NCBI GenBank assembly: GCA_965277405.1
Contig: OZ255726.1
Location: 544,001-608,000 of the forward strand
Origin: Gammaproteobacteria bacterium
GTDB lineage: Bacteria; Pseudomonadota; Gammaproteobacteria; G965277405
DNA: 64,000 nt
Reading direction: 5' to 3'
Shown: positions 1-64,000 of the stretch, one piece after another
Layout of the letters: each line of letters begins with the position of its first letter
Position numbering within the stretch: position 1 is the stretch's first letter
Notes under the pieces: model-generated
What the model was told of the DNA's origin: nothing
The model's database searches: none
What the model saw: only the letters and a program-made list of their open reading frames with translations
Made by a program: the position numbers and the translations under genes

Positions 1-189
1 GCAAGTACCGCTGCCGCAAACCCAAAGTATATGCAACACAACGACGAAAAAAAGCGGTACTAACGTCGTTGCAGCACTTGGCAATACCCACAACACCCAC
101 CAGTGTTAGCTGCGCACTGCGCCTTGCTATCCATCAGCCATCAGCGTTGTTGCTCCGTCTCGTCCATCATGGACTTAATCAGAGCTTCC
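1..189. mobile_element. IS5-family MITE, right part (cut by window edge)
   Basis: Ends in TIR ggacttaatcagagcttcc (171-189); the interior matches the copies at 25863, 34582, 38158 and 42547. Confidence 0.85.
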
Positions 190-319
190 ATAGGGGAAGA
201 GGGGAAATGTATTCTTTTTTTGTGTAATTTGCCGCAAAGATGATTTGTATAGTTTGAGTGAAAAACATATATTCTTAAAAGATATGATATTTAAGAATTT
301 TTTTATTTCGGGTGGGATA

Positions 320-3300
320 ATGAACAAACAGATATTATTTTTAGCGCTAGGACTATTAGCTATAGCAGGCTGTAACAATGGAAGTAGCATCGATCTGCTC
401 ACGCTGCGACCATGTGCACCGCACGCTATAGCAGGCTGTAACAATGGAAGTAGCAGCGATGAGTCTAGTACCAGTAACGAAGTTGTGGCAGGTCAAAATG
501 ATACTAAGATTAAAACAATCTATGCAACCGACTCTGCTTTTGCCGCGCTGACCAACGCTGGAGGCGTCGTTACTTGGGGGAGTACGTCTTGGGGCGGCGA
601 TAGTTCAGGCGTGCAGGATCAACTGACTGACGTTACAGCAATCTATGCGGCCCACTACGGGGCTTTTGCCGCGCTTAAAAACGATGGGACTGTCGTTACT
701 TGGGGGAGTACGTCTTCGGGCGGCGATAGTGCAGCGGTGCAGCAGCTACTGAATAACGTTACAGCAATCTATGCAACCGACTTTGCTTTTGCCGCGCTTA
801 AAAACGATGGGACTGTCGTTACTTGGGGGAGTACGTATTGGGGCGGCGATAGTTCAGGCGTGCAGCAGCTACTGAATAACGTTACAGCAATCTATGCAAA
901 CCGCTATGCTTTTGCCGCGCTTAAAAACGATGGGACTGTCGTTACTTGGGGTGAGGAGGATGACGGCGGCGATAGTGCAGCGGTGCAGCATCAACTGACT
1001 AACGTTACAGCAATCTATGCAGCCCGCACTGCTTTTGCCGCGCTTAAAAACGATGGGACTGTCGTTACTTGGGGTGAGGAGGATGACGGCGGCGATAGTG
1101 CAGCGGTGCAGCAGCTACTGACTAACGTTACAGCAATCTATGCAACCGACATTGCTTTTGCCGCGCTTAAAAACGATGGGACTGTCGTTACTTGGGGGGG
1201 TACGTATTGGGGCGGCGATAGTTCAGGCGTGCAGCAGCTACTGAATAACGTGACAGCAATCTATGCAAACCGCTATGCTTTTGCCGCGCTTAAAAACGAT
1301 GGGACTGTCGTTACTTGGGGTGAGGAGGATGACGGCGGCGATAGTGCAGCGGTGCAGCATCAACTGACTAACGTTACAGCAATCTATGCAGCCCGCACTG
1401 CTTTTGCCGCGCTTAAAAACGATGGGGGCGTCGTTACTTGGGGGAGTACGTCTAACGGCGGCGATAGTGCAGCGGTGCAGCAGCAACTGACTAACGTTAC
1501 AGCAATCTATGCAACCAAGTATGCTTTTGCCGCGCTTAAAAACGATGGGACTGTCGTTACTTGGGGTGAGGAGGATGACGGCGGCGATAGTGCAGGCGTG
1601 CAGCAGCAACTGACTGACGTTACTGCAATCTATGCAACCGATAGGGCTTTTGCCGCGCTGACCAACGCTGGGCGCGTCGTTACTTGGGGGAATGAGGATT
1701 ACGGCGGCGGTGAGTCTAGCTTGAATAGTGAAGCTGACGGTGGCTACCCACACATCATAACTCCCCCAGCTGCACCAAGCAATGTAAGCGCAGCAGCAGG
1801 TGATGGGGAAGGAGAAATAATTATTAGTTGGGATAGTGTCGCTGGTGTAGCTGTATATAATCTGTATTGGGCAACAACAGCTGGTGCTGGTAAAGATGGC
1901 AGCAAAATATCCGCAGTAGCCAGCCCATACCTGCATACAGAGCGTGCCAATACAGAGACATATTATTACACAATAACCGCAAACAATGACGACGGTGAGT
2001 CGAGCTCCAGTAACGAAACATCTGCATCACCAATCCCAGCTGCACCAACCAATGTAAGCGCAGCAGCAGGTGATGGGGAAGGAGAAATAATTATTAGTTG
2101 GGATAGTGTCGCTGGTGTAGCTGCATATAATCTGTATTGGGCAACAACAGCTGGTGCTGGTAAACTTGCCAGCAAAATATCCGCAGTAGCCAGCCCATAC
2201 CTGCATGCAGAGCTTGCCAATACAGAGACATATTATTACACAATAACCGCAAACAATGCCAGCGGTGAGTCTAGCTTGAGTAGCGAAGTTGCGGCAACAC
2301 TAATTGCATCCAATGACGGCGGTGAGTCTAGCTCCAGTAGCGAATATATGGCAGGTCAAAATGATTCTAAGATTAAAACAATCTATGCAACCGACTCTGC
2401 TTTTGCCGCGCTGACCAACGCTGGGGGCGTCGTTACTTGGGGTGATTATAGTTACGGCGGCGATAGTTCAGGCGTGCAGGATCAACTGACTGACGTTACA
2501 GCAATCTATGCGGCCCACTACGGGGCTTTTGCCGCGCTTAAAAACGATGGGACTGTCGTTACTTGGGGGAGTACGTCTTGGGGCGGCGATAGTGCAGCGG
2601 TGCAGCATCTACTGACTAACGTTACAGCAATCTATGCAACCTGGGAAGCTTTTGCCGCGCTTAAAAACGATGGGGGCGTCGTTACTTGGGGGAGTACGTC
2701 TAACGGCGGCGATAGTGCAGCGGTGCAGCATCTACTGAATAACGTTACAGCAATCTATGCAAACCGCTATGCTTTTGCCGCGCTTACAAACGATGGGGGC
2801 GTCGTTACTTGGGGGAGTACGTCTAACGGCGGCGATAGTGCAGCGGTGCAGCATCTACTGAATAACGTTACAGCAATCTATGCAACCAAGTATGCTTTTG
2901 CCGCGCTTAAAAACGATGGGACTGTCGTTACTTGGGGTGAGGAGGATGACGGCGGCGATAGTGCAGCGGTGCAGCAGCTACTGAATAACGTTACAGCAAT
3001 CTATGCAACCGATACTGCTTTTGCCGCGCTTACCAACGCTGCGCGCGTCGTTACTTGGGGTGATGGGTATGACGGCGGCGATAGTGCAGCGGTGCAGCAG
3101 CTACTGAATAACGTTACAGCAATCTATGCAACCGATAGGGCTTTTGCCGCGCTTAAAAACGATGGGACTGTCGTTACTTGGGGGAGTACGTCTAACGGCG
3201 GCGATAGTGCAGCGGTGCAGCATCTACTGAATAACGTTACAGCAATCTATGCAACCAAGTATGCTTTTGCCGCGCTTAAAAACGATGGGACTGTCGTTAC

Positions 3301-6300
3301 TTGGGGTGAGGAGGATGACGGCGGCGATAGTGCAGCGGTGCAGCAGCAACTGACTGACGTTACAGCAATCTATGCAGCCAAGTATGCTTTTGCCGCGCTT
3401 AAAAACGATGGGACTGTCGTTACTTGGGGTTCTGAGGATAACGGCGGCGATAGTGCAGGCGTGCAGCAGCAACTGACTGACGTTACTGCAATCTATGCAA
3501 CCGATAGGGCTTTTGCCGCGCTGACCAACGCTGGGCGCGTCGTTACTTGGGGGAATGAGGATTACGGCGGCGGTGAGTCTAGCTTGAATAGTGAAGCTGA
3601 CGGTGGCTACCCACACATCATAACTCCCCCAGCTGCACCAAGCAATGTAAGCGCAGCAGCAGGTGATGGGGAAGGAGAAATAATTATTAGTTGGGATAGT
3701 GTCGCTGGTGTAGCTGCATATAATCTGTATTGGGCAACAACAGCTGGTGCTGGTAAAGATGGCAGCAAAATATCCGCAGTAGCCAGCCCATACCTGCATA
3801 CAGAGCGTGTCAATACAGAGACATATTATTACACAATAACCGCAAACAATGACGACGGTGAGTCGAGCTCCAGTAACGAAACATCTGCATCACCAATCCC
3901 AGCTGCACCAACCAATGTAAGCGCAGCAGCAGGTGATGGGGAAGGAGAAATAATTATTAGTTGGGATAGTGTCGCTGGTGTAGCTGCATATAATCTGTAT
4001 TGGGCAACAACAGCTGGTGCTGGTAAAGATGGCAGCAAAATATCCGCAGTAGCCAGCCCATACCTGCATACAGAGCGTGCCAATACAGAGACATATTATT
4101 ACACAATAACCGCAAACAATGACGACGGTGAGTCGAGCTCCAGTAACGAAACATCTGCATCACCAATCCCAGCTGCACCAACCAATGTAAGCGCAGCAGC
4201 AGGTGATGGGAGAGGAGAAATAACCATTAGTTGGAATCAGGTAAATAATGCCGATTCATACAATCTATATTGGGCGACAAGCGCTGGATATGGTAAATCT
4301 GGCAGCAAAATATCCGCAGTAGCCAGCCCATACCTGCATACAGAGCGTGCCAATACAGAGACATATTATTACACAATAACCGCAAACAATGACGACGGTG
4401 AGTCGAGCTCCAGTAACGAAACATCTGCATCACCAATCCCAGCTGCACCAAGCAATGTAAGCGCAGCAGCAGGTGATGGGAGAGGAGAAATAACCATTAG
4501 TTGGAATCAGGTAAATAATGCCGATTCATACAATCTATATTGGGCGACAAGCGCTGGATATGGTAAATCTGGCAGCAAAATATCGCGAGTAACCAGCCCA
4601 TACACGCATACAGGGCGTTATGACGAATCATACTATTACACAATAACCGCAAACAATGACGACGGTGAGTCGAGCTCCAGTAACGAAACATCTGCATCAC
4701 CAATCCCAGCTGCACCAACCAATGTAAGCGCAGCAGCAGGTGATGGGGAAGGAGAAATAACCATTAGTTGGAATCAGGTAAATAATGCAGATTCATACAA
4801 TCTATATTGGGCGACAAGCGCTGGATATGGTAAATCTGGCAGCAAAATATCGCGAGTAACCAGCCCATACACGCATACAGATCGTTATAATGAATCCACA
4901 TACTATTACACAATAACCGCAAACAATGCCGGCGGTGAGTCTAGCTTGAGTAGCGAAGTTGCGGCAACAGCAACTGTATCCAATGACGGCGATAGTTCAG
5001 CGGTGCAGCAGCTATTGAATAACGTTACAGCAATCTATGCAACCGATAGGGCTTTTGCCGCGCTTACCAACGATGGGCGTGTCGTTACTTGGGGGAGTGA
5101 TAATGGCGGCGGCGATAGTTCAGCAGTGCAGCAGCAACTGACTAACGTTACAGCAATCTATTCAAACTACTTTGCTTTTGCAGCGCTTACCAACGCCAGG
5201 ACTGTCGTTACTTGGGGGAGTACGTCTAACGGCGGCGATAGTGCAGCGGTGCAGCAGCTACTGACTAACGTTACAGCAATCTATGCAAACCGCTATGCTT
5301 TTGCCGCGCTTAAAAACGATGGGGGCGTCGTTACTTGGGGGAGTACGTCTAACGGCGGCGATAGTTCAGGCGTGCAGGATCAACTGACTGACGTTACAGC
5401 AATCTATGCAACCGACTTTGCTTTTGCCGCGCTTAAAAACGATGGGACTGTCGTTACTTGGGGGGGTACGTATTGGGGCGGCGATAGTTCAGGCGTGCAG
5501 CAGCTACTGAATAACGTTAAAGAAATCTATACAAACGACCACGCTTTTGCCGCGCTGACCAACGCTGAGCGCGTCGTTACTTGGGGTGATGAGGATTGGG
5601 GCGGTGATAGTTCAGGCGTGCAGCAGCAACTGAATAACGTGACAGCAATCTATGCAGCCAAGTATGCTTTTGCCGCGCTTAAACACGATGGGACTGTCGT
5701 TACTTGGGGGAGTACGTCTAACGGCGGCGATAGTGCAGCGGTGCAGCAGCAACTGACTAACGTTACAGCAATCTATGCAACCGATTGGGCTTTTGCCGCG
5801 CTGACCAACGCTGGGGGCGTCGTTACTTGGGGGAGTGAGTATTCTGGCGGTGATAGTGCAGCGGTGCAGCATCTACTGAATAACGTTACAGCAATCTATG
5901 CAACCCGCTATGCTTTTGCCGCGCTGAAAAACGATGGGACTGTCGTTACTTGGGGGAGTGAGTATTCTGGCGGCAATAGTTCAGGCGTGCAGCAGCAACT
6001 GACTAACGTTACAGCAATTTATGCAACCTATAGGGCTTTTGCCGCGCTTACAAACGCTGGGGGCGTCGTTACTTGGGGGGACATTAGTTACGGCGGCGAT
6101 AGTTCAAGGGTGCAGCAGCAACTGACTAACGTTACAGCAATCTATGCAACCGAAAGGGCTTTTGCCGCGCTTACCAACGCTGGGGGCGTCGTTACTTGGG
6201 GTGATGAGGGTTACGGTGGTGGTGATCTAGTTTTCAGTAGCGAAGTTCCTTCCACACCAACTGTATCTAGTGAGTCGTATACGGCTACTGCGTCTTCGAC

Positions 6301-6709
6301 TGGCTGGTATAGCGACTATGTAACCTCGCCTGATCAAGCTATTGATTCTCGAGGCGACACTTTTTGGTGTGCTAATTCAATTCCAGCGTGGTATCAAGTT
6401 GAGTTGCCTTCCATTCAGCCAATTTCTCAAATAAGTTTATACATTTATTACCATAATGTTTCAGGAAATATACAGTTTTCTAGTGATGGCAACAGATGGC
6501 AAGAATTCACAAACTTTGATACAAATACAAACATAGATACAACTAATTACGCATATACAATATCTAACATAGATACAGTAGAATTAAAAACTTATAACCT
6601 AACAAATACTAGTGCGAAATTTGTCAGGATAAATTTTTTGACTACTGATGCCCCTGATTCTCATATCTATAAGGCATGCTTGACTGAAGTTGAGATAATA
6701 AGTCCATAA
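320..6709 (+). CDS. Giant surface lipoprotein: 3 x 10 RCC1/BLIP-II-like 41-aa repeats, 7 fibronectin type III domains, C-terminal discoidin/F5/8C-like domain
   Basis: ATG at 320 after gggtggga; signal peptide MNKQILFLALGLLAIAG-C (lipobox); repeat AFAALKNDGTVVTWG-xxxx-GGDS-VQ-L-NV-AIYA; FN3 motif PAAPxNVSA..ISW..YNLYW..YYYTITAxN; tip ATASS..AID..TFW..WYQVEL..AKFVRI..EVEI. Confidence 0.85.
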   Translation: MNKQILFLALGLLAIAGCNNGSSIDLLTLRPCAPHAIAGCNNGSSSDESSTSNEVVAGQNDTKIKTIYATDSAFAALTNAGGVVTWGSTSWGGDSSGVQDQLTDVTAIYAAHYGAFAALKNDGTVVTWGSTSSGGDSAAVQQLLNNVTAIYATDFAFAALKNDGTVVTWGSTYWGGDSSGVQQLLNNVTAIYANRYAFAALKNDGTVVTWGEEDDGGDSAAVQHQLTNVTAIYAARTAFAALKNDGTVVTWGEEDDGGDSAAVQQLLTNVTAIYATDIAFAALKNDGTVVTWGGTYWGGDSSGVQQLLNNVTAIYANRYAFAALKNDGTVVTWGEEDDGGDSAAVQHQLTNVTAIYAARTAFAALKNDGGVVTWGSTSNGGDSAAVQQQLTNVTAIYATKYAFAALKNDGTVVTWGEEDDGGDSAGVQQQLTDVTAIYATDRAFAALTNAGRVVTWGNEDYGGGESSLNSEADGGYPHIITPPAAPSNVSAAAGDGEGEIIISWDSVAGVAVYNLYWATTAGAGKDGSKISAVASPYLHTERANTETYYYTITANNDDGESSSSNETSASPIPAAPTNVSAAAGDGEGEIIISWDSVAGVAAYNLYWATTAGAGKLASKISAVASPYLHAELANTETYYYTITANNASGESSLSSEVAATLIASNDGGESSSSSEYMAGQNDSKIKTIYATDSAFAALTNAGGVVTWGDYSYGGDSSGVQDQLTDVTAIYAAHYGAFAALKNDGTVVTWGSTSWGGDSAAVQHLLTNVTAIYATWEAFAALKNDGGVVTWGSTSNGGDSAAVQHLLNNVTAIYANRYAFAALTNDGGVVTWGSTSNGGDSAAVQHLLNNVTAIYATKYAFAALKNDGTVVTWGEEDDGGDSAAVQQLLNNVTAIYATDTAFAALTNAARVVTWGDGYDGGDSAAVQQLLNNVTAIYATDRAFAALKNDGTVVTWGSTSNGGDSAAVQHLLNNVTAIYATKYAFAALKNDGTVVTWGEEDDGGDSAAVQQQLTDVTAIYAAKYAFAALKNDGTVVTWGSEDNGGDSAGVQQQLTDVTAIYATDRAFAALTNAGRVVTWGNEDYGGGESSLNSEADGGYPHIITPPAAPSNVSAAAGDGEGEIIISWDSVAGVAAYNLYWATTAGAGKDGSKISAVASPYLHTERVNTETYYYTITANNDDGESSSSNETSASPIPAAPTNVSAAAGDGEGEIIISWDSVAGVAAYNLYWATTAGAGKDGSKISAVASPYLHTERANTETYYYTITANNDDGESSSSNETSASPIPAAPTNVSAAAGDGRGEITISWNQVNNADSYNLYWATSAGYGKSGSKISAVASPYLHTERANTETYYYTITANNDDGESSSSNETSASPIPAAPSNVSAAAGDGRGEITISWNQVNNADSYNLYWATSAGYGKSGSKISRVTSPYTHTGRYDESYYYTITANNDDGESSSSNETSASPIPAAPTNVSAAAGDGEGEITISWNQVNNADSYNLYWATSAGYGKSGSKISRVTSPYTHTDRYNESTYYYTITANNAGGESSLSSEVAATATVSNDGDSSAVQQLLNNVTAIYATDRAFAALTNDGRVVTWGSDNGGGDSSAVQQQLTNVTAIYSNYFAFAALTNARTVVTWGSTSNGGDSAAVQQLLTNVTAIYANRYAFAALKNDGGVVTWGSTSNGGDSSGVQDQLTDVTAIYATDFAFAALKNDGTVVTWGGTYWGGDSSGVQQLLNNVKEIYTNDHAFAALTNAERVVTWGDEDWGGDSSGVQQQLNNVTAIYAAKYAFAALKHDGTVVTWGSTSNGGDSAAVQQQLTNVTAIYATDWAFAALTNAGGVVTWGSEYSGGDSAAVQHLLNNVTAIYATRYAFAALKNDGTVVTWGSEYSGGNSSGVQQQLTNVTAIYATYRAFAALTNAGGVVTWGDISYGGDSSRVQQQLTNVTAIYATERAFAALTNAGGVVTWGDEGYGGGDLVFSSEVPSTPTVSSESYTATASSTGWYSDYVTSPDQAIDSRGDTFWCANSIPAWYQVELPSIQPISQISLYIYYHNVSGNIQFSSDGNRWQEFTNFDTNTNIDTTNYAYTISNIDTVELKTYNLTNTSAKFVRINFLTTDAPDSHIYKACLTEVEIISP
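359..455 (+). repeat. Perfect 31-bp direct repeat (359-389, 425-455) flanking a unique 35-bp insert; in frame (66 bp)
   Basis: gctatagcaggctgtaacaatggaagtagca occurs twice, separated by tcgatctgctcacgctgcgaccatgtgcaccgcac. Confidence 0.95.
509..1712 (+). repeat. Coding tandem array 1: ten ~123-bp repeats
   Basis: Ten IYx..AFAAL..VVTWG units counted in the translation. Confidence 0.9.
2372..3575 (+). repeat. Coding tandem array 2: ten ~123-bp repeats
   Basis: Ten units counted; array offset 1863 bp from array 1. Confidence 0.9.
4988..6225 (+). repeat. Coding tandem array 3: ten ~123-bp repeats
   Basis: Ten units counted in the translation. Confidence 0.9.
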
Positions 6710-6857
6710 ATCTGGCGTTCACCATATGCAGACATTTCATGATTTTAATTTTTATACAGAGATTGAAGTGCAGTTATATACTTATCGTAGCAATCATTAA
6801 TTATTAGCTAATAGTTGTTAAGTGGGGGCTAAAGCGGCTAGCATGCCCATGATGTAG

Positions 6858-7166
6858 TCAAAGTTTGATGGGTTGTTGCAGTTGACAATTCTCATATATG
6901 GTGATTTGCTCAGGTGCTATCAGCAATGGGCTAATTCTACCGATGATTGTTTGGCGTTGCGGATGACATTCCCATTGCAACCAGTTTTCAAGGCTGATAA
7001 ACCGCATAATCGTTATTCTACAACACGGGTTATTGCGTTGTTGTAGTATTTCGATATCTACATACCCATCAACACGGTTAGCCATGCCCACACACTTTGC
7101 CATTGCTTCATCAAATTGTTCTTCGTAAAAATGGTTGATTTTTCTGCTGATAACAATGGTAATCAT
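6858..7166 (-). CDS. Antibiotic biosynthesis monooxygenase (ABM)-family protein
   Basis: 102 aa, MITIVISRKI..GY..W..W..HPQR pattern typical of the dimeric alpha/beta barrel ABM family. Confidence 0.65.
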   Translation of the reverse strand: MITIVISRKINHFYEEQFDEAMAKCVGMANRVDGYVDIEILQQRNNPCCRITIMRFISLENWLQWECHPQRQTIIGRISPLLIAPEQITIYENCQLQQPIKL

Positions 7167-7267
7167 CTGGAATTACGTAGTTTAAAAGTCTTAAAATATT
7201 CCCGTGTGTAGGTAAATGATAGTACATTGAACGCAATTACAATCAACCTGCAATAATTTTTCTGATT

Positions 7268-8674
7268 ATGTCTGAAACTGTATACGATAAACTGTGGCGG
7301 ACGCATGTTGTTGATACCTTAGATGATGGCTCAACTTTGCTGTATATCGATCGACACATTATCCACGAAGTGACATCGCCGCAAGCATTTGCCGGTCTTG
7401 ATGCTGCACAGCGAGACATGTGGCGACAGTCTAGCGTCATCGCCACGGTTGACCATATTATTCCAACAGAAAAACACGCATTGGGCATTGCTGGTATTGA
7501 AGATGAAATTGCGCGAGAAATGGCTGGAACACTCGATGCAAATTGTGCCAAACACCAATTACGCTATTTCGATATTCATGATAAACGCCAGGGTATTGTG
7601 CATATTGTTGCTCCTGAACAAGGTGGAATACTCCCAGGTATGACTGTTGTTTGTGGCGACTCACATACATCAACAAATGGTGCCTTTGCGGCTTTGGCGC
7701 AAGGAATCGGCACCAGTGATATTGAACATGTTCTAGCTACACAATGTTTATTACAGCCAAAGAGTAAGAGCATGCAGGTGGTTTTTGATGGAAAACTTGC
7801 CGCCGGTGTCGGCCCTAAAGATATGATCTTATACCTAATCGGGGTGATTGGCACTGCGGGGGGCACTGGCTATGCAATGGAATACTGTGGTGATGCTATC
7901 CGTAGTATGAGCATGGAAGGACGGATGACCATCTGCAATATGAGCATTGAGGCGGGCGCACGCGCGGGCATGGTCGCAGTAGACGAGACCACAATTCAAT
8001 ATTTACAAGACAAGCCACTAGCACCAAAGGGCAGGTTATGGCAACAAGCTTGTGTGTATTGGCGGACTCTGGTGAGCGACGCTGACGCGCAGTTTGACAA
8101 AGTGGTGCATATTGATTGCGCCACAATTACGCCGCAAGTTAGTTGGGGGACCTCGCCTGAAATGGTTACTGGCATTGATACACCCACACCAATATTATCT
8201 TGCTTTCCTGAAGATCAACAAAGTTATTATCAAAGCGCATATACGTATATGGGGCTTAAGCCAGGACAGGCGTTGACAGATATCGCGATTGATGTGGTGT
8301 TTATTGGCTCATGTACCAACGCGCGGATAGAAGATTTACGCGCAGCTGCGAGCGTTGCCAAAGGCAAACATGTCAATAAATCGGTGACCGCATATGTGGT
8401 GCCAGGCTCTAAGCAAGTGCGCCAACAAGCAGAAGACGAAGGACTTGATGAAGTGTTTATTGATGCGGGTTTTATGTGGCGTGAGCCAGGATGTTCCATG
8501 TGTTTAGCGATGAACCCAGATAAACTTATGCCAGGGCAGCGCTGTGCTTCGACCAGCAATAGAAACTTTGAAGGTCGGCAAGGCTACGGCGGGCGTACGC
8601 ATTTAGTAAGCCCAATGATGGCCGCTGCCGCTGCCGTTGAAGGTCATTTTATTGATGTGAGAAAATGGATATAG
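7268..8674 (+). CDS. leuC: 3-isopropylmalate dehydratase large subunit
   Basis: [38 protein letters not shown]. Confidence 0.97.
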
Positions 8675-8898
8675 CTACTGGAATGCTCAATCAAGCATAT
8701 TTTGTCACTGGCGTGAGTATCAGTTGTATATTTATATTTCTAGGCGCTTTGATTTTAGCCACCAAGCTGCTTGCTGCATTGACCCATTCACAGCTAAACG
8801 CGGACGATGGGAAAAATCATAGTCCTGTGTTATCTACAACAGATATTGAACAACATGCGGTAATAACCGCAGCACTCCACCACCATTTAAAAAAATGA
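8665..8898 (+). CDS. oadG: Oxaloacetate decarboxylase gamma subunit
   Basis: Single TM helix, C-terminal [10 protein letters not shown], directly upstream of oadA. Confidence 0.8.
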
Positions 8899-10655
8899 AA
8901 AAAATTGGAGTGACTGAGCTGGTACTCCGCGATGGGCATCAGTCATTGTTAGCAACGCGCCTTAAACTTGAAGATATGCTGCCGATTGCAGCACAACTTG
9001 ATGAGGTAGGATATTGGTCAATTGAATCATGGGGAGGCGCAACATTTGATGCGTGCATTCGCTTTTTACATGAAGATCCGTGGGAACGTTTGCGCTTGTT
9101 AAAGCAAGCAATGCCTAAAACACCACAGCAAATGCTGTTGCGTGGTCAGAACTTATTGGGGTATCGCCATTATGCCGATGATGTCGTCGATGCATTTGTA
9201 GCGCGCGCTGCTGAAGTTGGCGTCGACGTGTTTAGAATTTTTGATGCGTTGAATGACCCCAGAAATTTACAGCAGGCAATTACCGCAGTAAAACGCTGTA
9301 ATAAGCATGCGCAGGCAACCTTAAGCTATACCACTAGTCCCAACCATACTGAGCAGACATGGGTCGATTTCGCGCAACAATGTGCCGAGCTAGGGGCTGA
9401 TTCCTTGGCAATTAAAGATATGTCTGGTCTATTGCTACCAAACCAAACATATACATTAGTCAAGGCGCTCAAAGCGGCCACAGCGCTACCCATTCATATC
9501 CACAGCCATGCCACCACAGGATTGTCTACAGCAGCGATATTAAAGGCGATTGAAGCAGGAGCGGATGTTGTCGATGCGGCGATTTCTCCATTTAGCCAGA
9601 CGTATTCACATAGCGCTACAGAAACAATCGTGGCAATGCTTGAAGGCAGTGAGTTCACCACAGATATTGATTTGCAACAACTAGAACCAATTGCTGCATA
9701 TTTTCGAGCTGTACGCCATAAATACAGCGAGTTTGAAGGGTCATTACAGGGGATTGACGCACGTATTCTAACGGCACAAGTGCCTGGTGGAATGTTGACA
9801 AACTTAGAAAGTCAACTCAAAGAACAGCAGGCGAGCGACAAGTTTGACCAAATACTTGCCGAAATACCATTGGTGCGTGCCGACCTTGGGTATATTCCAT
9901 TGGTAACACCAACCTCGCAAATTGTCGGTACCCAAGCGCTATTAAATGTATTGTCAGAAAAACGCTATGAACGCATTTCCCGCGAAACAGAAGCGTTAGT
10001 GCGTGGAGAATATGGCCTGCTGCCTGCACCTGTAGCTGCAGAATTACAACAAACAGTGCTTGGTGATGCACAACCAATCACCCATAGACCAGCTGATGAC
10101 CTAGCAAGTGAATTTCACATATTACAAGATACTTTGGCAGCGTTAGCAGTAGCACAAGGTTTTGCTATTGAAAATATCGCCGCAGACACATTGACATATG
10201 CGCTGTTTCCACAAGTAGCTACGCAGTTTTTTAAACAACGTGGCCTGCCGCTTGCAGCTCAAGCCCTGCAACTGCAACGAGTTGCCGTACCCGATGCGCT
10301 CACACCTGCGGATGCTGGTCATTATCGGGTAACTGTTGCAGGCAAAGCGTTTAACGTTGTTGTCGAGTCGCAAAACCAGCAGGTAACCTCAGTAACTAAT
10401 GTGGCGGCAATTCAAGCGGCAATGCCAACAGTGGTCGCGGCTGGCAACGTTATCCAAGCCCCGCTTACAGGGCAGGTATTTAAGGTATTGGTTCGCCCAG
10501 GGCAGCGAGTTGAAAATGAAGAATCGCTGTTGATTTTAGAGGCGATGAAAATGGAAACGCCGATAAAAAGTACGCAGGCAGGGATGGTCCAGTCAGTATT
10601 TGTGCAAGCAGGCGATGCGGTACAAGTTGGCGATGCACTCGTCGAGATAGCGTAG
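8895..10655 (+). CDS. oadA: Na+-translocating oxaloacetate decarboxylase alpha subunit
   Basis: [26 protein letters not shown]-terminal biotin motif EAMKM. Confidence 0.95.
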
Positions 10656-10657
10656 TT

Positions 10658-11800
10658 ATGGATGTCGCATTGCTACAACAACTTTGGTATAACACAGGTT
10701 TAGCCCACTTAACGCTCAATCAGTTGATTATGCTGATCTGTTGTTGCGGATTATTATACTTGGCTGTTGCGAAAGGCTTTGAACCATTGTTATTAGTACC
10801 AATTGCATTTTCTGGCTTGTTGAGCAACATCCCCAATACTGGTCTTGTTGATGAAGGAGGATTATTATATGTGCTGTATGATTTCGGCATTCACTCAGGC
10901 GTCTACCCGTTGTTAATTTTTATGGGAATAGGGGCAATGACAGATTTTGGGCCGCTGCTAGCTAGACCAACAACGCTGTTGCTTGGAGCAGCAGCACAAG
11001 TTGGTATATTTGCTACATTGATTGGTGCGATAGTATTGAGTCAATTTGGTTGGTTTGATTTTTCTATCCAACAAGCAGCGGCGATAGGCATTATTGGTGG
11101 TGCGGATGGGCCAACCGCGATATATTTAGCCAGTAAACTAGCGCCAGAATTGCTCGGTGCCATAGCAGTTGCTGCATATTCATATATGGCGTTGGTGCCG
11201 ATGATCCAGCCGCCAATAATGATGTTGCTAACTACAGCAAAAGAACGTAGCATCACCATGCAGCAGTTGCGTGAAGTGGGCAAGTTAGAGCGGATGCTGT
11301 TTCCATTAGTGCTATTATTGTTGGTCGCTGCACTATTACCAGCAGCAGCTCCATTATTAGGAATGTTTTGTTTTGGTAATTTTATGCGTGAATGTGGGGT
11401 GGTGCATCGCTTGTCTGATACCGTACAAAACGCATTCATTAATATTGTCACGGTGCTACTGGGGTTGTCGATTGGCACAAAACTACAAGCAGAGTTGTTT
11501 TTGAATGCAGAGACTTTAGCAATACTTGGACTAGGCGCGGTAGCGTTTTCAATTGGCACCGCTAGCGGGATTATAATGGCAAAAATTATAAATATTTTTA
11601 GCAAAGTCCCCGTGAATCCATTGATAGGTGCTGCTGGGGTTTCTGCGGTACCCATGGCAGCACGCGTTGTGAATACTGTTGGCATGAAGTCTAATCCGCA
11701 TAATTTTTTACTGATGCACGCGATGGGTCCGAATGTTGCTGGGGTGATTGGCTCTGCGGTTGCTGCTGGACTTATGTTTGAGTTATTGGGTCGGATATAA
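10658..11800 (+). CDS. oadB: Oxaloacetate decarboxylase beta subunit
   Basis: [42 protein letters not shown]. Confidence 0.95.
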
Positions 11801-11847
11801 CCGATCATCGCCGCTATTTTTTATTTCATCAATTGCACAACACGCCA

Positions 11848-13191
11848 ATGATCAATATCAAAAAATATGCAACGTTATATTTGCATAAAGAAATTATATG
11901 GATATTTGTTAACGGCATAGCAAGTGGTTTTCCGTGGGTAGTTATTGGTTCTGTAATGACTTTATGGTTAAGAGAATCCGGGTATTCACGATCAGCAATT
12001 GGCTATTTCGGCTCAATATTTGCCGTATACGCGATAAATTTTATATGGGCGCCATTTGTCGATGCATTAAAAATCCCATGGTTGCATAATTTAGGGCAGC
12101 GCCGCTCGTGGATTATTGTCACCCAGCTGGTGATGTGTCTTGGTATTATTGGCTTGACGCAAGTCAACTTAGACCAGCAACTTATGTTTGCCAGCATATT
12201 TGCATTGGGTATTGCTATTGCCAGCGCTACGCAAGATATTGCAATTGACGCATATCGCATCGATATTTTAGCAATACGTGGCGCAGAGCTGCAAGCAGCT
12301 GGTGCGGCTGCTGCAACATCTGGTTGGTGGACCGGCTATACGTTGCTCGGCGCATTCGCGTTATTTGTTGCTGATATTGATGGGGTATCTTGGCAGCATA
12401 CATTATTGCTGCTGGCAGGGTTTGTGGTGATATTGATGTTTTTTACAATATATATTATACGTGAACCAGTTGTTGATCGCACGTTGACAACAATGCTCCA
12501 GCACCCCGACCAAGCAACAGTGCTGCAACGCTTTAGCGCATATATTTTAGCCGTTGTTGTTGCGCCCATCCGTGATTTTTTTCTACGTTACAAAACCCTA
12601 GCACTCGCGATTTTTGCATACATTCTGTTGTTTAAAATTGGCGAGGCATTTTTGGGGCGAATGTCATTAGTGTTCTATAGTGATATCGGCTTTAGCAAAA
12701 CAGAAATTGGCGCGTATTCAAAATTGATGACATGGTGGGTGACAATTATTGTTTCAATTGCTGCAGGAGGGCTGGTGGCGCACTTTGGTTTAGCCAGGGG
12801 GCTGCTTATTAGCGGGATAGCAATGGCTGCAACCAACCTGCTATTCGCGCTGATGGCAGTCGTAGGACCTGAAGCATGGGTGTTTATACTTACAGTGCTG
12901 CTCGATGGCATCACCTCTGCTTGTTCAACAGTGGCGTTTGTGGCGTTTATATCGTATTTAACCAGCACCAAGTTTTCAGCGACACAATATGCGTTAATGG
13001 CATCGCTTGGCAATCTGAGTAGAACGTTGCTTTCATCTACCAGTGGAGAATTAATTGACAGTTATTTGGGAGGCAGTTGGGTAATATTCTTTGTATTAAC
13101 AACAGTCATGGCGATACCTGGTTTAGTATTATTGGCGTATATCGCCAGTAAGCTTGGATTATGGGATAAACGGCAGCAACCACAGCAATGA
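11848..13191 (+). CDS. ampG: AmpG-family muropeptide MFS permease
   Basis: ASGFP, WAPFVD, GQRRSW, ATQDIAIDAYRI, FSATQYAL; start could be TTG 11833. Confidence 0.9.
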   Translation: MINIKKYATLYLHKEIIWIFVNGIASGFPWVVIGSVMTLWLRESGYSRSAIGYFGSIFAVYAINFIWAPFVDALKIPWLHNLGQRRSWIIVTQLVMCLGIIGLTQVNLDQQLMFASIFALGIAIASATQDIAIDAYRIDILAIRGAELQAAGAAAATSGWWTGYTLLGAFALFVADIDGVSWQHTLLLLAGFVVILMFFTIYIIREPVVDRTLTTMLQHPDQATVLQRFSAYILAVVVAPIRDFFLRYKTLALAIFAYILLFKIGEAFLGRMSLVFYSDIGFSKTEIGAYSKLMTWWVTIIVSIAAGGLVAHFGLARGLLISGIAMAATNLLFALMAVVGPEAWVFILTVLLDGITSACSTVAFVAFISYLTSTKFSATQYALMASLGNLSRTLLSSTSGELIDSYLGGSWVIFFVLTTVMAIPGLVLLAYIASKLGLWDKRQQPQQ

Positions 13192-13797
13192 ATGGCAAAT
13201 AATTGGTGGCAGACACACAAAAATGACCAGTATGTAAAAAAAGCGCAGTCAACAAAAGTGCGTTCGCGGGCTTGGTTCAAACTTGCAGCAATCGATAAAA
13301 AATACCAAGTTTTTACTCGGGGCTGCCGTGTTGTCGATCTCGGCGCAGCACCTGGGAGTTGGAGTGAATACGCCCGCAAGGCTATTGGTCACAATGGCAA
13401 AATATTTGCTGTTGACTTGTTGCCGATTCAGCCAATTGATGGTGTACATATTATCCAAGGTGACGTTAAGGATGTTGCGATACACAGTCAGTTGCGACAA
13501 TATATTGGGGGCGACAGCGATGTCATCATGAGTGATATTGCTCCGAATTTGACAGGGATTCAGGTAGGCGATCAACAGGCAATGCTCGAATTACTCGAAA
13601 ACATGCTGCTGATTACAGCAATCAACTTAGCGCCAAATGGTGTGTTTATTTGTAAACTATTGTATGGACATAGCTATGATGAATGCATCAAACTGCTGCA
13701 TCCACACTTTACCATGATACGGACGTTTAAGCCTGATGCCTCACGCGCGAAGTCTCGCGAAATTTATGTAGTGAGCAGCAAACCAAAACGCAGATGA
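13192..13797 (+). CDS. rlmE: 23S rRNA Um2552 methyltransferase
   Basis: RSRAWFKL, VVDLGAAPGSW, SDIAPN, KPDASR..SREIY. Confidence 0.93.
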   Translation: MANNWWQTHKNDQYVKKAQSTKVRSRAWFKLAAIDKKYQVFTRGCRVVDLGAAPGSWSEYARKAIGHNGKIFAVDLLPIQPIDGVHIIQGDVKDVAIHSQLRQYIGGDSDVIMSDIAPNLTGIQVGDQQAMLELLENMLLITAINLAPNGVFICKLLYGHSYDECIKLLHPHFTMIRTFKPDASRAKSREIYVVSSKPKRR

Positions 13798-14627
13798 TAC
13801 GTTGGCTACGCTGGTGCCTAGTTATGCCATTGTTGGTGATGGGAACAACAGCGGTTGCAGCACCAAAAGCAAAATTAATACAGTATTGGCAGACGCACAG
13901 TAATCAGACATTCGTCATTGATCATGTCCTGTGGCAAACATTTTTGCGCAAGTTTGTGGTTGATTCAGCCGACGGAGTGAACCGCGTTGCCTATGCCAGA
14001 GTAGAGCAAAGCGATAAATCGGCGCTGGCACGGTATATCAGGCTGTTGGCAGATACGGATCCGCATGATTTAAGGCGCCCAGAGCAATTGGCGTATTGGC
14101 TTAATTTTTATAATGCGTTGACGGTGGATTTGATTTTGGATAACTATCCAGTTGATTCGATTCGTGACATCGGTGGTGGCGTGTTCAGTCGTGGACCTTG
14201 GGATGATGATATTATTACCGTCAATGGCAGAATCTTAACATTGAATGATATAGAACATGGCATTCTGCGCCCAATTTGGCAGGACCCCAGAATTCATTAT
14301 GCCATAAACTGCGCGTCAATCGGCTGTCCAAATTTATTGCAACAAGCGTATACCGCCGATAATACAGAGCAATTGATGGACGCGGCGGCGCGACAATTTA
14401 TTAACCACCGCCGCGCGGTCAGTTTCATTAACAATCAATTGCAGCTATCGTCAATTTATGCTTGGTATGCAGTAGATTTTGGCAGCAGTATTGACAAGGT
14501 ATTGCAACACATCGATCAATACGCCGCGCCTAAACTCCATTGGCAATTGCAGCAATTGCAAATAGCGGATATTGATGCCGACTATGGCTACGATTGGTCG
14601 TTAAATGACCTTGATACACCGTATTAA
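13794..14627 (+). CDS. DUF547 domain secreted protein
   Basis: Signal peptide; AYWLNFYNA, TLNDIEHGILR, DPRIHYAINCASIGCP. Confidence 0.88.
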   Translation: MIRWLRWCLVMPLLVMGTTAVAAPKAKLIQYWQTHSNQTFVIDHVLWQTFLRKFVVDSADGVNRVAYARVEQSDKSALARYIRLLADTDPHDLRRPEQLAYWLNFYNALTVDLILDNYPVDSIRDIGGGVFSRGPWDDDIITVNGRILTLNDIEHGILRPIWQDPRIHYAINCASIGCPNLLQQAYTADNTEQLMDAAARQFINHRRAVSFINNQLQLSSIYAWYAVDFGSSIDKVLQHIDQYAAPKLHWQLQQLQIADIDADYGYDWSLNDLDTPY

Positions 14628-14638
14628 CTGGATAATCT

Positions 14639-15037
14639 ATGCAACAAATTACTCCACAATGGTTCGTTGCTGGGCAAATGAGCGCGGCAGATTTGGTAAC
14701 CGTCGCGGCACAAGGGTTTAGCACAGTAATAAACAACCGACCAGACGGTGAAATTGAAAATCAGCCCCTGAGTGCTGCATTAGCAAATATTGCAGCAGAG
14801 CTGGGCATGGATTATCACGCAATACCTGTTGTCGGTGGAGATTTTCCTCAACAAGCCATTCAGGCAACGCAAGCTGTGCTGGCGAAAAATCCAAAAAAAG
14901 TAATTGCATTTTGCCGCTCAGGAACCCGTTCTACGACGTTGTGGGCATTGAGCCAAAGCGCTGTAGATACAGACACCGCAATTAAACTTGCAGGGCAAGC
15001 TGGCTATGATTTGGCGCATTTGCGCGGCGTGTTGTAG
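14639..15037 (+). CDS. TIGR01244/DUF442 (Blh-like) sulfur transferase or phosphatase-like protein
   Basis: INNRPDGE, FCRSGTRS. Confidence 0.85.
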   Translation: MQQITPQWFVAGQMSAADLVTVAAQGFSTVINNRPDGEIENQPLSAALANIAAELGMDYHAIPVVGGDFPQQAIQATQAVLAKNPKKVIAFCRSGTRSTTLWALSQSAVDTDTAIKLAGQAGYDLAHLRGVL

Positions 15038-15105
15038 ATCTGTTGTATATTCCGCAGTATTAACGCCACGGCTGGCTCAAGTTTTTTGCATTGAGGAAAC
15101 TCTGC

Positions 15106-17631
15106 TTATTTAAAAATATCTTCAGGCTGGTCAAATACTTCTAAAATCTTTGCTGAGTTGTGCGCTGATGCGTCGCCATTTGTTGGTGCGCTAATAATAA
15201 TTTGCGTAGAAACTGGGGGCAGGTTATCGTCTCTAAAGATTTCGCTTACGGCATTTGGAAAGTTTTTTTGAACTTGTTCGCCTGTTTGCGGGTTGATAAA
15301 AACGCTGGTAATGTTGTGCGGTTGTTGTAAATACGCTGTTGGCAGATTATCGAGTTGCTTGATAAATTCAATCCACATTGGCATTGCCGCAGCAGCACCA
15401 TATTCTGATCGTCCCAGCGGTGTCGGCTGGTCGTAGCCAATCCAAGCAGACGTTACTATGAATGGATGGAGACCAGTAAACCATGCGTCTACTTGTTTAT
15501 TCGTCGTTCCTGTTTTGCCGCCTAGATCATCACGCTTTAAGATGGCTTTAGCTTGACGCGCCGTACCTTGCTGATAAATACCTTTGAGGATATCGTACAT
15601 AATATAACTGATGTCTTTTTTAATGATACGCTCGTTATCAGTAAAACAATCTGGCGCAACGTCTGCCGTTAAATAATCAGGTAATGGCAGCGCTAATTCA
15701 GGCGAATAATCGATATCACAGACAGTCTTTGGCTGGGCTTGATAAATAGTGTTACCGTCTTTATCGTTGATTTTAGCAATAATGAAGGGCTTGACTAAAA
15801 AGCCGGTATTGACAAAACTTGAAAAACTGCGTGCAATAGTCAGCGGTGTTGCTGATGCAGTACCAAGTGCTAAAGAAAGATCGGGCGGAATGTATTTTTT
15901 TTGTAAGCCAAAGCGCATTAAATAGCGTTGTGTTTGCTTGATATTTAGCTGTTGCAATAAACGTATCGACACAAGGTTGCGCGATTTATACAACGCTTTG
16001 CGCAGCATCGTCGGACCTAAAAAAGTAAGCGAGCTATTTTGTGGGCGCCACTGCGCATCTGCCTGGCTAAAATTATCGTTGAATAAAGGGGCGTCATCAA
16101 TAATTGAACCTGCAGAATAGCCACGGGTAAACGCGTATGAATACAACAACGGTTTGATGGTTGATCCAATTGTTCGCACTGATTGCTCGGCGCGATTAAA
16201 CGGGCTTTGCAAATAGTGAAAGCCACCAGTTTCAGCAAGGATTGCCCCGTTATTCGGGTTGAGTGCTACAAACGCTCCCTGCACTGCGGGAATTTGGCTG
16301 AGCTCCCATGTTCGTTGTTGTGTTGCAGTATCGATGACATAGCGAATGCGCACAAGATCGCCAATTTTAACGATTTCGTTGGCTGTTTTGAGTTTGGGTC
16401 CTCTGCTGTTGACAGTAATAAATTTTCGCGCCCATTTAAGTTGTGGCCATGCAATTGTCACAGTCGAGCGGTCGCGTAGCCGCAGCTCAATTGATTGATT
16501 GTGAACGGCAACGACTAATGCAGGCGGTAATTGGTTGCTGTAACTCAGCATATCTTCCATTTCTTCTAACACCGACTGAAGGACGTCTTCACTTACATCT
16601 GCGGTGATTTGAGGATAGTGTTTTTCTGCGCCGCGGTAGCCATGGCGGTTTTCATAATCGAGCAACCCTTTGATAATCGCAACTTGTGCAGCATTTTGAA
16701 CCGTGCTATTGACCGTGGTATATACGTGGTAGCCATTATTATATAGCTCTTCCTTACTAACACCGCCGGGTTGAATAAGATCACTATTCAACAATTCTAG
16801 CCGTGCTTTTTCAGAAACATATCCAGCAATTGTCTCGCGTTTAAACGCATATGGCTTGGCAGTAATTGGCTGAGAAACTGCCTCAGCATACGTAGTATCA
16901 TTGATGTGTTTGAGCGTTAACATGCGCTGTAAAATCCAGTCGCGCCGCTCTTTTGCGCGTTGCGGACGGGACTCTGGATTATATTTAGATGGGGCCTTAG
17001 GCAGCCCTGCAATCATTGCCATTTGGGCTATTGTAAGCTCGTTTAATGACCTGCCATAATATGTATCAGCTGCAGCAACGATTCCGTAGGAACGAAAGCC
17101 GAAAAATATTTTATTAATATAGAGTTCAAAAATTTGTTGTTTTGGTAGCTCCTGTTCAATTTTAAATGCGAGCAAAATTTCATTGAACTTGCGCGCAAGC
17201 GTGCGTTCACGGCTTAGATAGAAGTTGCGCGCAACTTGCATCGTAATAGTACTAGCACCAGTTTTTTTTTCGGCGTTGGTAATGTATTGATAGCCAGCTC
17301 GTAACAAACTAGGGAATGAAACACCCCAATGGTTAAAAAAATTGCGATCCTCAGCAGCAGTAAATGCAGCAACCATTAGTGGTGGAACATTCTCAAAAGT
17401 AACTGGGCTACGCTTTTGCTCTCCAATTTCAGCGATAAGCACTTCATCAGCAGTATAAATTTTAAGTGGTTGTCTCAACTCAATATCTGCCAACTCTGCG
17501 ACTGCTGGCAGTTGAATATACAAGTAGGTCACAAACGCAGGTACCACCAACACAGCTGCCAAAGTAAGCGCGATTGTGAACAAAATAAGTTGGAGCAATG
17601 TTTTTTGTTTAATAGTTCGTATTATTCCCAT
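15106..17631 (-). CDS. mrcA: Penicillin-binding protein 1A
   Basis: Transglycosylase motifs EDRNF and GASTITMQVARN; transpeptidase motifs STIK, SRN, KTGT; start set at MGII (17631). Confidence 0.95.
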   Translation of the reverse strand: MGIIRTIKQKTLLQLILFTIALTLAAVLVVPAFVTYLYIQLPAVAELADIELRQPLKIYTADEVLIAEIGEQKRSPVTFENVPPLMVAAFTAAEDRNFFNHWGVSFPSLLRAGYQYITNAEKKTGASTITMQVARNFYLSRERTLARKFNEILLAFKIEQELPKQQIFELYINKIFFGFRSYGIVAAADTYYGRSLNELTIAQMAMIAGLPKAPSKYNPESRPQRAKERRDWILQRMLTLKHINDTTYAEAVSQPITAKPYAFKRETIAGYVSEKARLELLNSDLIQPGGVSKEELYNNGYHVYTTVNSTVQNAAQVAIIKGLLDYENRHGYRGAEKHYPQITADVSEDVLQSVLEEMEDMLSYSNQLPPALVVAVHNQSIELRLRDRSTVTIAWPQLKWARKFITVNSRGPKLKTANEIVKIGDLVRIRYVIDTATQQRTWELSQIPAVQGAFVALNPNNGAILAETGGFHYLQSPFNRAEQSVRTIGSTIKPLLYSYAFTRGYSAGSIIDDAPLFNDNFSQADAQWRPQNSSLTFLGPTMLRKALYKSRNLVSIRLLQQLNIKQTQRYLMRFGLQKKYIPPDLSLALGTASATPLTIARSFSSFVNTGFLVKPFIIAKINDKDGNTIYQAQPKTVCDIDYSPELALPLPDYLTADVAPDCFTDNERIIKKDISYIMYDILKGIYQQGTARQAKAILKRDDLGGKTGTTNKQVDAWFTGLHPFIVTSAWIGYDQPTPLGRSEYGAAAAMPMWIEFIKQLDNLPTAYLQQPHNITSVFINPQTGEQVQKNFPNAVSEIFRDDNLPPVSTQIIISAPTNGDASAHNSAKILEVFDQPEDIFK

Positions 17632-17675
17632 GTGGGTTTTTATTGTTGGTAATAAAATAAGTTGTTGACAGCGAT

Positions 17676-18353
17676 GTGAATACTGCAACCACAAAACAGC
17701 CATTAGACTTTTGTCTCTGTTGTCGTAGCAAGGCAATAGTTTTTAAGAAAGTACCACAAATAACCATAACGAAGAAACCTTCGCTCACAAAAACAAAAAG
17801 ATACTTGGATATTAGCTGTATTGATATATGCCATGTTGCCGCACAAGATCACCCTAGCCGTCAATATATTATCAATGATGACTGTGTGTTTGCTGCTTGG
17901 TATCAGCTTGATAGCCCAAAACACAACAGACAATCGATAGGACGTATCCAACAGCGAGCAGCAGAACAGATTCATTCCTTAATACCAACAAAGGAGCCGT
18001 GTCTACAATGGCAGGCGCATGTATCTGGTACAAAAATTTTAATTGCAGGTGTTACTGAACCATGGGTGGAGCAATTGCTTGGCAACACAGCTATTGCCAA
18101 AAGAAGCGTGTGGCTGCCGCAATGGTACGCGATGCATCTCACAAATATTGACGGGATTGCATGGGGGCAGAGTGTGTTCTTATCTAAGCAACATCGCTGG
18201 GCTATTTATCATGCATCTACTTTGCATGAAAACAATAACATGCTGAAAATTGCTAGCAAGCACCCAATGCGTAATGGCTCTGTTGGCAATTATGAAAATG
18301 TCGAATATGTGTATACACGCTTGAACATCCAGCAATGCCTGCTCTCGATTTGA
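17676..18353 (+). CDS. Hypothetical protein, possibly a degenerate PilM/GspL-like protein
   Basis: 225-aa ORF divergent from mrcA (usual pilM position); ILIAGVTEPWVEQLL..WLPQWYA resembles PilM/GspL segments; true start uncertain. Confidence 0.4.
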   Translation: MNTATTKQPLDFCLCCRSKAIVFKKVPQITITKKPSLTKTKRYLDISCIDICHVAAQDHPSRQYIINDDCVFAAWYQLDSPKHNRQSIGRIQQRAAEQIHSLIPTKEPCLQWQAHVSGTKILIAGVTEPWVEQLLGNTAIAKRSVWLPQWYAMHLTNIDGIAWGQSVFLSKQHRWAIYHASTLHENNNMLKIASKHPMRNGSVGNYENVEYVYTRLNIQQCLLSI

Positions 18354-18370
18354 GAAGGCAGTAGATTTAA

Positions 18371-18681
18371 GCAGCCTCTGCTTAAGTCCATGATTGGCGA
18401 GACGGCGCAAAAACGCTGATGATAACTAGACGCAGTGCGCAGCTAACCCTGGTGGGTATTGTGGGTATTGTGGGTATTGCCAATGCTGCAAAGCCGTTAG
18501 CACCGTTTTTTCCCGTCCTTCTATTGAATATATGATGGTTTGCGGCAGCGGTACTTGCTGTGTTGCATCCTTTGGCGTATATGCTAGCTCATGAGCTCAG
18601 CGGTTTGCGTGCGGTTTGCACCTTGCAATCAGCAACAATTGCCAGCAAACTTGCTCCACCAGCGACTTCATCAAAGCTTCC
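18371..18681. mobile_element. IS5-family MITE (diverged copy, 311 bp)
   Basis: TIRs gcagcctctgcttaagtc / gacttcatcaaagcttcc; TTAA on both sides; internal gtgggtatt x3. Confidence 0.85.
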
Positions 18682-18826
18682 TTAACAATCACCTATAAAA
18701 TTGACACGACGTAGAAAATTATTGTAAAACGAAATGAAATAATGATGGTTTTATGCTTTCCTTGGTGATTGCTTGGCAAATTCATAATTATCTGCTCTAC
18801 TATAATTTTTATTGTTGGAATAAATA

Positions 18827-20089
18827 ATGAAACCAGAAACTATTGCCATTCATGGGGCGTTCAAAGGAGATCCGAGCACGCATGCAGTTGCCGTACCGTT
18901 ATACCAAACTACATCATACTTTTTCGATGATGCTCAACACGGTGCTGATTTATTTGATTTGAAAGTGCCAGGCAATATTTATACCAGAATCATGAACCCT
19001 ACTACGGATGTTCTTGAACAGCGTATCGCTGCTTTGGAGGGAGGTATTGCAGCTTTGGCATTTGCCTCTGGGATGGCGGCAATCACCGCGACGGTTGCGA
19101 CACTTGCAGAAGCAGGAGATAACATTATAAGTGTCAACCAGCTGTATGGCGGCACACAGAATTTTTTTGCGCATTCTTTAAGAAAAACTGGTGTTGAAAC
19201 ACGGTTTTTTGATGCTGATGCTCCAGAACAAATACATGCTTTAATTGATGAAAACACCAAGCTATTGTTTTGTGAGTCGATTGGAAACCCAGCCGGCAAC
19301 GTTGCTGATCTTGAGGCATTAGCGGCAATAGCACATACACACGGGATTCCTTTGGTTGTTGATAACACCGTGCCAACACCAGCGCTGTGCCAGCCTATTG
19401 CATTTGGTGCCGATATTGTCGTCCATTCACTCACCAAATACATTGGCGGTCATGGGACTTCTATTGGTGGGATGGTTGTGGATAGCGGTAAATTTGAGTG
19501 GGCAGGTAATCCACGGTTTGCAGCATTTAATGAGCCTGACCAATCGTATCATGGGGTAGTGTTTGTCGATGTCCTAGGTCCTGCGGCGTTTATTGGTAAA
19601 GCACGTGTTGGCGCATTACGCAGTAATGGGGGTGTTATTTCACCATTTAATTCATTCCTTATTCTGCAAGGGCTGGAAACGCTTACCTTGCGGATGGAAC
19701 GCCACGTCAGCAATGCACTACAGGTAGCTGAATATCTGAACACTCATCCACAAGTGAGTAAAGTAATATATGCTGGTTTGCAGCAAAGTCGCTATTATCA
19801 ACTCGCCGAAAAATATACTGGTGGCAATCCATCTGCCCTTGTAAGTTTTGAAGTAGCAGCTGGTGAAGATGCTGCCAAAGCGTTTATTGATAGACTTGAG
19901 CTGATTACCAGACTCGTCAATATTGGTGATGCAAAATCATTGGCATGTCATCCTGCCAGTACGACACATCGACAATTACAGCAAGATGAATTAGCGGCTG
20001 CAAACGTGAGCCACAATATGGTGCGGCTGTCGGTTGGCATTGAGCATATTGACGATATTATTAGTGATATTGAGCAAGCATTACAATAA
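18827..20089 (+). CDS. metY: O-acetylhomoserine aminocarboxypropyltransferase
   Basis: GNIYTRIMNPT, PLP motif HSLTKYIGGHG, NIGDAKSL..HPASTTH. Confidence 0.93.
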   Translation: MKPETIAIHGAFKGDPSTHAVAVPLYQTTSYFFDDAQHGADLFDLKVPGNIYTRIMNPTTDVLEQRIAALEGGIAALAFASGMAAITATVATLAEAGDNIISVNQLYGGTQNFFAHSLRKTGVETRFFDADAPEQIHALIDENTKLLFCESIGNPAGNVADLEALAAIAHTHGIPLVVDNTVPTPALCQPIAFGADIVVHSLTKYIGGHGTSIGGMVVDSGKFEWAGNPRFAAFNEPDQSYHGVVFVDVLGPAAFIGKARVGALRSNGGVISPFNSFLILQGLETLTLRMERHVSNALQVAEYLNTHPQVSKVIYAGLQQSRYYQLAEKYTGGNPSALVSFEVAAGEDAAKAFIDRLELITRLVNIGDAKSLACHPASTTHRQLQQDELAAANVSHNMVRLSVGIEHIDDIISDIEQALQ

Positions 20090-20099
20090 TCAAATTATG

Positions 20100-20211
20100 C
20101 ACCTTGCCGTAGCGACTAGCGGTATTTTTCAACCAATTTAGCAACCGTGCTCACAACGTGTACTCGATTGATTGCTAGGTCATGGTAGGAAAAATCGGTT
20201 ATGGCAAGGTG
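20100..20211. repeat. ~112-bp imperfect palindrome just downstream of metY
   Basis: caccttgcc...ggcaaggtg ends, with inner pairings tttttc/gaaaaa, acca/tggt and tagcaa/ttgcta. Confidence 0.65.
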
Positions 20212-20371
20212 ATGACTTAGACGTTGTGTAAGTTACTGAAATTATGTTGTAACCCATCTGCGGATAAATATGCAGGTATATGCAACATATGTGCCAACAA
20301 ACCAGCCGTTGTCGTTGGCGTTATGCCTGAACGCACCGCAACGAATATTCACACAACATGCTGATGTTTAG

Positions 20372-20657
20372 GGAAGCTCTGATAAAGTCCATGACGGGCG
20401 AGACGGAGAAAAAACGCTGATGATAACTAGACGCAGTGCGCAGATAATACTGGTGGTATTATCAAGTGCTGCAACGACGTTAGCGCAGCGTTTTTTCCCG
20501 TCCTTCTATTGAATATATGATGGTTTGCCTACAAGCGGTACTTGCTGTGTTGCATCCCTTGGCGTATATGCTACGGCATGCGCTTAGCGGTTTGCGCCTT
20601 GCAATCATCAGCAATTGCAGGCAAACTCGCTCCATCAGCTACTTAATCAGAGCTTCC
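20372..20657. mobile_element. IS5-family MITE (286 bp)
   Basis: ggaagctctgataaagt...acttaatcagagcttcc; flanks TTAG/TAAG; opposite orientation to the 34582 copy. Confidence 0.92.
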
Positions 20658-20862
20658 TAAGGCGTCTGGGTATGCAACAACAGCGAACCAGTTGATTGTT
20701 TTGTTGTTCGACTCTATTAGATGTTTTATACTACGGTTATATGCGTTATGATAATAATGCATGTTGCTAACAAACAGTATTGTTGATTGCTTACTAAATT
20801 AAAACCATCAGCATGTAGAGATAGAACAATGAATGTATATTTACTGACTAATTAAACAGATT

Positions 20863-21183
20863 ATGTCCTCAGAACGACCAAATAATCGCGAGCAGAATCA
20901 ACAAGATATCAGCGCTCAATCTCCTAAATTCTATCAAGTTATTTTGCTAAATGATGACTTCACCCCCATGGCTTTCGTGGTGCAGTTACTCTGTGAAGTC
21001 TTTCATATGTCAGAAGATAGAGCGCATTCATTGATGTGGAATATCCATAACGATGGCAGAGGTGTATGTGGTATTTATACCCGAGAGGTAGCAGAAACCT
21101 ATGTGACGTTATCTAACCGTGCGGCAACAAAAAATGGTCATCCACTGTTGACACAAATGGAGCCAATAGACGAAGATGTTTAA
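20863..21183 (+). CDS. clpS: ClpAP adaptor ClpS
   Basis: YQVILLNDDFTPMAFVV, GVCGIYTREVAE. Confidence 0.95.
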   Translation: MSSERPNNREQNQQDISAQSPKFYQVILLNDDFTPMAFVVQLLCEVFHMSEDRAHSLMWNIHNDGRGVCGIYTREVAETYVTLSNRAATKNGHPLLTQMEPIDEDV

Positions 21184-23479
21184 CGGTGATTTTGAGCGGA
21201 CACTCAACAAAGCATTTGAATATGCCCATAAAAGCCGGCATGTATTTGTCACTGTAGAGCATTTACTTATTGCGTTATTGGGTAATCCAGATGCGCGTGA
21301 AGTCCTTGAAGTGCTTGGTGTCGAAATAGACACATTGCGTGAAGAACTCGCTAAACTCATAGAGCAAACCCCAACATTAGCAGATGATAGTGGCGGCAAA
21401 TCCATGCCAACGGTTGCGTTTCAGCGCGTTGTGCAACGATCGATTTATCAAGTGCAGGCGGCAGAGCGACGCAATAACCCAAGCACAGTGAAAGGTGGCA
21501 ATGTACTCGTTGCGATTTTTAGTGAACAAGAGTCAAACGCGGTATATTTGTTGCAGTCATTTGGGGTTAGCCGCAGTCAAATAGAAGATTTTCTTGCTCA
21601 TGGAATAACCAATTTAGAGGAACGGTTATCGAAACAAAACGACGAAAACGACGATGATGATGGCGACTCTGTTTCACAAATATTTGCCACTAGTAGCCAA
21701 GAAAGACGCCACTCAACGCTTGAGCAATATACAGTGCATTATAACGAAATAGCGAAAAAGAACGGGTTTGACCCAATGATTGGCCGCAATTGTGAACTTG
21801 ATCGAGTGTTGCAGGTATTATTACGCCGCAGAAAGAATAACCCTATTTTGGTTGGCGATGCAGGTGTTGGTAAAACAGCCATTATAGAAGGTCTTGCCCA
21901 ACGGATTGTAGCTGGGAAAGTGCCTAAGTTATTACAAGAAACAGAGATTTTTTCTCTTGATGTCAGTGGATTGATTGCGGGAACTAAATATCGTGGCGAC
22001 TTTGAAATACGCTTAAAAAAAATTATCAAAGAATTGAATGAGTATAAATATTCAATTTTGTTTATCGATGAAATTCATATCATTGTTGGTGCTGGGTCTA
22101 CATCTGGTAGCAGTATCGACATGTCGAATATGATAAAGCCGCTATTATCTTCAGGAAAAATTCGTTGTGTTGGATCGACGACATTTAATGAGTACCGTAG
22201 TATTTTTTCACGTGATCATGCATTATCAAGAAGATTTCAAAAAATTGATGTCGTAGAGCCAACACCAGACGAAGCCATCAAGATATTGCGCGGGATAAAA
22301 TCGCAATTTGAAGAGCATCATCAGGTGCGTTTTAGCGACAGTGCGTTAGTGAGTGCGGTGACATTGTCTGTGCGCTATATCAATGATCGGCTGTTGCCCG
22401 ATAAAGCGATTGACATAATAGATGAAGCAGGCGCTGCGCAGCAAATGCTACCAGCGTCAAAACGTAAAAAACTGCTATCAACAAAAGATATTGCACAAGT
22501 TGTTACTAGTATTACCAATATTCCAGTTGAAAATATTCAACACGATAATGACGCGAAAATTGCCCATCTACACCGTAATTTGCAAATGTTAGTGTATGGT
22601 CAAAATCCAGCAATTCAAGTGCTATGCAACTCGATAAAAATTTCCCGTGCAGGGCTTGGACAGCCGAAAAAACCAACAGGCTCGTTTTTATTTGCTGGAC
22701 CAACAGGTGTCGGTAAAACAGAAGTCACACGGCAGTTGGCAGAATTGCTTGGCGTTAAATTGCTGCGTTTTGATATGACTGAATATATGGAAAAACACAG
22801 CGTATCACGTTTGGTTGGTGCACCACCTGGGTATGTAGGGTATGAACAAGGTGGCTTGTTGACTGATCAAGTGCACAAAAACCCATATGCTGTATTGCTA
22901 TTTGATGAAATAGAAAAGGCCCATCCAGACGTGTACAGCATTCTCCTGCAAGTAATGGACTATGGAAAACTCACTGATAGCAATGGACGAACTTCAGATT
23001 TCACCAACTTGATTATTGTGCTAACGACCAATACTGGCTCACATCAAATTAGCAAAAACGCTATGGGATTTGGAGAGAATAAAAGTGATAGCGATGTCTT
23101 GAATGAAATCAACAGTACTTTTACTCCAGAGTTTCGTAACCGCTTAGACTCAGTTGTCGTCTTCCAACCATTATCGCAGGACATCATTTTAAATGTAGTC
23201 GATAAATTTGTTGGCCAATTACAAGTGCAATTACAAAAACGCAAAGTTGAGTTACGCTTAACCCCAGCAGCAAAACAATGGCTTGCCGACCATGGCTATG
23301 ATAAAAAAATGGGTGCGCGCCCTATGGCAAGATTGATTCATGAAAAAATCAAACGACCTCTCGCTGATGATATTTTATTTGGTTCTTTAAAGAGCGGCGG
23401 AAAAGTGCGTGTTAGCGCCAATAAAGATGGCTTGAAATTAACCATCACCTCGCAACAATCGATTATACAAAAGTCATAG
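21176..23479 (+). CDS. clpA: ATP-dependent Clp protease ATP-binding subunit ClpA
   Basis: Two AAA+ modules (GDAGVGKT, GPTGVGKT), no ClpB middle domain, follows clpS. Confidence 0.95.
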   Translation: MFNGDFERTLNKAFEYAHKSRHVFVTVEHLLIALLGNPDAREVLEVLGVEIDTLREELAKLIEQTPTLADDSGGKSMPTVAFQRVVQRSIYQVQAAERRNNPSTVKGGNVLVAIFSEQESNAVYLLQSFGVSRSQIEDFLAHGITNLEERLSKQNDENDDDDGDSVSQIFATSSQERRHSTLEQYTVHYNEIAKKNGFDPMIGRNCELDRVLQVLLRRRKNNPILVGDAGVGKTAIIEGLAQRIVAGKVPKLLQETEIFSLDVSGLIAGTKYRGDFEIRLKKIIKELNEYKYSILFIDEIHIIVGAGSTSGSSIDMSNMIKPLLSSGKIRCVGSTTFNEYRSIFSRDHALSRRFQKIDVVEPTPDEAIKILRGIKSQFEEHHQVRFSDSALVSAVTLSVRYINDRLLPDKAIDIIDEAGAAQQMLPASKRKKLLSTKDIAQVVTSITNIPVENIQHDNDAKIAHLHRNLQMLVYGQNPAIQVLCNSIKISRAGLGQPKKPTGSFLFAGPTGVGKTEVTRQLAELLGVKLLRFDMTEYMEKHSVSRLVGAPPGYVGYEQGGLLTDQVHKNPYAVLLFDEIEKAHPDVYSILLQVMDYGKLTDSNGRTSDFTNLIIVLTTNTGSHQISKNAMGFGENKSDSDVLNEINSTFTPEFRNRLDSVVVFQPLSQDIILNVVDKFVGQLQVQLQKRKVELRLTPAAKQWLADHGYDKKMGARPMARLIHEKIKRPLADDILFGSLKSGGKVRVSANKDGLKLTITSQQSIIQKS

Positions 23480-23517
23480 GCAGACCACAAAGCTGATATT
23501 GTATGGTGTTGCGCTAA

Positions 23518-23733
23518 GGAAGCTCTGATTAAGTCGCTGATGGAGCGAGTTTGATGGTAATTGCTGATGATTGCAAGGCGCAAACCGCAGGCGCATGACC
23601 TAGCTATACGCCAAGGATGCAACACAGAAAGAGTAAGCAATTGCCGCAAACCAAAAGTATATTCAACTAGAGGGACGGGAAAAAACGCTGCGCTAACGTC
23701 GTTGCAGGACTTGATACAACCAACAAAAATCAC
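23518..23733. mobile_element. Truncated IS5-family MITE (left TIR only)
   Basis: CTAA then ggaagctctgattaagtcgctgatggagcg...; similarity ends near 23733. Confidence 0.85.
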
Positions 23734-23844
23734 ATAAAAACAACAACTGTCCAGTTTTCATCACCTCCCTACATCTAGGGTTTTGGTCACTATGTGCCAC
23801 TTTGCACCGTGGCGTCACTCACTTATACAAGCCACTTGGCAACA

Positions 23845-24636
23845 TTACAACGTATAGTTAATCAGTAAGTTGCGGAAGTAGATATCAAAGGTGCGTCTAT
23901 CGCTTGGCACTTTATAGCGTTTTACTTTTTTTACCGCAATCAATGCCGAGCGGTCAAATGGGTCGTTACCGCTTGAACGTTCCACTGTAGCTTGTAATAA
24001 ATTCCCTTCATGGTCTAGTTTTAGTCGAATCAACACTTCCAAACTCGCTATATCTTGCAACTGGACATTCAATGGTTTGCGCCAATTCTGTTCAATTTGC
24101 TTTTGAATGCGCTTTTGAAAAACACGTGCGAGTTTCTCTTCTCGTGGTGTTGGTTCGCCAGTTAGCGTTGTTGTTACCTGTGTTGTTAACAAGTTATTTT
24201 GCGACTCTGGCTTTGTAACCAATTTTTTGATAGGAATTGTTGGTTTTTTCTTAATTTTTTTGACAGTTGTGGTTTTTACTTCTGTAGCTATGACATCTTT
24301 TTTCTTTTTTGCTTTGGCTATTGGTTTTTTTTTCAATGGCACTACTTGCTTTTTAACAATCTTGATATTCTTAATTTTTTTTTTAGTTTTTTTAGGTTTA
24401 TCTGCAACTTTTTTTGCTCTGATTGGCGCCTCAACAAGCAACTTAGCGCGCACAGGCTCAATCGGTTTATATTGCAAATCTACCAACATTGTTGAGAGTG
24501 ACCGTGGCGATTGCGCTGTGTCTATCAGGCTAATATTGTCATCTTTAAGATACCACAAGCCGTAAACAACGAGCGCATGGACGGCTATCGCCAGACAGCC
24601 AGAAAACGCATACGTTAATTTGCTATTCAGACGCAT
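23845..24636 (-). CDS. tolA: TolA / TonB-family periplasmic energy transducer
   Basis: TM helix with the conserved His (AIAVH), Lys-rich linker, C-domain IEQNW..SSGNDPFDRSALIAV; follows tolQR. Confidence 0.8.
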   Translation of the reverse strand: MRLNSKLTYAFSGCLAIAVHALVVYGLWYLKDDNISLIDTAQSPRSLSTMLVDLQYKPIEPVRAKLLVEAPIRAKKVADKPKKTKKKIKNIKIVKKQVVPLKKKPIAKAKKKKDVIATEVKTTTVKKIKKKPTIPIKKLVTKPESQNNLLTTQVTTTLTGEPTPREEKLARVFQKRIQKQIEQNWRKPLNVQLQDIASLEVLIRLKLDHEGNLLQATVERSSGNDPFDRSALIAVKKVKRYKVPSDRRTFDIYFRNLLINYTL

Positions 24637-24645
24637 GATTTGTTG

Positions 24646-25080
24646 CTATGGCGTTGCCTCTGGTGCTGCGGTGATCAGGCCAATATTTGGCACGCCTATT
24701 GCCTGCAAAGCAGCCATCAACGTCACAACTTGCCCATACAGAACGCTGGCATCGCCTTTCACATACACTCCAGTTTGCTCATTCTTTTTTAATTGTGTGG
24801 CAACTTGTTGTTGCACTGTATGTATTGGCAATGCAGCTGATGTTAGCCCATTTAGTGAAAAATAATATTGTCCCTGTTTATCAATTGAAACCACAATGCG
24901 TTCTTCATTGGTATCTGTTTCAACTATATCGCCGCCAGCTTTTGGCAGGTCGACATATATCCCTTCTGTGAGCAACGGTGCGGTTGCCATAAAAACAACT
25001 AATAACACTAACATTACATCAATATATGGCACAACATTAATTGCTGATACTAATGGCAGTTTTGCGCGTTTTCTACTCAT
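24646..25080 (-). CDS. tolR: TolR
   Basis: INVVPYIDVMLVLLVVFMATAP, KGDASVLYG. Confidence 0.92.
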   Translation of the reverse strand: MSRKRAKLPLVSAINVVPYIDVMLVLLVVFMATAPLLTEGIYVDLPKAGGDIVETDTNEERIVVSIDKQGQYYFSLNGLTSAALPIHTVQQQVATQLKKNEQTGVYVKGDASVLYGQVVTLMAALQAIGVPNIGLITAAPEATP

Positions 25081-25093
25081 GTTACGCTACCTG

Positions 25094-25783
25094 CTAGCCT
25101 GTTTTTTGCTGCGCAAATACGCGTCTGTGTAAGATACTTGAAAACTCATCAGCAACTGCTTCGTATTGTGATAACAGTCTATCGCTGCGCGCACTAAATG
25201 AGTTAAATGCGAGAGTTGCAGGAATAGCTGCAAACAAGCCAATTGCCGTCGCAATTAGTGCTTCTGCAATCCCTGGGGCTACGATATTAATTGTTGCCGC
25301 CTGTGTTGCATTCGCAAGGGCAAGAAATGAACTCATAATCCCCCATACGGTACCGAACAAACCAATATATGGGCTGATTGAACCGACAGAGGCGAGAAAA
25401 GGCAGGTGGGAACCAAGGGCATCTTGTTCGCGGAGGATTGCCACATCCATGACGCGCTTTACCCCTTGCAGCACTGCTTCACCATGCAGATTTTGTTGCC
25501 GCAAGCGTAAATACTCTTTATAGCCGTCGACAAACACATTTTCGACGCCAGTGTCTTCACCTTGATAATCGCGAATTTCTTGAAAATAAATATTCAAATC
25601 CATCCCAGACCAAAAATGCTCTTCAAAGCTTTTCAATATTTTTTTAGCATGCTGGATCACAATATACCTTTGAAAAATTATTAACCAAGACGCAACAGAA
25701 GCCAATACCAGCACGCCGATTACTATTTGCACAACAAGTGATGCGTTAATAATCAGTTGATAAATATTAATATTCTCTTTCAT
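25094..25783 (-). CDS. tolQ: TolQ
   Basis: FEEHFWSG, SPYIGLFGTVWGIM, VAPGIAEALIATAIGLFAAIPA. Confidence 0.95.
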   Translation of the reverse strand: MKENINIYQLIINASLVVQIVIGVLVLASVASWLIIFQRYIVIQHAKKILKSFEEHFWSGMDLNIYFQEIRDYQGEDTGVENVFVDGYKEYLRLRQQNLHGEAVLQGVKRVMDVAILREQDALGSHLPFLASVGSISPYIGLFGTVWGIMSSFLALANATQAATINIVAPGIAEALIATAIGLFAAIPATLAFNSFSARSDRLLSQYEAVADEFSSILHRRVFAQQKTG

Positions 25784-25862
25784 TGATACCTCTAAATCTA
25801 AAAATTTATCGTTGGCGGATAATGTAAATCAACAATGAACACTGCGCCGCTGTTGGACTTAT

Positions 25863-26159
25863 GTAACCTCTGATTAACTCGCTGCTGGAGCGAGTTTGCC
25901 TGCAATTGCTGATGATTGCAAGGCGCATTCCGCAGGCGCATGCGTTGCATATACGCCAAGGGATGCAACACAGCAAGCGCAGCAATTGCCGCAAACCTTC
26001 GTGTATTCTCCAACAGAAGGACGGGAAACAACGCTGCGCTGCGTCGTTGCAACTCTTGGCAATACCCACAAGAGCCACCAGTGTTAGCTGCCCACTGCGC
26101 TTAAGTTTCATCAGCGTTTTTTCTCCGTCCCGCCCAGCATGGCGTTAATCAGAGCTTCC
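25863..26159. mobile_element. IS5-family MITE (297 bp) between ybgC and tolQ, overlapping the ybgC 3' end
   Basis: gtaacctctgattaac...gttaatcagagcttcc; interior homologous to the other copies. Confidence 0.9.
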
Positions 26160-26573
26160 ATATGTATTGTCCCCTAGCGACATGATTTTGTCGTGCATTG
26201 TTTGCGGAATGGCTCGAATTGTATGATGTACTGCATCGACACATACCAGTTGAATTACACTATCGCATAATAATTGTTGTTGTCTATGCACAGTTTGACG
26301 GAATGATACAGAGGCGTTCTTACACGTTATCAGCGAGGTAGCAAGGGTAATAATATCATCAAGATGTGCTGGAGATTGATAACTGACATCGATATGCTTC
26401 ACGACAAAAACACGTTGGAAATCTGAGACAAAGACTTTATTGTATCCCAATTCACGGAATAATTCCGTACGTGCTCGTTCATAGAATTTCAGATAATTGG
26501 CATAATACACAATGCCATACGCGTCTGTATCTTCTATATAAACACGAAAATCTATGCGGTGTTGTTTATTCAA
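26145..26573 (-). CDS. ybgC: Tol-pal-associated acyl-CoA thioesterase
   Basis: RVYIEDTDAYGIVYYANYLKFYERARTE; upstream of tolQ. Confidence 0.9.
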   Translation of the reverse strand: MNKQHRIDFRVYIEDTDAYGIVYYANYLKFYERARTELFRELGYNKVFVSDFQRVFVVKHIDVSYQSPAHLDDIITLATSLITCKNASVSFRQTVHRQQQLLCDSVIQLVCVDAVHHTIRAIPQTMHDKIMSLGDNTYGSSD

Positions 26574-28983
26574 TCGTTTGTTGTACTTCCACTTCTATAT
26601 ATGTTTCTATGCGGTCTCCCACCTGAACATTATTATAGTTTTTCACGCCAATCCCACATTCGGTGCCGACGCGCACTTCATTTACATCATCTTTAACACG
26701 TCGCAATGACTCAAGGTCACCTGCAAAAATCACCACATTGTCACGAACAACACGCATTTTTGCGTTGCGTTTAACTGTGCCTTCTGTGACGATACACCCT
26801 GCAATCTGACCGAGTTTACGCGAGCCAAACACTTCTTTCACTGCTGCTGTCCCAGTAATATCCTCACGCAGCGTTGGGTCAAGCAGACCACTCATGGCTT
26901 GTTTTACGTCATTGATCAAGTCATAAATAACATTGTAATAGCGAATCTCAATCCCTTCACGTTCTGCATATTGCTTTGCCGAGTTTTCTGCACGGGTATT
27001 AAAGCCAAGCACAATTGCGTTGGTTGTATGCGCAATAGTAACATCAGACTCGTTAATACCGCCCACGCCTAATTGGATGATTGTCAATTTAATTTTATCA
27101 CTGGGGATTTCAGCTAATGCCCCATTGATCGCCTCTGCAGAGCCTTGTACGTCAGTTTTAATCACTAAGTTAAATGCTTTTATCGCACCGCTTTGCAGTT
27201 GATCAAACATAGTGTCTAAACTGAATGCTTTTTGGCTTGCCGAGTATCGTTGCTGCTTACGGTCATCAAGCCGAGTTGCTGCTATTTCGCGTGCTGATTT
27301 TTCGTTTTTTACAACTAGTAATGTATCCCCTGCTTTAGGAACAGATGATATTCCAGTGATTTCAATTGGAGCAGACGGGCCAGCTTGTTGAATTTGTTGC
27401 CGCTGGTCATTATGCATTGAGCGCACTCTACCTGTCTCAGTGCCGAGCAGAAACATGTTGCCTATTGCTAAGGTGCCGCTTTTAATCAATATAGTTGCGA
27501 CAGCACCGCGGCCTTTATCTAAATGCGCTTCAAGCACCGTCGCCTGCGCATAACCATCATTAGGCGCTGTAAGCTCGAGCAGTTCTCCTTGCAGTGCTAC
27601 CGCATCAAGCAAGGCGTCAACATGTGTTCCTTTCAATGCTGATATTTCGACAAACTGGGTATCGCCACCCCATGCTTCTGGATTTACACCAAGCGACGCC
27701 ATTTCATGCATAATCCGCGCTGGATCAGCGTTCTGATGGTCTATTTTATTCACTGCAACCACTAAAGGAACGCCTGCTGCATTGGCGTGAGCAATTGCTT
27801 CTTCCGTTTGTGGCATAACTTTATCATCAGCAGCAATAACTAAAATGACGATATCTGTAACTTGGGCTCCGCGTGCACGCATTGCAGAAAAAGCCGCATG
27901 TCCTGGAGTATCTAGAAAAGTCACCGTACCGTGTTTCGTTGCAACGCTATATGCGCCGATGTGCTGGGTTATCCCTCCAGACTCACCATCTACAACCTTG
28001 GTGTTCCTAATGTAATCGAGTAGAGTTGTTTTGCCATGATCAACATGCCCCATAACCGTTACAACTGCAGGGCGTGGCTTAACAGTTTTTTCGTCATTCG
28101 TGATTTCAAGCCGTTCTTCTATTGCAACGTGTTTTTTGGCTACAACTTCATAGCCAAATTCACCAGCAACAAGCATTGCAGTGTCAGTATCAATTGTTGT
28201 ATTCACAGTAGTCATTACGCCTAAGCGCATCAATTTACCAATCAATTCCTCTGATTTTACCGACATTTCTTGAGAAAATTCAGCAATAGTGATTTCGCCA
28301 TCAATTTCAAATATTGCTTTTTTTCCTGTTGCTTTGCGATTGAATACTTGCTTGAGAAAACTTGATTTCAATGGTTTGGCAGCTATTTTATGGTTGGAGG
28401 CATTTGCTTTACGCAAATGGGCAAAACGGTCATTAATTTTTACCTCATTTTCTTCTAATGTTTTAGAGACAACATTTTTGTTGATTTTTACTACTTCTCC
28501 CGTGATTTCTTTTTTCGTATCACGCGCAGACCTCGTGCCTGTCACCACTACTTTTTTTTCTTTAATAGGCGATTTGGCTGCAGAGTTTATAGTTGATATC
28601 GGCTGCTTGCTTCCCTTAGTTTTCGGTGATATTGATTGCGCGGGTTGCGGTGATTTTGATTCCGCAGGGGTTTGCAGCTTTACAGCTGTTGGTTGTATTG
28701 CAGACAGCTTGGTTTTTTCTTTTTCTAACAGCTGTTTTTCCTCTACTGCTGTCTGCGCAAGTGCTGATTGTTGCAGTACCTGCTCAGATTTTCTACGCTG
28801 GTTTTCTGCTAATACAGTTGTTCGATTATCTAACTCCTGCTTGAGTTCATCATGCGACTTCGTTTGTATAGCACGTGTTTTTTTGCGTACAATTGCTGTC
28901 CCAGCAGGCTGGGCTGTACGCATTGTTAGAGTGCCGCCACTATGCAGGGATGGTTTAGTCTTCTCTTTTTTATCAACTGCCAT
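26566..28983 (-). CDS. infB: Translation initiation factor IF-2
   Basis: [29 protein letters not shown]; ATG 28983 preceded by gaggtag. Confidence 0.97.
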
Positions 28984-29027
28984 GACTACCTCAAATAGTA
29001 TAAATTTATTTTGCAATATTTTTTGGC

Positions 29028-30506
29028 TTACGCTTTATCTTCTTCAGCAAACCAAAACGCTCGTGCATCCATAATGAGCGTTGCTGCCTGATCCTTATCA
29101 ATCGCCACTATATCTGTTAATTCATCCGTTGCTAATTCAGCTAAGTCATCACGGGTCACAATACCTTTAGCTACGAGCTTAGCTGCAAGTTCATTCGTCA
29201 TTAACTCCAAATCTAGCAACTCTTGCGCTGGCTGAACAATACTTTGTTGATCTTCCTCATGGTCAAGCAAATACTCTTTGGCGCGATTCTGCAGAGCATC
29301 TGCTAACTCACGGTCAAAACCATCTATGTGCTCAAGTTCTGATATATCCACGTATGCAACTTCTGCAACATTGTTAAAGCCCTCTGCAACCAGAACTTGT
29401 GCCATTCCTTCGTCTATATCCAGCTTATCAACAAATAGTTTAACATGCGTTGATGCCTCTTGCTCATATTTTTTATTTGCATCAGTTTCTGTCATCACGT
29501 TGATTTTCCACCCAAGCAACTCGCTGGTTAAGCGAACATTTAAGCCATTTCGTCCAATCGCTTGCGCTTGATTTTCTTGGCTAACCGCAACATCAATTGT
29601 GTGTACATCTTCATCAATAACAACAGATAGCACGGTGATGGGCGCGAGAATATTGATGACTAATTGAGCCGGGTCATCGCTCCATTCAACCACATCAATT
29701 TTTTCTCCATGAACTGCATCAATCACCCGCTGAATCCGCGAGCCCCGCAAACCAATGCAAGCACCAATCGGATCAATGCGCCGATCATTGGTTTTCACAG
29801 CAACTTTTGCACGGATGCCTGCCTCACGAGCCACAGCACGCACTTCAACAACCTGCTCTTCAATTTCAACAATTTCTTGACGGAACAATGCGTTCAACAT
29901 TAACGGATGCGTTCGGCTTAATCGCAACAAATAACCACGAGGTTGCGAACCCACTTCAAATAACACTGCTCGAACACTATCACCAACGCGATACATATCT
30001 CGCGCTAGCATTTGGTCACGTTGCAAAATCCCTTCAAGATTATCTGCAGGGTTAATATCAATCACCAAATAGTCACGTGTTACTTTCTTGACTTGTCCTG
30101 AAAAAATTTCGCCAATGCGTGCCGTATATTCATCTGCTAATTGTTGCCGACTAGCTTCACGAACTTTTTGGACAATAACTTGCTTGGCCGTTTGTACTGC
30201 AATACGCCCGAGCTCTATTTCTTCAACGAGTGTCTGCTGATGGTATTCCTCAGGAATATCATTAAGCGACAAAGGCTCGCCATCCTCTGTATATCGGTGT
30301 TCTGCTGCTACTTTAATTTGGTAGACTTTAAACTCACCTGTTTCATGATCCAAATTAATTACAACAAAATCATCACCAAAACGTTTGCTGTAGCGACGCT
30401 GCACCGCACTTTGCAGTGCATCTTCCAGTGCAGCAAACACCGAACCTGCGGCAATGTTTTTTTCATTCGCTAATGTCTCAATACCTGAAATGAAGTCTTT
30501 ATTCAT
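29028..30506 (-). CDS. nusA: Transcription termination factor NusA
   Basis: GRIAVQTAKQVI, S1/KH domains, DPIGACIGLRGSRI, two acidic C-terminal repeats. Confidence 0.96.
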   Translation of the reverse strand: MNKDFISGIETLANEKNIAAGSVFAALEDALQSAVQRRYSKRFGDDFVVINLDHETGEFKVYQIKVAAEHRYTEDGEPLSLNDIPEEYHQQTLVEEIELGRIAVQTAKQVIVQKVREASRQQLADEYTARIGEIFSGQVKKVTRDYLVIDINPADNLEGILQRDQMLARDMYRVGDSVRAVLFEVGSQPRGYLLRLSRTHPLMLNALFRQEIVEIEEQVVEVRAVAREAGIRAKVAVKTNDRRIDPIGACIGLRGSRIQRVIDAVHGEKIDVVEWSDDPAQLVINILAPITVLSVVIDEDVHTIDVAVSQENQAQAIGRNGLNVRLTSELLGWKINVMTETDANKKYEQEASTHVKLFVDKLDIDEGMAQVLVAEGFNNVAEVAYVDISELEHIDGFDRELADALQNRAKEYLLDHEEDQQSIVQPAQELLDLELMTNELAAKLVAKGIVTRDDLAELATDELTDIVAIDKDQAATLIMDARAFWFAEEDKA

Positions 30507-30970
30507 TACACAACCTGTTGATGGACGAGATGAGCTGATTCAATTTCACGTATAAATATAGACACTTCTTCCTGTTGTGGCTGTTGAATTATGACACGAC
30601 CTTGCGCATCAACATTCTTTAACGTTCCAGTAACATTGCGCCTTCTGGCCCCAGCACTGCGCACGCGAATTTTACAAATGCAACCTATATAACGGCGGAA
30701 ATGTTCTTCATCGAACAACATTCTGTCTAGACCTGGGGATGAAACTTCTAGAGAATACTCTTTTTCAGCAGGAAGAATCACATCAAGCAAAGGGCTAATT
30801 TGCTGACTAACTGTTGTGCAGTTATCAACTCCAATGCCGCTTTCATGGTCAATAAACACCTGCAAGCAGTCTCCTGAACGATTTTTAGTCCAGCGAAGCC
30901 CCCATAGCACGAAGCCCAGCTCTTCTATAGAAGGCTGTATATGTGCAGCTATTGCGTTACGTGTAATCAT
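30506..30970 (-). CDS. rimP: Ribosome maturation factor RimP
   Basis: LQVFID..GIGVDNC..VS, YSLEVSSPGLDR; start set at MITR (30970). Confidence 0.93.
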   Translation of the reverse strand: MITRNAIAAHIQPSIEELGFVLWGLRWTKNRSGDCLQVFIDHESGIGVDNCTTVSQQISPLLDVILPAEKEYSLEVSSPGLDRMLFDEEHFRRYIGCICKIRVRSAGARRRNVTGTLKNVDAQGRVIIQQPQQEEVSIFIREIESAHLVHQQVV

Positions 30971-30982
30971 ATCTCTATAATT

Positions 30983-31004
30983 AAAAAAACCCCACATGGG
31001 GGCT
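30983..31004 (-). terminator. rimP-leader-like hairpin plus U-tract (possible NusA-autoregulated attenuator)
   Basis: Minus strand AGCCCC-CAUGU-GGGGUUUUUUU, ending 12 nt before the rimP ATG; a terminator-like leader is known at this position in gammaproteobacteria. Confidence 0.55.
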
Positions 31005-31324
31005 CGACGAAAAATCAATATTTAGACAAACATTTTGGTAGATGTCGATATTCCTATCCTGCACTATACTGTTGAAATAACATTATTATTTTTCAGAATC
31101 GCAACGTTTTCAGCAACATGTATCTACCAAAGCGCATGGCACATATCAACAAGATTCCGAGTATAGCGTTTGATTTATCAATAAAGTGAAATCTCATTAA
31201 TGATTAATGATAATTTATCACTTTGTTTTTTGATAAATTTTTTCGATCGTGGCTGCAAGCCGCTGGACTCGGTATTGATGTTCAAAACCACAATACCCCA
31301 AAACAATGGTCATCGTTCACTTCG

Positions 31325-31346
31325 GGAAGCTCTAATCAGGGCCTGC
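31325..31346. mobile_element. Collapsed MITE scar (fused left and right TIR fragments)
   Basis: ggaagctct + aatcagggcctgc; overlaps the murJ stop codon. Confidence 0.55.
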
Positions 31347-32849
31347 TAAACGCTGCATACGCCAGCCCAACGCATACATACAGCCGGCGTAGACGGTGCA
31401 ACCAAGCATAATTTGTGCAGCCATCATCCACAGTCGTTCCAGCATCTCCATTTGCACCCATTGATATACAGGACCTTGGAACCACCACAGCGCTGCGGCC
31501 ATTGCGAGCAAAGCAGCACAGATGCGCAGCGTCTTGAGCAATAATGGGGTTTTGGGTAGCCAGCCACGTCGATACATCCCAATAATTAATAATCCTCCAT
31601 TGATCGATGCGGTTATGCTCGCGGCTAAGGCAAGACCATAATGGCCCATTTTCCAAGATAAAACGGCGCTGAGAACAATGCCGACGGATGTTGCAATTAA
31701 TGCATATTGCACAGGGGGCTTTGGCATGTTCTGGGACAAAAAAGCACTCACAAATATTTTTATCAGCATGAACATTGGCAGGCCAATTGCAAATAATCGT
31801 AATGCGCCTGCTGTTGCGATAGCATCTGCATAGCTAAAGTTAGCATACATAAACACGGTAATTACAATCGATTCAGCGGTGACGAAAAGAGCAACCATTG
31901 CTGGCAAAGCAATGCAGGTGCTTAAGCCAATACCCCAACTTAGTGTTTGGGTAAATGCTGTATCAGTGGATTTGCAGCGCGCCAGACTAGGGAGCAAAAC
32001 TGTGGCGATGCTTATTCCAAAAACGCCAAGAGGTAGTTCAACGATGCGGTTGGCAAAATACAGCCATGTGACACTGCCTTCTTGGAGTAATGTGGCAATT
32101 GCGGTGTCGATGGCAATTGAAATTTGCACCGCTGAAACACTAAAGATAATCGGTACCATGGTTTTAATAACCCTAACCGTTGGCGGATGCGAGAAAGAAA
32201 GTCGTGGTGTTGGCACTAGGCGCAACCTGTGCAGTGTGGGTAGGAATACGGTAATTTGCAGTATTCCTGCACAGAGTACCCCCCAAGCTAATGCCTGAAT
32301 CGGTACATCAAGATGTGGCGCAAGCCATACGGCAGCAGTAATAATGCAGATATTAAGCAGAATCGGGGTTATCGCTGGTAAAGCAAAGCGTTGATGCACT
32401 TGTAATATTGCTGCAGCCAGTGCCGTGAGTGAAATACACAGCAAATACCAAAATGAAATGCGAATCATTGCCGCAGTGAGTGCCAGATATTCTGGCTGCG
32501 CAACAAAACCCCAAGCAAAAGCACTGGCAACCAAAGGTGCCACTATCATCACCACTAGTGTTAGCAACCCCAACACGAATATCAACATCCCTGTGATATT
32601 ATCAATGAGTTGTTGCTTGCTGTTGCTGTTGCTAAGCGCAGGGACAAACGCTTGGGTGAATGCTCCTTCGGCAAAAAAACGTCGAAACAGATTTGGAATA
32701 CGAAACGCAATTAAAAAAGCATCAGTTTGTACACCAGCGCCAAAAAACATGGCAATGATAACGTCGCGTATCAACCCAGAGATACGGCAAATAAACGTTA
32801 ATCCAGCAATAATGAGCGTGTTTTTGCCTGCTGAATGTCTGCTATTCAA
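31332..32849 (-). CDS. murJ: Lipid II flippase MurJ
   Basis: RISGLIRD, AFRIPNLFRRFFAEGAF, YFANRIVELPLG; start uncertain (TTG 32849 or 32882). Confidence 0.93.
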   Translation of the reverse strand: MNSRHSAGKNTLIIAGLTFICRISGLIRDVIIAMFFGAGVQTDAFLIAFRIPNLFRRFFAEGAFTQAFVPALSNSNSKQQLIDNITGMLIFVLGLLTLVVMIVAPLVASAFAWGFVAQPEYLALTAAMIRISFWYLLCISLTALAAAILQVHQRFALPAITPILLNICIITAAVWLAPHLDVPIQALAWGVLCAGILQITVFLPTLHRLRLVPTPRLSFSHPPTVRVIKTMVPIIFSVSAVQISIAIDTAIATLLQEGSVTWLYFANRIVELPLGVFGISIATVLLPSLARCKSTDTAFTQTLSWGIGLSTCIALPAMVALFVTAESIVITVFMYANFSYADAIATAGALRLFAIGLPMFMLIKIFVSAFLSQNMPKPPVQYALIATSVGIVLSAVLSWKMGHYGLALAASITASINGGLLIIGMYRRGWLPKTPLLLKTLRICAALLAMAAALWWFQGPVYQWVQMEMLERLWMMAAQIMLGCTVYAGCMYALGWRMQRLAGPD

Positions 32850-34479
32850 TTGTTTTGCTGTTGAGTATTCGAAACAGCGCACCCGCGGCTAGCAACATTA
32901 TACTGAGCACCAATATTGGCGTATCACCGAATCTGTTATACACCGTTGTACCAGTATATGGCATGACAGTTTGTGTTAGGACTCCTTGCTTAAATTGGGG
33001 CAGCTTAGCAACAATATTGCCTTGGTGATCAATCACACCAGTAATGCCAGTATTGCCAACTCGGAGTAACGGCTTGTTGTTTTCAATTGCCCGCGCTCTG
33101 GCAATTTGAAAATGTTGCTGTGGTCCTATCGATGCCCCAAACCAGCCATCATCGCTGATATTCAGTAGCAGCTGGCTATTACGAGCACCATCTGCAATCT
33201 GTCGGGCAAACACAGCTTCGTAACAAATGCTCGGGGCAATGCCCACTGATTTGTATTGAAACGGTTGTTGCGGTGTTATCGCAGCATGCAACTGTGACAT
33301 TGGTATTTGAAAGAGACGAAAGTATGGCGCTAGGGTATCTGCCAGCGGCACAAATTCCCCAAGTGGAACTAATCGTTGCTTGTCATAAAATTGTGTGGCT
33401 GTATTCACTTGCTCAAACGCAATGGAATTGAATACAGTTTTTTGGCTGCTGCCACGCCGCAAAGTGCCAAATATCAAGCCATTGCTACTATTAAGAAGCT
33501 GGTGTTTGAATACATTTACATAGCGTGAATAGCGTCGATACAGCCCAGCAATTGCCGATTCACCCCAAATAATCAATGCGTCGCGTGGGGCTGATACTGA
33601 CAATTTGGCATAGCGTAACAGGTGTTCGTGTTGCTGATTACTCAGCCATTTTTCTTGTATAGACACATTGCCTTGGACCAAGCTAACGCTGATCGGTGTA
33701 TTTGTAGCTGCTGTTTGCTGTTTTGGTAACAACAATGCGAGTGCAACGATAATAGCTAACGCAAATACTAGGCTGGAACTTTCTGCTAGCCAATGCTTAG
33801 CTGTGCGTATTTGCAGCAATTGTCCGACCAGTATCAAGCATGCAGCAACGGTAAAAGGCACAATAAAACTAAGCCCAATAGAGCCAATATATGGGATAAA
33901 CGCCTTGAGTGGCGTGTCAAGAAAGCCATAGCCAATTTGCGACCATGGAAACCCATACATCCCCAGCGTGCGCAACAGGTCAAAACAAAACCAAAGCCCT
34001 GCATGACAACCTGCCAATAATAATAGTGGTGTCTTGACGTAGCCAAATATTCCAGATGGACCTGCTGTGGCATACAATATACGGAGTTGTAGCATTAAAA
34101 ACATAGAGTATATGATAGCAGGAATGGTCATTACCAAGATGGATATGGGTAATGGCACGTTGCCAAAGTCTCTTAGGCTATACACAATCCAATGGGTGCT
34201 AGCAACCCAATACCCCATCCCATAAAAAAAGGCTGATGAATATGCAAAGCTCGGTTGTAACATCAACGCAATCAGCAAAAAACCAGCATGCGACAGTATC
34301 GCGGCATACCAATATCCGAACGGGGCGAAAGCCAGCGTTGTTACGGCACCAAATGCGGCGAATATAAGCCAACGCAGCAGCAAACTTCGTTCAAGAAAAT
34401 TACGTGGTAATACAGTATTAAAAAAGCCTGCGCGAATGCGTTCTTGTTTATATCTTGGTTCTTGTTTATATCTTGACAC
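32842..34479 (-). CDS. lnt: Apolipoprotein N-acyltransferase
   Basis: LAFAPF, GFPW, VQGN, WGESA, KQRLVPLGE, ICYE, RARAIE. Confidence 0.93.
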   Translation of the reverse strand: MSRYKQEPRYKQERIRAGFFNTVLPRNFLERSLLLRWLIFAAFGAVTTLAFAPFGYWYAAILSHAGFLLIALMLQPSFAYSSAFFYGMGYWVASTHWIVYSLRDFGNVPLPISILVMTIPAIIYSMFLMLQLRILYATAGPSGIFGYVKTPLLLLAGCHAGLWFCFDLLRTLGMYGFPWSQIGYGFLDTPLKAFIPYIGSIGLSFIVPFTVAACLILVGQLLQIRTAKHWLAESSSLVFALAIIVALALLLPKQQTAATNTPISVSLVQGNVSIQEKWLSNQQHEHLLRYAKLSVSAPRDALIIWGESAIAGLYRRYSRYVNVFKHQLLNSSNGLIFGTLRRGSSQKTVFNSIAFEQVNTATQFYDKQRLVPLGEFVPLADTLAPYFRLFQIPMSQLHAAITPQQPFQYKSVGIAPSICYEAVFARQIADGARNSQLLLNISDDGWFGASIGPQQHFQIARARAIENNKPLLRVGNTGITGVIDHQGNIVAKLPQFKQGVLTQTVMPYTGTTVYNRFGDTPILVLSIMLLAAGALFRILNSKTIE

Positions 34480-34581
34480 GGAGTTTCCTCATCCTGTTGC
34501 TAGGTTAGTATATGCTCACTTAAGTCACTGGTGAAACGTGTAATAACTGGCTGGTTGGGCGAGCGGATCAGCGGCTGTTAA

Positions 34582-34866
34582 GGAACCTCTGATTAAGTCG
34601 CTGATGGAGCGAGTTTGCCTGCAATTGCTGATGATTGCAAGGCGCAAACCGCTAAGCGCATGCCGTAGCATATACGCCAAGGGATGCAACACAGCAAGTA
34701 CCTCTTGTAGGCAAACCATCATATATTCAATTGAAGGCCGGGAAAAAACGCTGCGCTAACGTCGTTGCAGCACTTGATAATACCACCAGTATTATCAAGT
34801 GCTGCGTCTAGTTATCATCAGCGTTTTTTCTCCGTCTCGCCCATCATGGCCTTAATCAGAGCTTCC
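34582..34866. mobile_element. IS5-family MITE (285 bp) between corC and lnt
   Basis: TTAA-ggaacctctgattaag...cttaatcagagcttcc. Confidence 0.93.
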
Positions 34867-34875
34867 GCAATACAG

Positions 34876-35655
34876 TCACTGCCGTTTCGCTATTTGGACG
34901 GTTTGTATTTTTCGTGGATCTGCCTTGATGATGCGACAGCTAATTGAATCAATAGTAATGGTTTCGTCTACTTGCGGAATATGACCAAAATGGTGCAACA
35001 ATACCCCATTGAGCGTGCCAAATTGGTCGCCATTAAAATTTGTTGTAAAAAAATTGTTGAATTCGTCAATTTCGATCGTTCCTTCAACCAACCAAGTGTT
35101 GGTGTTAATTGTGGTGATTTGCGGATTTTTTTGTAGGTCATGTTCATCTTCTATATCGCCCACTATTTCTTCGAGCACATCTTCGATAGTCACCAGCCCT
35201 ATTGGTTTACCATATTCGTCAATGACCACAGCCATATGTTGTCGTTGCTCACGAAATTCTTTAAGCAGCACATGGAGACGCTTGCTCTCTGGAATACGAG
35301 CAGGAATACGAATATCTTTGAGGAGTAAATGTGGTGGTTCTCCTTCAGGTAAATTGCGCAGCACGTCTTTAGCGTGCAAAATGCCAATGATGTCTTCTTG
35401 GTCTTTGCTAAACACTGGAAAGCGCGAATGGCTGGAATGTCTGAGTGTGTGGAGGACTTCCTGTTGGCTATCGGTTAGCGAAACACTGACCATTTGACCA
35501 CGCGGAATCATTATGTCGCGCACCTGTTTATCTTCAACCATGATGGCTGCTTTGACGATGTCCAAGACATCGCGTGCCACAATACCAGCTTTACTGTATG
35601 AATCTAATTGCGCTAATAAGGTGGTTCGCGAGAGTTTTTTTCTGAATAAGACCAT
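34876..35655 (-). CDS. corC: CBS-domain Mg/Co efflux-associated protein CorC
   Basis: VRDIMIPR, HSRFPV, HMAVVIDEYG, EDVLEEIVGDIEDEHD; lies between ybeY and lnt. Confidence 0.9.
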   Translation of the reverse strand: MVLFRKKLSRTTLLAQLDSYSKAGIVARDVLDIVKAAIMVEDKQVRDIMIPRGQMVSVSLTDSQQEVLHTLRHSSHSRFPVFSKDQEDIIGILHAKDVLRNLPEGEPPHLLLKDIRIPARIPESKRLHVLLKEFREQRQHMAVVIDEYGKPIGLVTIEDVLEEIVGDIEDEHDLQKNPQITTINTNTWLVEGTIEIDEFNNFFTTNFNGDQFGTLNGVLLHHFGHIPQVDETITIDSISCRIIKADPRKIQTVQIAKRQ

Positions 35656-35669
35656 CGTTATTCAGACCT

Positions 35670-36149
35670 TCAGTAAGGGTGGGCGACATCAAAATGTTTC
35701 AAGATTTGGATTTCACAGGATTCCATGATTTCAGTATGGCGTTCATCTTCATGGTCAAAGCCGCATAAATGGAGGATGCTGTGAACAAATAAGTGCATCC
35801 AGTGGCTTTTAATGTTTTTCTTTTGCTCACTGGCTTCTTGGGCGACTATCTCACCGCACAGCACGATGTCACCAATCAGGTTGACAGGTTCTTCATCTGG
35901 AAATTTGATTGGAAAACTCAACACATTTGTTGGTCGGTTGACATCACGGAATGTATTGTTGATTTTTGCACTTTCGTCAGCATCTACAATGCGCACGCAA
36001 ATTTCTACTGGAGTGCGTGGAGCATTATCTGGATAGAGCGCATGGAGTTGCTCAATAGTATATTCTGACCAGCGTTTGAATTCTGACTTATGCGGACGAT
36101 CGTATTTATCACTTGATACTTTTTGTAAATCAATGCGTACTTGGGTCAT
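35670..36149 (-). CDS. ybeY: rRNA maturation endoribonuclease YbeY
   Basis: PTNVLSFP, IGDIVLC, HLFVHSILHLCGFDH; ATG 36149 with aaggaa RBS. Confidence 0.93.
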   Translation of the reverse strand: MTQVRIDLQKVSSDKYDRPHKSEFKRWSEYTIEQLHALYPDNAPRTPVEICVRIVDADESAKINNTFRDVNRPTNVLSFPIKFPDEEPVNLIGDIVLCGEIVAQEASEQKKNIKSHWMHLFVHSILHLCGFDHEDERHTEIMESCEIQILKHFDVAHPY

Positions 36150-36273
36150 TAGTGTTTCCTTTGCAATTGCTGAACAATGGCTACATTCTATCAAAGTAGC
36201 AGCGCAATAGTGAGCAACCTCTGCATTACTCACTGCAATAGTGATTTGATTAGAATTTCTGCTACTTCCTTCG

Positions 36274-36295
36274 GGAAGCTCTGATTAAGTCCATG
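36274..36295. mobile_element. Solitary MITE/IS5 terminal repeat
   Basis: ggaagctctgattaagtccatg matches the MITE end; no partner TIR nearby. Confidence 0.75.
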
Positions 36296-36330
36296 TGTTG
36301 CACTAGCGGTTGTAATCTGCTAACTCATTG

Positions 36331-37368
36331 CTACTTGCTGTAGAAACTCACCATTTCGCTGAGTTGCTGCTGCTTAATTTTGTCGGCATTCCCGGCGCTA
36401 CCAAATGCCTCAAAACGGTCTTGGCAAATATCTTGCATGGCTTGTGTGGTTTCTTTGAGGTAGCCACGCGGGTCAAATTTATCAGGGCGGTCATGAAAGT
36501 ATTTACGCAATGTGCCTGTCACCGCCAAGCGCAAGTCGGTGTCAACATTTACTTTACGGACGCCATGTTGAATACCTTTTTGGATTTCAGCTACAGGCAC
36601 GCCAAATGTCTGACCTAAATCCCCACCATACTTATTAATAGTTTGCAACCACTGCTGTGGTACTGATGATGATCCGTGCATTACCAAATGGGTGTTTGGT
36701 ATGCGTTGGTGAATTTCTTTAATTCTGTCGATACGCAAAATATCCCCTGCTGGCTCACGGGTAAATTTATACGCCCCATGTGAAGTGCCGATGGCAATTG
36801 CTAATGCGTCGACATTGGTGGTATTGACAAAGTTTTCTGCTTCGGCTGGGTCGGTGAGCAGGCTTGCCGTATCAAGTTTTTCATCTGCACCATGACCGTC
36901 TTCTTCGCCCATCATGCCAGTTTCTAATGAGCCTAGGCAGCCGAGCTCACCTTCAACAGATACACCGACTGCATGTGCCATTTTCACAACTTCTTGGGTA
37001 ATCCCTACATTATATTCATATGATGATGGCGTTTTCATATCTGCCATTAACGAACCATCCATCATTACTGAACTAAACCCAGATTGAATCGAACGCAAAC
37101 ATACAGCAGGATTTGAGCCGTGATCTTGGTGCATTACGACTGGAATATGCGGATACATTTCAATTGCTGCGGCAATAAGATGGCGCAAAAAAGGCTCGCC
37201 TGCATACGCGCGAGCACCAGCAGATGCCTGCATCACAACCGGGCTATTCACAGCATCAGCTGCGCGCATAATTGCTTGGACTTGCTCCATGTTATTCACA
37301 TTAAAAGCCGCCATTCCATAATTATTTTCAGCTGCATGGTCTAGCAATTGGCGCAGGCTAATAAGCAT
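36331..37368 (-). CDS. fba: Class II fructose-bisphosphate aldolase (CbbA/Pseudomonas type)
   Basis: [36 protein letters not shown]. Confidence 0.96.
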
Positions 37369-37381
37369 AATACTACTCCTG

Positions 37382-38107
37382 TTAGTTATTTTCTATATCG
37401 TCAAGGTTTTCAGATATTTCATTTATCCAATCAATCAGCACCTGCCATTCCTCCATGTCTTTAAAGGAATCCACTACTGGCAGTTCATTCACGCCGCAGC
37501 CTCGTTCGGCAGAGACTAAGTAAAAAGGATGGTCAGAAAACGCAGCAAGAAATGGTATCTTTAAAGTCAGTAAAAAACGTTGTAATTTTTCATACGCTGG
37601 CGAATTATGGCGAACTCTGTTGGCGACAACACCTATCGTCCGTCGCAACCGCACGTAGGTTGGGTTTAAAAACAACTCCCCAACAAACGTAGACGTCGCG
37701 CGAATGTCCATAGCCGATGGTAACACTGGAATAATAATAACATCTGATCGTTCAATAAATGTCGATAATTCTAGATCACGAACACCTGCGGGAGTGTCGA
37801 TAACCACGTGCGTTAGTTCGCTTGAAAGCATCAAATGCCAAGAACGACGAAACCGTGATGCCATATTACAACCAGGCTGCAATAAATGAATTTTTCTTAG
37901 TTGCTTTGATCTCTTTTTTACCCAACGACTACTTGAACCTTGCACATCAAAATCAATCAGCGCAACATTGTTTTTGGAACTTTGCGCCGCAAGAATTGCA
38001 GCCAAGTTGACACTCACAGTACTTTTTCCGCTACCACCTTTACCATTGATAACAATAATGCGCAATGCTCGCGAGCGTCGTCGTGTTCGTATCATATCTG
38101 TCGGCAT
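37382..38107 (-). CDS. Orphan ParA/MinD-family ATPase
   Basis: Deviant Walker [24 protein letters not shown]. Confidence 0.88.
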
Positions 38108-38157
38108 CTAAGTAAGTGTTATCATTCAATTGAATTATATTTTGTGACCTTGGTTAG

Positions 38158-38444
38158 GAAACCTCTGATTAAGTCGCTGATGGAGCGAGTTTGCCTGCAA
38201 TTGCTGATGATTGCAAGGCGCAAACCGCTAAGCGCATGCCGTAGCATATACGCCAAGGGATGCTACACAGCAAGCACAGCAAACCGTTATATATTCAACA
38301 CAACGACGGGAAAAAACGCTGCGTTAACGTCGTTGCAGCACTTGGCAGCACCCACAAGACCACCAGTATTATCTGCGCACTACGCCTAGTTATCATCAGC
38401 GTTTTTTCTCCGTCTCGCCCATCATGGAATTAATCAGAGCTTCC
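38158..38444. mobile_element. IS5-family MITE (287 bp)
   Basis: TTAG-gaaacctctgattaag...ttaatcagagcttcc-TTAG, a perfect 4-bp target duplication. Confidence 0.93.
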
Positions 38445-38572
38445 TTAGACAGCTATCATTAATTACATTTTGTTATTCATAATAGTCGAAAAATCTAATT
38501 GTATAGGTATGGTGACATCAGATTTTATATTATTTCACACCACAATCATTCGGTAAGCAATTTTTTAACTGT

Positions 38573-39118
38573 ATGGCTCGACTCTGTATGGAATTACTGA
38601 TTCAAGTGCTGATGAAGCGAGTTAATCAGTGCTTCCTTAAATATCGGTATTATCTTATTGCGTTTGTTGCAGTGCTGGCTGGCGTCTTTACGTGGGTCTC
38701 TTGGCAACCACAGTTAACGCACAACAGCATTACCGTGCTCCAAGCTAAAGATTTTAATATTCGCGATTATACTGGCGAAGTATTATATCTTGATTTTTGG
38801 GCGAGTTGGTGCGCACCGTGTTTAGATTCATTTCCTTGGATGATTGCCCAACACAACAAAAACTACGAAAAAGGATTGAGAATTGTCGCTGTTACTGTCG
38901 ATGCTGACTTTAACGATGCCGCACAATTTTTACACCAATTCGCAGTACCATTCACAATTGTGTATGACCCAACCATGCAATTGTTTAATGCATATTCAAT
39001 CACGGGCTTACCGACCTCAATTCTCTTTGATCGAGACGGCAGACTCTCCCAACGCATCCTCAGTTTTTATCCAGAGCAAATTCCTATATACACCCAGCAT
39101 ATTGATACGGTTTTATAA
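38573..39118 (+). CDS. TlpA/ResA-family thiol-disulfide oxidoreductase
   Basis: N-terminal TM helix, LDFWASWCAPC, GLPTSILFDRDG; start uncertain. Confidence 0.88.
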   Translation: MARLCMELLIQVLMKRVNQCFLKYRYYLIAFVAVLAGVFTWVSWQPQLTHNSITVLQAKDFNIRDYTGEVLYLDFWASWCAPCLDSFPWMIAQHNKNYEKGLRIVAVTVDADFNDAAQFLHQFAVPFTIVYDPTMQLFNAYSITGLPTSILFDRDGRLSQRILSFYPEQIPIYTQHIDTVL

Positions 39119-40020
39119 TGCAGCCATTCTCACTTACAATCCCGGCAACAGCCGCAAACTTGGGCCCTGGCTTCGACTCGCTCGGTCTTGCTTTGACAAT
39201 GCACAACACCTTCATTTTGCGTCCAGCTACAGCATTTCACATAGATGTTACAGGGTATGGCAAGGACATTCTCGCTGATATACATAGCAATTCTGTTATC
39301 AGCACATATAGCAACACGTGCAAGCAACATGATTGGGAGCCGCTACCGTTTGCTTTAGAAAACTGTAATGCCATCCCGCTCGAAAGCGGGCTCGGCTCTA
39401 GTGCTACGGCGATTGTTGCAGGAGTTGCTGCTGCCCATTTTATCCACCAAGGTCATTGTGATAAAGATGCCGTGTTGCGCAGTGCAGTATTTTTTGAGAA
39501 TCATCCAGACAATATTGTCCCCGCAATATTTGGCGGATTTAATGCAAGCTGCCTTGATGAGCATGATCCAACGACTGTATATAACTTAGCAACTGCGATA
39601 CCATCTTCACTTGGGTGTTTAGCAGTCTATCCACATGTACGCGTTGCAACTGCAGCGTCACGCCAACAGCTGCCCACCCATTTAGCGCTTGGTGATGCAG
39701 TATATTCGCTCGCCCGCGCCGCATTGCTCACCAACGCCTTTGTCCAGCATAAATGGGAAGCAATCGCGCCATTGATGCAAGATAAAATTCACGAACCGTA
39801 TCGCGATTTATTCGGTTTAAGGGCGCTGCGGAGTATTGTGCAACAAGCAGGCGGTTATGCGGCGTGCATCTCTGGCAGCGGTCCTACGGTTATTTGCTTC
39901 CACCCAACAAGCGTCAATCTAAGTATTCCAGTTACAGAGTTTTTTTTAGGACTTGGTTATGCATCATCCGCGTTTCCACTCATCGTCGATAACGCTGGGC
40001 TTATTGTGCAAACACTATAA
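39118..40020 (+). CDS. thrB: Homoserine kinase (GHMP type)
   Basis: PATAANLGPGFDSLG, IPLESGLGSSA, ENHPDN, ISGSGPT. Confidence 0.92.
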   Translation: MQPFSLTIPATAANLGPGFDSLGLALTMHNTFILRPATAFHIDVTGYGKDILADIHSNSVISTYSNTCKQHDWEPLPFALENCNAIPLESGLGSSATAIVAGVAAAHFIHQGHCDKDAVLRSAVFFENHPDNIVPAIFGGFNASCLDEHDPTTVYNLATAIPSSLGCLAVYPHVRVATAASRQQLPTHLALGDAVYSLARAALLTNAFVQHKWEAIAPLMQDKIHEPYRDLFGLRALRSIVQQAGGYAACISGSGPTVICFHPTSVNLSIPVTEFFLGLGYASSAFPLIVDNAGLIVQTL

Positions 40021-40032
40021 TATTTTTTGCGA

Positions 40033-41427
40033 CTACTGTTGATACGCATCACATTCATATAATGCGAACCGCTGCTGCAACAGCGTTGACAGATCAGTCT
40101 GCAGTGGTATGCAACCCCCACTGAATTGCGCGGCAATAGCTGGCTGTAAAGCTGGATCATGTGGCGCATACACCACCAGCAAACCGCTGCTGTTACCAAC
40201 AGGGCTACCAAACCAAGCATCGTATTGGTCAATCACATCGTCAATAACCACAATATTTATGTTGCTATACCACGCTAATCGCGCTGCGTCTTGCCATCTT
40301 GCGGTAAAGATTATTTGCTGAGGATGCTCTGCTGCATATGATTGCAGCTGCGTTGCAATAGTCTTCCAGCCCACCACATCTGCAAACATATTTCTGCCCA
40401 ATGATACCGTTGGCTGCACGATAATCAGGTATTTACATAGCAGCGCAATACTAATTGACAATACCAAAGCCAGCCACCATAGCGTTTTTGAAAATCTATA
40501 GCGCAGTACATTTGCCAATGCTGCAGTACAAATGCTGGTAGTAGCCCAACCTAATAGTGGCAACAACATCAGTTGGTTGCCAAACGCAGCAACGACAATT
40601 GTCAAGCCAATGCCGACCACGCTGACATACAATATGCAGCGCAATCGTGCATGTCGGCGCAGCGCAAAAACTCCATACATCCCACCAAAAAACAATGCTG
40701 GACCAATCACTAATAACTGTACTGTCAGCGCAATTGCAGTGGCTGCTCCGATTCCAGCAACAACAGCTTGCTGATACCAATATTCAAAATATTGTGCGTC
40801 AACATACCAAGCCATACTCGGCACCAGCACGGCAACAGCAACCAGCACCCCCACCCCAAATGCAGCGCTGTTGTATTGTTTCCGATCAGCCACAACCATC
40901 GCCAGCAAAGGTGGCAGGAGCATAATCGCGGCAAAATGGCTGAGGAATGCAGCAGTCCAGACTATTGGCACGGCAACGCTGGCAACTATTGATCTGTGGC
41001 TTTGTTGGAGATGCAACAACACCAACAATAACATTGCCAGCGGTAGCATCAATCCTTCGCTGGATACAGTAATGCTTGCGAGTTGATTAAGCGGCACACT
41101 CCACCAAATCAACAATACCGTCCACGCAATTTTTACAGCTTTAAAAATATGCAGCGTTAGTATGAATAAAAGAAAACTTGTCAACGCAAAACCTGCAACA
41201 GGAAAAAAACGCAGCGCAATATCTGCCGTTGAGAGCTGCTGAACCCCCCACTGCAACCAGCCGCTGAGTGGGGCGTGATTAACATAGCCCCAAGCGACAA
41301 AGCGACCTGCTAAAGCAATTTGAGCTTCATGTATGCCAAGGTGAATACGGCTGGCAATCCATATATCGAGCAAGCCCCAAACACAACACACAATTCCTGC
41401 GAGTATCCATGGGCGCGTGCGCAACAT
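40033..41427 (-). CDS. GT39/ArnT-like polytopic membrane glycosyltransferase (divergent)
   Basis: HEAQ..WGYVNHAPL resembles the DEAYY..WGYFDHPP motif; many TM helices; TAATG coupling to the upstream ABC gene. Confidence 0.7.
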   Translation of the reverse strand: MLRTRPWILAGIVCCVWGLLDIWIASRIHLGIHEAQIALAGRFVAWGYVNHAPLSGWLQWGVQQLSTADIALRFFPVAGFALTSFLLFILTLHIFKAVKIAWTVLLIWWSVPLNQLASITVSSEGLMLPLAMLLLVLLHLQQSHRSIVASVAVPIVWTAAFLSHFAAIMLLPPLLAMVVADRKQYNSAAFGVGVLVAVAVLVPSMAWYVDAQYFEYWYQQAVVAGIGAATAIALTVQLLVIGPALFFGGMYGVFALRRHARLRCILYVSVVGIGLTIVVAAFGNQLMLLPLLGWATTSICTAALANVLRYRFSKTLWWLALVLSISIALLCKYLIIVQPTVSLGRNMFADVVGWKTIATQLQSYAAEHPQQIIFTARWQDAARLAWYSNINIVVIDDVIDQYDAWFGSPVGNSSGLLVVYAPHDPALQPAIAAQFSGGCIPLQTDLSTLLQQRFALYECDAYQQ

Positions 41428-42533
41428 TACCAAACACGCTGAACATTTTGACCATCCTCTGCAAACACTTGACACGTCATCGGGTTAAAGCCAACTTGAA
41501 TGGAGTCACCTACTGTATATATCGTTCTTGGGCTATCGCGCACCCGTGCAGACAATGTCAGTTTTGCATCAATTTGTACTGTGATAAATTGATAATAGCC
41601 TATATCTTCAAACACCAACACCACTCCAGCAAACCAAACATTTGCATCGGTGTGTTTACTAGATTTAGCAGCAATACAAGTTTGTTCAAAAGGAATGGTC
41701 AAGACCACCCGCTCGTCAATGTTGTGACCGTTGTATACACTGGCTTTTAAGACGGTATCGTTATAACGGGTGTGGATTAACTTTTTTAACCGTCGTGTCA
41801 CCACCACAGGAATGCGGTTCAACTCACTATTCGCAACATAATTTGCAACAAAAAAATTGTTTGGCTGTTGTTGCAACTGTGAAATAGTACCAACCTGCTC
41901 AATGCCGCGTTGGTTGACAATAATTATCCGTTGTGCCAGCCCCAACACATCATCAATATGGCGTGCGGCGTAGACAACGGTCGTTTGTAGCAGCTTGTGC
42001 ACTGTGCTGATGACTTGGCGCAATGTAGCCTTATATACAGCTTCAAGCTGTTGCATCACATCGTCAATCAACAATACCTCAGGGCGCAGTATCAGCATCC
42101 TAGCAATGGCGACACGAATCACTTGCAGGTCAGTGAGCATTTCTGTACATGTATCACGTAAATTTTCAATGCCTATAGCTAATAGCACGGCATCAGCATC
42201 ATCAGATAATCGTTGGTTTTTGCCTATTTTGCCTAAACCCCATACAACATTTTCTACAACACTGCGTTCAGGCAATAATGGGTAATTTTGTTCTATCAAA
42301 CCTACGTTGCGATGCTGCGGCAACCAATGGGTAACGGCTTCGTCGCCAATAAATATATCACCGCTATCTGGCTGTTGTATTCCCGCTATTAGATGAAGTA
42401 GCGTAGTTTTGCCAGAATTTCTTGGGCCAACAATAGCAACACATTCGCCAGCTTTAATTTCGATATTGATGTTCCGTAACGCATGTATACGCGCCAGGTT
42501 TTTATTGAGATCAATGCAAACGAGTTGTTTCAT
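41427..42533 (-). CDS. MalK/PotA-like ABC ATP-binding protein with degenerate motifs
   Basis: Walker A GPRNSGKT, PQHRNVG, Walker B LLIDD, C-terminal TOBE-like region. Confidence 0.8.
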   Translation of the reverse strand: MKQLVCIDLNKNLARIHALRNINIEIKAGECVAIVGPRNSGKTTLLHLIAGIQQPDSGDIFIGDEAVTHWLPQHRNVGLIEQNYPLLPERSVVENVVWGLGKIGKNQRLSDDADAVLLAIGIENLRDTCTEMLTDLQVIRVAIARMLILRPEVLLIDDVMQQLEAVYKATLRQVISTVHKLLQTTVVYAARHIDDVLGLAQRIIIVNQRGIEQVGTISQLQQQPNNFFVANYVANSELNRIPVVVTRRLKKLIHTRYNDTVLKASVYNGHNIDERVVLTIPFEQTCIAAKSSKHTDANVWFAGVVLVFEDIGYYQFITVQIDAKLTLSARVRDSPRTIYTVGDSIQVGFNPMTCQVFAEDGQNVQRVW

Positions 42534-42535
42534 AA

Positions 42536-42900
42536 GGAATCTCTAAGGAACCTCTGATTAAGTCGCTGATGGAGCGAGTTTGCCTGTAATTGCTGATGAT
42601 TGCAAGGCGCAAACCGCATGCCGTAGCATATACGCCAAGGGATGCAACACAGCAAGTACCGCTTGTAGGCAAACCATCATATATTCAATAGAAGGCCGGG
42701 AAAAAACGCTGCGCTAACGTCGTTGCAGCACTTGATAATACCACCAGTATTATCTGCGCACTGCGTCTAGTTATCATCAGCGTTTTTTCTCCGTCTCGCC
42801 CATCATGGACTTAATCAGAGCTTCCATAATCAAGTCCGTAAAGAGCGATACGTAACAATACTACAAGTAGCGCGCTTGCGACAAGTTATTCAGAGCGTCC
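42536..42900. mobile_element. Older short (~80-bp) degenerate MITE interrupted by a younger MITE
   Basis: ggaatctctaa | insert | ataatcaagtccgtaaagagcgatacgta...agttattcagagcgtcc. Confidence 0.65.
42547..42825. mobile_element. IS5-family MITE (279 bp)
   Basis: ggaacctctgattaagtc...gacttaatcagagcttcc; flanks CTAA/ATAA. Confidence 0.93.
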
Positions 42901-42914
42901 GTGCTAACATCAAC

Positions 42915-42991
42915 TGGTCGGGGCAGCAGGATTCGAACCTACGACCCCCTGCTCCCAAAGCAGGTGCGCTACCAAGCTGCGCTATACCCCG
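42915..42991 (-). tRNA. tRNA-Pro (TGG)
   Basis: CGGGGTATAGCGCAGCTTGGTAGCGCACCTGCTTTGGGAGCAGGGGGTCGTAGGTTCGAATCCTGCTGCCCCGACCA folds as a cloverleaf with anticodon TGG and encoded CCA. Confidence 0.97.
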
Positions 42992-43027
42992 AAATGCCGT
43001 TTGATAGTAAATTGATGATGGTATCTG

Positions 43028-44287
43028 TCAAGCCATATTATTAATGATAGCTTTACCAAACGCAGCAGTAGAAACTTCAGTTGCATTATCCATTAACCGC
43101 GCAAAGTCATACGTCACTATTTTTGCAGAGATAGTCGTTTCGACTGCATTGATAACCAACTGCGCCGCTGCGTGCCAACCAATATGGCGCAACATCATTT
43201 CAGCTGACAAAATTAACGAGCAAGGATTTACTTTATCAAGACCTGCATATTTTGGCGCAGTCCCGTGCGTTGCTTCAAACAAACCAACTTCATTGCCGAT
43301 GTTTGCTCCAGGGGCAATCCCAATGCCACCAACTTGGGCTGCGAGCGCATCTGAAATATAATCACCATTGAGGTTCATACAAGCAATAACTGAATATTCT
43401 TTTGGGCGTAATAAAATTTGTTGTAAAAAAGCGTCGGCAATAACATCGTTGACAATGATTTCTTTCCCGGTTTTTGGATTGTTAAACGACAACCATGGGC
43501 CACCATCTATTTGTTGCGCTGCGTATTCATCACGAATGAGTTGATAGCCCCACGCGGCAAACGCACCTTCAGTAAACTTCATAATATTGCCTTTGTGGAC
43601 AAGCGTTAAAGTCGGTAAGTCTTGGTCTATAGTGTATTCAACCGCTGCACGCACCAACCGATATGTGCCTTGTTTGGACGTCGTCTTGATGCCAATCCCA
43701 ACATCGCTGGTAAAGCGAATATTCTGCACACCCATTGTTCCTGTCAAAAAATCGACAACTTGCTGGGCTTCTTTACTGCCTGCTTCCCATTCTACACCAG
43801 CATAAATGTCCTCAGAATTTTCGCGGAAAATGCACATGTCCACATTGTTTGGCTCGCGCACTGGACTTGGGACCCCTTGAAACCAACGCACGGGTCGCTG
43901 ACAAACATACAAATCAAGCTGCTGGCGCAAGGCAACATTTAATGAACGAATTCCGCCACCGATTGGCGTGGTCAACGGACCTTTAATACCAACCTTATAT
44001 TGCTGCAATGCTGTGAGTGTTTCTGCTGGCAGCCATTCGTCGCTACCATACAACCGTGTTGATTTTTCGCCTGCATAAATTTCTAACCAATGAATTTTCT
44101 TACACCCATTATAGGATTTTTCAACCGCAGCATTGACAACATCCAGCATGACTGGGGTAATGTCTACACCAATACCGTCGCCCTCAATATACGTGATAAT
44201 CGGCTCATCTGGCGTCTGCACCAATCCATTTTGACCAATGGTAATTGGAGTACCGCTTGTTGGCGTTTTGATGTGTTGATATGGCAT
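43028..44287 (-). CDS. icd: NADP-dependent isocitrate dehydrogenase (dimeric)
   Basis: [47 protein letters not shown]. Confidence 0.97.
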
Positions 44288-44515
44288 TTAGGATCCTGGG
44301 TGGATAATCAAATTATAGCTGCTGCGCATACTATAAAACTGATTGAGAGGATGCAAACAATGCGTGGGAGTTTTATGCACATTCTAGCCAAAACAATTTA
44401 GCTAGCCAAAACAATTTAGCCACTAATGTTTTCCGCATGCATTGCAATTACGTTGGAGAACGACGTCAATACACATTCGCGGCAAAACACACATTCCCTA
44501 TTTGCAGCTAGTCAA

Positions 44516-45526
44516 TCAATTGGATGCTTGAGATGTATTGTTGTAGATTACAGTGACAACTTGGCTTGCTGATATCGCTTGTAAATCATCACCATGACTA
44601 TTGATTACGATACTTGCCCGACCAAGCGGTCGCCAGCGCCCTGGATGAATTGGTCGGCGCGCTGCAAATAAACCAAACGTTTTGGTATTACAGGCGCCGG
44701 CAATATGCAAAGGTCCAGTACTGGCGGCAAGCACACCATCGACTTGCTGAATAGCCAAGTGCAATTGTGCGAGGCTCATGCTGCCCATGGCGTTGTATAT
44801 TCGTTGTGGAAATTGTTGGCATAAATTATCGACAACACCTTTAACTTGATGGTATTCGTTGCTTTTGCCTGTAAACATAAACGCTATCTTGGTTGCCTGC
44901 TCGCAGACGCTAGCAAAACGTTTGATTGGCCATTCGCTACCACTGCCAGCGGACTTTGGGTGAATAATGTACACAGGCAAGCGCGTCGCTTGCAAGAACA
45001 ACACCAGCGACTTTGGCAACTGCACAGTTGCTGGCAGCCATTGAATATTATCAGCCGCTATAGTTAAGTCTGGAGGCACAAAGATATTGTTGGCAATGTT
45101 TAGCTTTTGGAGTAATCCATAACCGAGTTGGCAATTGAGTTGCGCTTCATGCAGGTCTGACTTCACCCGTGACATCGCTACTTGCACATTACAATGCCAC
45201 CAGTGAAATATGCGCCGATTGACACCAACTCGGTATTTGATGCCTGCCTGACGCGCCCACTGAGCTATTTGTTTGTTTGGGAACACATGAATAATCGCAT
45301 CAAATTTGCTCAACCATGCGCTACGCTGTGGTGGAGGATATGCGCTCAACGTTTCTAATGTAATCAACCCTGCCACATTCGCTACACGCGCAACGATTGG
45401 TTTGGTGTATGCGCGGATTAAAAAATAAATCGCTGCGTCTGGTAGCGCGTTATGCAGATACGCAACCATTGGCAGGGTCAACACGACATCGCCAATGGCA
45501 TCTGTTCTGCTGAGGAGAATCTTCAT
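44516..45526 (-). CDS. GT9 (heptosyltransferase-like) glycosyltransferase
   Basis: RTDAIGDVVLTLP, STGPLHIAGA. Confidence 0.88.
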   Translation of the reverse strand: MKILLSRTDAIGDVVLTLPMVAYLHNALPDAAIYFLIRAYTKPIVARVANVAGLITLETLSAYPPPQRSAWLSKFDAIIHVFPNKQIAQWARQAGIKYRVGVNRRIFHWWHCNVQVAMSRVKSDLHEAQLNCQLGYGLLQKLNIANNIFVPPDLTIAADNIQWLPATVQLPKSLVLFLQATRLPVYIIHPKSAGSGSEWPIKRFASVCEQATKIAFMFTGKSNEYHQVKGVVDNLCQQFPQRIYNAMGSMSLAQLHLAIQQVDGVLAASTGPLHIAGACNTKTFGLFAARRPIHPGRWRPLGRASIVINSHGDDLQAISASQVVTVIYNNTSQASN

Positions 45527-45558
45527 ACAGATGTCATCCGCTTACTACAGCACTGGAG

Positions 45559-46704
45559 TCAACTGCTGCGCCACAGACAATCAATATCAATTTGATCGAC
45601 TGCTGTCTTGCCGCAAAACCCCATCGTGACATCGAGTTCGTTACGAATTAGTGCAAGCGCGATGTCTACACCAGCCTCACCCATCGCACCAAGACCATAC
45701 AACATAGCTCTGCCGATATAGGTTGCATGCGCACCAAGCGCCAACGCCTTGCAAACGTTTTGCCCAGAGATAATTCCGCTATCTATATGGACTTCTACTT
45801 TACTGCCAACTGCCGCAACTATTGCTGCTAATACGTCAATCGTCGCTGGCGCACCATCGAGTTGTCTACCACCATGGTTGGAGACGACTATCGCATCAGC
45901 ACCTACATCAACGGCTAGTTGAGCATCGCGGGGGTCGAGGATGCCTTTGAGAATAAGCTTACCGCCCCATTTTTTTTTAATCCACGCAATATGGTCCCAA
46001 CTTAGCGATGGGTCAAATTGCTGCGCAGTCCATTTGCTGAGAGACGATACATTGTCAACACCAGTAACGTGACCAACAATGTTGCCAAAACTACGGTTGT
46101 TTGTTTGCAGCATATTCCAGCACCAACGCGGTTTACTTGCTAGGTTGACCATGTTAGTAATCGTCAGTTTTGGTGGGGTTGATAAACCATTTTTGATATC
46201 TTTATGGCGTTGCCCTAGCACCTGCAAATCTAGCGTAACCATCAGCACAGAACAATGTTGCTGGGCACGAGCGATCAAGCGTTCGTTAAAATCACGGTCG
46301 CGCATCATGTACAACTGAAACCAAAACGGATGGTTGTCTGTTGCTGCTGCCACAGCTTCTAGCGAACAAATACTCATCGTTGATAATGTAAAGGGCACTC
46401 CAAAGCGTTTGGCGGCACGTGCTGCATGAATCTCGCCATCTGCGTGTTGCATCCCTGTCAACCCGGTCGGGGCGATTGCCACTGGCATTGTCACAGGTTC
46501 ACCGAGCATCGTTGCTGCAGTCGAGCGCTGTGCAATATCAACACCAACCCGTTGGCAGAATTTGATGTTGCGATATGCCTGATAATTATCGGCATAGGTT
46601 ATTTCATCCCAACTACCAGCATCGGCATAGTCATAAAACATTCGTGGGACGCGGCGTTTTGCCATCAGGCGCAGATCTTCTATGTTGGTAATGATTGGCT
46701 TCAT
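45559..46704 (-). CDS. lldD: FMN-dependent alpha-hydroxy acid (L-lactate) dehydrogenase
   Basis: FYDYADAG, APTGLTGM, WFQLY, VSNHGGRQLDG. Confidence 0.9.
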   Translation of the reverse strand: MKPIITNIEDLRLMAKRRVPRMFYDYADAGSWDEITYADNYQAYRNIKFCQRVGVDIAQRSTAATMLGEPVTMPVAIAPTGLTGMQHADGEIHAARAAKRFGVPFTLSTMSICSLEAVAAATDNHPFWFQLYMMRDRDFNERLIARAQQHCSVLMVTLDLQVLGQRHKDIKNGLSTPPKLTITNMVNLASKPRWCWNMLQTNNRSFGNIVGHVTGVDNVSSLSKWTAQQFDPSLSWDHIAWIKKKWGGKLILKGILDPRDAQLAVDVGADAIVVSNHGGRQLDGAPATIDVLAAIVAAVGSKVEVHIDSGIISGQNVCKALALGAHATYIGRAMLYGLGAMGEAGVDIALALIRNELDVTMGFCGKTAVDQIDIDCLWRSS

Positions 46705-46785
46705 AACAGGGAAAGTTTAATGACAACACCGCAATACTACTGCATGAGTAATTGATGTGCTGGTGTTTAGGCAACCTCTGCTTAA

Positions 46786-46837
46786 GGAAGTTCTAATTAA
46801 TTCCATGATGGGCGAGACGGACTTAATCAGAGTGTCC
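46786..46837. mobile_element. 52-bp mini-MITE next to an older TIR remnant (46771-46785)
   Basis: ggaagttctaattaattccatgatgggcgagacggacttaatcagagtgtcc; flanks TTAA/CTAA; near-identical to 52865-52916. Confidence 0.85.
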
Positions 46838-47954
46838 CTAAACTGTGAATATTTCCAGCCTTAGCAATGCATTCAGTAAATTCTGCATTGGCTTGCGAGT
46901 CAATAATAATCCCTGAGCCAATATGGTAGCGTAGTTGTTGTTGTCGAGCAATCAGTGTGCGGATGGCAACGTTAAACTGCATTTGCCGGTTTGGTGCAAT
47001 ATAGCCAATACTGCCAGTATACACCCCACGGGGTTGTTGCTCGTGTTCGTGGATAATCTCCATCGCCTTGTTTTTTGGTGCGCCGGTAATTGATGCGGCA
47101 GGGAATAACGCGGTAAAAATATCGACGACGCCAGCATCAGTCAATGTAGAAACAGTAGAAGTGAGTTGCCAGAGGCTTGGGTATTTTTCAAGCGTAAAGA
47201 GCGCGTCAACAACAACTCGATCTTGGCTGATCTTGCTGAGGTCGTTGCGTACCATGTCGACAATCATCACATTTTCCGCACGGTTTTTTATTGAGTGTTG
47301 CAGTTTATCTGCCAGATCCATGTCTTCTGCGTGGCAGCGGCCTCGTTTGCTGGTGCCTTTCATCGGTTGAGAATAAATATGTCTACCGTTGAGGCTGAAA
47401 AATAGTTCTGGCGAATTGCAACAAATTTGCATTGCTCCTGTGTCAATATAGGCGCTAAAATTTGCGGGGTGCTGGACTGCCAATTCCAAAAATATTTGCC
47501 ATATATCATGTTGCCGTTGGTGTTGCTGGGCCAGTAGGAAGGTGTAATTGATTTGATAACAGTCGCCTTGGAGGATTCGCTGCTGAATAGATGCAATCTG
47601 CTTGCAGTATTGTTGCTCAGTTACCGACGCACAGAATTCTGCTAATGCTGGGCGCTGTTGTATCGGCGGCAGTGCGTCCAGAATGATTGGTGGCGGATAC
47701 AGTGAAAACCAAAGTTTGGGGAAATCACTATCATGAACAACCAGGCGCGAGTCGAATGCTGGCGCCGCTTCATAACTGACCCAACCAACTGCATAGGCAT
47801 TGTGGCAGTTTACATAGTCCTCCACTGCAGTTAATGCTTTGGGTATATCTTTGCAATCGTCGCTGCTGACAATGTGCAATGCTGCGGTAAAAGCCCACCA
47901 TTTCTGTGTCGAATGATGATACAACACTGCACTATATGGCGCACTACTCTTCAT
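46827..47954 (-). CDS. pabB: Aminodeoxychorismate synthase component I (short form)
   Basis: GDCYQINYT, SPELFF, PMKGT, KNRAENVMIVDMVRND, SITGAPK, FNVAIRT. Confidence 0.9.
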   Translation of the reverse strand: MKSSAPYSAVLYHHSTQKWWAFTAALHIVSSDDCKDIPKALTAVEDYVNCHNAYAVGWVSYEAAPAFDSRLVVHDSDFPKLWFSLYPPPIILDALPPIQQRPALAEFCASVTEQQYCKQIASIQQRILQGDCYQINYTFLLAQQHQRQHDIWQIFLELAVQHPANFSAYIDTGAMQICCNSPELFFSLNGRHIYSQPMKGTSKRGRCHAEDMDLADKLQHSIKNRAENVMIVDMVRNDLSKISQDRVVVDALFTLEKYPSLWQLTSTVSTLTDAGVVDIFTALFPAASITGAPKNKAMEIIHEHEQQPRGVYTGSIGYIAPNRQMQFNVAIRTLIARQQQLRYHIGSGIIIDSQANAEFTECIAKAGNIHSLGTL

Positions 47955-47959
47955 ATTGC

Positions 47960-48430
47960 ATGAACACAATTACAGCACTCTCTCAACACCTGACCGCCAC
48001 ACAAGCCATGTTGTGCACGGCAGAATCTTGCACTGGGGGGATGGTTGCCGCAGCTTGTACTGATGTTCCTGGCAGTTCTGCATGGTTTTGGGGTGGGTTT
48101 GTTGTGTATAACAACGCAGCAAAAATTCATTTAGGAATTGATCCAAATATTCTTTTAGAACATGGCGCTGTGAGTGATGCTTGCGTGCAGGCCCTTGCTG
48201 ATGCTGCACAAATTAGCAGCAATGCGCATGTCTGTGTTGCAATTAGCGGCATTGCTGGTCCTGATGGAGGCTCTGTGATCAAGCCGGTGGGCACTGTCTA
48301 TTTCGGTTGGACGATTGGCACGCAAATACATAGTGAGCATCAGCGTTTTTCAGGCAACAGGTATCAGGTGCGTCAACAAGCAACACATTTTGCAATCGCA
48401 AAGACCCTAGCATTATTGCTAGAGCATTGA
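47960..48430 (+). CDS. cinA: CinA C-terminal domain / NMN deamidase PncC family
   Basis: TAESCTGG, PGSSAWF, HGAVS, SGIAGPDGG, KPVGTV. Confidence 0.9.
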   Translation: MNTITALSQHLTATQAMLCTAESCTGGMVAAACTDVPGSSAWFWGGFVVYNNAAKIHLGIDPNILLEHGAVSDACVQALADAAQISSNAHVCVAISGIAGPDGGSVIKPVGTVYFGWTIGTQIHSEHQRFSGNRYQVRQQATHFAIAKTLALLLEH

Positions 48431-48476
48431 CCCAGCACTGCTAATTTGCTGAAGCTGCGACTGAATCAGAATTTTT

Positions 48477-49574
48477 CTAATGTTCTTCGAGCTCACCGCC
48501 GTAACCGATTGGCTCATACATCAAAAAGCTCACTTCAATATTGTTTAGCTGATCAATTGTTAATAACTCTAATGTTACAGAAAGCGGCAATGTGCTATTG
48601 CCAGCGACGACTTTTTCTGGCAATGACTCCGCATATTGCTGTGGAACAATCAGTTTTGGGGTTTCGTCTGCTGCTATTTTTAAGAACAATAACGGTAGCG
48701 TTTGTGCAAACGCAGCATCGTTGCGCAACTGCCACTGTATCGTTAATAAATTCCCGTCTTGGCTGGTTATGAATTCATCGATATGCAGGGTTTCCTTATC
48801 TATAAATAATGGCAATTCACATTGAATAATCGTGCAGAGAATTTCATAACTATGCCGATACGCAGCGACGCTTGCATATGTCACCCGCGTTGCCAGCATT
48901 CCTTGAATAAGGAGTAACACGACTAATGCAACTCCACTAATAATAAATGGAATTTTTGAAAATTTTTTATGTGTGTTGATAGGGGAAGATGGCGTTGAGT
49001 TTTTCTTGCTTGATCTAAAGTCAAACCTGCTGCGCCCTTTGAGATTTTTTGCAGTAGTTTGCGCAAGATCAGCAACTACTTGTTCGTCATCTGTATATTC
49101 CTGTGCGGGGTTGTTTGCTACTATAGGTGACTCACCCATATGGAGCGATTGATGTTGTTGGCGGTCCTGTGGATCGATAGTAAATGTGCTGGTTGGCTTT
49201 GGATGGCGTGAGGAGCTGGTTGGTGTTGGCGAATTCTCAAACTCTGTAGCGTTATCAATGCTACCTTTTGGTTGCGCTGCAGCTGGTTGTAAGTTTAGCA
49301 GCGGTTCTTCAGGTTTTTGTTCATTAGCCGCTGCATAACTAAATTGCAACTTATCATCAAAACGTTGCCCAGCGTATTCGGCGCTTTCCACAGGTGCATC
49401 TTGCTGCTTTTTACTCTTCCAGAATCCTTTGAGTAAATGTGACGGCGCGTAGAATACTTCTTGGCAATTGCCGCATTGAATATAACCATCAGCCGCTTCT
49501 AAGTGCTGTTGTTGTAATGGCAGTTTTGCCGAGCACTTTGGGCATAATGCGACAAAAGATTTAGGCTGTTCCAT
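48477..49574 (-). CDS. Zinc-ribbon + DUF3426 membrane protein
   Basis: N-terminal CPKC..CGNC, low-complexity linker, TM helix, C-x4-C-x-LP then LRNDAAFAQTLP; this gene usually lies near accC. Confidence 0.8.
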   Translation of the reverse strand: MEQPKSFVALCPKCSAKLPLQQQHLEAADGYIQCGNCQEVFYAPSHLLKGFWKSKKQQDAPVESAEYAGQRFDDKLQFSYAAANEQKPEEPLLNLQPAAAQPKGSIDNATEFENSPTPTSSSRHPKPTSTFTIDPQDRQQHQSLHMGESPIVANNPAQEYTDDEQVVADLAQTTAKNLKGRSRFDFRSSKKNSTPSSPINTHKKFSKIPFIISGVALVVLLLIQGMLATRVTYASVAAYRHSYEILCTIIQCELPLFIDKETLHIDEFITSQDGNLLTIQWQLRNDAAFAQTLPLLFLKIAADETPKLIVPQQYAESLPEKVVAGNSTLPLSVTLELLTIDQLNNIEVSFLMYEPIGYGGELEEH

Positions 49575-49743
49575 ACAGTAGTTGCTATAGTAGTTAATAG
49601 ATGGGTTGAGTTGTATTCAGCCAATCATACCCTTGTTGCAATATTTGTGGTTGTGTTTTTGTGATTCCTATTATCGCAACACGACTGCTACTATAACTCA
49701 ATACTTAACTCAATACTTTGATGGTTGGCGCGAGTTGTGCTAA

Positions 49744-50972
49744 GGAATCTCTGATTAAGTCCCAAACAACAGCAATATCAGCTACAAAGATATACAATGG
49801 TGAATCTATTTGAATATTTGAATAAGCGGATAATCTTATGAAACAAACAACTTTTGCCAGTGCTGCATACGACCACAAGAAAGTAACAACGAAACCAAAA
49901 AAAATTCTTGCAGTCGATGGACAAATTAGCTCCATGGCAACGGTTGTTAGCGTTAATAGAACCGCATTATCCCAAGAAAGGGAATGGCCCGCCCACCAAT
50001 TAATATGCAGACCATGTTACGCGTTTATTGTTTACAGCAATGGTACAACTTATCAGACCCAGGGGTAGAAGAAGCACTATATGACATGGAAAGCATGCGG
50101 CGTTTTGCCCATATAGAGCTGATAGACGATGCCATCCCTGATGAAACTACCATCTTGAACTTCCGCAGGATCATAGAAAAGCATCAACTCAGCGTCAAGA
50201 TACTTGCTGTGGTGAATGAGTATTGTATGGAAAATAATATAACAATCTCACAAGGGTCGATGGTTGATGCCACGATCATCCATGCACCATCATCTACGAA
50301 GAATAAAGAGAAAGCCCGTGATCCTGAAATGCATCAAACAAGGAAAGGCAATCAGTGGTATTTTGGCATGAAGATTCATATAGGAACTGACGCTAATAGC
50401 AATATGATTCATAGCGCGACAGTGACAGCCGCGAATGAAGCGGACATCAATGAACTCCCCAAATTGCTGCGTGAAACAGATAAGGTTATCTTTGCCGATG
50501 CAGGATATACGAGCGACAGTTATAAACGCGGCTCGCGTCACCTTGGGATAGATTGGCGCGTGAATGATAAACGTAAACCAAAGCAGCAAATGAGCACCTC
50601 GCAGCGCCAACGCAATACACAGAACTCTAAGGTGCGCGCCCGGATTGAGCACTGTTTTCGGGTAATCAAATGTCAGTTTGGTTATAAGAAAGCTCGCTAC
50701 AAAGGACTAGAAAAGAATCGAGTACAAGTATTTTCTTTGCTGGCATTGACGAACTTATACATGCTGCGCGGACGACTAACAGGATAGAACCGCCCAAAAT
50801 TCAAGAAAAACAGTAAAAAACAATAAAAACAATAAAAACAGTAAAAAACAGTAAAACAGCAACACGAAGATCAGCGAAATGATCAAATATTGACCATTGA
50901 AAATTATTGCTATTATTTTTTTGGAGTATATGCGAGTTATTGGAGTATATGAGCGTCTTAATCAGAGCTTCC
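49744..50972 (+). mobile_element. IS5-family insertion sequence (1229 bp), CTAA target duplication
   Basis: TIRs ggaatctctgattaag / cttaatcagagcttcc; CTAA at 49740-49743 and 50973-50976; DDE transposase inside. Confidence 0.95.
49838..50787 (+). pseudogene. IS5 transposase with two +1 frameshifts
   Basis: MKQTTFAS..., then FLQSMDKLAPWQRLLALIEPHYPKKGNG in a second frame, then RPPINMQTMLR..VDATII..FGMKIHIG..ADAGY..RARIEH in a third; extra bases at the A8 run 49897-49904 and CCC 49988-49990. Confidence 0.85.
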
Positions 50973-50980
50973 CTAAGGAA

Positions 50981-52327
50981 CTATTGCTGCAACTCCAATA
51001 GCTTTTCAAGGTAGTGAATATCGACACCTCCTTTAACAAACTCCGTATCACGAAATAACCGCTGATGCAATTCTATGTTGGTATGAATGCCTTCGATTAA
51101 AATCTCATCGAGGGCGTTGCGCATTCTAATAACAGCTTCGGCGCGGTTTTCTCCATGTACAATCAACTTGGCAATTAACGAATCATACTGCGGCGGTACC
51201 GCGTAGCCATCGTACAAATGGGTGTCAACACGAACACCAGGTCCACCTGGCATATGCACATGGTTGACAACACCTGGGGATGGGATAAATGTCTGTGGAT
51301 GCTCGGCGTTAATGCGGCATTCTATAGCATGGCCGACAAAATTGATTTGCTGTTGTTTGAATTGCAGCGGTTCACCTGTGGCGACTAAAATTTGGTGCTT
51401 GACTATATCAATCCCTGCAACCATCTCACTTACTGGGTGTTCAACCTGAATGCGTGTATTCATTTCAATGAAAAAAAAGCAATCATCTTCGTATAAAAAC
51501 TCAAACGTCCCTACACCGCTGTAGCCAAGCTTGATACAGGCTGCAACACATAGACTGGTAATGTTGTCTATAATAGCTTGATCAATATCTGGTGCTTGCG
51601 CTTCTTCGATGACTTTTTGATGGCGGCGTTGTATTGAGCAATCACGCACCCCGATATGTATTGCTTCACCTTGGCCATCTGCGAGCACTTGTACTTCTAT
51701 GTGTCGTGGCTTTTGTAAAAACTTCTCCATATACACGCGACCGTCACCAAAGGCACTCAATGCTTCGCTCTTGGTAATTTGCAATGATTCTGCTAATTGT
51801 TCTGAGCGTTCAACAACTCGCATCCCGCGTCCCCCCCCACCTGCTGCTGCTTTTAATATAACTGGATAACCAATTTCGTTGGCGATGTTGTTGTTTTCCG
51901 CTGTGTCATTTGTTAATGGTTTTCCTGAACCTGGAACTGTGGGAACGCCAACTTTTTTCATCTCAGCAATGGCACTGACTTTGTCACCCATTACTGTAAT
52001 GTGTGCAGCAGACGGTCCGACAAAATGAAAGCCACAACGTTGTACTTGTTCGGCAAAGGTAGCATTCTCAGCTAGAAATCCGTAGCCTGGGTGAATCGCA
52101 TCTGATCGGGTTAATTCTGCCGCTGCAATAATCGCAGGAATGCTAAGATAACTATCGGCTGCGCTTGGCGGACCAATACATACAGATTGATCAGCAAGGC
52201 GAACGTGCTTAAGGTCTGTATCTGCACTAGAATGCACCGCAACAGTTTCGATGCCCAACACTTTGCATGCACGTAAAATTCGCAGCGCTATCTCGCCACG
52301 GTTTGCAATGAGAAGACGTTTAAACAT
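50981..52327 (-). CDS. accC: Acetyl-CoA carboxylase biotin carboxylase
   Basis: [46 protein letters not shown]. Confidence 0.97.
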
Positions 52328-52788
52328 TATGCAATAATCGCTAATACTTGACCAAACTCTACTGGGTCACCGTCCTTGAGGGGAAGTTGTTTAATTGTGC
52401 CGCTTACGTCTGCTTTGATGTGATTCATCATTTTCATCGCTTCAATAATACACAGTGTGTCGCCAGCATTGACTTGACTACCAACTATTACAAACGCAGC
52501 TGCACCTGGTGCAGGGCTTGAATAATATGTACCAACCATTGGAGAACTGACTGTTGCACCTGTCTCTTCATCTGCTGCTGTAGTTGGGGGTGCAACAATT
52601 GTTTCTGGGTCAGTTGTGCTAACAGGAGTTGCTGCAATTGGTGCGACAACTGCTTTGCCAACTTTTTCTTTTGATAGTGAAACAGTCGTTGTTCCGTCGC
52701 TAATGTGTAATTTGCCGACGCTTGATTCTTCTAGGACATTCACCAACTGGCGAATGTATCGAATGTCAGTAAGGGATTTTTCAGTCAT
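52327..52788 (-). CDS. accB: Biotin carboxyl carrier protein
   Basis: [17 protein letters not shown]; TAATG coupling to accC. Confidence 0.95.
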
Positions 52789-52864
52789 ATATGGTATCCT
52801 AAATATTGCATAGCTTATATTAGCAAGTGTATGTAGTTTATGAAAGGTCTGATTAAGTCCTTAG

Positions 52865-52916
52865 GGAAGCTCTGATTAATTCCATGATGGGCGAGACGTA
52901 GTTAATCAGAGCTTCC
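52865..52916. mobile_element. 52-bp mini-MITE next to an older TIR remnant (52842-52860)
   Basis: ggaagctctgattaa-ttccatgatgggcgagacgtag-ttaatcagagcttcc with perfect 15-bp TIRs. Confidence 0.88.
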
Positions 52917-52924
52917 TAAACAAG

Positions 52925-55900
52925 CTAATCTTGATGATATTTAATTACTAATTGCCATTGACTAAAGGTGTCATCGTGACTGTCTGCATAGTCAGTATTG
53001 TCATCTGCTACAAAATCACCTGCTGCAAACAAATCCTTCACTGTTATTCTCCAATGACCTTGTATGCTTTCACCAAGAAATGCATGCACAGCTATGGGTT
53101 GCTGATAACCTAGGTTAGCTTGAGTGTGTCCATTTCCTGCAGGATACGCCGGATACGATGTTCCTGCAGGCGATGTTAAAGATATTTCTATGTCTTGCAG
53201 CGCTGTTGTCGTTAGTTTAACAAATAGGTTGAGGTGGTCGATTTTGCCAGTTGCTGCAACGTATAGTTCCTTGCTAACACCATCGCTATTTTTATTCGGT
53301 ACAAGCATGGGTACAAAAGTATGATTTTTGGTAATTGCCTCAATTCTGTCATGGGTAATCAACTGCGAATAGCTCTTCGCCATCGCTAATGCTGCATCTA
53401 CATTGACCAAACCAAAGCCATACCAATCGCTGTAATTAAGACCTGCCGCATTAGTAATCCAACCCCGACTAAATTGATAAGCGCCGCTACCTGGAATATC
53501 TGTAGTCACTGTGTAGTCGGCATCAATTATCGTTGCTGTTTTCGCCAATATATACCGCACATCCCAAATAGTTAATGCTGGATGTTGCGAAAGTAACAAC
53601 GCAACCGCGCCACTGACAATTGCAGCCGCTGCGCGCGTACCGTGGAAAGTATTGGTGTAATTGCATGTTGGATCGTCATGGTGGAATTGGTTTGCTAAAA
53701 CGTTACTTGCTGCATTATCTGCTAACTCATGGTTACTATAACCCCTGCTACAGGAAGTTACATCTGTGGTGAACATTCCAGGTTCTCCAGCTAACATTCC
53801 AGGTTCTCCAGCTGATGGACTACCTTGCTCGCCACCAAAACCACTCACCCAAATAGCCCCGGCTGCAGCATAGCTCGCGCGTTTCCCGAAGGCGTTGACT
53901 GCGCCAACAGTGATGATCGGTAAGATGTCTTCCTTATCAAAACCAGCCAAGCCACAGCTCGTACCTATTACATTCGCTTGGCTGCATGCGTCACCATCAC
54001 CAATATATGAATCGCCTGCAGGTTTAATAAAAATGACTCCTTTGCCGTTTCTGCCATCTTGAATCCTGCGCATGATTATTGCGTTGCTGCCAATTGCTGC
54101 GGTAGCTGGCGTGCCGATGTGATCAAGGCGACTAGCTAGCTGGTCGCCTAAATACACAATATCGGCTTCAACTGCTGGGGAATCAGTGGCACTGGGGTCG
54201 CCATCACCAACACTATATTGTAAATACGTGGCATTGCTATTGACACCAGCAGCCATATTGTTAAAGCCAAGCAATTTGGCTTTGGGTGCGACACCCAAGC
54301 CACCCATACCATTATCTGCCATGGCAATCAAGCCAGCTATTGCTGTACCATGGTCGCCGTCACTACCCCTTGGGCTGGGATCGGTTGTTCCTGTCGCGGC
54401 ATTAGGTTGCATAAATGACCCCGTTGCAAAAGCATATCCTTGCCGAGGATCAATATTGTCAGCTAAATCAGGGTGGGTTATTTGCAAGCCAGTATCAACC
54501 ACGCTCACCAACGTTCCTTGACCGAGGCAGCCATCAGTGCGCCATGCACGTTGTAAGTTTAAATGGATGCTACTATCCATTTTGCTAGCATCCATGCCGG
54601 TGGCAATTTGACCTTGTTGCCTACCATCTAAGTACCATTGATATTTTTCTAATGGATTGCTATCTGGTAACGATACAAGCGTGTCTGTATCACAATTTGA
54701 ATTAACCGCTGTCATAAAAATAGTTGCTGTACTAACGGGGAAGTCCACCACATTAGATACATAACCCGAAACCACATATTCTGCTTTGCTTGCTACTATT
54801 GTTGGTGACCCTTGGATTGCACAGCTGTCGTTTGCCACAACTAGTGTCAAGCCAGCAGGTAGCGGCGGTGCTATGCTGCAACGAACAATTTCAACAGTGT
54901 TGACAAATTGCCATTGCTGCTGATTTTGGTATGTCAACATCGTCTGGGCAATTTTATCATCCATTTGCGGTAGCGCATAGATGGCGGTGATGAGGACGTC
55001 TGCACTGCTATCACCAGCGGAATTTGACCCAGTAATAACGTAGTTGCTAGTTTGTGTTGCACTAACATTGTTGGGACTGCCATCAATTTGGCAGGTGCTG
55101 CGTCCATTGCCACCTACAGCTATATTCAGGGCTAAACCTGGCGGCAGCGGTGGTGTGGGGGTACAACTGGTCACATCACCACCATTGTTCTCAATTATTA
55201 TATGCTGAGGAATTCGATCACTGACTACAAACACCATTGCGGTATTGTTATATAATAATGCTGGTGCTTGATCATTGGCTGTTTGATCGTTGGGTGTTTG
55301 ATCATTGACAGTGATGCTATCGCGTAATGCTATAGACCTTCGCGACCTTGACCTTCGTTGCGGCTCTATTCGTGCACTTCTAGCACTTCGAGCACTCCGT
55401 TGAGGATTTGAAGCATAAGAACGTCCAGAAAACGGATTCTCATATATTTCGATGAGTACCGTTGCGCGACTTTCGCCGCCGCTATTGGACCCTTTTATTG
55501 TATACATTATCTCGTATTCTTGAGGTACCGTTGGAGTTCCTGTTATCTGACACGTTGCTTTACCTAAGAAGGTTGCAACTGCAAGCTGCAAACCACCAGC
55601 TAGCTGTGGTGCAATATCACAACTTATTACATCCCCACCAAAGTTTAAAAAGTTCACAGCTTGTATGGGTATACCTATTATGTAATACTGATCTGCTAAT
55701 CTGCCCAAAATTGGAGGGATATCATAGTTCACCGTGATGCTGATATCTGCGCTGCTAGTGCCGCCGCTATTCGACGCTGTGATTGTATACGTTATCGGGT
55801 CTTCTTGCAGGGTGGTTGGGGTTCCTGTTATCTGGCAACTAGCTCCATCTGGCGTTTTCTTAAGTGTTAAACCATCAGGCCATGCTGCGCTATTATCCCC

Positions 55901-58900
55901 GCCTACTTCGCAACTTGTCACCGCACCGCCTGTGTTGCCAAAATCAACAGCTGCTATCGCTGTGTCTATTGTGTAATGCTGCGGGCTTGGGCTGGCTAGC
56001 TCTGGGATATTATCGTTCACCGTGATGCTGATAGCTGCGCTGCTAGTGCCGCCGCTATTCGTCGCGGTGATGGTATACGTTATCGGTTCTTCTTGCAGGG
56101 TGGTTGGTATTCCTGTTAGCTGACAAGTTGCTGGATCTGCGATGGTGGCAAGCTGCAAACCACCAATTAGCTGTGGCGCAACATCACAGCTGGTTACCGC
56201 ACCGCCTGTGTTGCCAAAATCAACAGCTGCTATCGGCGTGTTGATGGTGTATATCCGCGGGCTTGGATTTACTAGCTCTGGGATATTATCGTTCACCGTG
56301 ATGCTGATATCGGCGCTGCTATCGCCACCGCTGTTCGTCGCTGTGATGGTATACGTTATAGCGTCTTCTTGCAGGGTGGTTGGTATTCCTGTTAGCTGAC
56401 AAGTTGCTGGATCTGCTATGGTGGCAAGCTGCAAACCACCAACTAGCGGCGGTACAACACCACAACTTGTTACCGCACCGCCTGTGTTGCCAAAATCAAC
56501 AGCTGCTATCGCTGTGTCTATTGTGTAATGCTGCGGACTGGGACTTACTAACGCTGGGATATTATCGTTCACCGTGATGCTGATAGCTGCGCTGCTAGTG
56601 CCGCCGCTATTCGTCGCGGTGATGGTATACGTTATCGGTTCTTCTTGCAGTACGGTTGGAGTGCCTGTTAGCTGACAAGTTGCTGGATCTGCTATGGTGG
56701 CAAGCTGCAAACCACCAACTAGCGGCGGTACAACGCCACAGCTGGTTACCGCTCCGCCTGTGTTGCCAAAATCAACAGCTGCTATCGCTGTGTCTATTGT
56801 GTAATGCTGCGGACTGGGACTTACTAACGCTGGGATATTATCATTCACCGTGATGCTGATAGCTGCGCTGCTAGTGCCGCCGCTATTCGACGCTGTGATT
56901 GTATACGTTGCCTCTTCTTCATGCAGTGCGGTTGGGGTTCCTGTTATTTGGCAACTAGCTCCGTCTGGCGTTTTCTTAAGTGTTAAACCATCAGGCCATG
57001 CTGCGCTATTATCCCCGCCTACTTCGCAACTTGTCACCGCACCACCTGTGTTGCCAAAATCAACAGCTGCTATCGCTGTGTTGATGGTGTATATCCGCGG
57101 GCTGGGGGTTGCTAGCGCTGGGATATTATCGTTCACCGTGATGCTGATATCTGCGCTGCTAGTGCCGCCGCTATTCGACGCTGTTATTGTATACGTTGCC
57201 TCTTCTTCATGCAGTGCGGTTGGGGTTCCTGTTATCTGGCAACTAGCTCCGTCTGGCGTTTTCTTAAGTGTTAAACCATCAGGCCATGCTGCGCTATTAT
57301 CCCCGCCTACTTCGCAACTTGTCACCGCACCGCCTGTGTTGCTAAAGTTCACAGTTGGTATCGCTGTGTCTATTGTGTAATGCTGCGGGCTGGGGGTTGC
57401 TAGCGCTGGGATATTATCGTTCACCGTGATGCTGATATCTGCGCTGCTAGTGCCGCCGCTATTCGTCGCGGTGATGGTATACGTTATAGCGTCTTCTTGC
57501 AGTGTGGTTGGTATTCCTGTTAGCTGACAAGTTGCTGGATCTGCTATGGTGGCAAGCTGCAAACCACTAGGTAGCGGTGTTGAAACATCACAGCTTGTTA
57601 CCGCACCGCCTGTGTTGCCAAAATCAACAGCTGCTATCGGCGTGTTGATGGTGTATATCCGCGGGCTTGGATTTACTAGCGCTGGGATATTATCATTCAC
57701 CGTGATGCTGATATCTGCGCTGCTAGTGCCGCCGCTATTCGTCGCTGTTATTGTATACGTTGCCTCTTCTTCATGCAGTGCGGTTGGGGTTCCTGTTATC
57801 TGGCAACTAGCTCCGTCTGTCGTTTTCTTAAGTGTTAAACCATCAGGCCATGCTGCGCTATTATCCCCGCCTACTTCGCAGCTTGTCACCGCACCGCCTG
57901 TGTTGCCAAAATCAACAGCTGCTATCGCTGTGTCTATTGTGTAATGCTGCGGACTGGGACTTACTAACGCTGGGATATTATCATTCACCGTGATGCTGAT
58001 ATCGGCGCTGCTAGTGCCGCCGCTATTCGTCGCTGTTATTGTATACGTTGCCTCTTCTTCATGCAGTGCGGTTGGGGTTCCTGTTATCTGGCAACTAGCT
58101 CCGTCTGGCGTTTTCTTAAGTGTTAAACCATCAGGCCATGCTGCGCTATTATCCCCGCCTACTTCGCAACTTGTCACCGCACCGCCTGTGTTGCTAAAGT
58201 TCACAGTTGGTATCGCTGTGTCTATTGTGTAATGCTGCGGACTGGGACTTACTAACGCTGGGATATTATCGTTCACCGTGATGCTGATATCTGCGCTGCT
58301 AGTGCCGCCGCTATTCGTCGCGGTGATGGTATACGTTATAGCGTCTTCTTGCAGTGTGGTTGGTATTCCTGTTAGCTGACAAGTTGCTGGATCTGCTATG
58401 GTGGCAAGCTGCAAACCACTAGGTAGCGGTGCTGAAACATTACAGCTTGTCACCGCACCGCCTGTGTTGCTAAAATCAACAGCTGCTATCGCTGTGTTGA
58501 TGGTGTATATCCGCGGGCTTGGATTTACTAGCGCTGGGATATTATCATTCACCGTGATGCTGATATCGGCGCTGCTAGTGCCGCCGCTATTCGTCGCGGT
58601 GATGGTATACGTTATCGGATCTTCTTGCAGTACGATTGGAGTGCCTGTTAGCTGACAAGTTGCTGGATCTGCTATGGTGGCAAGCTGCAAACCACCAACT
58701 AGCGGCGGTACAACGCCACAGCTTGTCACCGCACCGCCTGTGTTGCCAAAATCAACAGCTGCTATCGGCGTGTTGATGGTGTATATCCGCGGGCTTGGGG
58801 TTGCTAGCTCTGGGATATTATCGTTCACCGTGATGCTGATATCGGCGCTGCTATCGCCGCCGCTATTCGTCGCTGTTATTGTATACGTTATCGAGTCTTC

Positions 58901-61900
58901 TTGCAGGGTGGTTGGCATACCTGTTAGCTGACAAGTTGCTGGATCTGCTATGGTGGCAAGCTGCAAACCACCAATTAGCTGTGGCGCAACATCACAGCTT
59001 GTCACCGCACCGCCTGTGTTGCCAAAATCAACAGCTGCTATCGGTGTGTTGATGGTGTATATCCGCGGGCTTGGATTTACTAGCTCTGGGATATTATCGT
59101 TCACCGTGATGCTGATATCTGCGCTGCTATCGCCACCGCTATTCGTCGCTGTGATGGTATACGTTATAGCGTCTTCTTGCAGGGTGGTTGGTATTCCTGT
59201 TAGCTGACAAGTTGCTGGATCTGCTATGGTGGCAAGCTGCAAGTCACCAACTAGCTGCGGTGAAACGTCACAACTTGTTACATCCCCACCAAAGTTGACA
59301 AAGTTCACAGTTGGTATCGCTGTGTTGATGGTGAATAGCTGCGGGGGTGGGCTTATTAAATTTGGCTGAGCATCGTTCACCGTGATGCTTATCGCTGCGA
59401 TGTCAGTACCGCCGCTATTCGTCGCTGTTATTGTATACGTTATCGGGTCTTCTTGCAGGGTGATTGGTATTCCTGTTATCTGGCAACTAGCTCCGTCTGG
59501 CGTTTTCTTAAGTGTTAAACCATCAGGCCATGCTGCGCTATTATCCCCGCCTACTTCGCAGCTTGTCACCGCACCACCTGTGTTGCTAAAGTTCACAGTT
59601 GGTATCGCTGTGTCTATTGTGTAATGCTGCGGACTGGGACTTACTAACTCTGGGATATTATCGTTCACCGTGATGCTGATATCTGCGCTGCTAGTGCCGC
59701 CGCTATTCGTCGCTGTTATTGTATACGTTGTCGCGTCTTCATGCAGTGCGGTTGGGGTTCCTGTTATCTGGCAACTAGCTCCGTCTGGCGTTTTCTTAAG
59801 TGTTAAACCATCAGGCCATGCTGCGCTATTATCCCCGCCTACTTCGCAGCTTGTCACCGCACCACCTGTGTTGCTAAAGTTCACAGCTGGTATCGCTGTG
59901 TCTATTGTGTAATGCTGCGGACTGGGACTTACTAACTCTGGGATATTATCGTTCACCGTTATGCTGATATCGGCGCTGCTAGTGCCGCCGCTATTCGACG
60001 CTGTGATTGTATACGTTGCCTCTTCTTCATGCAGTGCGGTTGGGGTTCCTGTTAGCTGGCAACTAGCTCCGTCTGTCGTTTTCTTAAGTGTTAAACCATC
60101 AGGCCATGCTGCGCTATTATCCCCGCCTACTTCGCAGCTTGTCACCGCACCACCTGTGTTGCCAAAATCAACAGCTGCTATCGCTGTGTCTATTGTGTAA
60201 TGCTGCGGACTGGGACTTACTAACGCTGGGATATTATCATTCACCGTGATGGTTATCGCTGCGCTGCTAGTGCCGCCGCTATTCGTCGCTGTGATTGTAT
60301 ACGTTGCCTCTTCTTCATGCAGTGCGGTTGGGGTTCCTGTTATCTGGCAACTAGCTCCGTCTGTCGTTTTCTTAAGTGTTAAACCATCAGGCCATGCTGC
60401 GCTATTATCCCCGCCTACTTCGCAGCTTGTCACCGCACCACCTGTGTTGCCAAAATCAACAGCTGCTATCGCTGTGTCTATTGTGTAATGCTGCGGGCTG
60501 GGGGTTGCTAGCTCTGGGATATTATCGTTCACCGTGATGCTGATATCTGCGCTGCTAGTGCCGCCGCTATTCGTCGCGGTGATGGTATACGTTATAGCGT
60601 CTTCTTGCAGTGTGGTTGGTATTCCTGTTAGCTGACAAGTTGCTGGATCTGCTATGGTGGCAAGCTGCAAACCACCAATTAGCTGTGGCGCAACATCACA
60701 GCTGGTTACCGCACCGCCTGCGTTGTCAAAATCAACAGCTGCTATCGGCGTGTTGATGGTGTATATCCGCGGGTTTGGGTTTACTAGCTCTGGGATATTA
60801 TCGTTCACCGTGATGCTGATAGCTGCGCGGCTAGTGCCGCCGCTATTCGTCGCGGTGATGGTATACGTTATCGGTTCTTCTTGCAGTGCGGTTGGTATTC
60901 CTGTTAGCTGACAAGTTGCTGGATCTGCTATGGTGGCAAGCTGCAAACCACCAACTAGCGGTGGTGCAACACCACAGCTTGTTACCGCACCGCCTGTGTT
61001 GCCAAAATCAACAGCTGCTATCGGCGTGTTGATGGTGTATATCCGCGGGTTTGGGTTTACTAGCTCTGGGATATTATCGTTCACCGTGATGCTGATAGCT
61101 GCGCGGCTAGTGCCGCCGCTATTCGTCGCGGTGATGGTATACGTTATCGGTTCTTCTTGCAGTGCGGTTGGTATTCCTGTTAGCTGACAAGTTGCTGGAT
61201 CTGCTATGGTGGCAAGCTGCAAACCACCAACTAGCGGTGGTGCAACACCACAGCTTGTTACCGCACCGCCTGTGTTGCCAAAATCAACAGCTGCTATCGC
61301 TGTGTTGATGGTGTATATCCGCGGGCTTGGATTTACTAGCGCAGGGATATTATCGTTCACCGTGATGCTGATATCTGCGCTGCTATCGCCACCGCTGTTC
61401 GTCGCTGTGATGGTATACGTTATCGGGTCTTCTTGCAGCGTGGTTGGTATTCCTGTTAGCTGACAAGTTGCTGGATCTGCTATGGTGGCAAGCTGCAAAC
61501 CACCAATTAGCTGTGGAGCAACATCACAGCTTGTCACCGCACCGCCTGCGTTGCCAAAATCAACAGCTGCTATCGGCGTGTTGATGGTGTATATCCGCGG
61601 GCTTGGATTTACTAGCGCTGGGATATTATCGTTCACCGTGATGCTGATAGCTGCGCGGCTAGTGCCGCCGCTATTCGTCGCGGTGATGGTATACGTTATC
61701 GGTTCTTCTTGCAGTGCGGTTGGGGTTCCTGTTAGCTGGCAACTAGCTCCGTCTGGCGTTTTCTTAAGTGTTAAACCATCAGGCCATGCTGCGCTATTAT
61801 CCCCGCCTACTTCGCAACTTGTCACCGCACCACCTGTGTTGCCAAAATCAACAGCTGCTATCGCTGTGTCTATTGTGTAATGCTGCGGACTGGGACTTAC

Positions 61901-64000
61901 TAACGCTGGGATATTATCATTCACCGTGATGCTGATATCTGCGCTGCTAGTGCCGCCGCTATTCGTCGCTGTTATTGTATACGTTGCCTCTTCTTCATGC
62001 AGTGCGGTTGGGGTTCCTGTTATCTGGCAACTAGCTCCGTCTGTCGTTTTCTTAAGTGTTAAACCATCAGGCCATGCTGCGCTATTATCCCCGCCTACTT
62101 CGCAGCTTGTCACCGCACCGCCTGTGTTGCCAAAATCAACAGCTGCTATCGCTGTGTCTATTGTGTAATGCTGCGGACTGGGACTTACTAACGCTGGGAT
62201 ATTATCATTCACAGTGATGCTGATATCTGCGCTGCTATCGCCACCGCTATTAGACGCTGTGATGGTATACGTTGCCTCTTCTTCATGCAGTGCGGTTGGG
62301 GTTCCTGTTATCTGGCAACTAGCTCCGTCTGGCGTTTTCTTAAGTGTTAAACCATCAGGCCATGCTGCGCTATTATCCCCGCCTACTTCGCAACTTGTCA
62401 CCGCACCACCTGTGTTGCCAAAATCAACAGCTGCTATCGCTGTGTCTATTGTGTAATGCTGCGGACTGGGACTTACTAACGCTGGGATATTATCGTTCAC
62501 CGTGATGCTGATATCTGCGTTGCTAGTGCCGCCGCTATTCGACGCTGTTATTGTATACGTTGCCTCTTCTTCATGCAGTGCGGTTGGCGTTCCTGTTATT
62601 TGGCAACTAGCTCCGTCTGGCGTTTTCTTAAGTGTTAAACCATCAGGCCATGCTGCGCTATTATCCCCGCCTACTTCGCAACTTGTCACCGCACCGCCTG
62701 TGTTGCCAAAATCAACAGCTGCTATCGCTGTGTTGATGGTGTATATCCGCGGGCTGGGGGTTGCTAGCTCTGGGATATTATCATTCACCGTGATGCTGAT
62801 ATCTGCGCTGCTAGTGCCGCCGCTATTCGACGCTGTTATTGTATACGTTGCCTCTTCTTCATGCAGTGCGGTTGGGGTTCCTGTTATCTGGCAACTAGCT
62901 CCGTCTGGCGTTTTCTTAAGTGTTAAACCATCAGGCCATGCTGCGCTATTATCCCCGCCTACTTCGCAACTTGTCACCGCACCGCCTGTGTTGCCAAAAT
63001 CAACAGCTGCTATCGGCGTGTTGATGGTGTATATCCGCGGGCTGGGGGTTGCTAGCGCTGGGATATTATCGTTCACCGTGATGCTGATATCTGCGCTGCT
63101 AGTGCCGCCGCTATTCGTCGCGGTGATGGTATACGTTATCGGATCTTCTTGCAGTACGGTTGGGGTTCCTGTTATCTGGCAACTAGCTCCGTCTGGCGTT
63201 TTCTTAAGTGTTAAACCATCAGGCCATGCTGCGCTATTATCCCCGCCTACTTCGCAACTTGTCACCGCACCGCCTGTGTTGCCAAAATCAACAGCTGCTA
63301 TCGCTGTGTCTATTGTGTAATGCTGCGGACTGGGACTTACTAACGCTGGGATATTATCGTTCACCGTGATGCTGATATCTGCGCTGCTAGTGCCGCCGCT
63401 ATTCGTCGCGGTGATGGTATACGTTATCGGTTCTTCTTGCAGGGTGGTTGGTATTCCTGTTAGCTGACAAGTTGCTGGATCTGCTATGGTGGCAAGCTGC
63501 AAACCACTAGGTAGCGGTGCTGAAACATCACAGCTTGTTACCGCACCGCCTGTGTTGCCAAAATCAACAGCTGCTATCGGCGTGTTGATGGTGTATATCA
63601 GCGGGCTGGGGGTTGTTGCTAGCTCTGGGATATTATCGTTCACCGTGATGCTGATATCTGCGCTGCTAGTGCCGCCGCTATTCGTCGCGGTGATGGTATA
63701 CGTTATAGCGTCTTCTTGCAGCGTGGTTGGTATTCCTGTTAGCTGACAAGTTGCTGGATCTGCTATGGTGGCAAGCTGCAAACCACCAACTAGCGGCGGT
63801 ACAACGCCACAGCTTGTTACCGCACCGCCTGTGTTGCCAAAATCAACAGCTGCTATCGGCGTGTTGATGGTGTATATCCGCGGGCTGGGGGTTGCTAGCG
63901 CTGGGATATTATCGTTCACCGTGATGCTGATATCTGCGCTGCTAGTGCCGCCGCTATTCGTCGCTGTTATTGTATACGTTATCGCGTCTTCTTGCAGTGC
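52925..64000 (-). CDS. Giant surface protein, 5' end outside the window: at least 32 putative-Ig (He_PIG/cadherin-like) domains, then a kexin-like S8 domain and proprotein-convertase P-domain
   Basis: Frame stays open to the window edge; 92/96-aa repeats TSC..L..CQxTGxPT..YTITAxNSGG; S8 motifs VVDTG, HGTAIAG, ITVGA, YGFGLVN; P-domain ISLTSPAGT..GESIQGHWRITVKD. Confidence 0.88.
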   Translation of the reverse strand, partial: ALQEDAITYTITATNSGGTSSADISITVNDNIPALATPSPRIYTINTPIAAVDFGNTGGAVTSCGVVPPLVGGLQLATIADPATCQLTGIPTTLQEDAITYTITATNSGGTSSADISITVNDNIPELATTPSPLIYTINTPIAAVDFGNTGGAVTSCDVSAPLPSGLQLATIADPATCQLTGIPTTLQEEPITYTITATNSGGTSSADISITVNDNIPALVSPSPQHYTIDTAIAAVDFGNTGGAVTSCEVGGDNSAAWPDGLTLKKTPDGASCQITGTPTVLQEDPITYTITATNSGGTSSADISITVNDNIPALATPSPRIYTINTPIAAVDFGNTGGAVTSCEVGGDNSAAWPDGLTLKKTPDGASCQITGTPTALHEEEATYTITASNSGGTSSADISITVNDNIPELATPSPRIYTINTAIAAVDFGNTGGAVTSCEVGGDNSAAWPDGLTLKKTPDGASCQITGTPTALHEEEATYTITASNSGGTSNADISITVNDNIPALVSPSPQHYTIDTAIAAVDFGNTGGAVTSCEVGGDNSAAWPDGLTLKKTPDGASCQITGTPTALHEEEATYTITASNSGGDSSADISITVNDNIPALVSPSPQHYTIDTAIAAVDFGNTGGAVTSCEVGGDNSAAWPDGLTLKKTTDGASCQITGTPTALHEEEATYTITATNSGGTSSADISITVNDNIPALVSPSPQHYTIDTAIAAVDFGNTGGAVTSCEVGGDNSAAWPDGLTLKKTPDGASCQLTGTPTALQEEPITYTITATNSGGTSRAAISITVNDNIPALVNPSPRIYTINTPIAAVDFGNAGGAVTSCDVAPQLIGGLQLATIADPATCQLTGIPTTLQEDPITYTITATNSGGDSSADISITVNDNIPALVNPSPRIYTINTAIAAVDFGNTGGAVTSCGVAPPLVGGLQLATIADPATCQLTGIPTALQEEPITYTITATNSGGTSRAAISITVNDNIPELVNPNPRIYTINTPIAAVDFGNTGGAVTSCGVAPPLVGGLQLATIADPATCQLTGIPTALQEEPITYTITATNSGGTSRAAISITVNDNIPELVNPNPRIYTINTPIAAVDFDNAGGAVTSCDVAPQLIGGLQLATIADPATCQLTGIPTTLQEDAITYTITATNSGGTSSADISITVNDNIPELATPSPQHYTIDTAIAAVDFGNTGGAVTSCEVGGDNSAAWPDGLTLKKTTDGASCQITGTPTALHEEEATYTITATNSGGTSSAAITITVNDNIPALVSPSPQHYTIDTAIAAVDFGNTGGAVTSCEVGGDNSAAWPDGLTLKKTTDGASCQLTGTPTALHEEEATYTITASNSGGTSSADISITVNDNIPELVSPSPQHYTIDTAIPAVNFSNTGGAVTSCEVGGDNSAAWPDGLTLKKTPDGASCQITGTPTALHEDATTYTITATNSGGTSSADISITVNDNIPELVSPSPQHYTIDTAIPTVNFSNTGGAVTSCEVGGDNSAAWPDGLTLKKTPDGASCQITGIPITLQEDPITYTITATNSGGTDIAAISITVNDAQPNLISPPPQLFTINTAIPTVNFVNFGGDVTSCDVSPQLVGDLQLATIADPATCQLTGIPTTLQEDAITYTITATNSGGDSSADISITVNDNIPELVNPSPRIYTINTPIAAVDFGNTGGAVTSCDVAPQLIGGLQLATIADPATCQLTGMPTTLQEDSITYTITATNSGGDSSADISITVNDNIPELATPSPRIYTINTPIAAVDFGNTGGAVTSCGVVPPLVGGLQLATIADPATCQLTGTPIVLQEDPITYTITATNSGGTSSADISITVNDNIPALVNPSPRIYTINTAIAAVDFSNTGGAVTSCNVSAPLPSGLQLATIADPATCQLTGIPTTLQEDAITYTITATNSGGTSSADISITVNDNIPALVSPSPQHYTIDTAIPTVNFSNTGGAVTSCEVGGDNSAAWPDGLTLKKTPDGASCQITGTPTALHEEEATYTITATNSGGTSSADISITVNDNIPALVSPSPQHYTIDTAIAAVDFGNTGGAVTSCEVGGDNSAAWPDGLTLKKTTDGASCQITGTPTALHEEEATYTITATNSGGTSSADISITVNDNIPALVNPSPRIYTINTPIAAVDFGNTGGAVTSCDVSTPLPSGLQLATIADPATCQLTGIPTTLQEDAITYTITATNSGGTSSADISITVNDNIPALATPSPQHYTIDTAIPTVNFSNTGGAVTSCEVGGDNSAAWPDGLTLKKTPDGASCQITGTPTALHEEEATYTITASNSGGTSSADISITVNDNIPALATPSPRIYTINTAIAAVDFGNTGGAVTSCEVGGDNSAAWPDGLTLKKTPDGASCQITGTPTALHEEEATYTITASNSGGTSSAAISITVNDNIPALVSPSPQHYTIDTAIAAVDFGNTGGAVTSCGVVPPLVGGLQLATIADPATCQLTGTPTVLQEEPITYTITATNSGGTSSAAISITVNDNIPALVSPSPQHYTIDTAIAAVDFGNTGGAVTSCGVVPPLVGGLQLATIADPATCQLTGIPTTLQEDAITYTITATNSGGDSSADISITVNDNIPELVNPSPRIYTINTPIAAVDFGNTGGAVTSCDVAPQLIGGLQLATIADPATCQLTGIPTTLQEEPITYTITATNSGGTSSAAISITVNDNIPELASPSPQHYTIDTAIAAVDFGNTGGAVTSCEVGGDNSAAWPDGLTLKKTPDGASCQITGTPTTLQEDPITYTITASNSGGTSSADISITVNYDIPPILGRLADQYYIIGIPIQAVNFLNFGGDVISCDIAPQLAGGLQLAVATFLGKATCQITGTPTVPQEYEIMYTIKGSNSGGESRATVLIEIYENPFSGRSYASNPQRSARSARSARIEPQRRSRSRRSIALRDSITVNDQTPNDQTANDQAPALLYNNTAMVFVVSDRIPQHIIIENNGGDVTSCTPTPPLPPGLALNIAVGGNGRSTCQIDGSPNNVSATQTSNYVITGSNSAGDSSADVLITAIYALPQMDDKIAQTMLTYQNQQQWQFVNTVEIVRCSIAPPLPAGLTLVVANDSCAIQGSPTIVASKAEYVVSGYVSNVVDFPVSTATIFMTAVNSNCDTDTLVSLPDSNPLEKYQWYLDGRQQGQIATGMDASKMDSSIHLNLQRAWRTDGCLGQGTLVSVVDTGLQITHPDLADNIDPRQGYAFATGSFMQPNAATGTTDPSPRGSDGDHGTAIAGLIAMADNGMGGLGVAPKAKLLGFNNMAAGVNSNATYLQYSVGDGDPSATDSPAVEADIVYLGDQLASRLDHIGTPATAAIGSNAIIMRRIQDGRNGKGVIFIKPAGDSYIGDGDACSQANVIGTSCGLAGFDKEDILPIITVGAVNAFGKRASYAAAGAIWVSGFGGEQGSPSAGEPGMLAGEPGMFTTDVTSCSRGYSNHELADNAASNVLANQFHHDDPTCNYTNTFHGTRAAAAIVSGAVALLLSQHPALTIWDVRYILAKTATIIDADYTVTTDIPGSGAYQFSRGWITNAAGLNYSDWYGFGLVNVDAALAMAKSYSQLITHDRIEAITKNHTFVPMLVPNKNSDGVSKELYVAATGKIDHLNLFVKLTTTALQDIEISLTSPAGTSYPAYPAGNGHTQANLGYQQPIAVHAFLGESIQGHWRITVKDLFAAGDFVADDNTDYADSHDDTFSQWQLVIKYHQD
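55735..64000 (-). repeat. Coding tandem array of 29+ near-identical 276/288-bp Ig-domain repeats of two core types
   Basis: 15 units with CEVGGDNSAAWPDGLTLKKT and 14 with CxVxPxL..GLQLATIADPATC counted in the translation. Confidence 0.9.

Follow-up and report, generated by a model that had tools for sequence, protein, structure and literature searches.

Three ten-unit RCC1/BLIP-II-type arrays with two variable loops per unit in a putative bacterial surface lipoprotein

The analysed window (the whole stretch of DNA, 64,000 nucleotides) carries near its start a gene that raises the question of how repeat units with a nearly uniform DNA framework come to differ sharply in two short patches, and whether a programmed system makes them do so. 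An earlier note on this DNA had proposed an antibody-like combinatorial receptor analogous to VLR or TALE repeats. The best explanation, which we consider probable, is a family of surface proteins with a presumed binding role, shaped by concerted evolution, by diversifying selection and by the exchange of cassettes in short patches through a presumed conversion mechanism, like the WD40 repeats of fungal NLRs.

Gene anatomy

The gene occupies a single uninterrupted open frame (245..6709, forward strand), and the lipoprotein signal at its likely start reads MNKQILFLALGLLAIAGC in translation; the signal peptide closes with IAGC, which we take to be a lipobox from the usual consensus (Table 1). 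The repeats match Pfam WD40_RLD (4e-102) and RCC1_2 (4.5e-79), in keeping with their earlier assignment to the RCC1/BLIP-II type. The motif scan and the DNA profile agree on 30 units, ten per array as had been stated, with 41 codons in 28 units and 42 in the other two. There are seven FN3 modules, two between arrays 1 and 2 and five between arrays 2 and 3, which together with the lipobox bear out the proposed FN3 stalks of a lipoprotein. The C-terminal discoidin-like match is marginal (28.7 bits against a cut-off of 27.8). Read from these sequence features, the product is probably a cell-surface lipoprotein with three putative binding modules on FN3 spacers and a sugar-binding-type C-terminal domain. 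The MITE-like repeat in front of the gene belongs to a ~490-nt block kept upstream of the paralogous lipoprotein genes (85-91% identity at four genes of the second locus, 79% at the fragment gene), and unitig depth in the bin 1-267 is very high, consistent with a high-copy repeat.

Table 1. Features of the lipoprotein gene and its upstream region (positions in the analysed window)
Feature	Position	Strand	Basis or remark
High-copy MITE-like repeat	1..267		217 BLASTN matches in the genome
Lipoprotein CDS	320..6709	+	Likely start ATG at 320; ~2,129-2,130 aa
Signal peptide closing with presumed lipobox IAGC	320..373	+	Read from translation; paralogues share the N-terminus
36-nt direct repeat	359..460	+	Copies 359-394 and 425-460, 97% identical; doubles the lipobox-coding stretch
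Array 1, ten RCC1/BLIP-II-type units	512..1744	+	Motif scan and DNA profile
Two FN3 modules (limits approximate)	1763..2314	+	NVSAAAGDG at residues 513 and 603; Pfam fn3, Ig_RIMBP2
Array 2, ten units	2375..3607	+	Motif scan and DNA profile; colinear with array 1, offset 1863 nt
Five tandem FN3 modules	3628..4957	+	Tandem period of 270 nt, 93% matches; Pfam
Array 3	4982..6256	+	45-nt leading partial unit (helix only, 4982-5026) and ten units (5027-6256); modelled array
C-terminal tail, entire	6257..6706	+	Holds the discoidin-like match
Discoidin-like match (F5/8 type C, NedA-like galactose-binding)	6338..6547	+	Pfam PF22633, E = 2.1e-6, marginal

The mosaic pattern of so repeat-rich a region could be an assembly artefact. 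Within the gene, the short-read unitigs of the three public runs covering this region break into small fragments, and one paralogue has G-run frameshifts suggestive of homopolymer errors. However, the genome is a single contig of 2.17 Mb, the 6.4-kb frame has no interruption, and each of the three arrays shows the ten units canonical for the family, including proper units at both ends. Among the unitigs listed, difference-free ones span adjacent cassettes (for example 5473-5602 and 5575-5671), although the runs may be the source sample. An artefact is very unlikely.

Variation within the units

Variation is focused, as had been claimed, in window A (nucleotides 16-24 of each unit) and window B (nucleotides 70-81), which have 19 polymorphic columns of 21, against 36 of 102 outside (Fisher p = 3.5e-6). 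Mean nucleotide identity across the 27 non-terminal units is 0.53 inside the two windows and 0.91 outside. Over the 30 units, amino-acid entropy peaks at codons 6-8 (1.4, 2.3 and 2.6 bits) and at alignment columns 25-28 (1.9, 1.7, 1.9 and 2.4 bits), which are unit codons 24-27, column 10 being an insert carried by two units. The description of the framework as near-invariant is a mild overstatement: its identity is 91%, and there are further two- and three-state positions (the K/T-N-D/A-G-T/G/R turn, AA/SG, QQ/QL/HL and TN/NN).

The repertoire consists of 17 distinct window-A strings and 15 distinct window-B strings, exactly those listed before, and each recurring cassette has a single DNA spelling (17/17 and 15/15). 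All the re-pairings that had been cited were found: NRY goes with EEDD in units 4 and 7 and with STSN in units 14 and 23, while TDR goes with NEDY in units 10 and 20, STSN in unit 17 and SDNG in unit 21.

Recombination and paralogues

The suggested intragenic recombination between cassettes is supported by a PHI statistic of 0.760 against a permuted mean of 0.878 (sd 0.035; 0 of 5000 permutations this low), by the single spellings, and by cassettes shared across loci; among the informative site pairs, 65% are incompatible. Arrays 1 and 2 form a colinear duplicate pair. Over the last unit and the 256 nt that follow it, 379 positions in all, they show 2 differences, and their interior units differ almost exclusively at cassette positions. 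Positional partners differ in A or B in 14 cases, and for 8 of these the two variants each occur at another place in the genome as well.

A genome search for paralogous cassettes, proposed as a check, found ~104 units in about seven genes at three loci, with a common framework of ~90% identical DNA. Five of the 17 A cassettes and two of the 15 B cassettes have identical DNA at the second locus, and framework identity (0.84-0.92) is alike within and between arrays and loci. Paralogous arrays hold 17, ~11 and 15 units, so the count of exactly ten stands for this gene but not as a rule of the genome. The frame of the 17-unit paralogue is intact, and that of the 15-unit paralogue has frameshifts.

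A diversity-generating retroelement that mutagenises the windows would suit the localised variation, but thirty targets per gene and intact copying of cassettes are unlike the retroelement pattern. A search of this 98% complete genome for a reverse transcriptase (PF00078) gave no match; the control of the search was positive in 3 of 14 known genomes. This candidate is close to refuted.

It could also be that broken or promoter-less paralogues act as silent donors for programmed high-frequency variation, with short gene conversions into the expressed gene altering its binding or antigenic face within the population, as in Borrelia vlsE or Neisseria pilE/pilS. Broken paralogues do exist (a unit-1 deletion in one gene, G-run frameshifts in another), identical-DNA cassettes are common to different loci, the duplicated arrays differ only in cassette-sized patches, and a conserved block lies upstream of each gene. 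However, each copy, broken or not, still has a signal-peptide start and an upstream block of its own; the copies therefore look like genes in decay rather than dedicated silent cassettes. The frameshifts at G runs may stem from errors of long-read sequencing, and passages of PMC9218822 report frameshift-disrupted, highly repetitive propellers as common decay products. Programmed variation of this kind is unlikely. The earlier picture of an antibody- or VLR-like combinatorial system is not supported: no evidence of programmed or somatic assembly was seen in these data, which fit germ-line concerted evolution with selection.

Selection on the windows

Along the lines of the proposed codon-level check, pN/pS was computed for both regions and is 2.24 for the windows, where pN is 0.52, and 0.16 for the strict framework, where pS is 0.095; these are uncorrected pairwise proportions computed on recombining repeats. 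Units of the second locus follow the same pattern. Because window pS (0.18-0.29; 0.23) exceeds framework pS, window diversity may in part be old variation spared by homogenisation rather than fast change.

Structural tolerance and drift in unconstrained loops after recent amplification or homogenisation might produce such diversity without diversifying selection. Within 96 ten-unit arrays from other proteins, variability is likewise highest in these two loops. Synonymous sites are saturated in 20 arrays that come from other organisms; there window pN is 0.48-0.68 and framework pS 0.48-0.79, and window pN exceeds framework pS in only 6 and window pS in only 4. Neutral loops, however, cannot outrun synonymous sites, and in this genome window pN is five times framework pS and also above window pS, which argues against neutrality. 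Synonymous changes are also depleted among one-nucleotide neighbours of cassettes genome-wide, with 4 of 41 pairs in A and 1 of 29 in B against expected shares of 22% and 16% (p = 0.03 and 0.04); in framework segments 15 of 24 and 13 of 15 such pairs are synonymous. The test is not significant in this gene alone (0/7 and 0/3 synonymous, p = 0.19 and 0.57). Drift without diversifying selection seems improbable.

Predicted structure

An AlphaFold model of array 3 (pLDDT 92.1, pTM 0.87) has a strand-strand-strand-helix pattern in all ten units. The nearest solved structure is the seven-bladed BLIP-II (Foldseek E = 1.1e-16, 31% identity, TM 0.38/0.57, rmsd 8.4; VIA Z = 16.2), consistent with the repeat type. 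Homologous seven-bladed domains align over only 225-267 residues (rmsd 6.1-7.7). Larger rings of unrelated proteins align further, namely ten-bladed sortilin (320 residues, model 14-414, rmsd 4.8) and SorLA (334 residues, model 14-414, rmsd 5.2) and nine-bladed eIF2A (305 residues, model 29-426, rmsd 5.5), with nine-bladed eIF3b likewise among the structures aligning across model residues 14-426. Judged by which solved rings align, each array would be one closed ring of ten three-stranded blades.

The earlier note had allowed for a 2 x 5 arrangement as well as one closed ring; the single large ring is the part that the model favours. Two five-bladed propellers would suit the 15-unit paralogue as a multiple of five, and an open solenoid could be another alternative to the ring. 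Apart from the alignments to larger rings, the best 50 structural matches include no five-bladed propeller, pLDDT is uniformly 97-99 across the middle of the model, and units 5 and 6 show no extra spacing or linker in 95 homologous arrays. Both alternatives to the ten-bladed ring are distinctly unlikely.

Window A is the three-residue loop between strands 1 and 2, and window B is the four-residue turn directly after strand 3. By strand topology both lie at one end of every blade, as the proposed modelling of one array was meant to establish, and the dimorphic NDGT/NAGG turn lies at the opposite end. Because the windows share a blade end, the ~70 variable residues per ring would make one face. 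These residues are rich in Asp, Ser, Tyr, Glu, Arg and Trp, and the predicted face is presumably the ligand-binding one.

Protein family

Ten units per array is the mode among the 150 best relatives. Protein-level unit identity has a median of 0.64 in the 96 family arrays, and the 0.68-0.72 of this gene is ordinary. As judged from the relatives' sequences, neither the count of ten nor the presence of two variable loops is peculiar to this gene; both belong to a very large family as a whole. What is distinctive of this genome is the DNA-level homogeneity of the units.

A profile of 40 arrays matches the RCC1-like domains of HERC2, UVR8 and RCC1 (best 1e-12), and neither phmmer nor the profile gave a sequence-level match to BLIP-II. 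Multi-array relatives bear lectin, Calx-beta, cadherin and bacterial Ig domains, in keeping with an extracellular binding role. Atlas clusters named 'putative lipoprotein' pair F5/8 type C with RCC1_2, which is a lead only.

Comparison with known systems

BLIP-II of Streptomyces exfoliatus (PDB 1JTD, 3QHY) resembles the arrays in its short blade of ~40 residues, described as three-stranded in passages of PMC6121496. It is a single small protein with seven blades, unlike the multi-module lipoprotein with ten per ring, and global superposition is poor (rmsd 6.4-8.4, TM 0.38 by query), as would be expected if the rings differ in size. BLIP-II is a secreted binder that uses its propeller face, with an aromatic-rich interface on one side; a binding face is presumed here.

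The Vps10p domain of sortilin and SorLA is comparable to the model in ring size, but its blades are four-stranded, of the Asp-box type and unrelated in sequence (Z only 8.1-8.4). In 2013, sortilin was termed the only known ten-bladed propeller (in a passage of PMC3797127). The closest overall predicted structure is the BFVD model of A0A5J6VLF8, a Megaviridae 'regulator of chromosome condensation repeat protein' (E = 4e-38, TM 0.74, rmsd 4.1 over 410 columns and 28% identity to the array 3 model), a match that also speaks for one large ring. This viral protein of uncharacterised function has 465 aa and a single module, whereas the gene here encodes a three-module lipoprotein.

TALE repeats and lamprey VLRs have a near-identical framework with few specificity-determining residues per repeat, and recombination of their repeats yields new specificities. 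The TALE analogy applies to the evolutionary pattern and no further, since TALE repeats are alpha-solenoids that read DNA and the arrays are predicted propellers. VLRs are assembled somatically by a cytidine-deaminase-linked process, of which the present gene bears no sign.

The closest described parallel to the evolution proposed here is the WD40 repeats of the NWD/HET-E NLRs of Podospora anserina. Passages of PMC4986451 describe near-identical blades that evolve in concert and exchange repeats both inside one member and among members of the family, with positive diversifying selection on a small number of sites in each blade, located at the interaction surface. Their repeat number is polymorphic, whereas the count here is tied to ten, and their repeats have an 85% identity criterion, above the values of this gene. 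Their blades are four-stranded WD40 blades, usually seven, in cytoplasmic eukaryotic NLRs with an NTPase, in contrast to RCC1/BLIP-II-type blades in a bacterial surface lipoprotein. Pereira and Lupas 2022 (PMC9218822) report that RCC1/BLIPII ranks third by size among the groups of highly repetitive propellers, with 10% of them; its members are mostly bacterial, some are eukaryotic or viral, and disrupted copies are frequent. Their passages on this group do not mention a ten-blade preference, two hypervariable loops or cassette exchange.

Conclusions

Under the concerted evolution and selection that we favour, ring closure would fix the number of blades at ten, which would be constant across the whole protein family. 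Homologous recombination, by unequal exchange and short-patch gene conversion, would keep the DNA between the windows ~90% identical and would also move loop cassettes between blades and between genes. New cassettes would arise by point mutation, and selection would retain amino-acid-changing variants in both windows. Blade loops that are both shuffled and mutated are the pattern of fungal immune receptors, which would here appear on a little-studied type of propeller.

Domain organization of the lipoprotein

The lipoprotein is encoded in a single frame that is open from 245 to 6709 on the plus strand, with ATG 320 as the likely start. Its N-terminus, MNKQILFLALGLLAIAGC, contains what we take to be a lipobox, assigned from the consensus. 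The stretch coding for the lipobox is present twice, as a 36-nt direct repeat (359-394 and 425-460, 97% identical, spacing 66), which would leave a second AIAGC motif in the mature protein. The seven FN3 modules between the arrays are near-identical tandem repeats of two sequence types, SWDSVAGVAAYNLYWATTAGAGK and SWNQVNNADSYNLYWATSAGYGK, that occur in mosaics. This pattern suggests that the spacers may be subject to the same recombination as the arrays.

The arrays are members of the RCC1/BLIP-II repeat superfamily. They match the Pfam models WD40_RLD (PF25390; 342.6 bits, cut-off 150, E 4e-102) and RCC1_2 (PF13540; 258.9 bits, cut-off 22, E 4.5e-79), and a profile of 40 arrays matches the RCC1-like domain of HERC2 at 1e-12, as well as UVR8 and RCC1. 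Solved members of the superfamily are canonically seven-bladed whereas the arrays here have ten units, which is a difference inside the superfamily and no ground for exclusion. No NCBIfam model matches the lipoprotein. No relative of the C-terminal domain was found among the metagenome contigs, the genome contigs and the long proteins of the protein collection.

Features of the lipoprotein gene (coordinates of the window) and of its paralogues in the genome
Feature	Position	Strand	Evidence or remarks
Signal peptide with putative lipobox cysteine	from ATG 320	+	N-terminus MNKQILFLALGLLAIAGC read from the translation; common to the paralogues
Ser/Asn-rich linker	after MNKQILFLALGLLAIAGC	+	translation
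Array 1, ten units	512-1744	+	motif scan and DNA profile
Two FN3 modules	1763-2314	+	between arrays 1 and 2
Array 2, ten units	2375-3607	+	motif scan and DNA profile
Five FN3 modules	3628-4957	+	period 270 nt, 93% matches
Array 3, leading 45-nt partial unit and ten units	4982-6256	+	motif scan and DNA profile
C-terminal tail, ~150 aa	after array 3	+	marginal Pfam match to a NedA-like F5/8 type C galactose-binding domain, 28.7 bits against a cut-off of 27.8
Second locus, five tandem paralogous lipoprotein genes	genome 1480104-1493675 (L002:2104-15675)		~0.94 Mb from the lipoprotein gene; same signal peptide and FN3 modules
Degenerate family member	L003:2400-5400, genome 787.4-790.4 kb	-	lipoprotein start, unrelated ~300-aa segment, FN3 remnant, two RCC1-like units in broken frames

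Variation and probable selection in the repeat units

The earlier note had described 30 units, ten per array, with two hypervariable windows in each, and a motif scan and a DNA profile both found this number. The 17 strings of window A (unit nt 16-24, three codons) and the 15 of window B (unit nt 70-81, four codons) stand in the note exactly as the sequence gives them, and the A/B re-pairings that it quoted also match. Variation is indeed concentrated in the windows, where 19 of the 21 nucleotide columns are polymorphic compared with 36 of 102 elsewhere (p = 3.5e-6), and identity is 0.53 inside and 0.91 outside. The framework, meaning the rest of the unit, is thus highly conserved in its DNA, but "near-invariant" mildly overstates it, as several positions have two or three states. 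The commonest window residues are Asp (19%), Ser (18%), Tyr (13%), Glu (12%), Arg (7%) and Trp (6%), while Tyr makes up 3% of the framework.

Selection on the windows was assessed from pairwise Nei-Gojobori proportions across the 30 units, with the diverged tails of the three terminal units masked. The seven window codons have a pN of 0.52 and a pS of 0.23, an uncorrected pairwise pN/pS of 2.24, and the strict framework codons have a pN of 0.015 and a pS of 0.095. Amino-acid-changing divergence in the windows is therefore about five times as high as synonymous divergence in the DNA around them. The same pattern is found at the second locus. A tree-free test on cassettes (single A or B strings) that lie one nucleotide apart points the same way genome-wide, with 4 of 41 A pairs and 1 of 29 B pairs synonymous against expectations of 22% and 16% (p = 0.03 and 0.04); for framework segments the counts are 15 of 24 and 13 of 15. 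The lipoprotein gene alone has 0 of 7 and 0 of 3 synonymous pairs, counts that are too small (p = 0.19 and 0.57). In 20 relative arrays of at least nine units the framework pS is saturated (0.48-0.79), which makes the low framework pS of this gene its unusual feature, and window pN exceeds framework pS in just 6 of the 20.

Recombination and cassette exchange

Recombination between cassettes, as the earlier note proposed, is borne out by several lines of evidence. The PHI statistic is 0.760 compared with 0.878 +/- 0.035 after permutation, none of 5000 permutations being as low, and 65% of site pairs are incompatible (43 informative sites). Wherever an amino-acid cassette recurs, it is spelled by the same DNA, which makes the recurrences copies and not convergence. 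Cassettes are also common to the separate loci: identical DNA is present at the second locus for 5 of the 17 A and 2 of the 15 B cassettes of the lipoprotein gene. The genome as a whole has 71 distinct A and 80 distinct B cassettes. Among its 104 units, framework identity is alike within an array, between arrays and between loci (0.84-0.92), and the units do not group by array.

Arrays 1 and 2 are duplicates in colinear order, offset by 1863 nt, and only 2 of 379 positions differ over the last unit and the next 256 nt. Differences between their interior partners are almost confined to unit nt 16-24, 41-54, 69-81 and 94-123. For 8 of the 14 A/B differences between partners, both versions are present elsewhere in the genome; the remainder include neighbours that are one or two nucleotides apart, such as STSS/STSW. 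It follows that short-patch copying and point mutation both contribute. A diversity-generating retroelement was ruled out, with no match to reverse transcriptase (PF00078) in the genome (98.3% complete).

These observations can be accommodated in a proposed model. Ring closure would require ten blades and thereby hold the arrays at ten, and the 45-nt near-identical stretches that flank each window would be the substrate for homologous recombination. Unequal exchange and short conversion patches may then keep the framework uniform while spreading loop cassettes among blades and among genes, with new cassettes arising by point mutation and being retained by a putative selection for a changing or diverse binding face.

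A stronger reading treats the ~104 near-identical blades as one cassette pool for the whole genome, from which the faces of surface propellers are re-tiled at high frequency by conversion patches of 10-15 nt with decaying paralogues as donors. We consider this improbable. It would resemble the vlsE and pilE-pilS systems, in which silent donors serve one expression site, whereas the broken paralogues here keep their own starts. Three public runs of one study contain the region as unitigs of ~100-300 nt inside the gene, too short to show cassette order, and in one of these unitigs an 8-letter stretch of window B is replaced, with a match to the framework on either side. Such joints and differing letters are what paralogous units would give, and they show neither variation nor artefact. 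If this reading were true, the system would amount to a combinatorial receptor or antigen repertoire on a ten-bladed propeller, working within populations and not just over evolutionary time.

Predicted structure of the array

Array 3 was modelled with AlphaFold2 from an alignment of 40 arrays (pLDDT 92.1, pTM 0.87). All ten units are built of three strands and two helices, one of a single turn and one of six residues. Window A coincides exactly with the three-residue loop that joins strands 1 and 2, window B is the turn immediately after strand 3, and a dimorphic NDGT/NAGG turn joins strands 2 and 3. In an antiparallel meander of three strands, A and B fall at the same end of the blade, opposite the NDGT turn, so that by strand topology the two windows would share one face of the propeller. 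The structural check suggested by the earlier note agrees with its variable face. The leading partial unit provides one helix ahead of blade 1, and the last unit has none, which gives ten helices and ten meanders.

The top structural matches of the model are BLIP-II, UVR8, HERC2 and RCC1. BLIP-II is the best solved match (Foldseek E = 1.1e-16, 31% identity; VIA Z = 16.2), with a poor global fit (rmsd 6.4-8.4), and was reached by structure comparison. PDB sequence searches with a single array gave no BLIP-II match and nothing at E <= 0.001, only weak matches to RCC1-like domains at E up to 10. The seven-bladed relatives superpose over just 225-267 residues (rmsd 6.1-7.7), and unrelated nine- and ten-bladed rings align along the full model (eIF2A 305, sortilin 320 and SorLA 334 residues; rmsd 4.8-5.5). 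None of the top 50 structural matches is a five-bladed propeller, and across 95 homologous arrays units 5 and 6 are spaced in the same way as all other neighbouring units. The model of a giant-virus RCC1-repeat protein also matches that of array 3 (TM 0.74, 410 columns). The predicted structure thus provides evidence for one large ring.

A search for a solved ten-bladed propeller made of three-stranded BLIP-II-type blades found none (Foldseek against the PDB; 48,161 representative chains). Passages of a 2013 paper call sortilin the only ten-bladed propeller then known (PMC3797127), and none of the papers covered by a literature search describes a ten-bladed RCC1/BLIP-II propeller.

A 17-unit paralogous array (L002:9000-11117) gave a model of moderate confidence (pLDDT 75.2, pTM 0.68). 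Confidence falls at residues 287-290, just before the starting point of many structural matches (291-297); the first part has no structural match of its own. The model would fit seven plus ten blades, with one blade type closing rings of two sizes.

Paralogues and genomic context

The genome is a single contig of 2.17 Mb with 44.8% G+C. The search for paralogues that the earlier note called for identified the second locus, which has cassettes in common with the lipoprotein gene, and a fragment in a third place. The arrays of the second locus have 10, 10+10, 17, about 11 and 15 units. One of its genes is broken by a deletion in the first unit, and another by frameshifts at G runs that may be sequencing errors.

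A MITE-like repeat (window 1-267) lies directly upstream of the lipoprotein gene and has 217 BLASTN matches genome-wide (~220 places). It is contained in a conserved block of ~430-500 nt that precedes most family genes, including the last four at the second locus, with both the MITE and the block also flanking the degenerate member. The repeat may provide or interfere with the promoter in all family members. A promoter and terminator scan found 6 promoter-like sites where 11.8 were expected, none of which precedes the start. A 952-aa WD40-repeat protein (WD40, 1.3e-88; L001:1315-4173) is encoded about 7-10 kb upstream of the window, next to remnants of IS1595-type and DUF772 transposases.

The ten-unit module in other organisms

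A search with the array returned 20,813 cluster representatives at E <= 0.001 and 3,082 at <= 1e-30; the 40 nearest genomes compared are related at class level only, and one of them has a weak match. The best 150 matches and the query contain 366 runs of ~41-residue units, of which 98 have ten units, and 83 of these 151 proteins have at least one such run. Ten is the mode among the 172 runs of at least seven units, followed by nine (32 runs) and 18-20 (7 runs). The other 194 runs have one to six units and are probably arrays whose diverged units were missed by the profile. Loci of named genomes add 12 ten-unit runs in 74 loci.

Column entropy over 96 ten-unit arrays has its maxima at the same two sites (2.5 and 2.4 bits, followed by 2.3, 1.9, 2.3 and 2.4), with 1.7 as the next highest value. 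Having ten units and two variable loops is therefore characteristic of the module and not of this gene. The large propeller with a variable face that the earlier note envisaged agrees with the model and the blade topology, the face following from topology, but its emphasis on the number ten does not hold, since ten is the mode of the whole module.

Relatives are named just "RCC1 domain-containing" or "alpha-tubulin suppressor-like" in the sources. The protein matches come from Vibrio, Microbulbifer, Aeromonas, cyanobacteria, Campylobacterota and many Symbiodiniaceae, and the named genome loci add Psychromonas, Photobacterium, Colwellia, Shewanella, Sulfurimonas, Bdellovibrionota, Verrucomicrobiota and a Poseidoniaceae archaeon. 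Multi-array relatives carry lectin, Calx-beta, cadherin-like and bacterial Ig domains, and by analogy an extracellular adhesin or receptor role would fit the lipoprotein. The module is massively present in the Symbiodiniaceae dinoflagellates, where it is fused to ubiquitin, kinase and other eukaryotic domains. Its occurrence in dinoflagellates, a Poseidoniaceae archaeon and giant viruses is a spread across domains of life that suggests horizontal transfer in marine plankton.

Comparison with known systems and significance

The WD40 repeats in the NWD/HET-E family of Podospora, which are of the fungal NLR type, are the closest described parallel in behaviour. Passages of PMC4986451 describe high internal conservation of these repeats, their concerted evolution both inside single members and across the family, and positive selection at four positions of each repeat, located at the interaction surface. 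The exchange of patches or repeats within and between family members is also seen here. The fungal type is defined by a protein-level repeat identity of at least 85%, whereas the mean between units here is 0.68-0.72 per array for amino acids; DNA identity of the framework is 0.91. The antibody- or VLR-like system proposed in the earlier note over-extends the evidence, which fits the known evolutionary strategy of the fungal NLR propellers. Within the propellers at large, part of PMC9218822 gives RCC1/BLIPII as 10% of all highly repetitive ones and describes disrupted copies as frequent.

The finding is not a new principle: an evolutionary strategy that was already known is seen here on a module that is under-studied and very widespread. 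The combination of conserved scaffold, hypervariable face and concerted evolution is extended from fungal NLRs to a family of bacterial surface lipoproteins, built on a module that is unstudied yet very common in aquatic bacteria and in dinoflagellates, an archaeon and giant viruses. The framework of this gene has been homogenised so recently that loop change, cassette exchange and probable selection are directly visible in the DNA, marking the residues that probably make the binding face. The module may also be a natural scaffold for engineered binders.

Follow-up and report, generated by a model that had tools for sequence, protein, structure and literature searches.

The stretch of DNA analysed here (the window) comprises 64,000 nucleotides of a gammaproteobacterial genome (GCA_965277405.1, contig OZ255726.1, forward-strand positions 544,001 to 608,000). 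Near its start lies a giant lipoprotein gene with Pfam matches to WD40_RLD/RCC1_2, fn3, and F5_F8_type_C_2, and the encoded protein accordingly combines RCC1-like repeats, fibronectin-III-type domains, and a C-terminal galactose-binding-like domain. Its N-terminus, MNKQILFLALGLLAIAGC, with a short charged n-region, a hydrophobic core, and a lipobox ending in Cys, is presumably a lipoprotein signal, and it is kept in six paralogues. The features concerned are as follows; a slash marks a junction, and array 1 is the CRISPR array of locus 1.

320..6709, + strand: giant lipoprotein gene, host of the insertion (ORF list: start codon ATG at 320, 2129 aa)
320..373, + strand: signal peptide MNKQILFLALGLLAIAGC and the first lipobox, in the original position, with Cys18 coded at 371-373
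356..372, + strand: pseudo leader-repeat junction TTA/GCTATAGCAGGCTG, identical at 12/17 positions to the array-1 junction CTA/AGTATAGCACTCTG
359..394, + strand: copy 1 of a 36-bp target (pseudo-repeat), with T at 390, a position at which copy 2 and 5/6 paralogues have G
395..424, + strand: spacer-like insert CTGCTCACGCTGCGACCATGTGCACCGCAC, 30 bp, 67% G+C, coding LLTLRPCAPH
425..460, + strand: copy 2 of the 36-bp target, the ancestral form, with the same sequence as the sole copy of a paralogue (C1:789642-789677)
C1:1404093-1415683, outside the window: locus 1 (array 1)

The initial annotation described a perfect 31-bp duplication around a 35-bp insert and attributed it to off-target spacer integration. 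The duplication is indeed exact over 31 bp (359-389 = 425-455) in the window sequence, and with up to 3 mismatches allowed the 35-mer at 390-424 occurs there only once, against an expectation of 0 from 100 shuffles. The boundaries, however, had to be moved: the duplicated target is 36 bp long (359-394 versus 425-460; 35/36 identical, 97%), and the insert between the copies, which is unrelated to the flanks, is 30 bp long (395-424). The sole mismatch between the 36-bp copies is T390 versus G456. Because five of the six paralogues carry G at this position, T390 is best read as a derived substitution, G to T, in copy 1 after integration.

The insert is richer in G+C (22/35, or 0.63, for 390-424; 0.67 for 395-424) than the sequence on either side (0.27 for 200-358 and 0.45 for 461-560), as had been reported. 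The AT-rich upstream region pointed out earlier is real at this site, but it is not a common feature, since the upstream flank of a second event described below is G+C-rich. The gain of 66 bp keeps the frame and duplicates the lipobox, again as claimed, and the translation reads ...LLAIAGCNNGSSIDLLTLRPCAPHAIAGCNNGSSSDESS... The gene stayed unbroken because 36 plus 30 bp is a multiple of three, equal to 22 codons, and the spacer contains no in-frame stop. Judging from position alone, cleavage would take place at the first of the two lipoboxes, and the mature protein would gain 22 residues in its linker, directly after the lipidated cysteine.

Read data support the insertion. Logan contigs from two runs of one study (X1 and X2), possibly the genome's own source sample, include a 95-nt contig that spans 360-454 with 0 differences, and the depth of the insert (26 and 155, respectively) is that of the flanking contigs (24-26 and 158-177). 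In a further run, X3, positions 397-453 are uncovered, and a 91%-alike contig fits only up to 394; it may represent a paralogue or another strain. All six in-genome paralogues have one lipobox, one copy of the target, and no insert, in agreement with the expectation that related genes would have a single lipobox. The orthologous locus was found in none of the 40 relatives searched (0/40), all of which are related only at the class level.

The genome, a single 2.17-Mb contig, harbors two intact cas9-cas1-cas2 loci. Both are type II-C: each has cas9, cas1, cas2, and a tracrRNA anti-repeat upstream of cas9, without csn2 or cas4. Both cas1 products match TIGR03639 (E values of 5.5e-70 and 9.6e-87), the two cas1 and two cas2 products score above the curated NCBIfam cutoffs, and the cas1 and cas2 frames are open in both loci. 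The arrays adjoin cas2, with gaps too small for another gene. All repeats are 36 bp long. Array 1 has 104 of them and 103 spacers, of which 97 measure 30 bp, 4 measure 29 bp, and 2 measure 31 bp; in array 2 there are 20 repeats with 19 spacers, and 15 of these spacers are 30 bp long. None of the 122 spacers exceeds 31 bp, and the period is 66 in both arrays. A check for cas1/cas2 and for an array period near 66 bp had been proposed, and the genome thus provides two modules with arrays of that period and 36-bp repeats.

We scanned the genome for 36-mers repeated at periods of 60 to 72 with at least 31/36 matches, excluding the two arrays. Period 66 yielded three clusters. The copies agreed at 35/36 positions at the window site, at 36/36 at a second clean site, and at 34/36 at C1:981730, which was rejected as a low-complexity coding repeat. 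The same scan gave no such structures at periods 65, 67, and 68. The second site, event B, lies outside the window at C1:1089165-1089266 and forms a perfect 36+30+36 unit that keeps the frame of a SorC-type regulator gene. Its 22 extra residues are absent from the homologues (0/17 aligned). The left boundary is unambiguous at both sites, and the right one of event B is shiftable by at most 2 nt, two bases (GC) being shared at that junction. Neither site has grown further; each consists of two copies and one insert.

The window target resembles the leader-repeat junction of array 1. A 12/17 match to that junction is reached by only 7.7e-5 of genome positions on both strands, and over its full length the target agrees with repeat 1 at 19/36 positions, which places it in the top 5e-4 of genome 36-mers. 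Its match to the array-2 junction is 9/17 (1.3e-2 of positions). The target of event B matches the junction at 8/17, a level met by 4e-2 of genome positions, and is weak outside TATAG. Both targets begin with GCTATAG, which occurs 272 times on both strands (6e-5 per oriented position), and TATAG at positions 3 to 7 is common to both targets and the array-1 repeat (AGTATAG in repeat 1).

The two inserts differ in what can be said of their origin. Spacer B is an exact 30/30 copy of C1:2071569-2071598, within a native class-V aminotransferase (Aminotran_5) gene located 12.8 kb from array 2 and 982 kb from the event B site; searches outside its own genome gave no match. The source gene is native and has no flanking duplication, and therefore a discrete 30-bp piece was moved. 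For the window spacer, a source search suggested by the initial annotation returned neither a protospacer nor a PAM. BLAST against phages and plasmids gave chance-level hits (best E values of 1 to 4), an exact 30-mer scan of viral, metagenome, and genome contigs gave no match, and 400 other genomes of the same class contained none at up to 3 mismatches. The 30-mer has no second copy in its own genome either, where the best other match is 22/30, and so the insert was copied neither from adjacent sequence nor from elsewhere in the genome. The missing protospacer carries less weight as an objection because the array spacers are also nearly matchless: among the 103 of array 1 there was no phage match at an E value of 1 or less and one marginal plasmid match (E value of 0.6), and in array 2 one marginal phage match (E value of 0.4). 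The arrays thus offered no usable phage or plasmid matches for derivation of a PAM. Only two self protospacers were found, that of spacer B and a degenerate match of array-1 spacer 22, and in each case AAA occupies +5 to +7 on the side presumed to hold the PAM.

Both ectopic spacers begin and end with C. This is the most frequent base at either end of array-1 spacers (33 and 30 of 97), whereas array-2 spacers seldom have it there (2 and 1 of 15). Their G+C contents (0.67 and 0.63) count against the resemblance, as values of at least 0.60 occur in only 8/103 array-1 spacers.

These results strongly favor the view that positions 359-460 are the fixed scar of one ectopic integration by the organism's own type II-C Cas1-Cas2, most likely that of the array-1 locus. 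The off-target reading of the initial annotation is thereby supported, and none of the contrary findings that it named (a chimera or adapter, templating from adjacent sequence, or a lineage without an adaptation module of matching geometry) was encountered. The main competing explanation, which we consider improbable, is an accident of replication or repair, for example template switching or templated filler at a DNA break, in which the target was doubled and a short segment brought in from elsewhere without any CRISPR enzyme. Such an accident could account for a second insert that copies the cell's own DNA from 982 kb away and for the GC shared at its right junction, and the window insert has no known source or PAM. 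It does not readily account for two independent loci at which exactly 36 bp was duplicated and 30 bp inserted, the unit of the arrays, when periods 65, 67, and 68 show nothing of the kind, nor for two targets that begin with the same 7-mer echoing the repeat end. The window insert also lacks a genomic template, its best match being the 22/30 given above.

Insertion of a small mobile element, one that duplicates an unusually long target, is less probable still. The two inserts are unrelated, that in the window is single copy, and that of event B comes from within a native aminotransferase gene. Neither contains a hairpin: folding was no better than that of shuffled sequences (z of 0.52 for the window insert and -1.08 for that of event B), and a hairpin or mobile-element reading was rejected on these scores. 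We give equally little credence to the same integration mechanism with a 35-bp spacer and a 31-bp duplication. Identity between the copies does span only 31 bp, but four of the next five bases match too, most paralogues carry G at the one that does not, no array spacer is as long as 35 bp, and the second event is exactly 36+30. An assembly or sequencing artefact, whether chimera or adapter, is the least credible of all: nothing was found in its favor, the insert is in frame, and the contigs of two runs cross it without a difference at the depth of the flanks.

For ectopic integration by Cas1-Cas2, type II-A biochemistry suggests by analogy the following course. An integrase carrying a 30-bp prespacer would attack a chromosomal mimic of the leader-repeat junction (TnA/nnTATAG). 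A ruler mechanism would set the second cut at a fixed distance of 36 bp downstream, and gap repair would then copy the 36-bp target to both sides of the spacer. The same process would have struck the SorC-type regulator gene, where the spacer came from the aminotransferase gene of the cell itself.

Neither pseudo-repeat pairs with the tracrRNA. The calculated duplex energy with the anti-repeat is -47.1 kcal/mol for the real repeat, compared with -16.0 kcal/mol for pseudo-repeat A (both copies) and -13.3 kcal/mol for pseudo-repeat B, and 200 shuffles of the real repeat gave a mean of -14.6 kcal/mol (standard deviation, 3.0). Because the pseudo-repeats cannot pair, both ectopic units are probably silent scars that do not supply Cas9 with guides. 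Among the sequencing runs listed as containing the sequence, none was of RNA. Such silence of the units would account for the tolerance of a self-derived spacer.

Most of the evidence for off-target spacer integration comes from over-expression experiments and in vitro work, and clean, natural, inherited cases are, to our knowledge, few. Our literature search for natural ectopic spacers in coding genes gave only works citing Nivala, Shipman and Church (2018; Nat Microbiol 3:310). According to the portions of these citing works considered here (PMC7054753, PMC6698737, and bioRxiv 10.1101/148544), that study described neo-CRISPR units from non-canonical spacer integration in the type I-E system of Escherichia coli, and the preprint among them refers to circumstantial natural evidence for two other species. 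As far as these descriptions go, the units share with ours a repeat-length duplication around a spacer-length insert, outside the arrays and with a resident integrase. Ours differ in arising naturally in a type II-C system without over-expression, and in presenting two fixed events in still-open reading frames, with a common 7-nt motif and one self source.

In the type II-A system of Streptococcus thermophilus, the sections consulted of Kim et al. (2019; PMC6895254) report that off-target sites look like the leader-repeat junction and not like the repeat-spacer junction, and that a ruler places the second cut and holds the repeat length at 36. Those off-target events were, in the same sections, mostly half-site and on plasmids in vitro, whereas the events described here are complete, repaired, inherited, and chromosomal, in a type II-C system without Csn2. 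With the type II-C system of Neisseria meningitidis, as presented in the excerpts of PMC12477760 considered here, our loci have in common the order of cas9-cas1-cas2 followed by the array, acquisition at the array-side leader end, crRNA transcription that starts inside the repeats, and an acknowledged risk of self-targeting spacers; the sequences of the repeats, leader, and Cas9 differ. Those excerpts do not mention ectopic integration; the words "off-target" and "ectopic" have 0 occurrences in them. Shiimori et al. (2017; PMC5737086), in the parts drawn on here, found that self DNA is sampled and normally purged by autoimmunity, with hotspots around active arrays. The position of the spacer B source, 12.8 kb from array 2, is reminiscent of these hotspots. 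The self spacers in those parts of their study were transient and within arrays, whereas the self spacer here is kept where no guide RNA is expected.

In this genome, a type II-C (Cas9) system offers two natural cases in which the geometry is exact, empty sites exist, and the target motif is shared. They account for an odd double lipobox and for an insert in a conserved regulator domain, both of which matter for annotation. They also point to a cost and by-product of adaptive immunity, namely, that the integrase mutates host genes. A self-derived spacer at a site presumed to be guide-less would offer a rare view of acquisition before autoimmune selection.

The self protospacer of spacer B is directly followed by GCAAGCTA, the 8 nt with which the array-1 leader ends and which occur at 99 sites in the genome. 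Within 10 nt of a degenerate self match of an array spacer, 7/8 nt of GCAAGCTA are present on the other strand. It is conceivable, though we think it doubtful, that the type II-C integrase creates the DNA ends that it samples. If this were so, Cas1-Cas2 nicks at leader-like chromosomal sites would feed prespacer capture with free ends, silent ectopic units would keep an unselected record of self acquisitions that would be lethal in a true array, and, as a 66-bp unit preserves the frame at every such hit in a gene, CRISPR adaptation would be a recurrent source of 22-residue protein insertions.

The 7-mer CGACCAT is present in both ectopic spacers and in two spacers of array 2; its frequency in the genome is ordinary.

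The scar in the giant lipoprotein gene (window 320..6709, plus strand; event A) was initially annotated as a 31-bp duplication around a 35-bp insert. The 31-bp identity stands (359-389 and 425-455 are exactly alike), but its extent does not: with a repeat finder, the pair grows to 36 bp (copy 1, 359-394; copy 2, 425-460) with a single mismatch, T390 versus G456, which leaves an unrelated insert of 30 bp (395-424) and a period of 66. The gain keeps the frame and duplicates the lipobox, as originally described, in the open reading frame from the ATG at 320, which reads MNKQILFLALGLLAIAGCNNGSSIDLLTLRPCAPHAIAGCNNGSSSDESS..., and the insert is indeed G+C rich beside its AT-rich upstream region (0.67 for 395-424 versus 0.27 for 200-358). 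Allowing up to 3 mismatches, the 35-mer at 390-424 is found once in the window (0 expected). Elsewhere in the genome, BLAST matches to the insert reach at most 12 exact bases, or 15 if one mismatch is allowed, and the 30-mer aligned without gaps matches at no more than 22/30.

Three public sequencing runs from one study (X1, X2, and X3) were aligned to window positions 150-700. X1 and X2 each yielded a 95-nt contig over 360-454 with 0 differences, at depths of 26 and 155, respectively, next to 24-26 and 158-177 in the unique neighbors. The contig ends at 360 and 454 are those expected of a 31-mer graph around an exact 31-bp repeat; T390 lies in the 95-nt contig, and G456 lies in the adjoining contig (431-507). 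Run X3 was without cover at 397-453. An artefact, which the initial annotation had considered, is thus excluded, the insert being covered at flank depth; as the runs possibly come from the genome's source sample, they exclude an assembly error and are not independent biology.

A third copy of the 31-mer lies at C1:789647, minus strand (C1 is the genome's one contig), in a paralogue that carries a single 36-mer in the copy 2 form without an insert. We aligned the N-terminal regions of all six paralogues found in the genome (C1:1489241, 1481916, 1491096, 1486153, 1480036, and 789642). The expectation of a single lipobox was borne out in 6/6, the insert was present in 0/6, and 5/6 had G at the position equivalent to T390. 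It follows that the 66 bp were inserted in this lipoprotein gene alone and that copy 1 acquired T390 later. The lipoprotein locus was absent from the 40 relatives searched, all of which are related at the class level only. The signal peptides and upstream regions of the paralogue cluster (C1:1480000-1494000 and C1:787000-790100) are near-identical to those of the host gene, which at 468-6709 consists of 123-bp RCC1-like units and 270-bp fibronectin-type units. Window positions 1-192 recur at at least 9 other places in the genome at 83-90% identity (e.g., C1:787589, 1630898, 305473, 415573, and 847342).

The genome (G000; a single contig of 2,174,577 bp, 44.8% G+C) has two cas1 genes, each within a cas9-cas1-cas2 operon with an array directly after it:

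C1:1408852-1415683, array of locus 1 (Cas9 of 1089 aa), 104 repeats of 36 bp and 103 spacers
C1:2057522-2058800, array of locus 2 (Cas9 of 1044 aa), 20 repeats of 36 bp and 19 spacers

Because there is no space for csn2 or cas4, both loci are type II-C, and degenerate repeats at the cas-distal end of array 1 indicate that its leader adjoins cas2. Upstream of each cas9 there is an anti-repeat; in locus 1, assuming that both RNAs are transcribed opposite to the cas genes, its duplex with the complete repeat has an energy of -47.1 kcal/mol. Spacers in array 1 are 30 bp (97), 29 bp (4), or 31 bp (2) long, and 15/19 in array 2 are 30 bp. The adaptation module and the period of about 66 bp that the initial annotation had proposed are thus both present, and the unit of event A, 36 plus 30 bp, is exactly the resident array unit. 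The geometry of 31 plus 35 bp is disfavored, since 0/122 array spacers exceed 31 bp and 4/5 of the disputed bases match. In array 2, spacer 14 is a near duplicate of 17, as are 15, 16, and 18 of each other, and one spacer of just 22 bp lies beside a repeat with 8 mismatches, which suggests that the old end of the array has undergone internal duplication and has decayed.

Outside the two arrays, we scanned the genome for 36-mers that recur with a period of 60 to 72 and match at 31/36 positions or more. Three clusters turned up at period 66 and none at 65, 67, or 68. The window site (35/36) was among them; another, at C1:981730 (34/36), was dropped as a TTCATC-type low-complexity coding repeat. 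The third was a second scar (event B):

C1:1089165-1089266 (L015:3166-3267), perfect 36-bp duplication with a 30-bp insert

Here, two copies of GCTATAGAGCATGGATTGTTTGATGCGCTAGGGCGC flank the 30-mer CGACCATCAGTCGACAACCCCTCTCGCTGC, in frame, within a gene for a 345-aa SorC/DeoR-type sugar-binding regulator upstream of glpD, doubling AIEHGLFDALGR and adding RPSVDNPSRC. None of 17 aligned homologues, picked from 120 listed of 617 at E≤1e-20, has residues in the insert columns. In an AlphaFold model made on this alignment (mean pLDDT, 82), confidence is low solely near residues 81-110, and the second copy runs into a long helix (106-132); in the model, the insert looks like an extra loop.

Spacer B has an exact second copy at C1:2071569-2071598, at the conserved-domain start of a native class-V aminotransferase gene (Aminotran_5, E 4.9e-61). 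No duplication flanks this copy. Spacer B is therefore self-derived: a copy of a discrete 30-bp piece entered a 36-bp staggered site 982 kb from its origin. Array 2 ends 12.8 kb from that origin. For other systems, PMC5737086 describes self DNA as routinely sampled and protospacers as concentrated in hotspots near active arrays; our single case resembles this pattern and is only suggestive. For spacer A, phages and plasmids gave no match better than an E of 1, viral, metagenome, and genome contigs gave no exact match, and 400 other genomes of the same class gave none at up to 3 mismatches. This failure says little, since the resident arrays are themselves nearly matchless: the 103 spacers of array 1 had 0 phage matches at E≤1 and one marginal plasmid match (E 0.6), and array 2 had one marginal phage match (E 0.4). 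The heptamer CGACCAT occurs in both ectopic spacers (window 395-424 and C1:1089201-1089230) and in 2/122 array spacers (array 2, spacers 1 and 17); its genome frequency is ordinary (158+168 copies).

The 8 nt directly after self protospacer B, GCAAGCTA (C1:2071599-2071606), equal the last 8 nt of the array 1 leader (C1:1408844-1408851) and occur 99 times in the genome on both strands (2.2e-5 per position and strand). Spacer 22 of array 1 has a degenerate self match (26 matching positions, C1:1943878-1943907) with mismatches at positions 4-7, the presumed PAM-proximal side; in the stretch after it, the complement (other strand) has 7/8 nt of GCAAGCTA. These are two protospacers in all, too few for a PAM or a rule to be called.

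Targets A and B both open with GCTATAG, and the array 1 repeat opens with AGTATAG. GCTATAG occurs 272 times in the genome (both strands; 6e-5 per oriented position), so the probability that a second independent target opens with it by chance is of similar size. Target A agrees with repeat 1 at 19/36, a level reached by 5e-4 of genome 36-mers, and with the array 1 junction (-3 to +14) at 12/17 (8e-5); target B is weaker (13/36 and 8/17, the latter 4e-2). Against the locus 2 junction, both are ordinary (A, 9/17; B, 6/17). Both inserts begin and end with C, the commonest end base in array 1 spacers (33 and 30 of 97) and a rare one in array 2 (2 and 1 of 15). Together, the likeness of the targets and the terminal C make locus 1 the likelier agent. 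No common motif was seen by eye at the far ends of the targets, which fits a second cut set by distance. In a study on the type II-A integrase of Streptococcus thermophilus (PMC6895254), off-target sites look like the leader-repeat junction, with the second site placed by a ruler; the pattern seen here is the one reported there.

A repair or replication accident is able to copy self DNA, as in event B, but leaves unexplained the exact 36 and 30 bp at two loci and the 7-mer common to both targets, and insert A has no template in the genome. Insertion of a small mobile element is unlikely, as the two inserts are unrelated, do not fold (z of 0.52 and -1.08), and in one case are a gene fragment. 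Off-target spacer integration is a known process, of which the two scars are very probably an unusually clean case. New repeat-spacer units from off-target integration by overexpressed Cas1-Cas2 in Escherichia coli are described in PMC7054753, PMC6698737, and bioRxiv 10.1101/148544, the last of which also cites circumstantial evidence in two other species. Our literature search, which lacked most subscription journals, found no report of natural ectopic spacers, either in type II-C systems or within open reading frames.

The ectopic units probably do not function as CRISPR. The pseudo-repeats (the duplicated targets) pair with the tracrRNA region at -16.0 (A, both copies) and -13.3 (B), compared with -47.1 for the real repeat, and thus no better than shuffled repeats (mean, -14.6; SD, 3.0). 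Each site holds one spacer. A self-targeting spacer in a working array would be lethal, and the survival of self spacer B would fit a silent unit. In the lipoprotein, the first lipobox is still placed behind the n- and h-regions, so that the protein should still be cleaved and lipidated at Cys18. Judged from its sequence, the mature protein would carry the 22 added residues, among them a second lipobox left unused and two extra cysteines, in its linker, a region that varies freely among the aligned paralogues.

A 17-nt exact match to array 2 spacers 16 and 18 occurs at window 54702-54718 (C1:598702), C1:1392, and C1:12493, in sequence with three genome copies and identical flanks; the full spacer matches at 19/30, and the match is probably due to chance.
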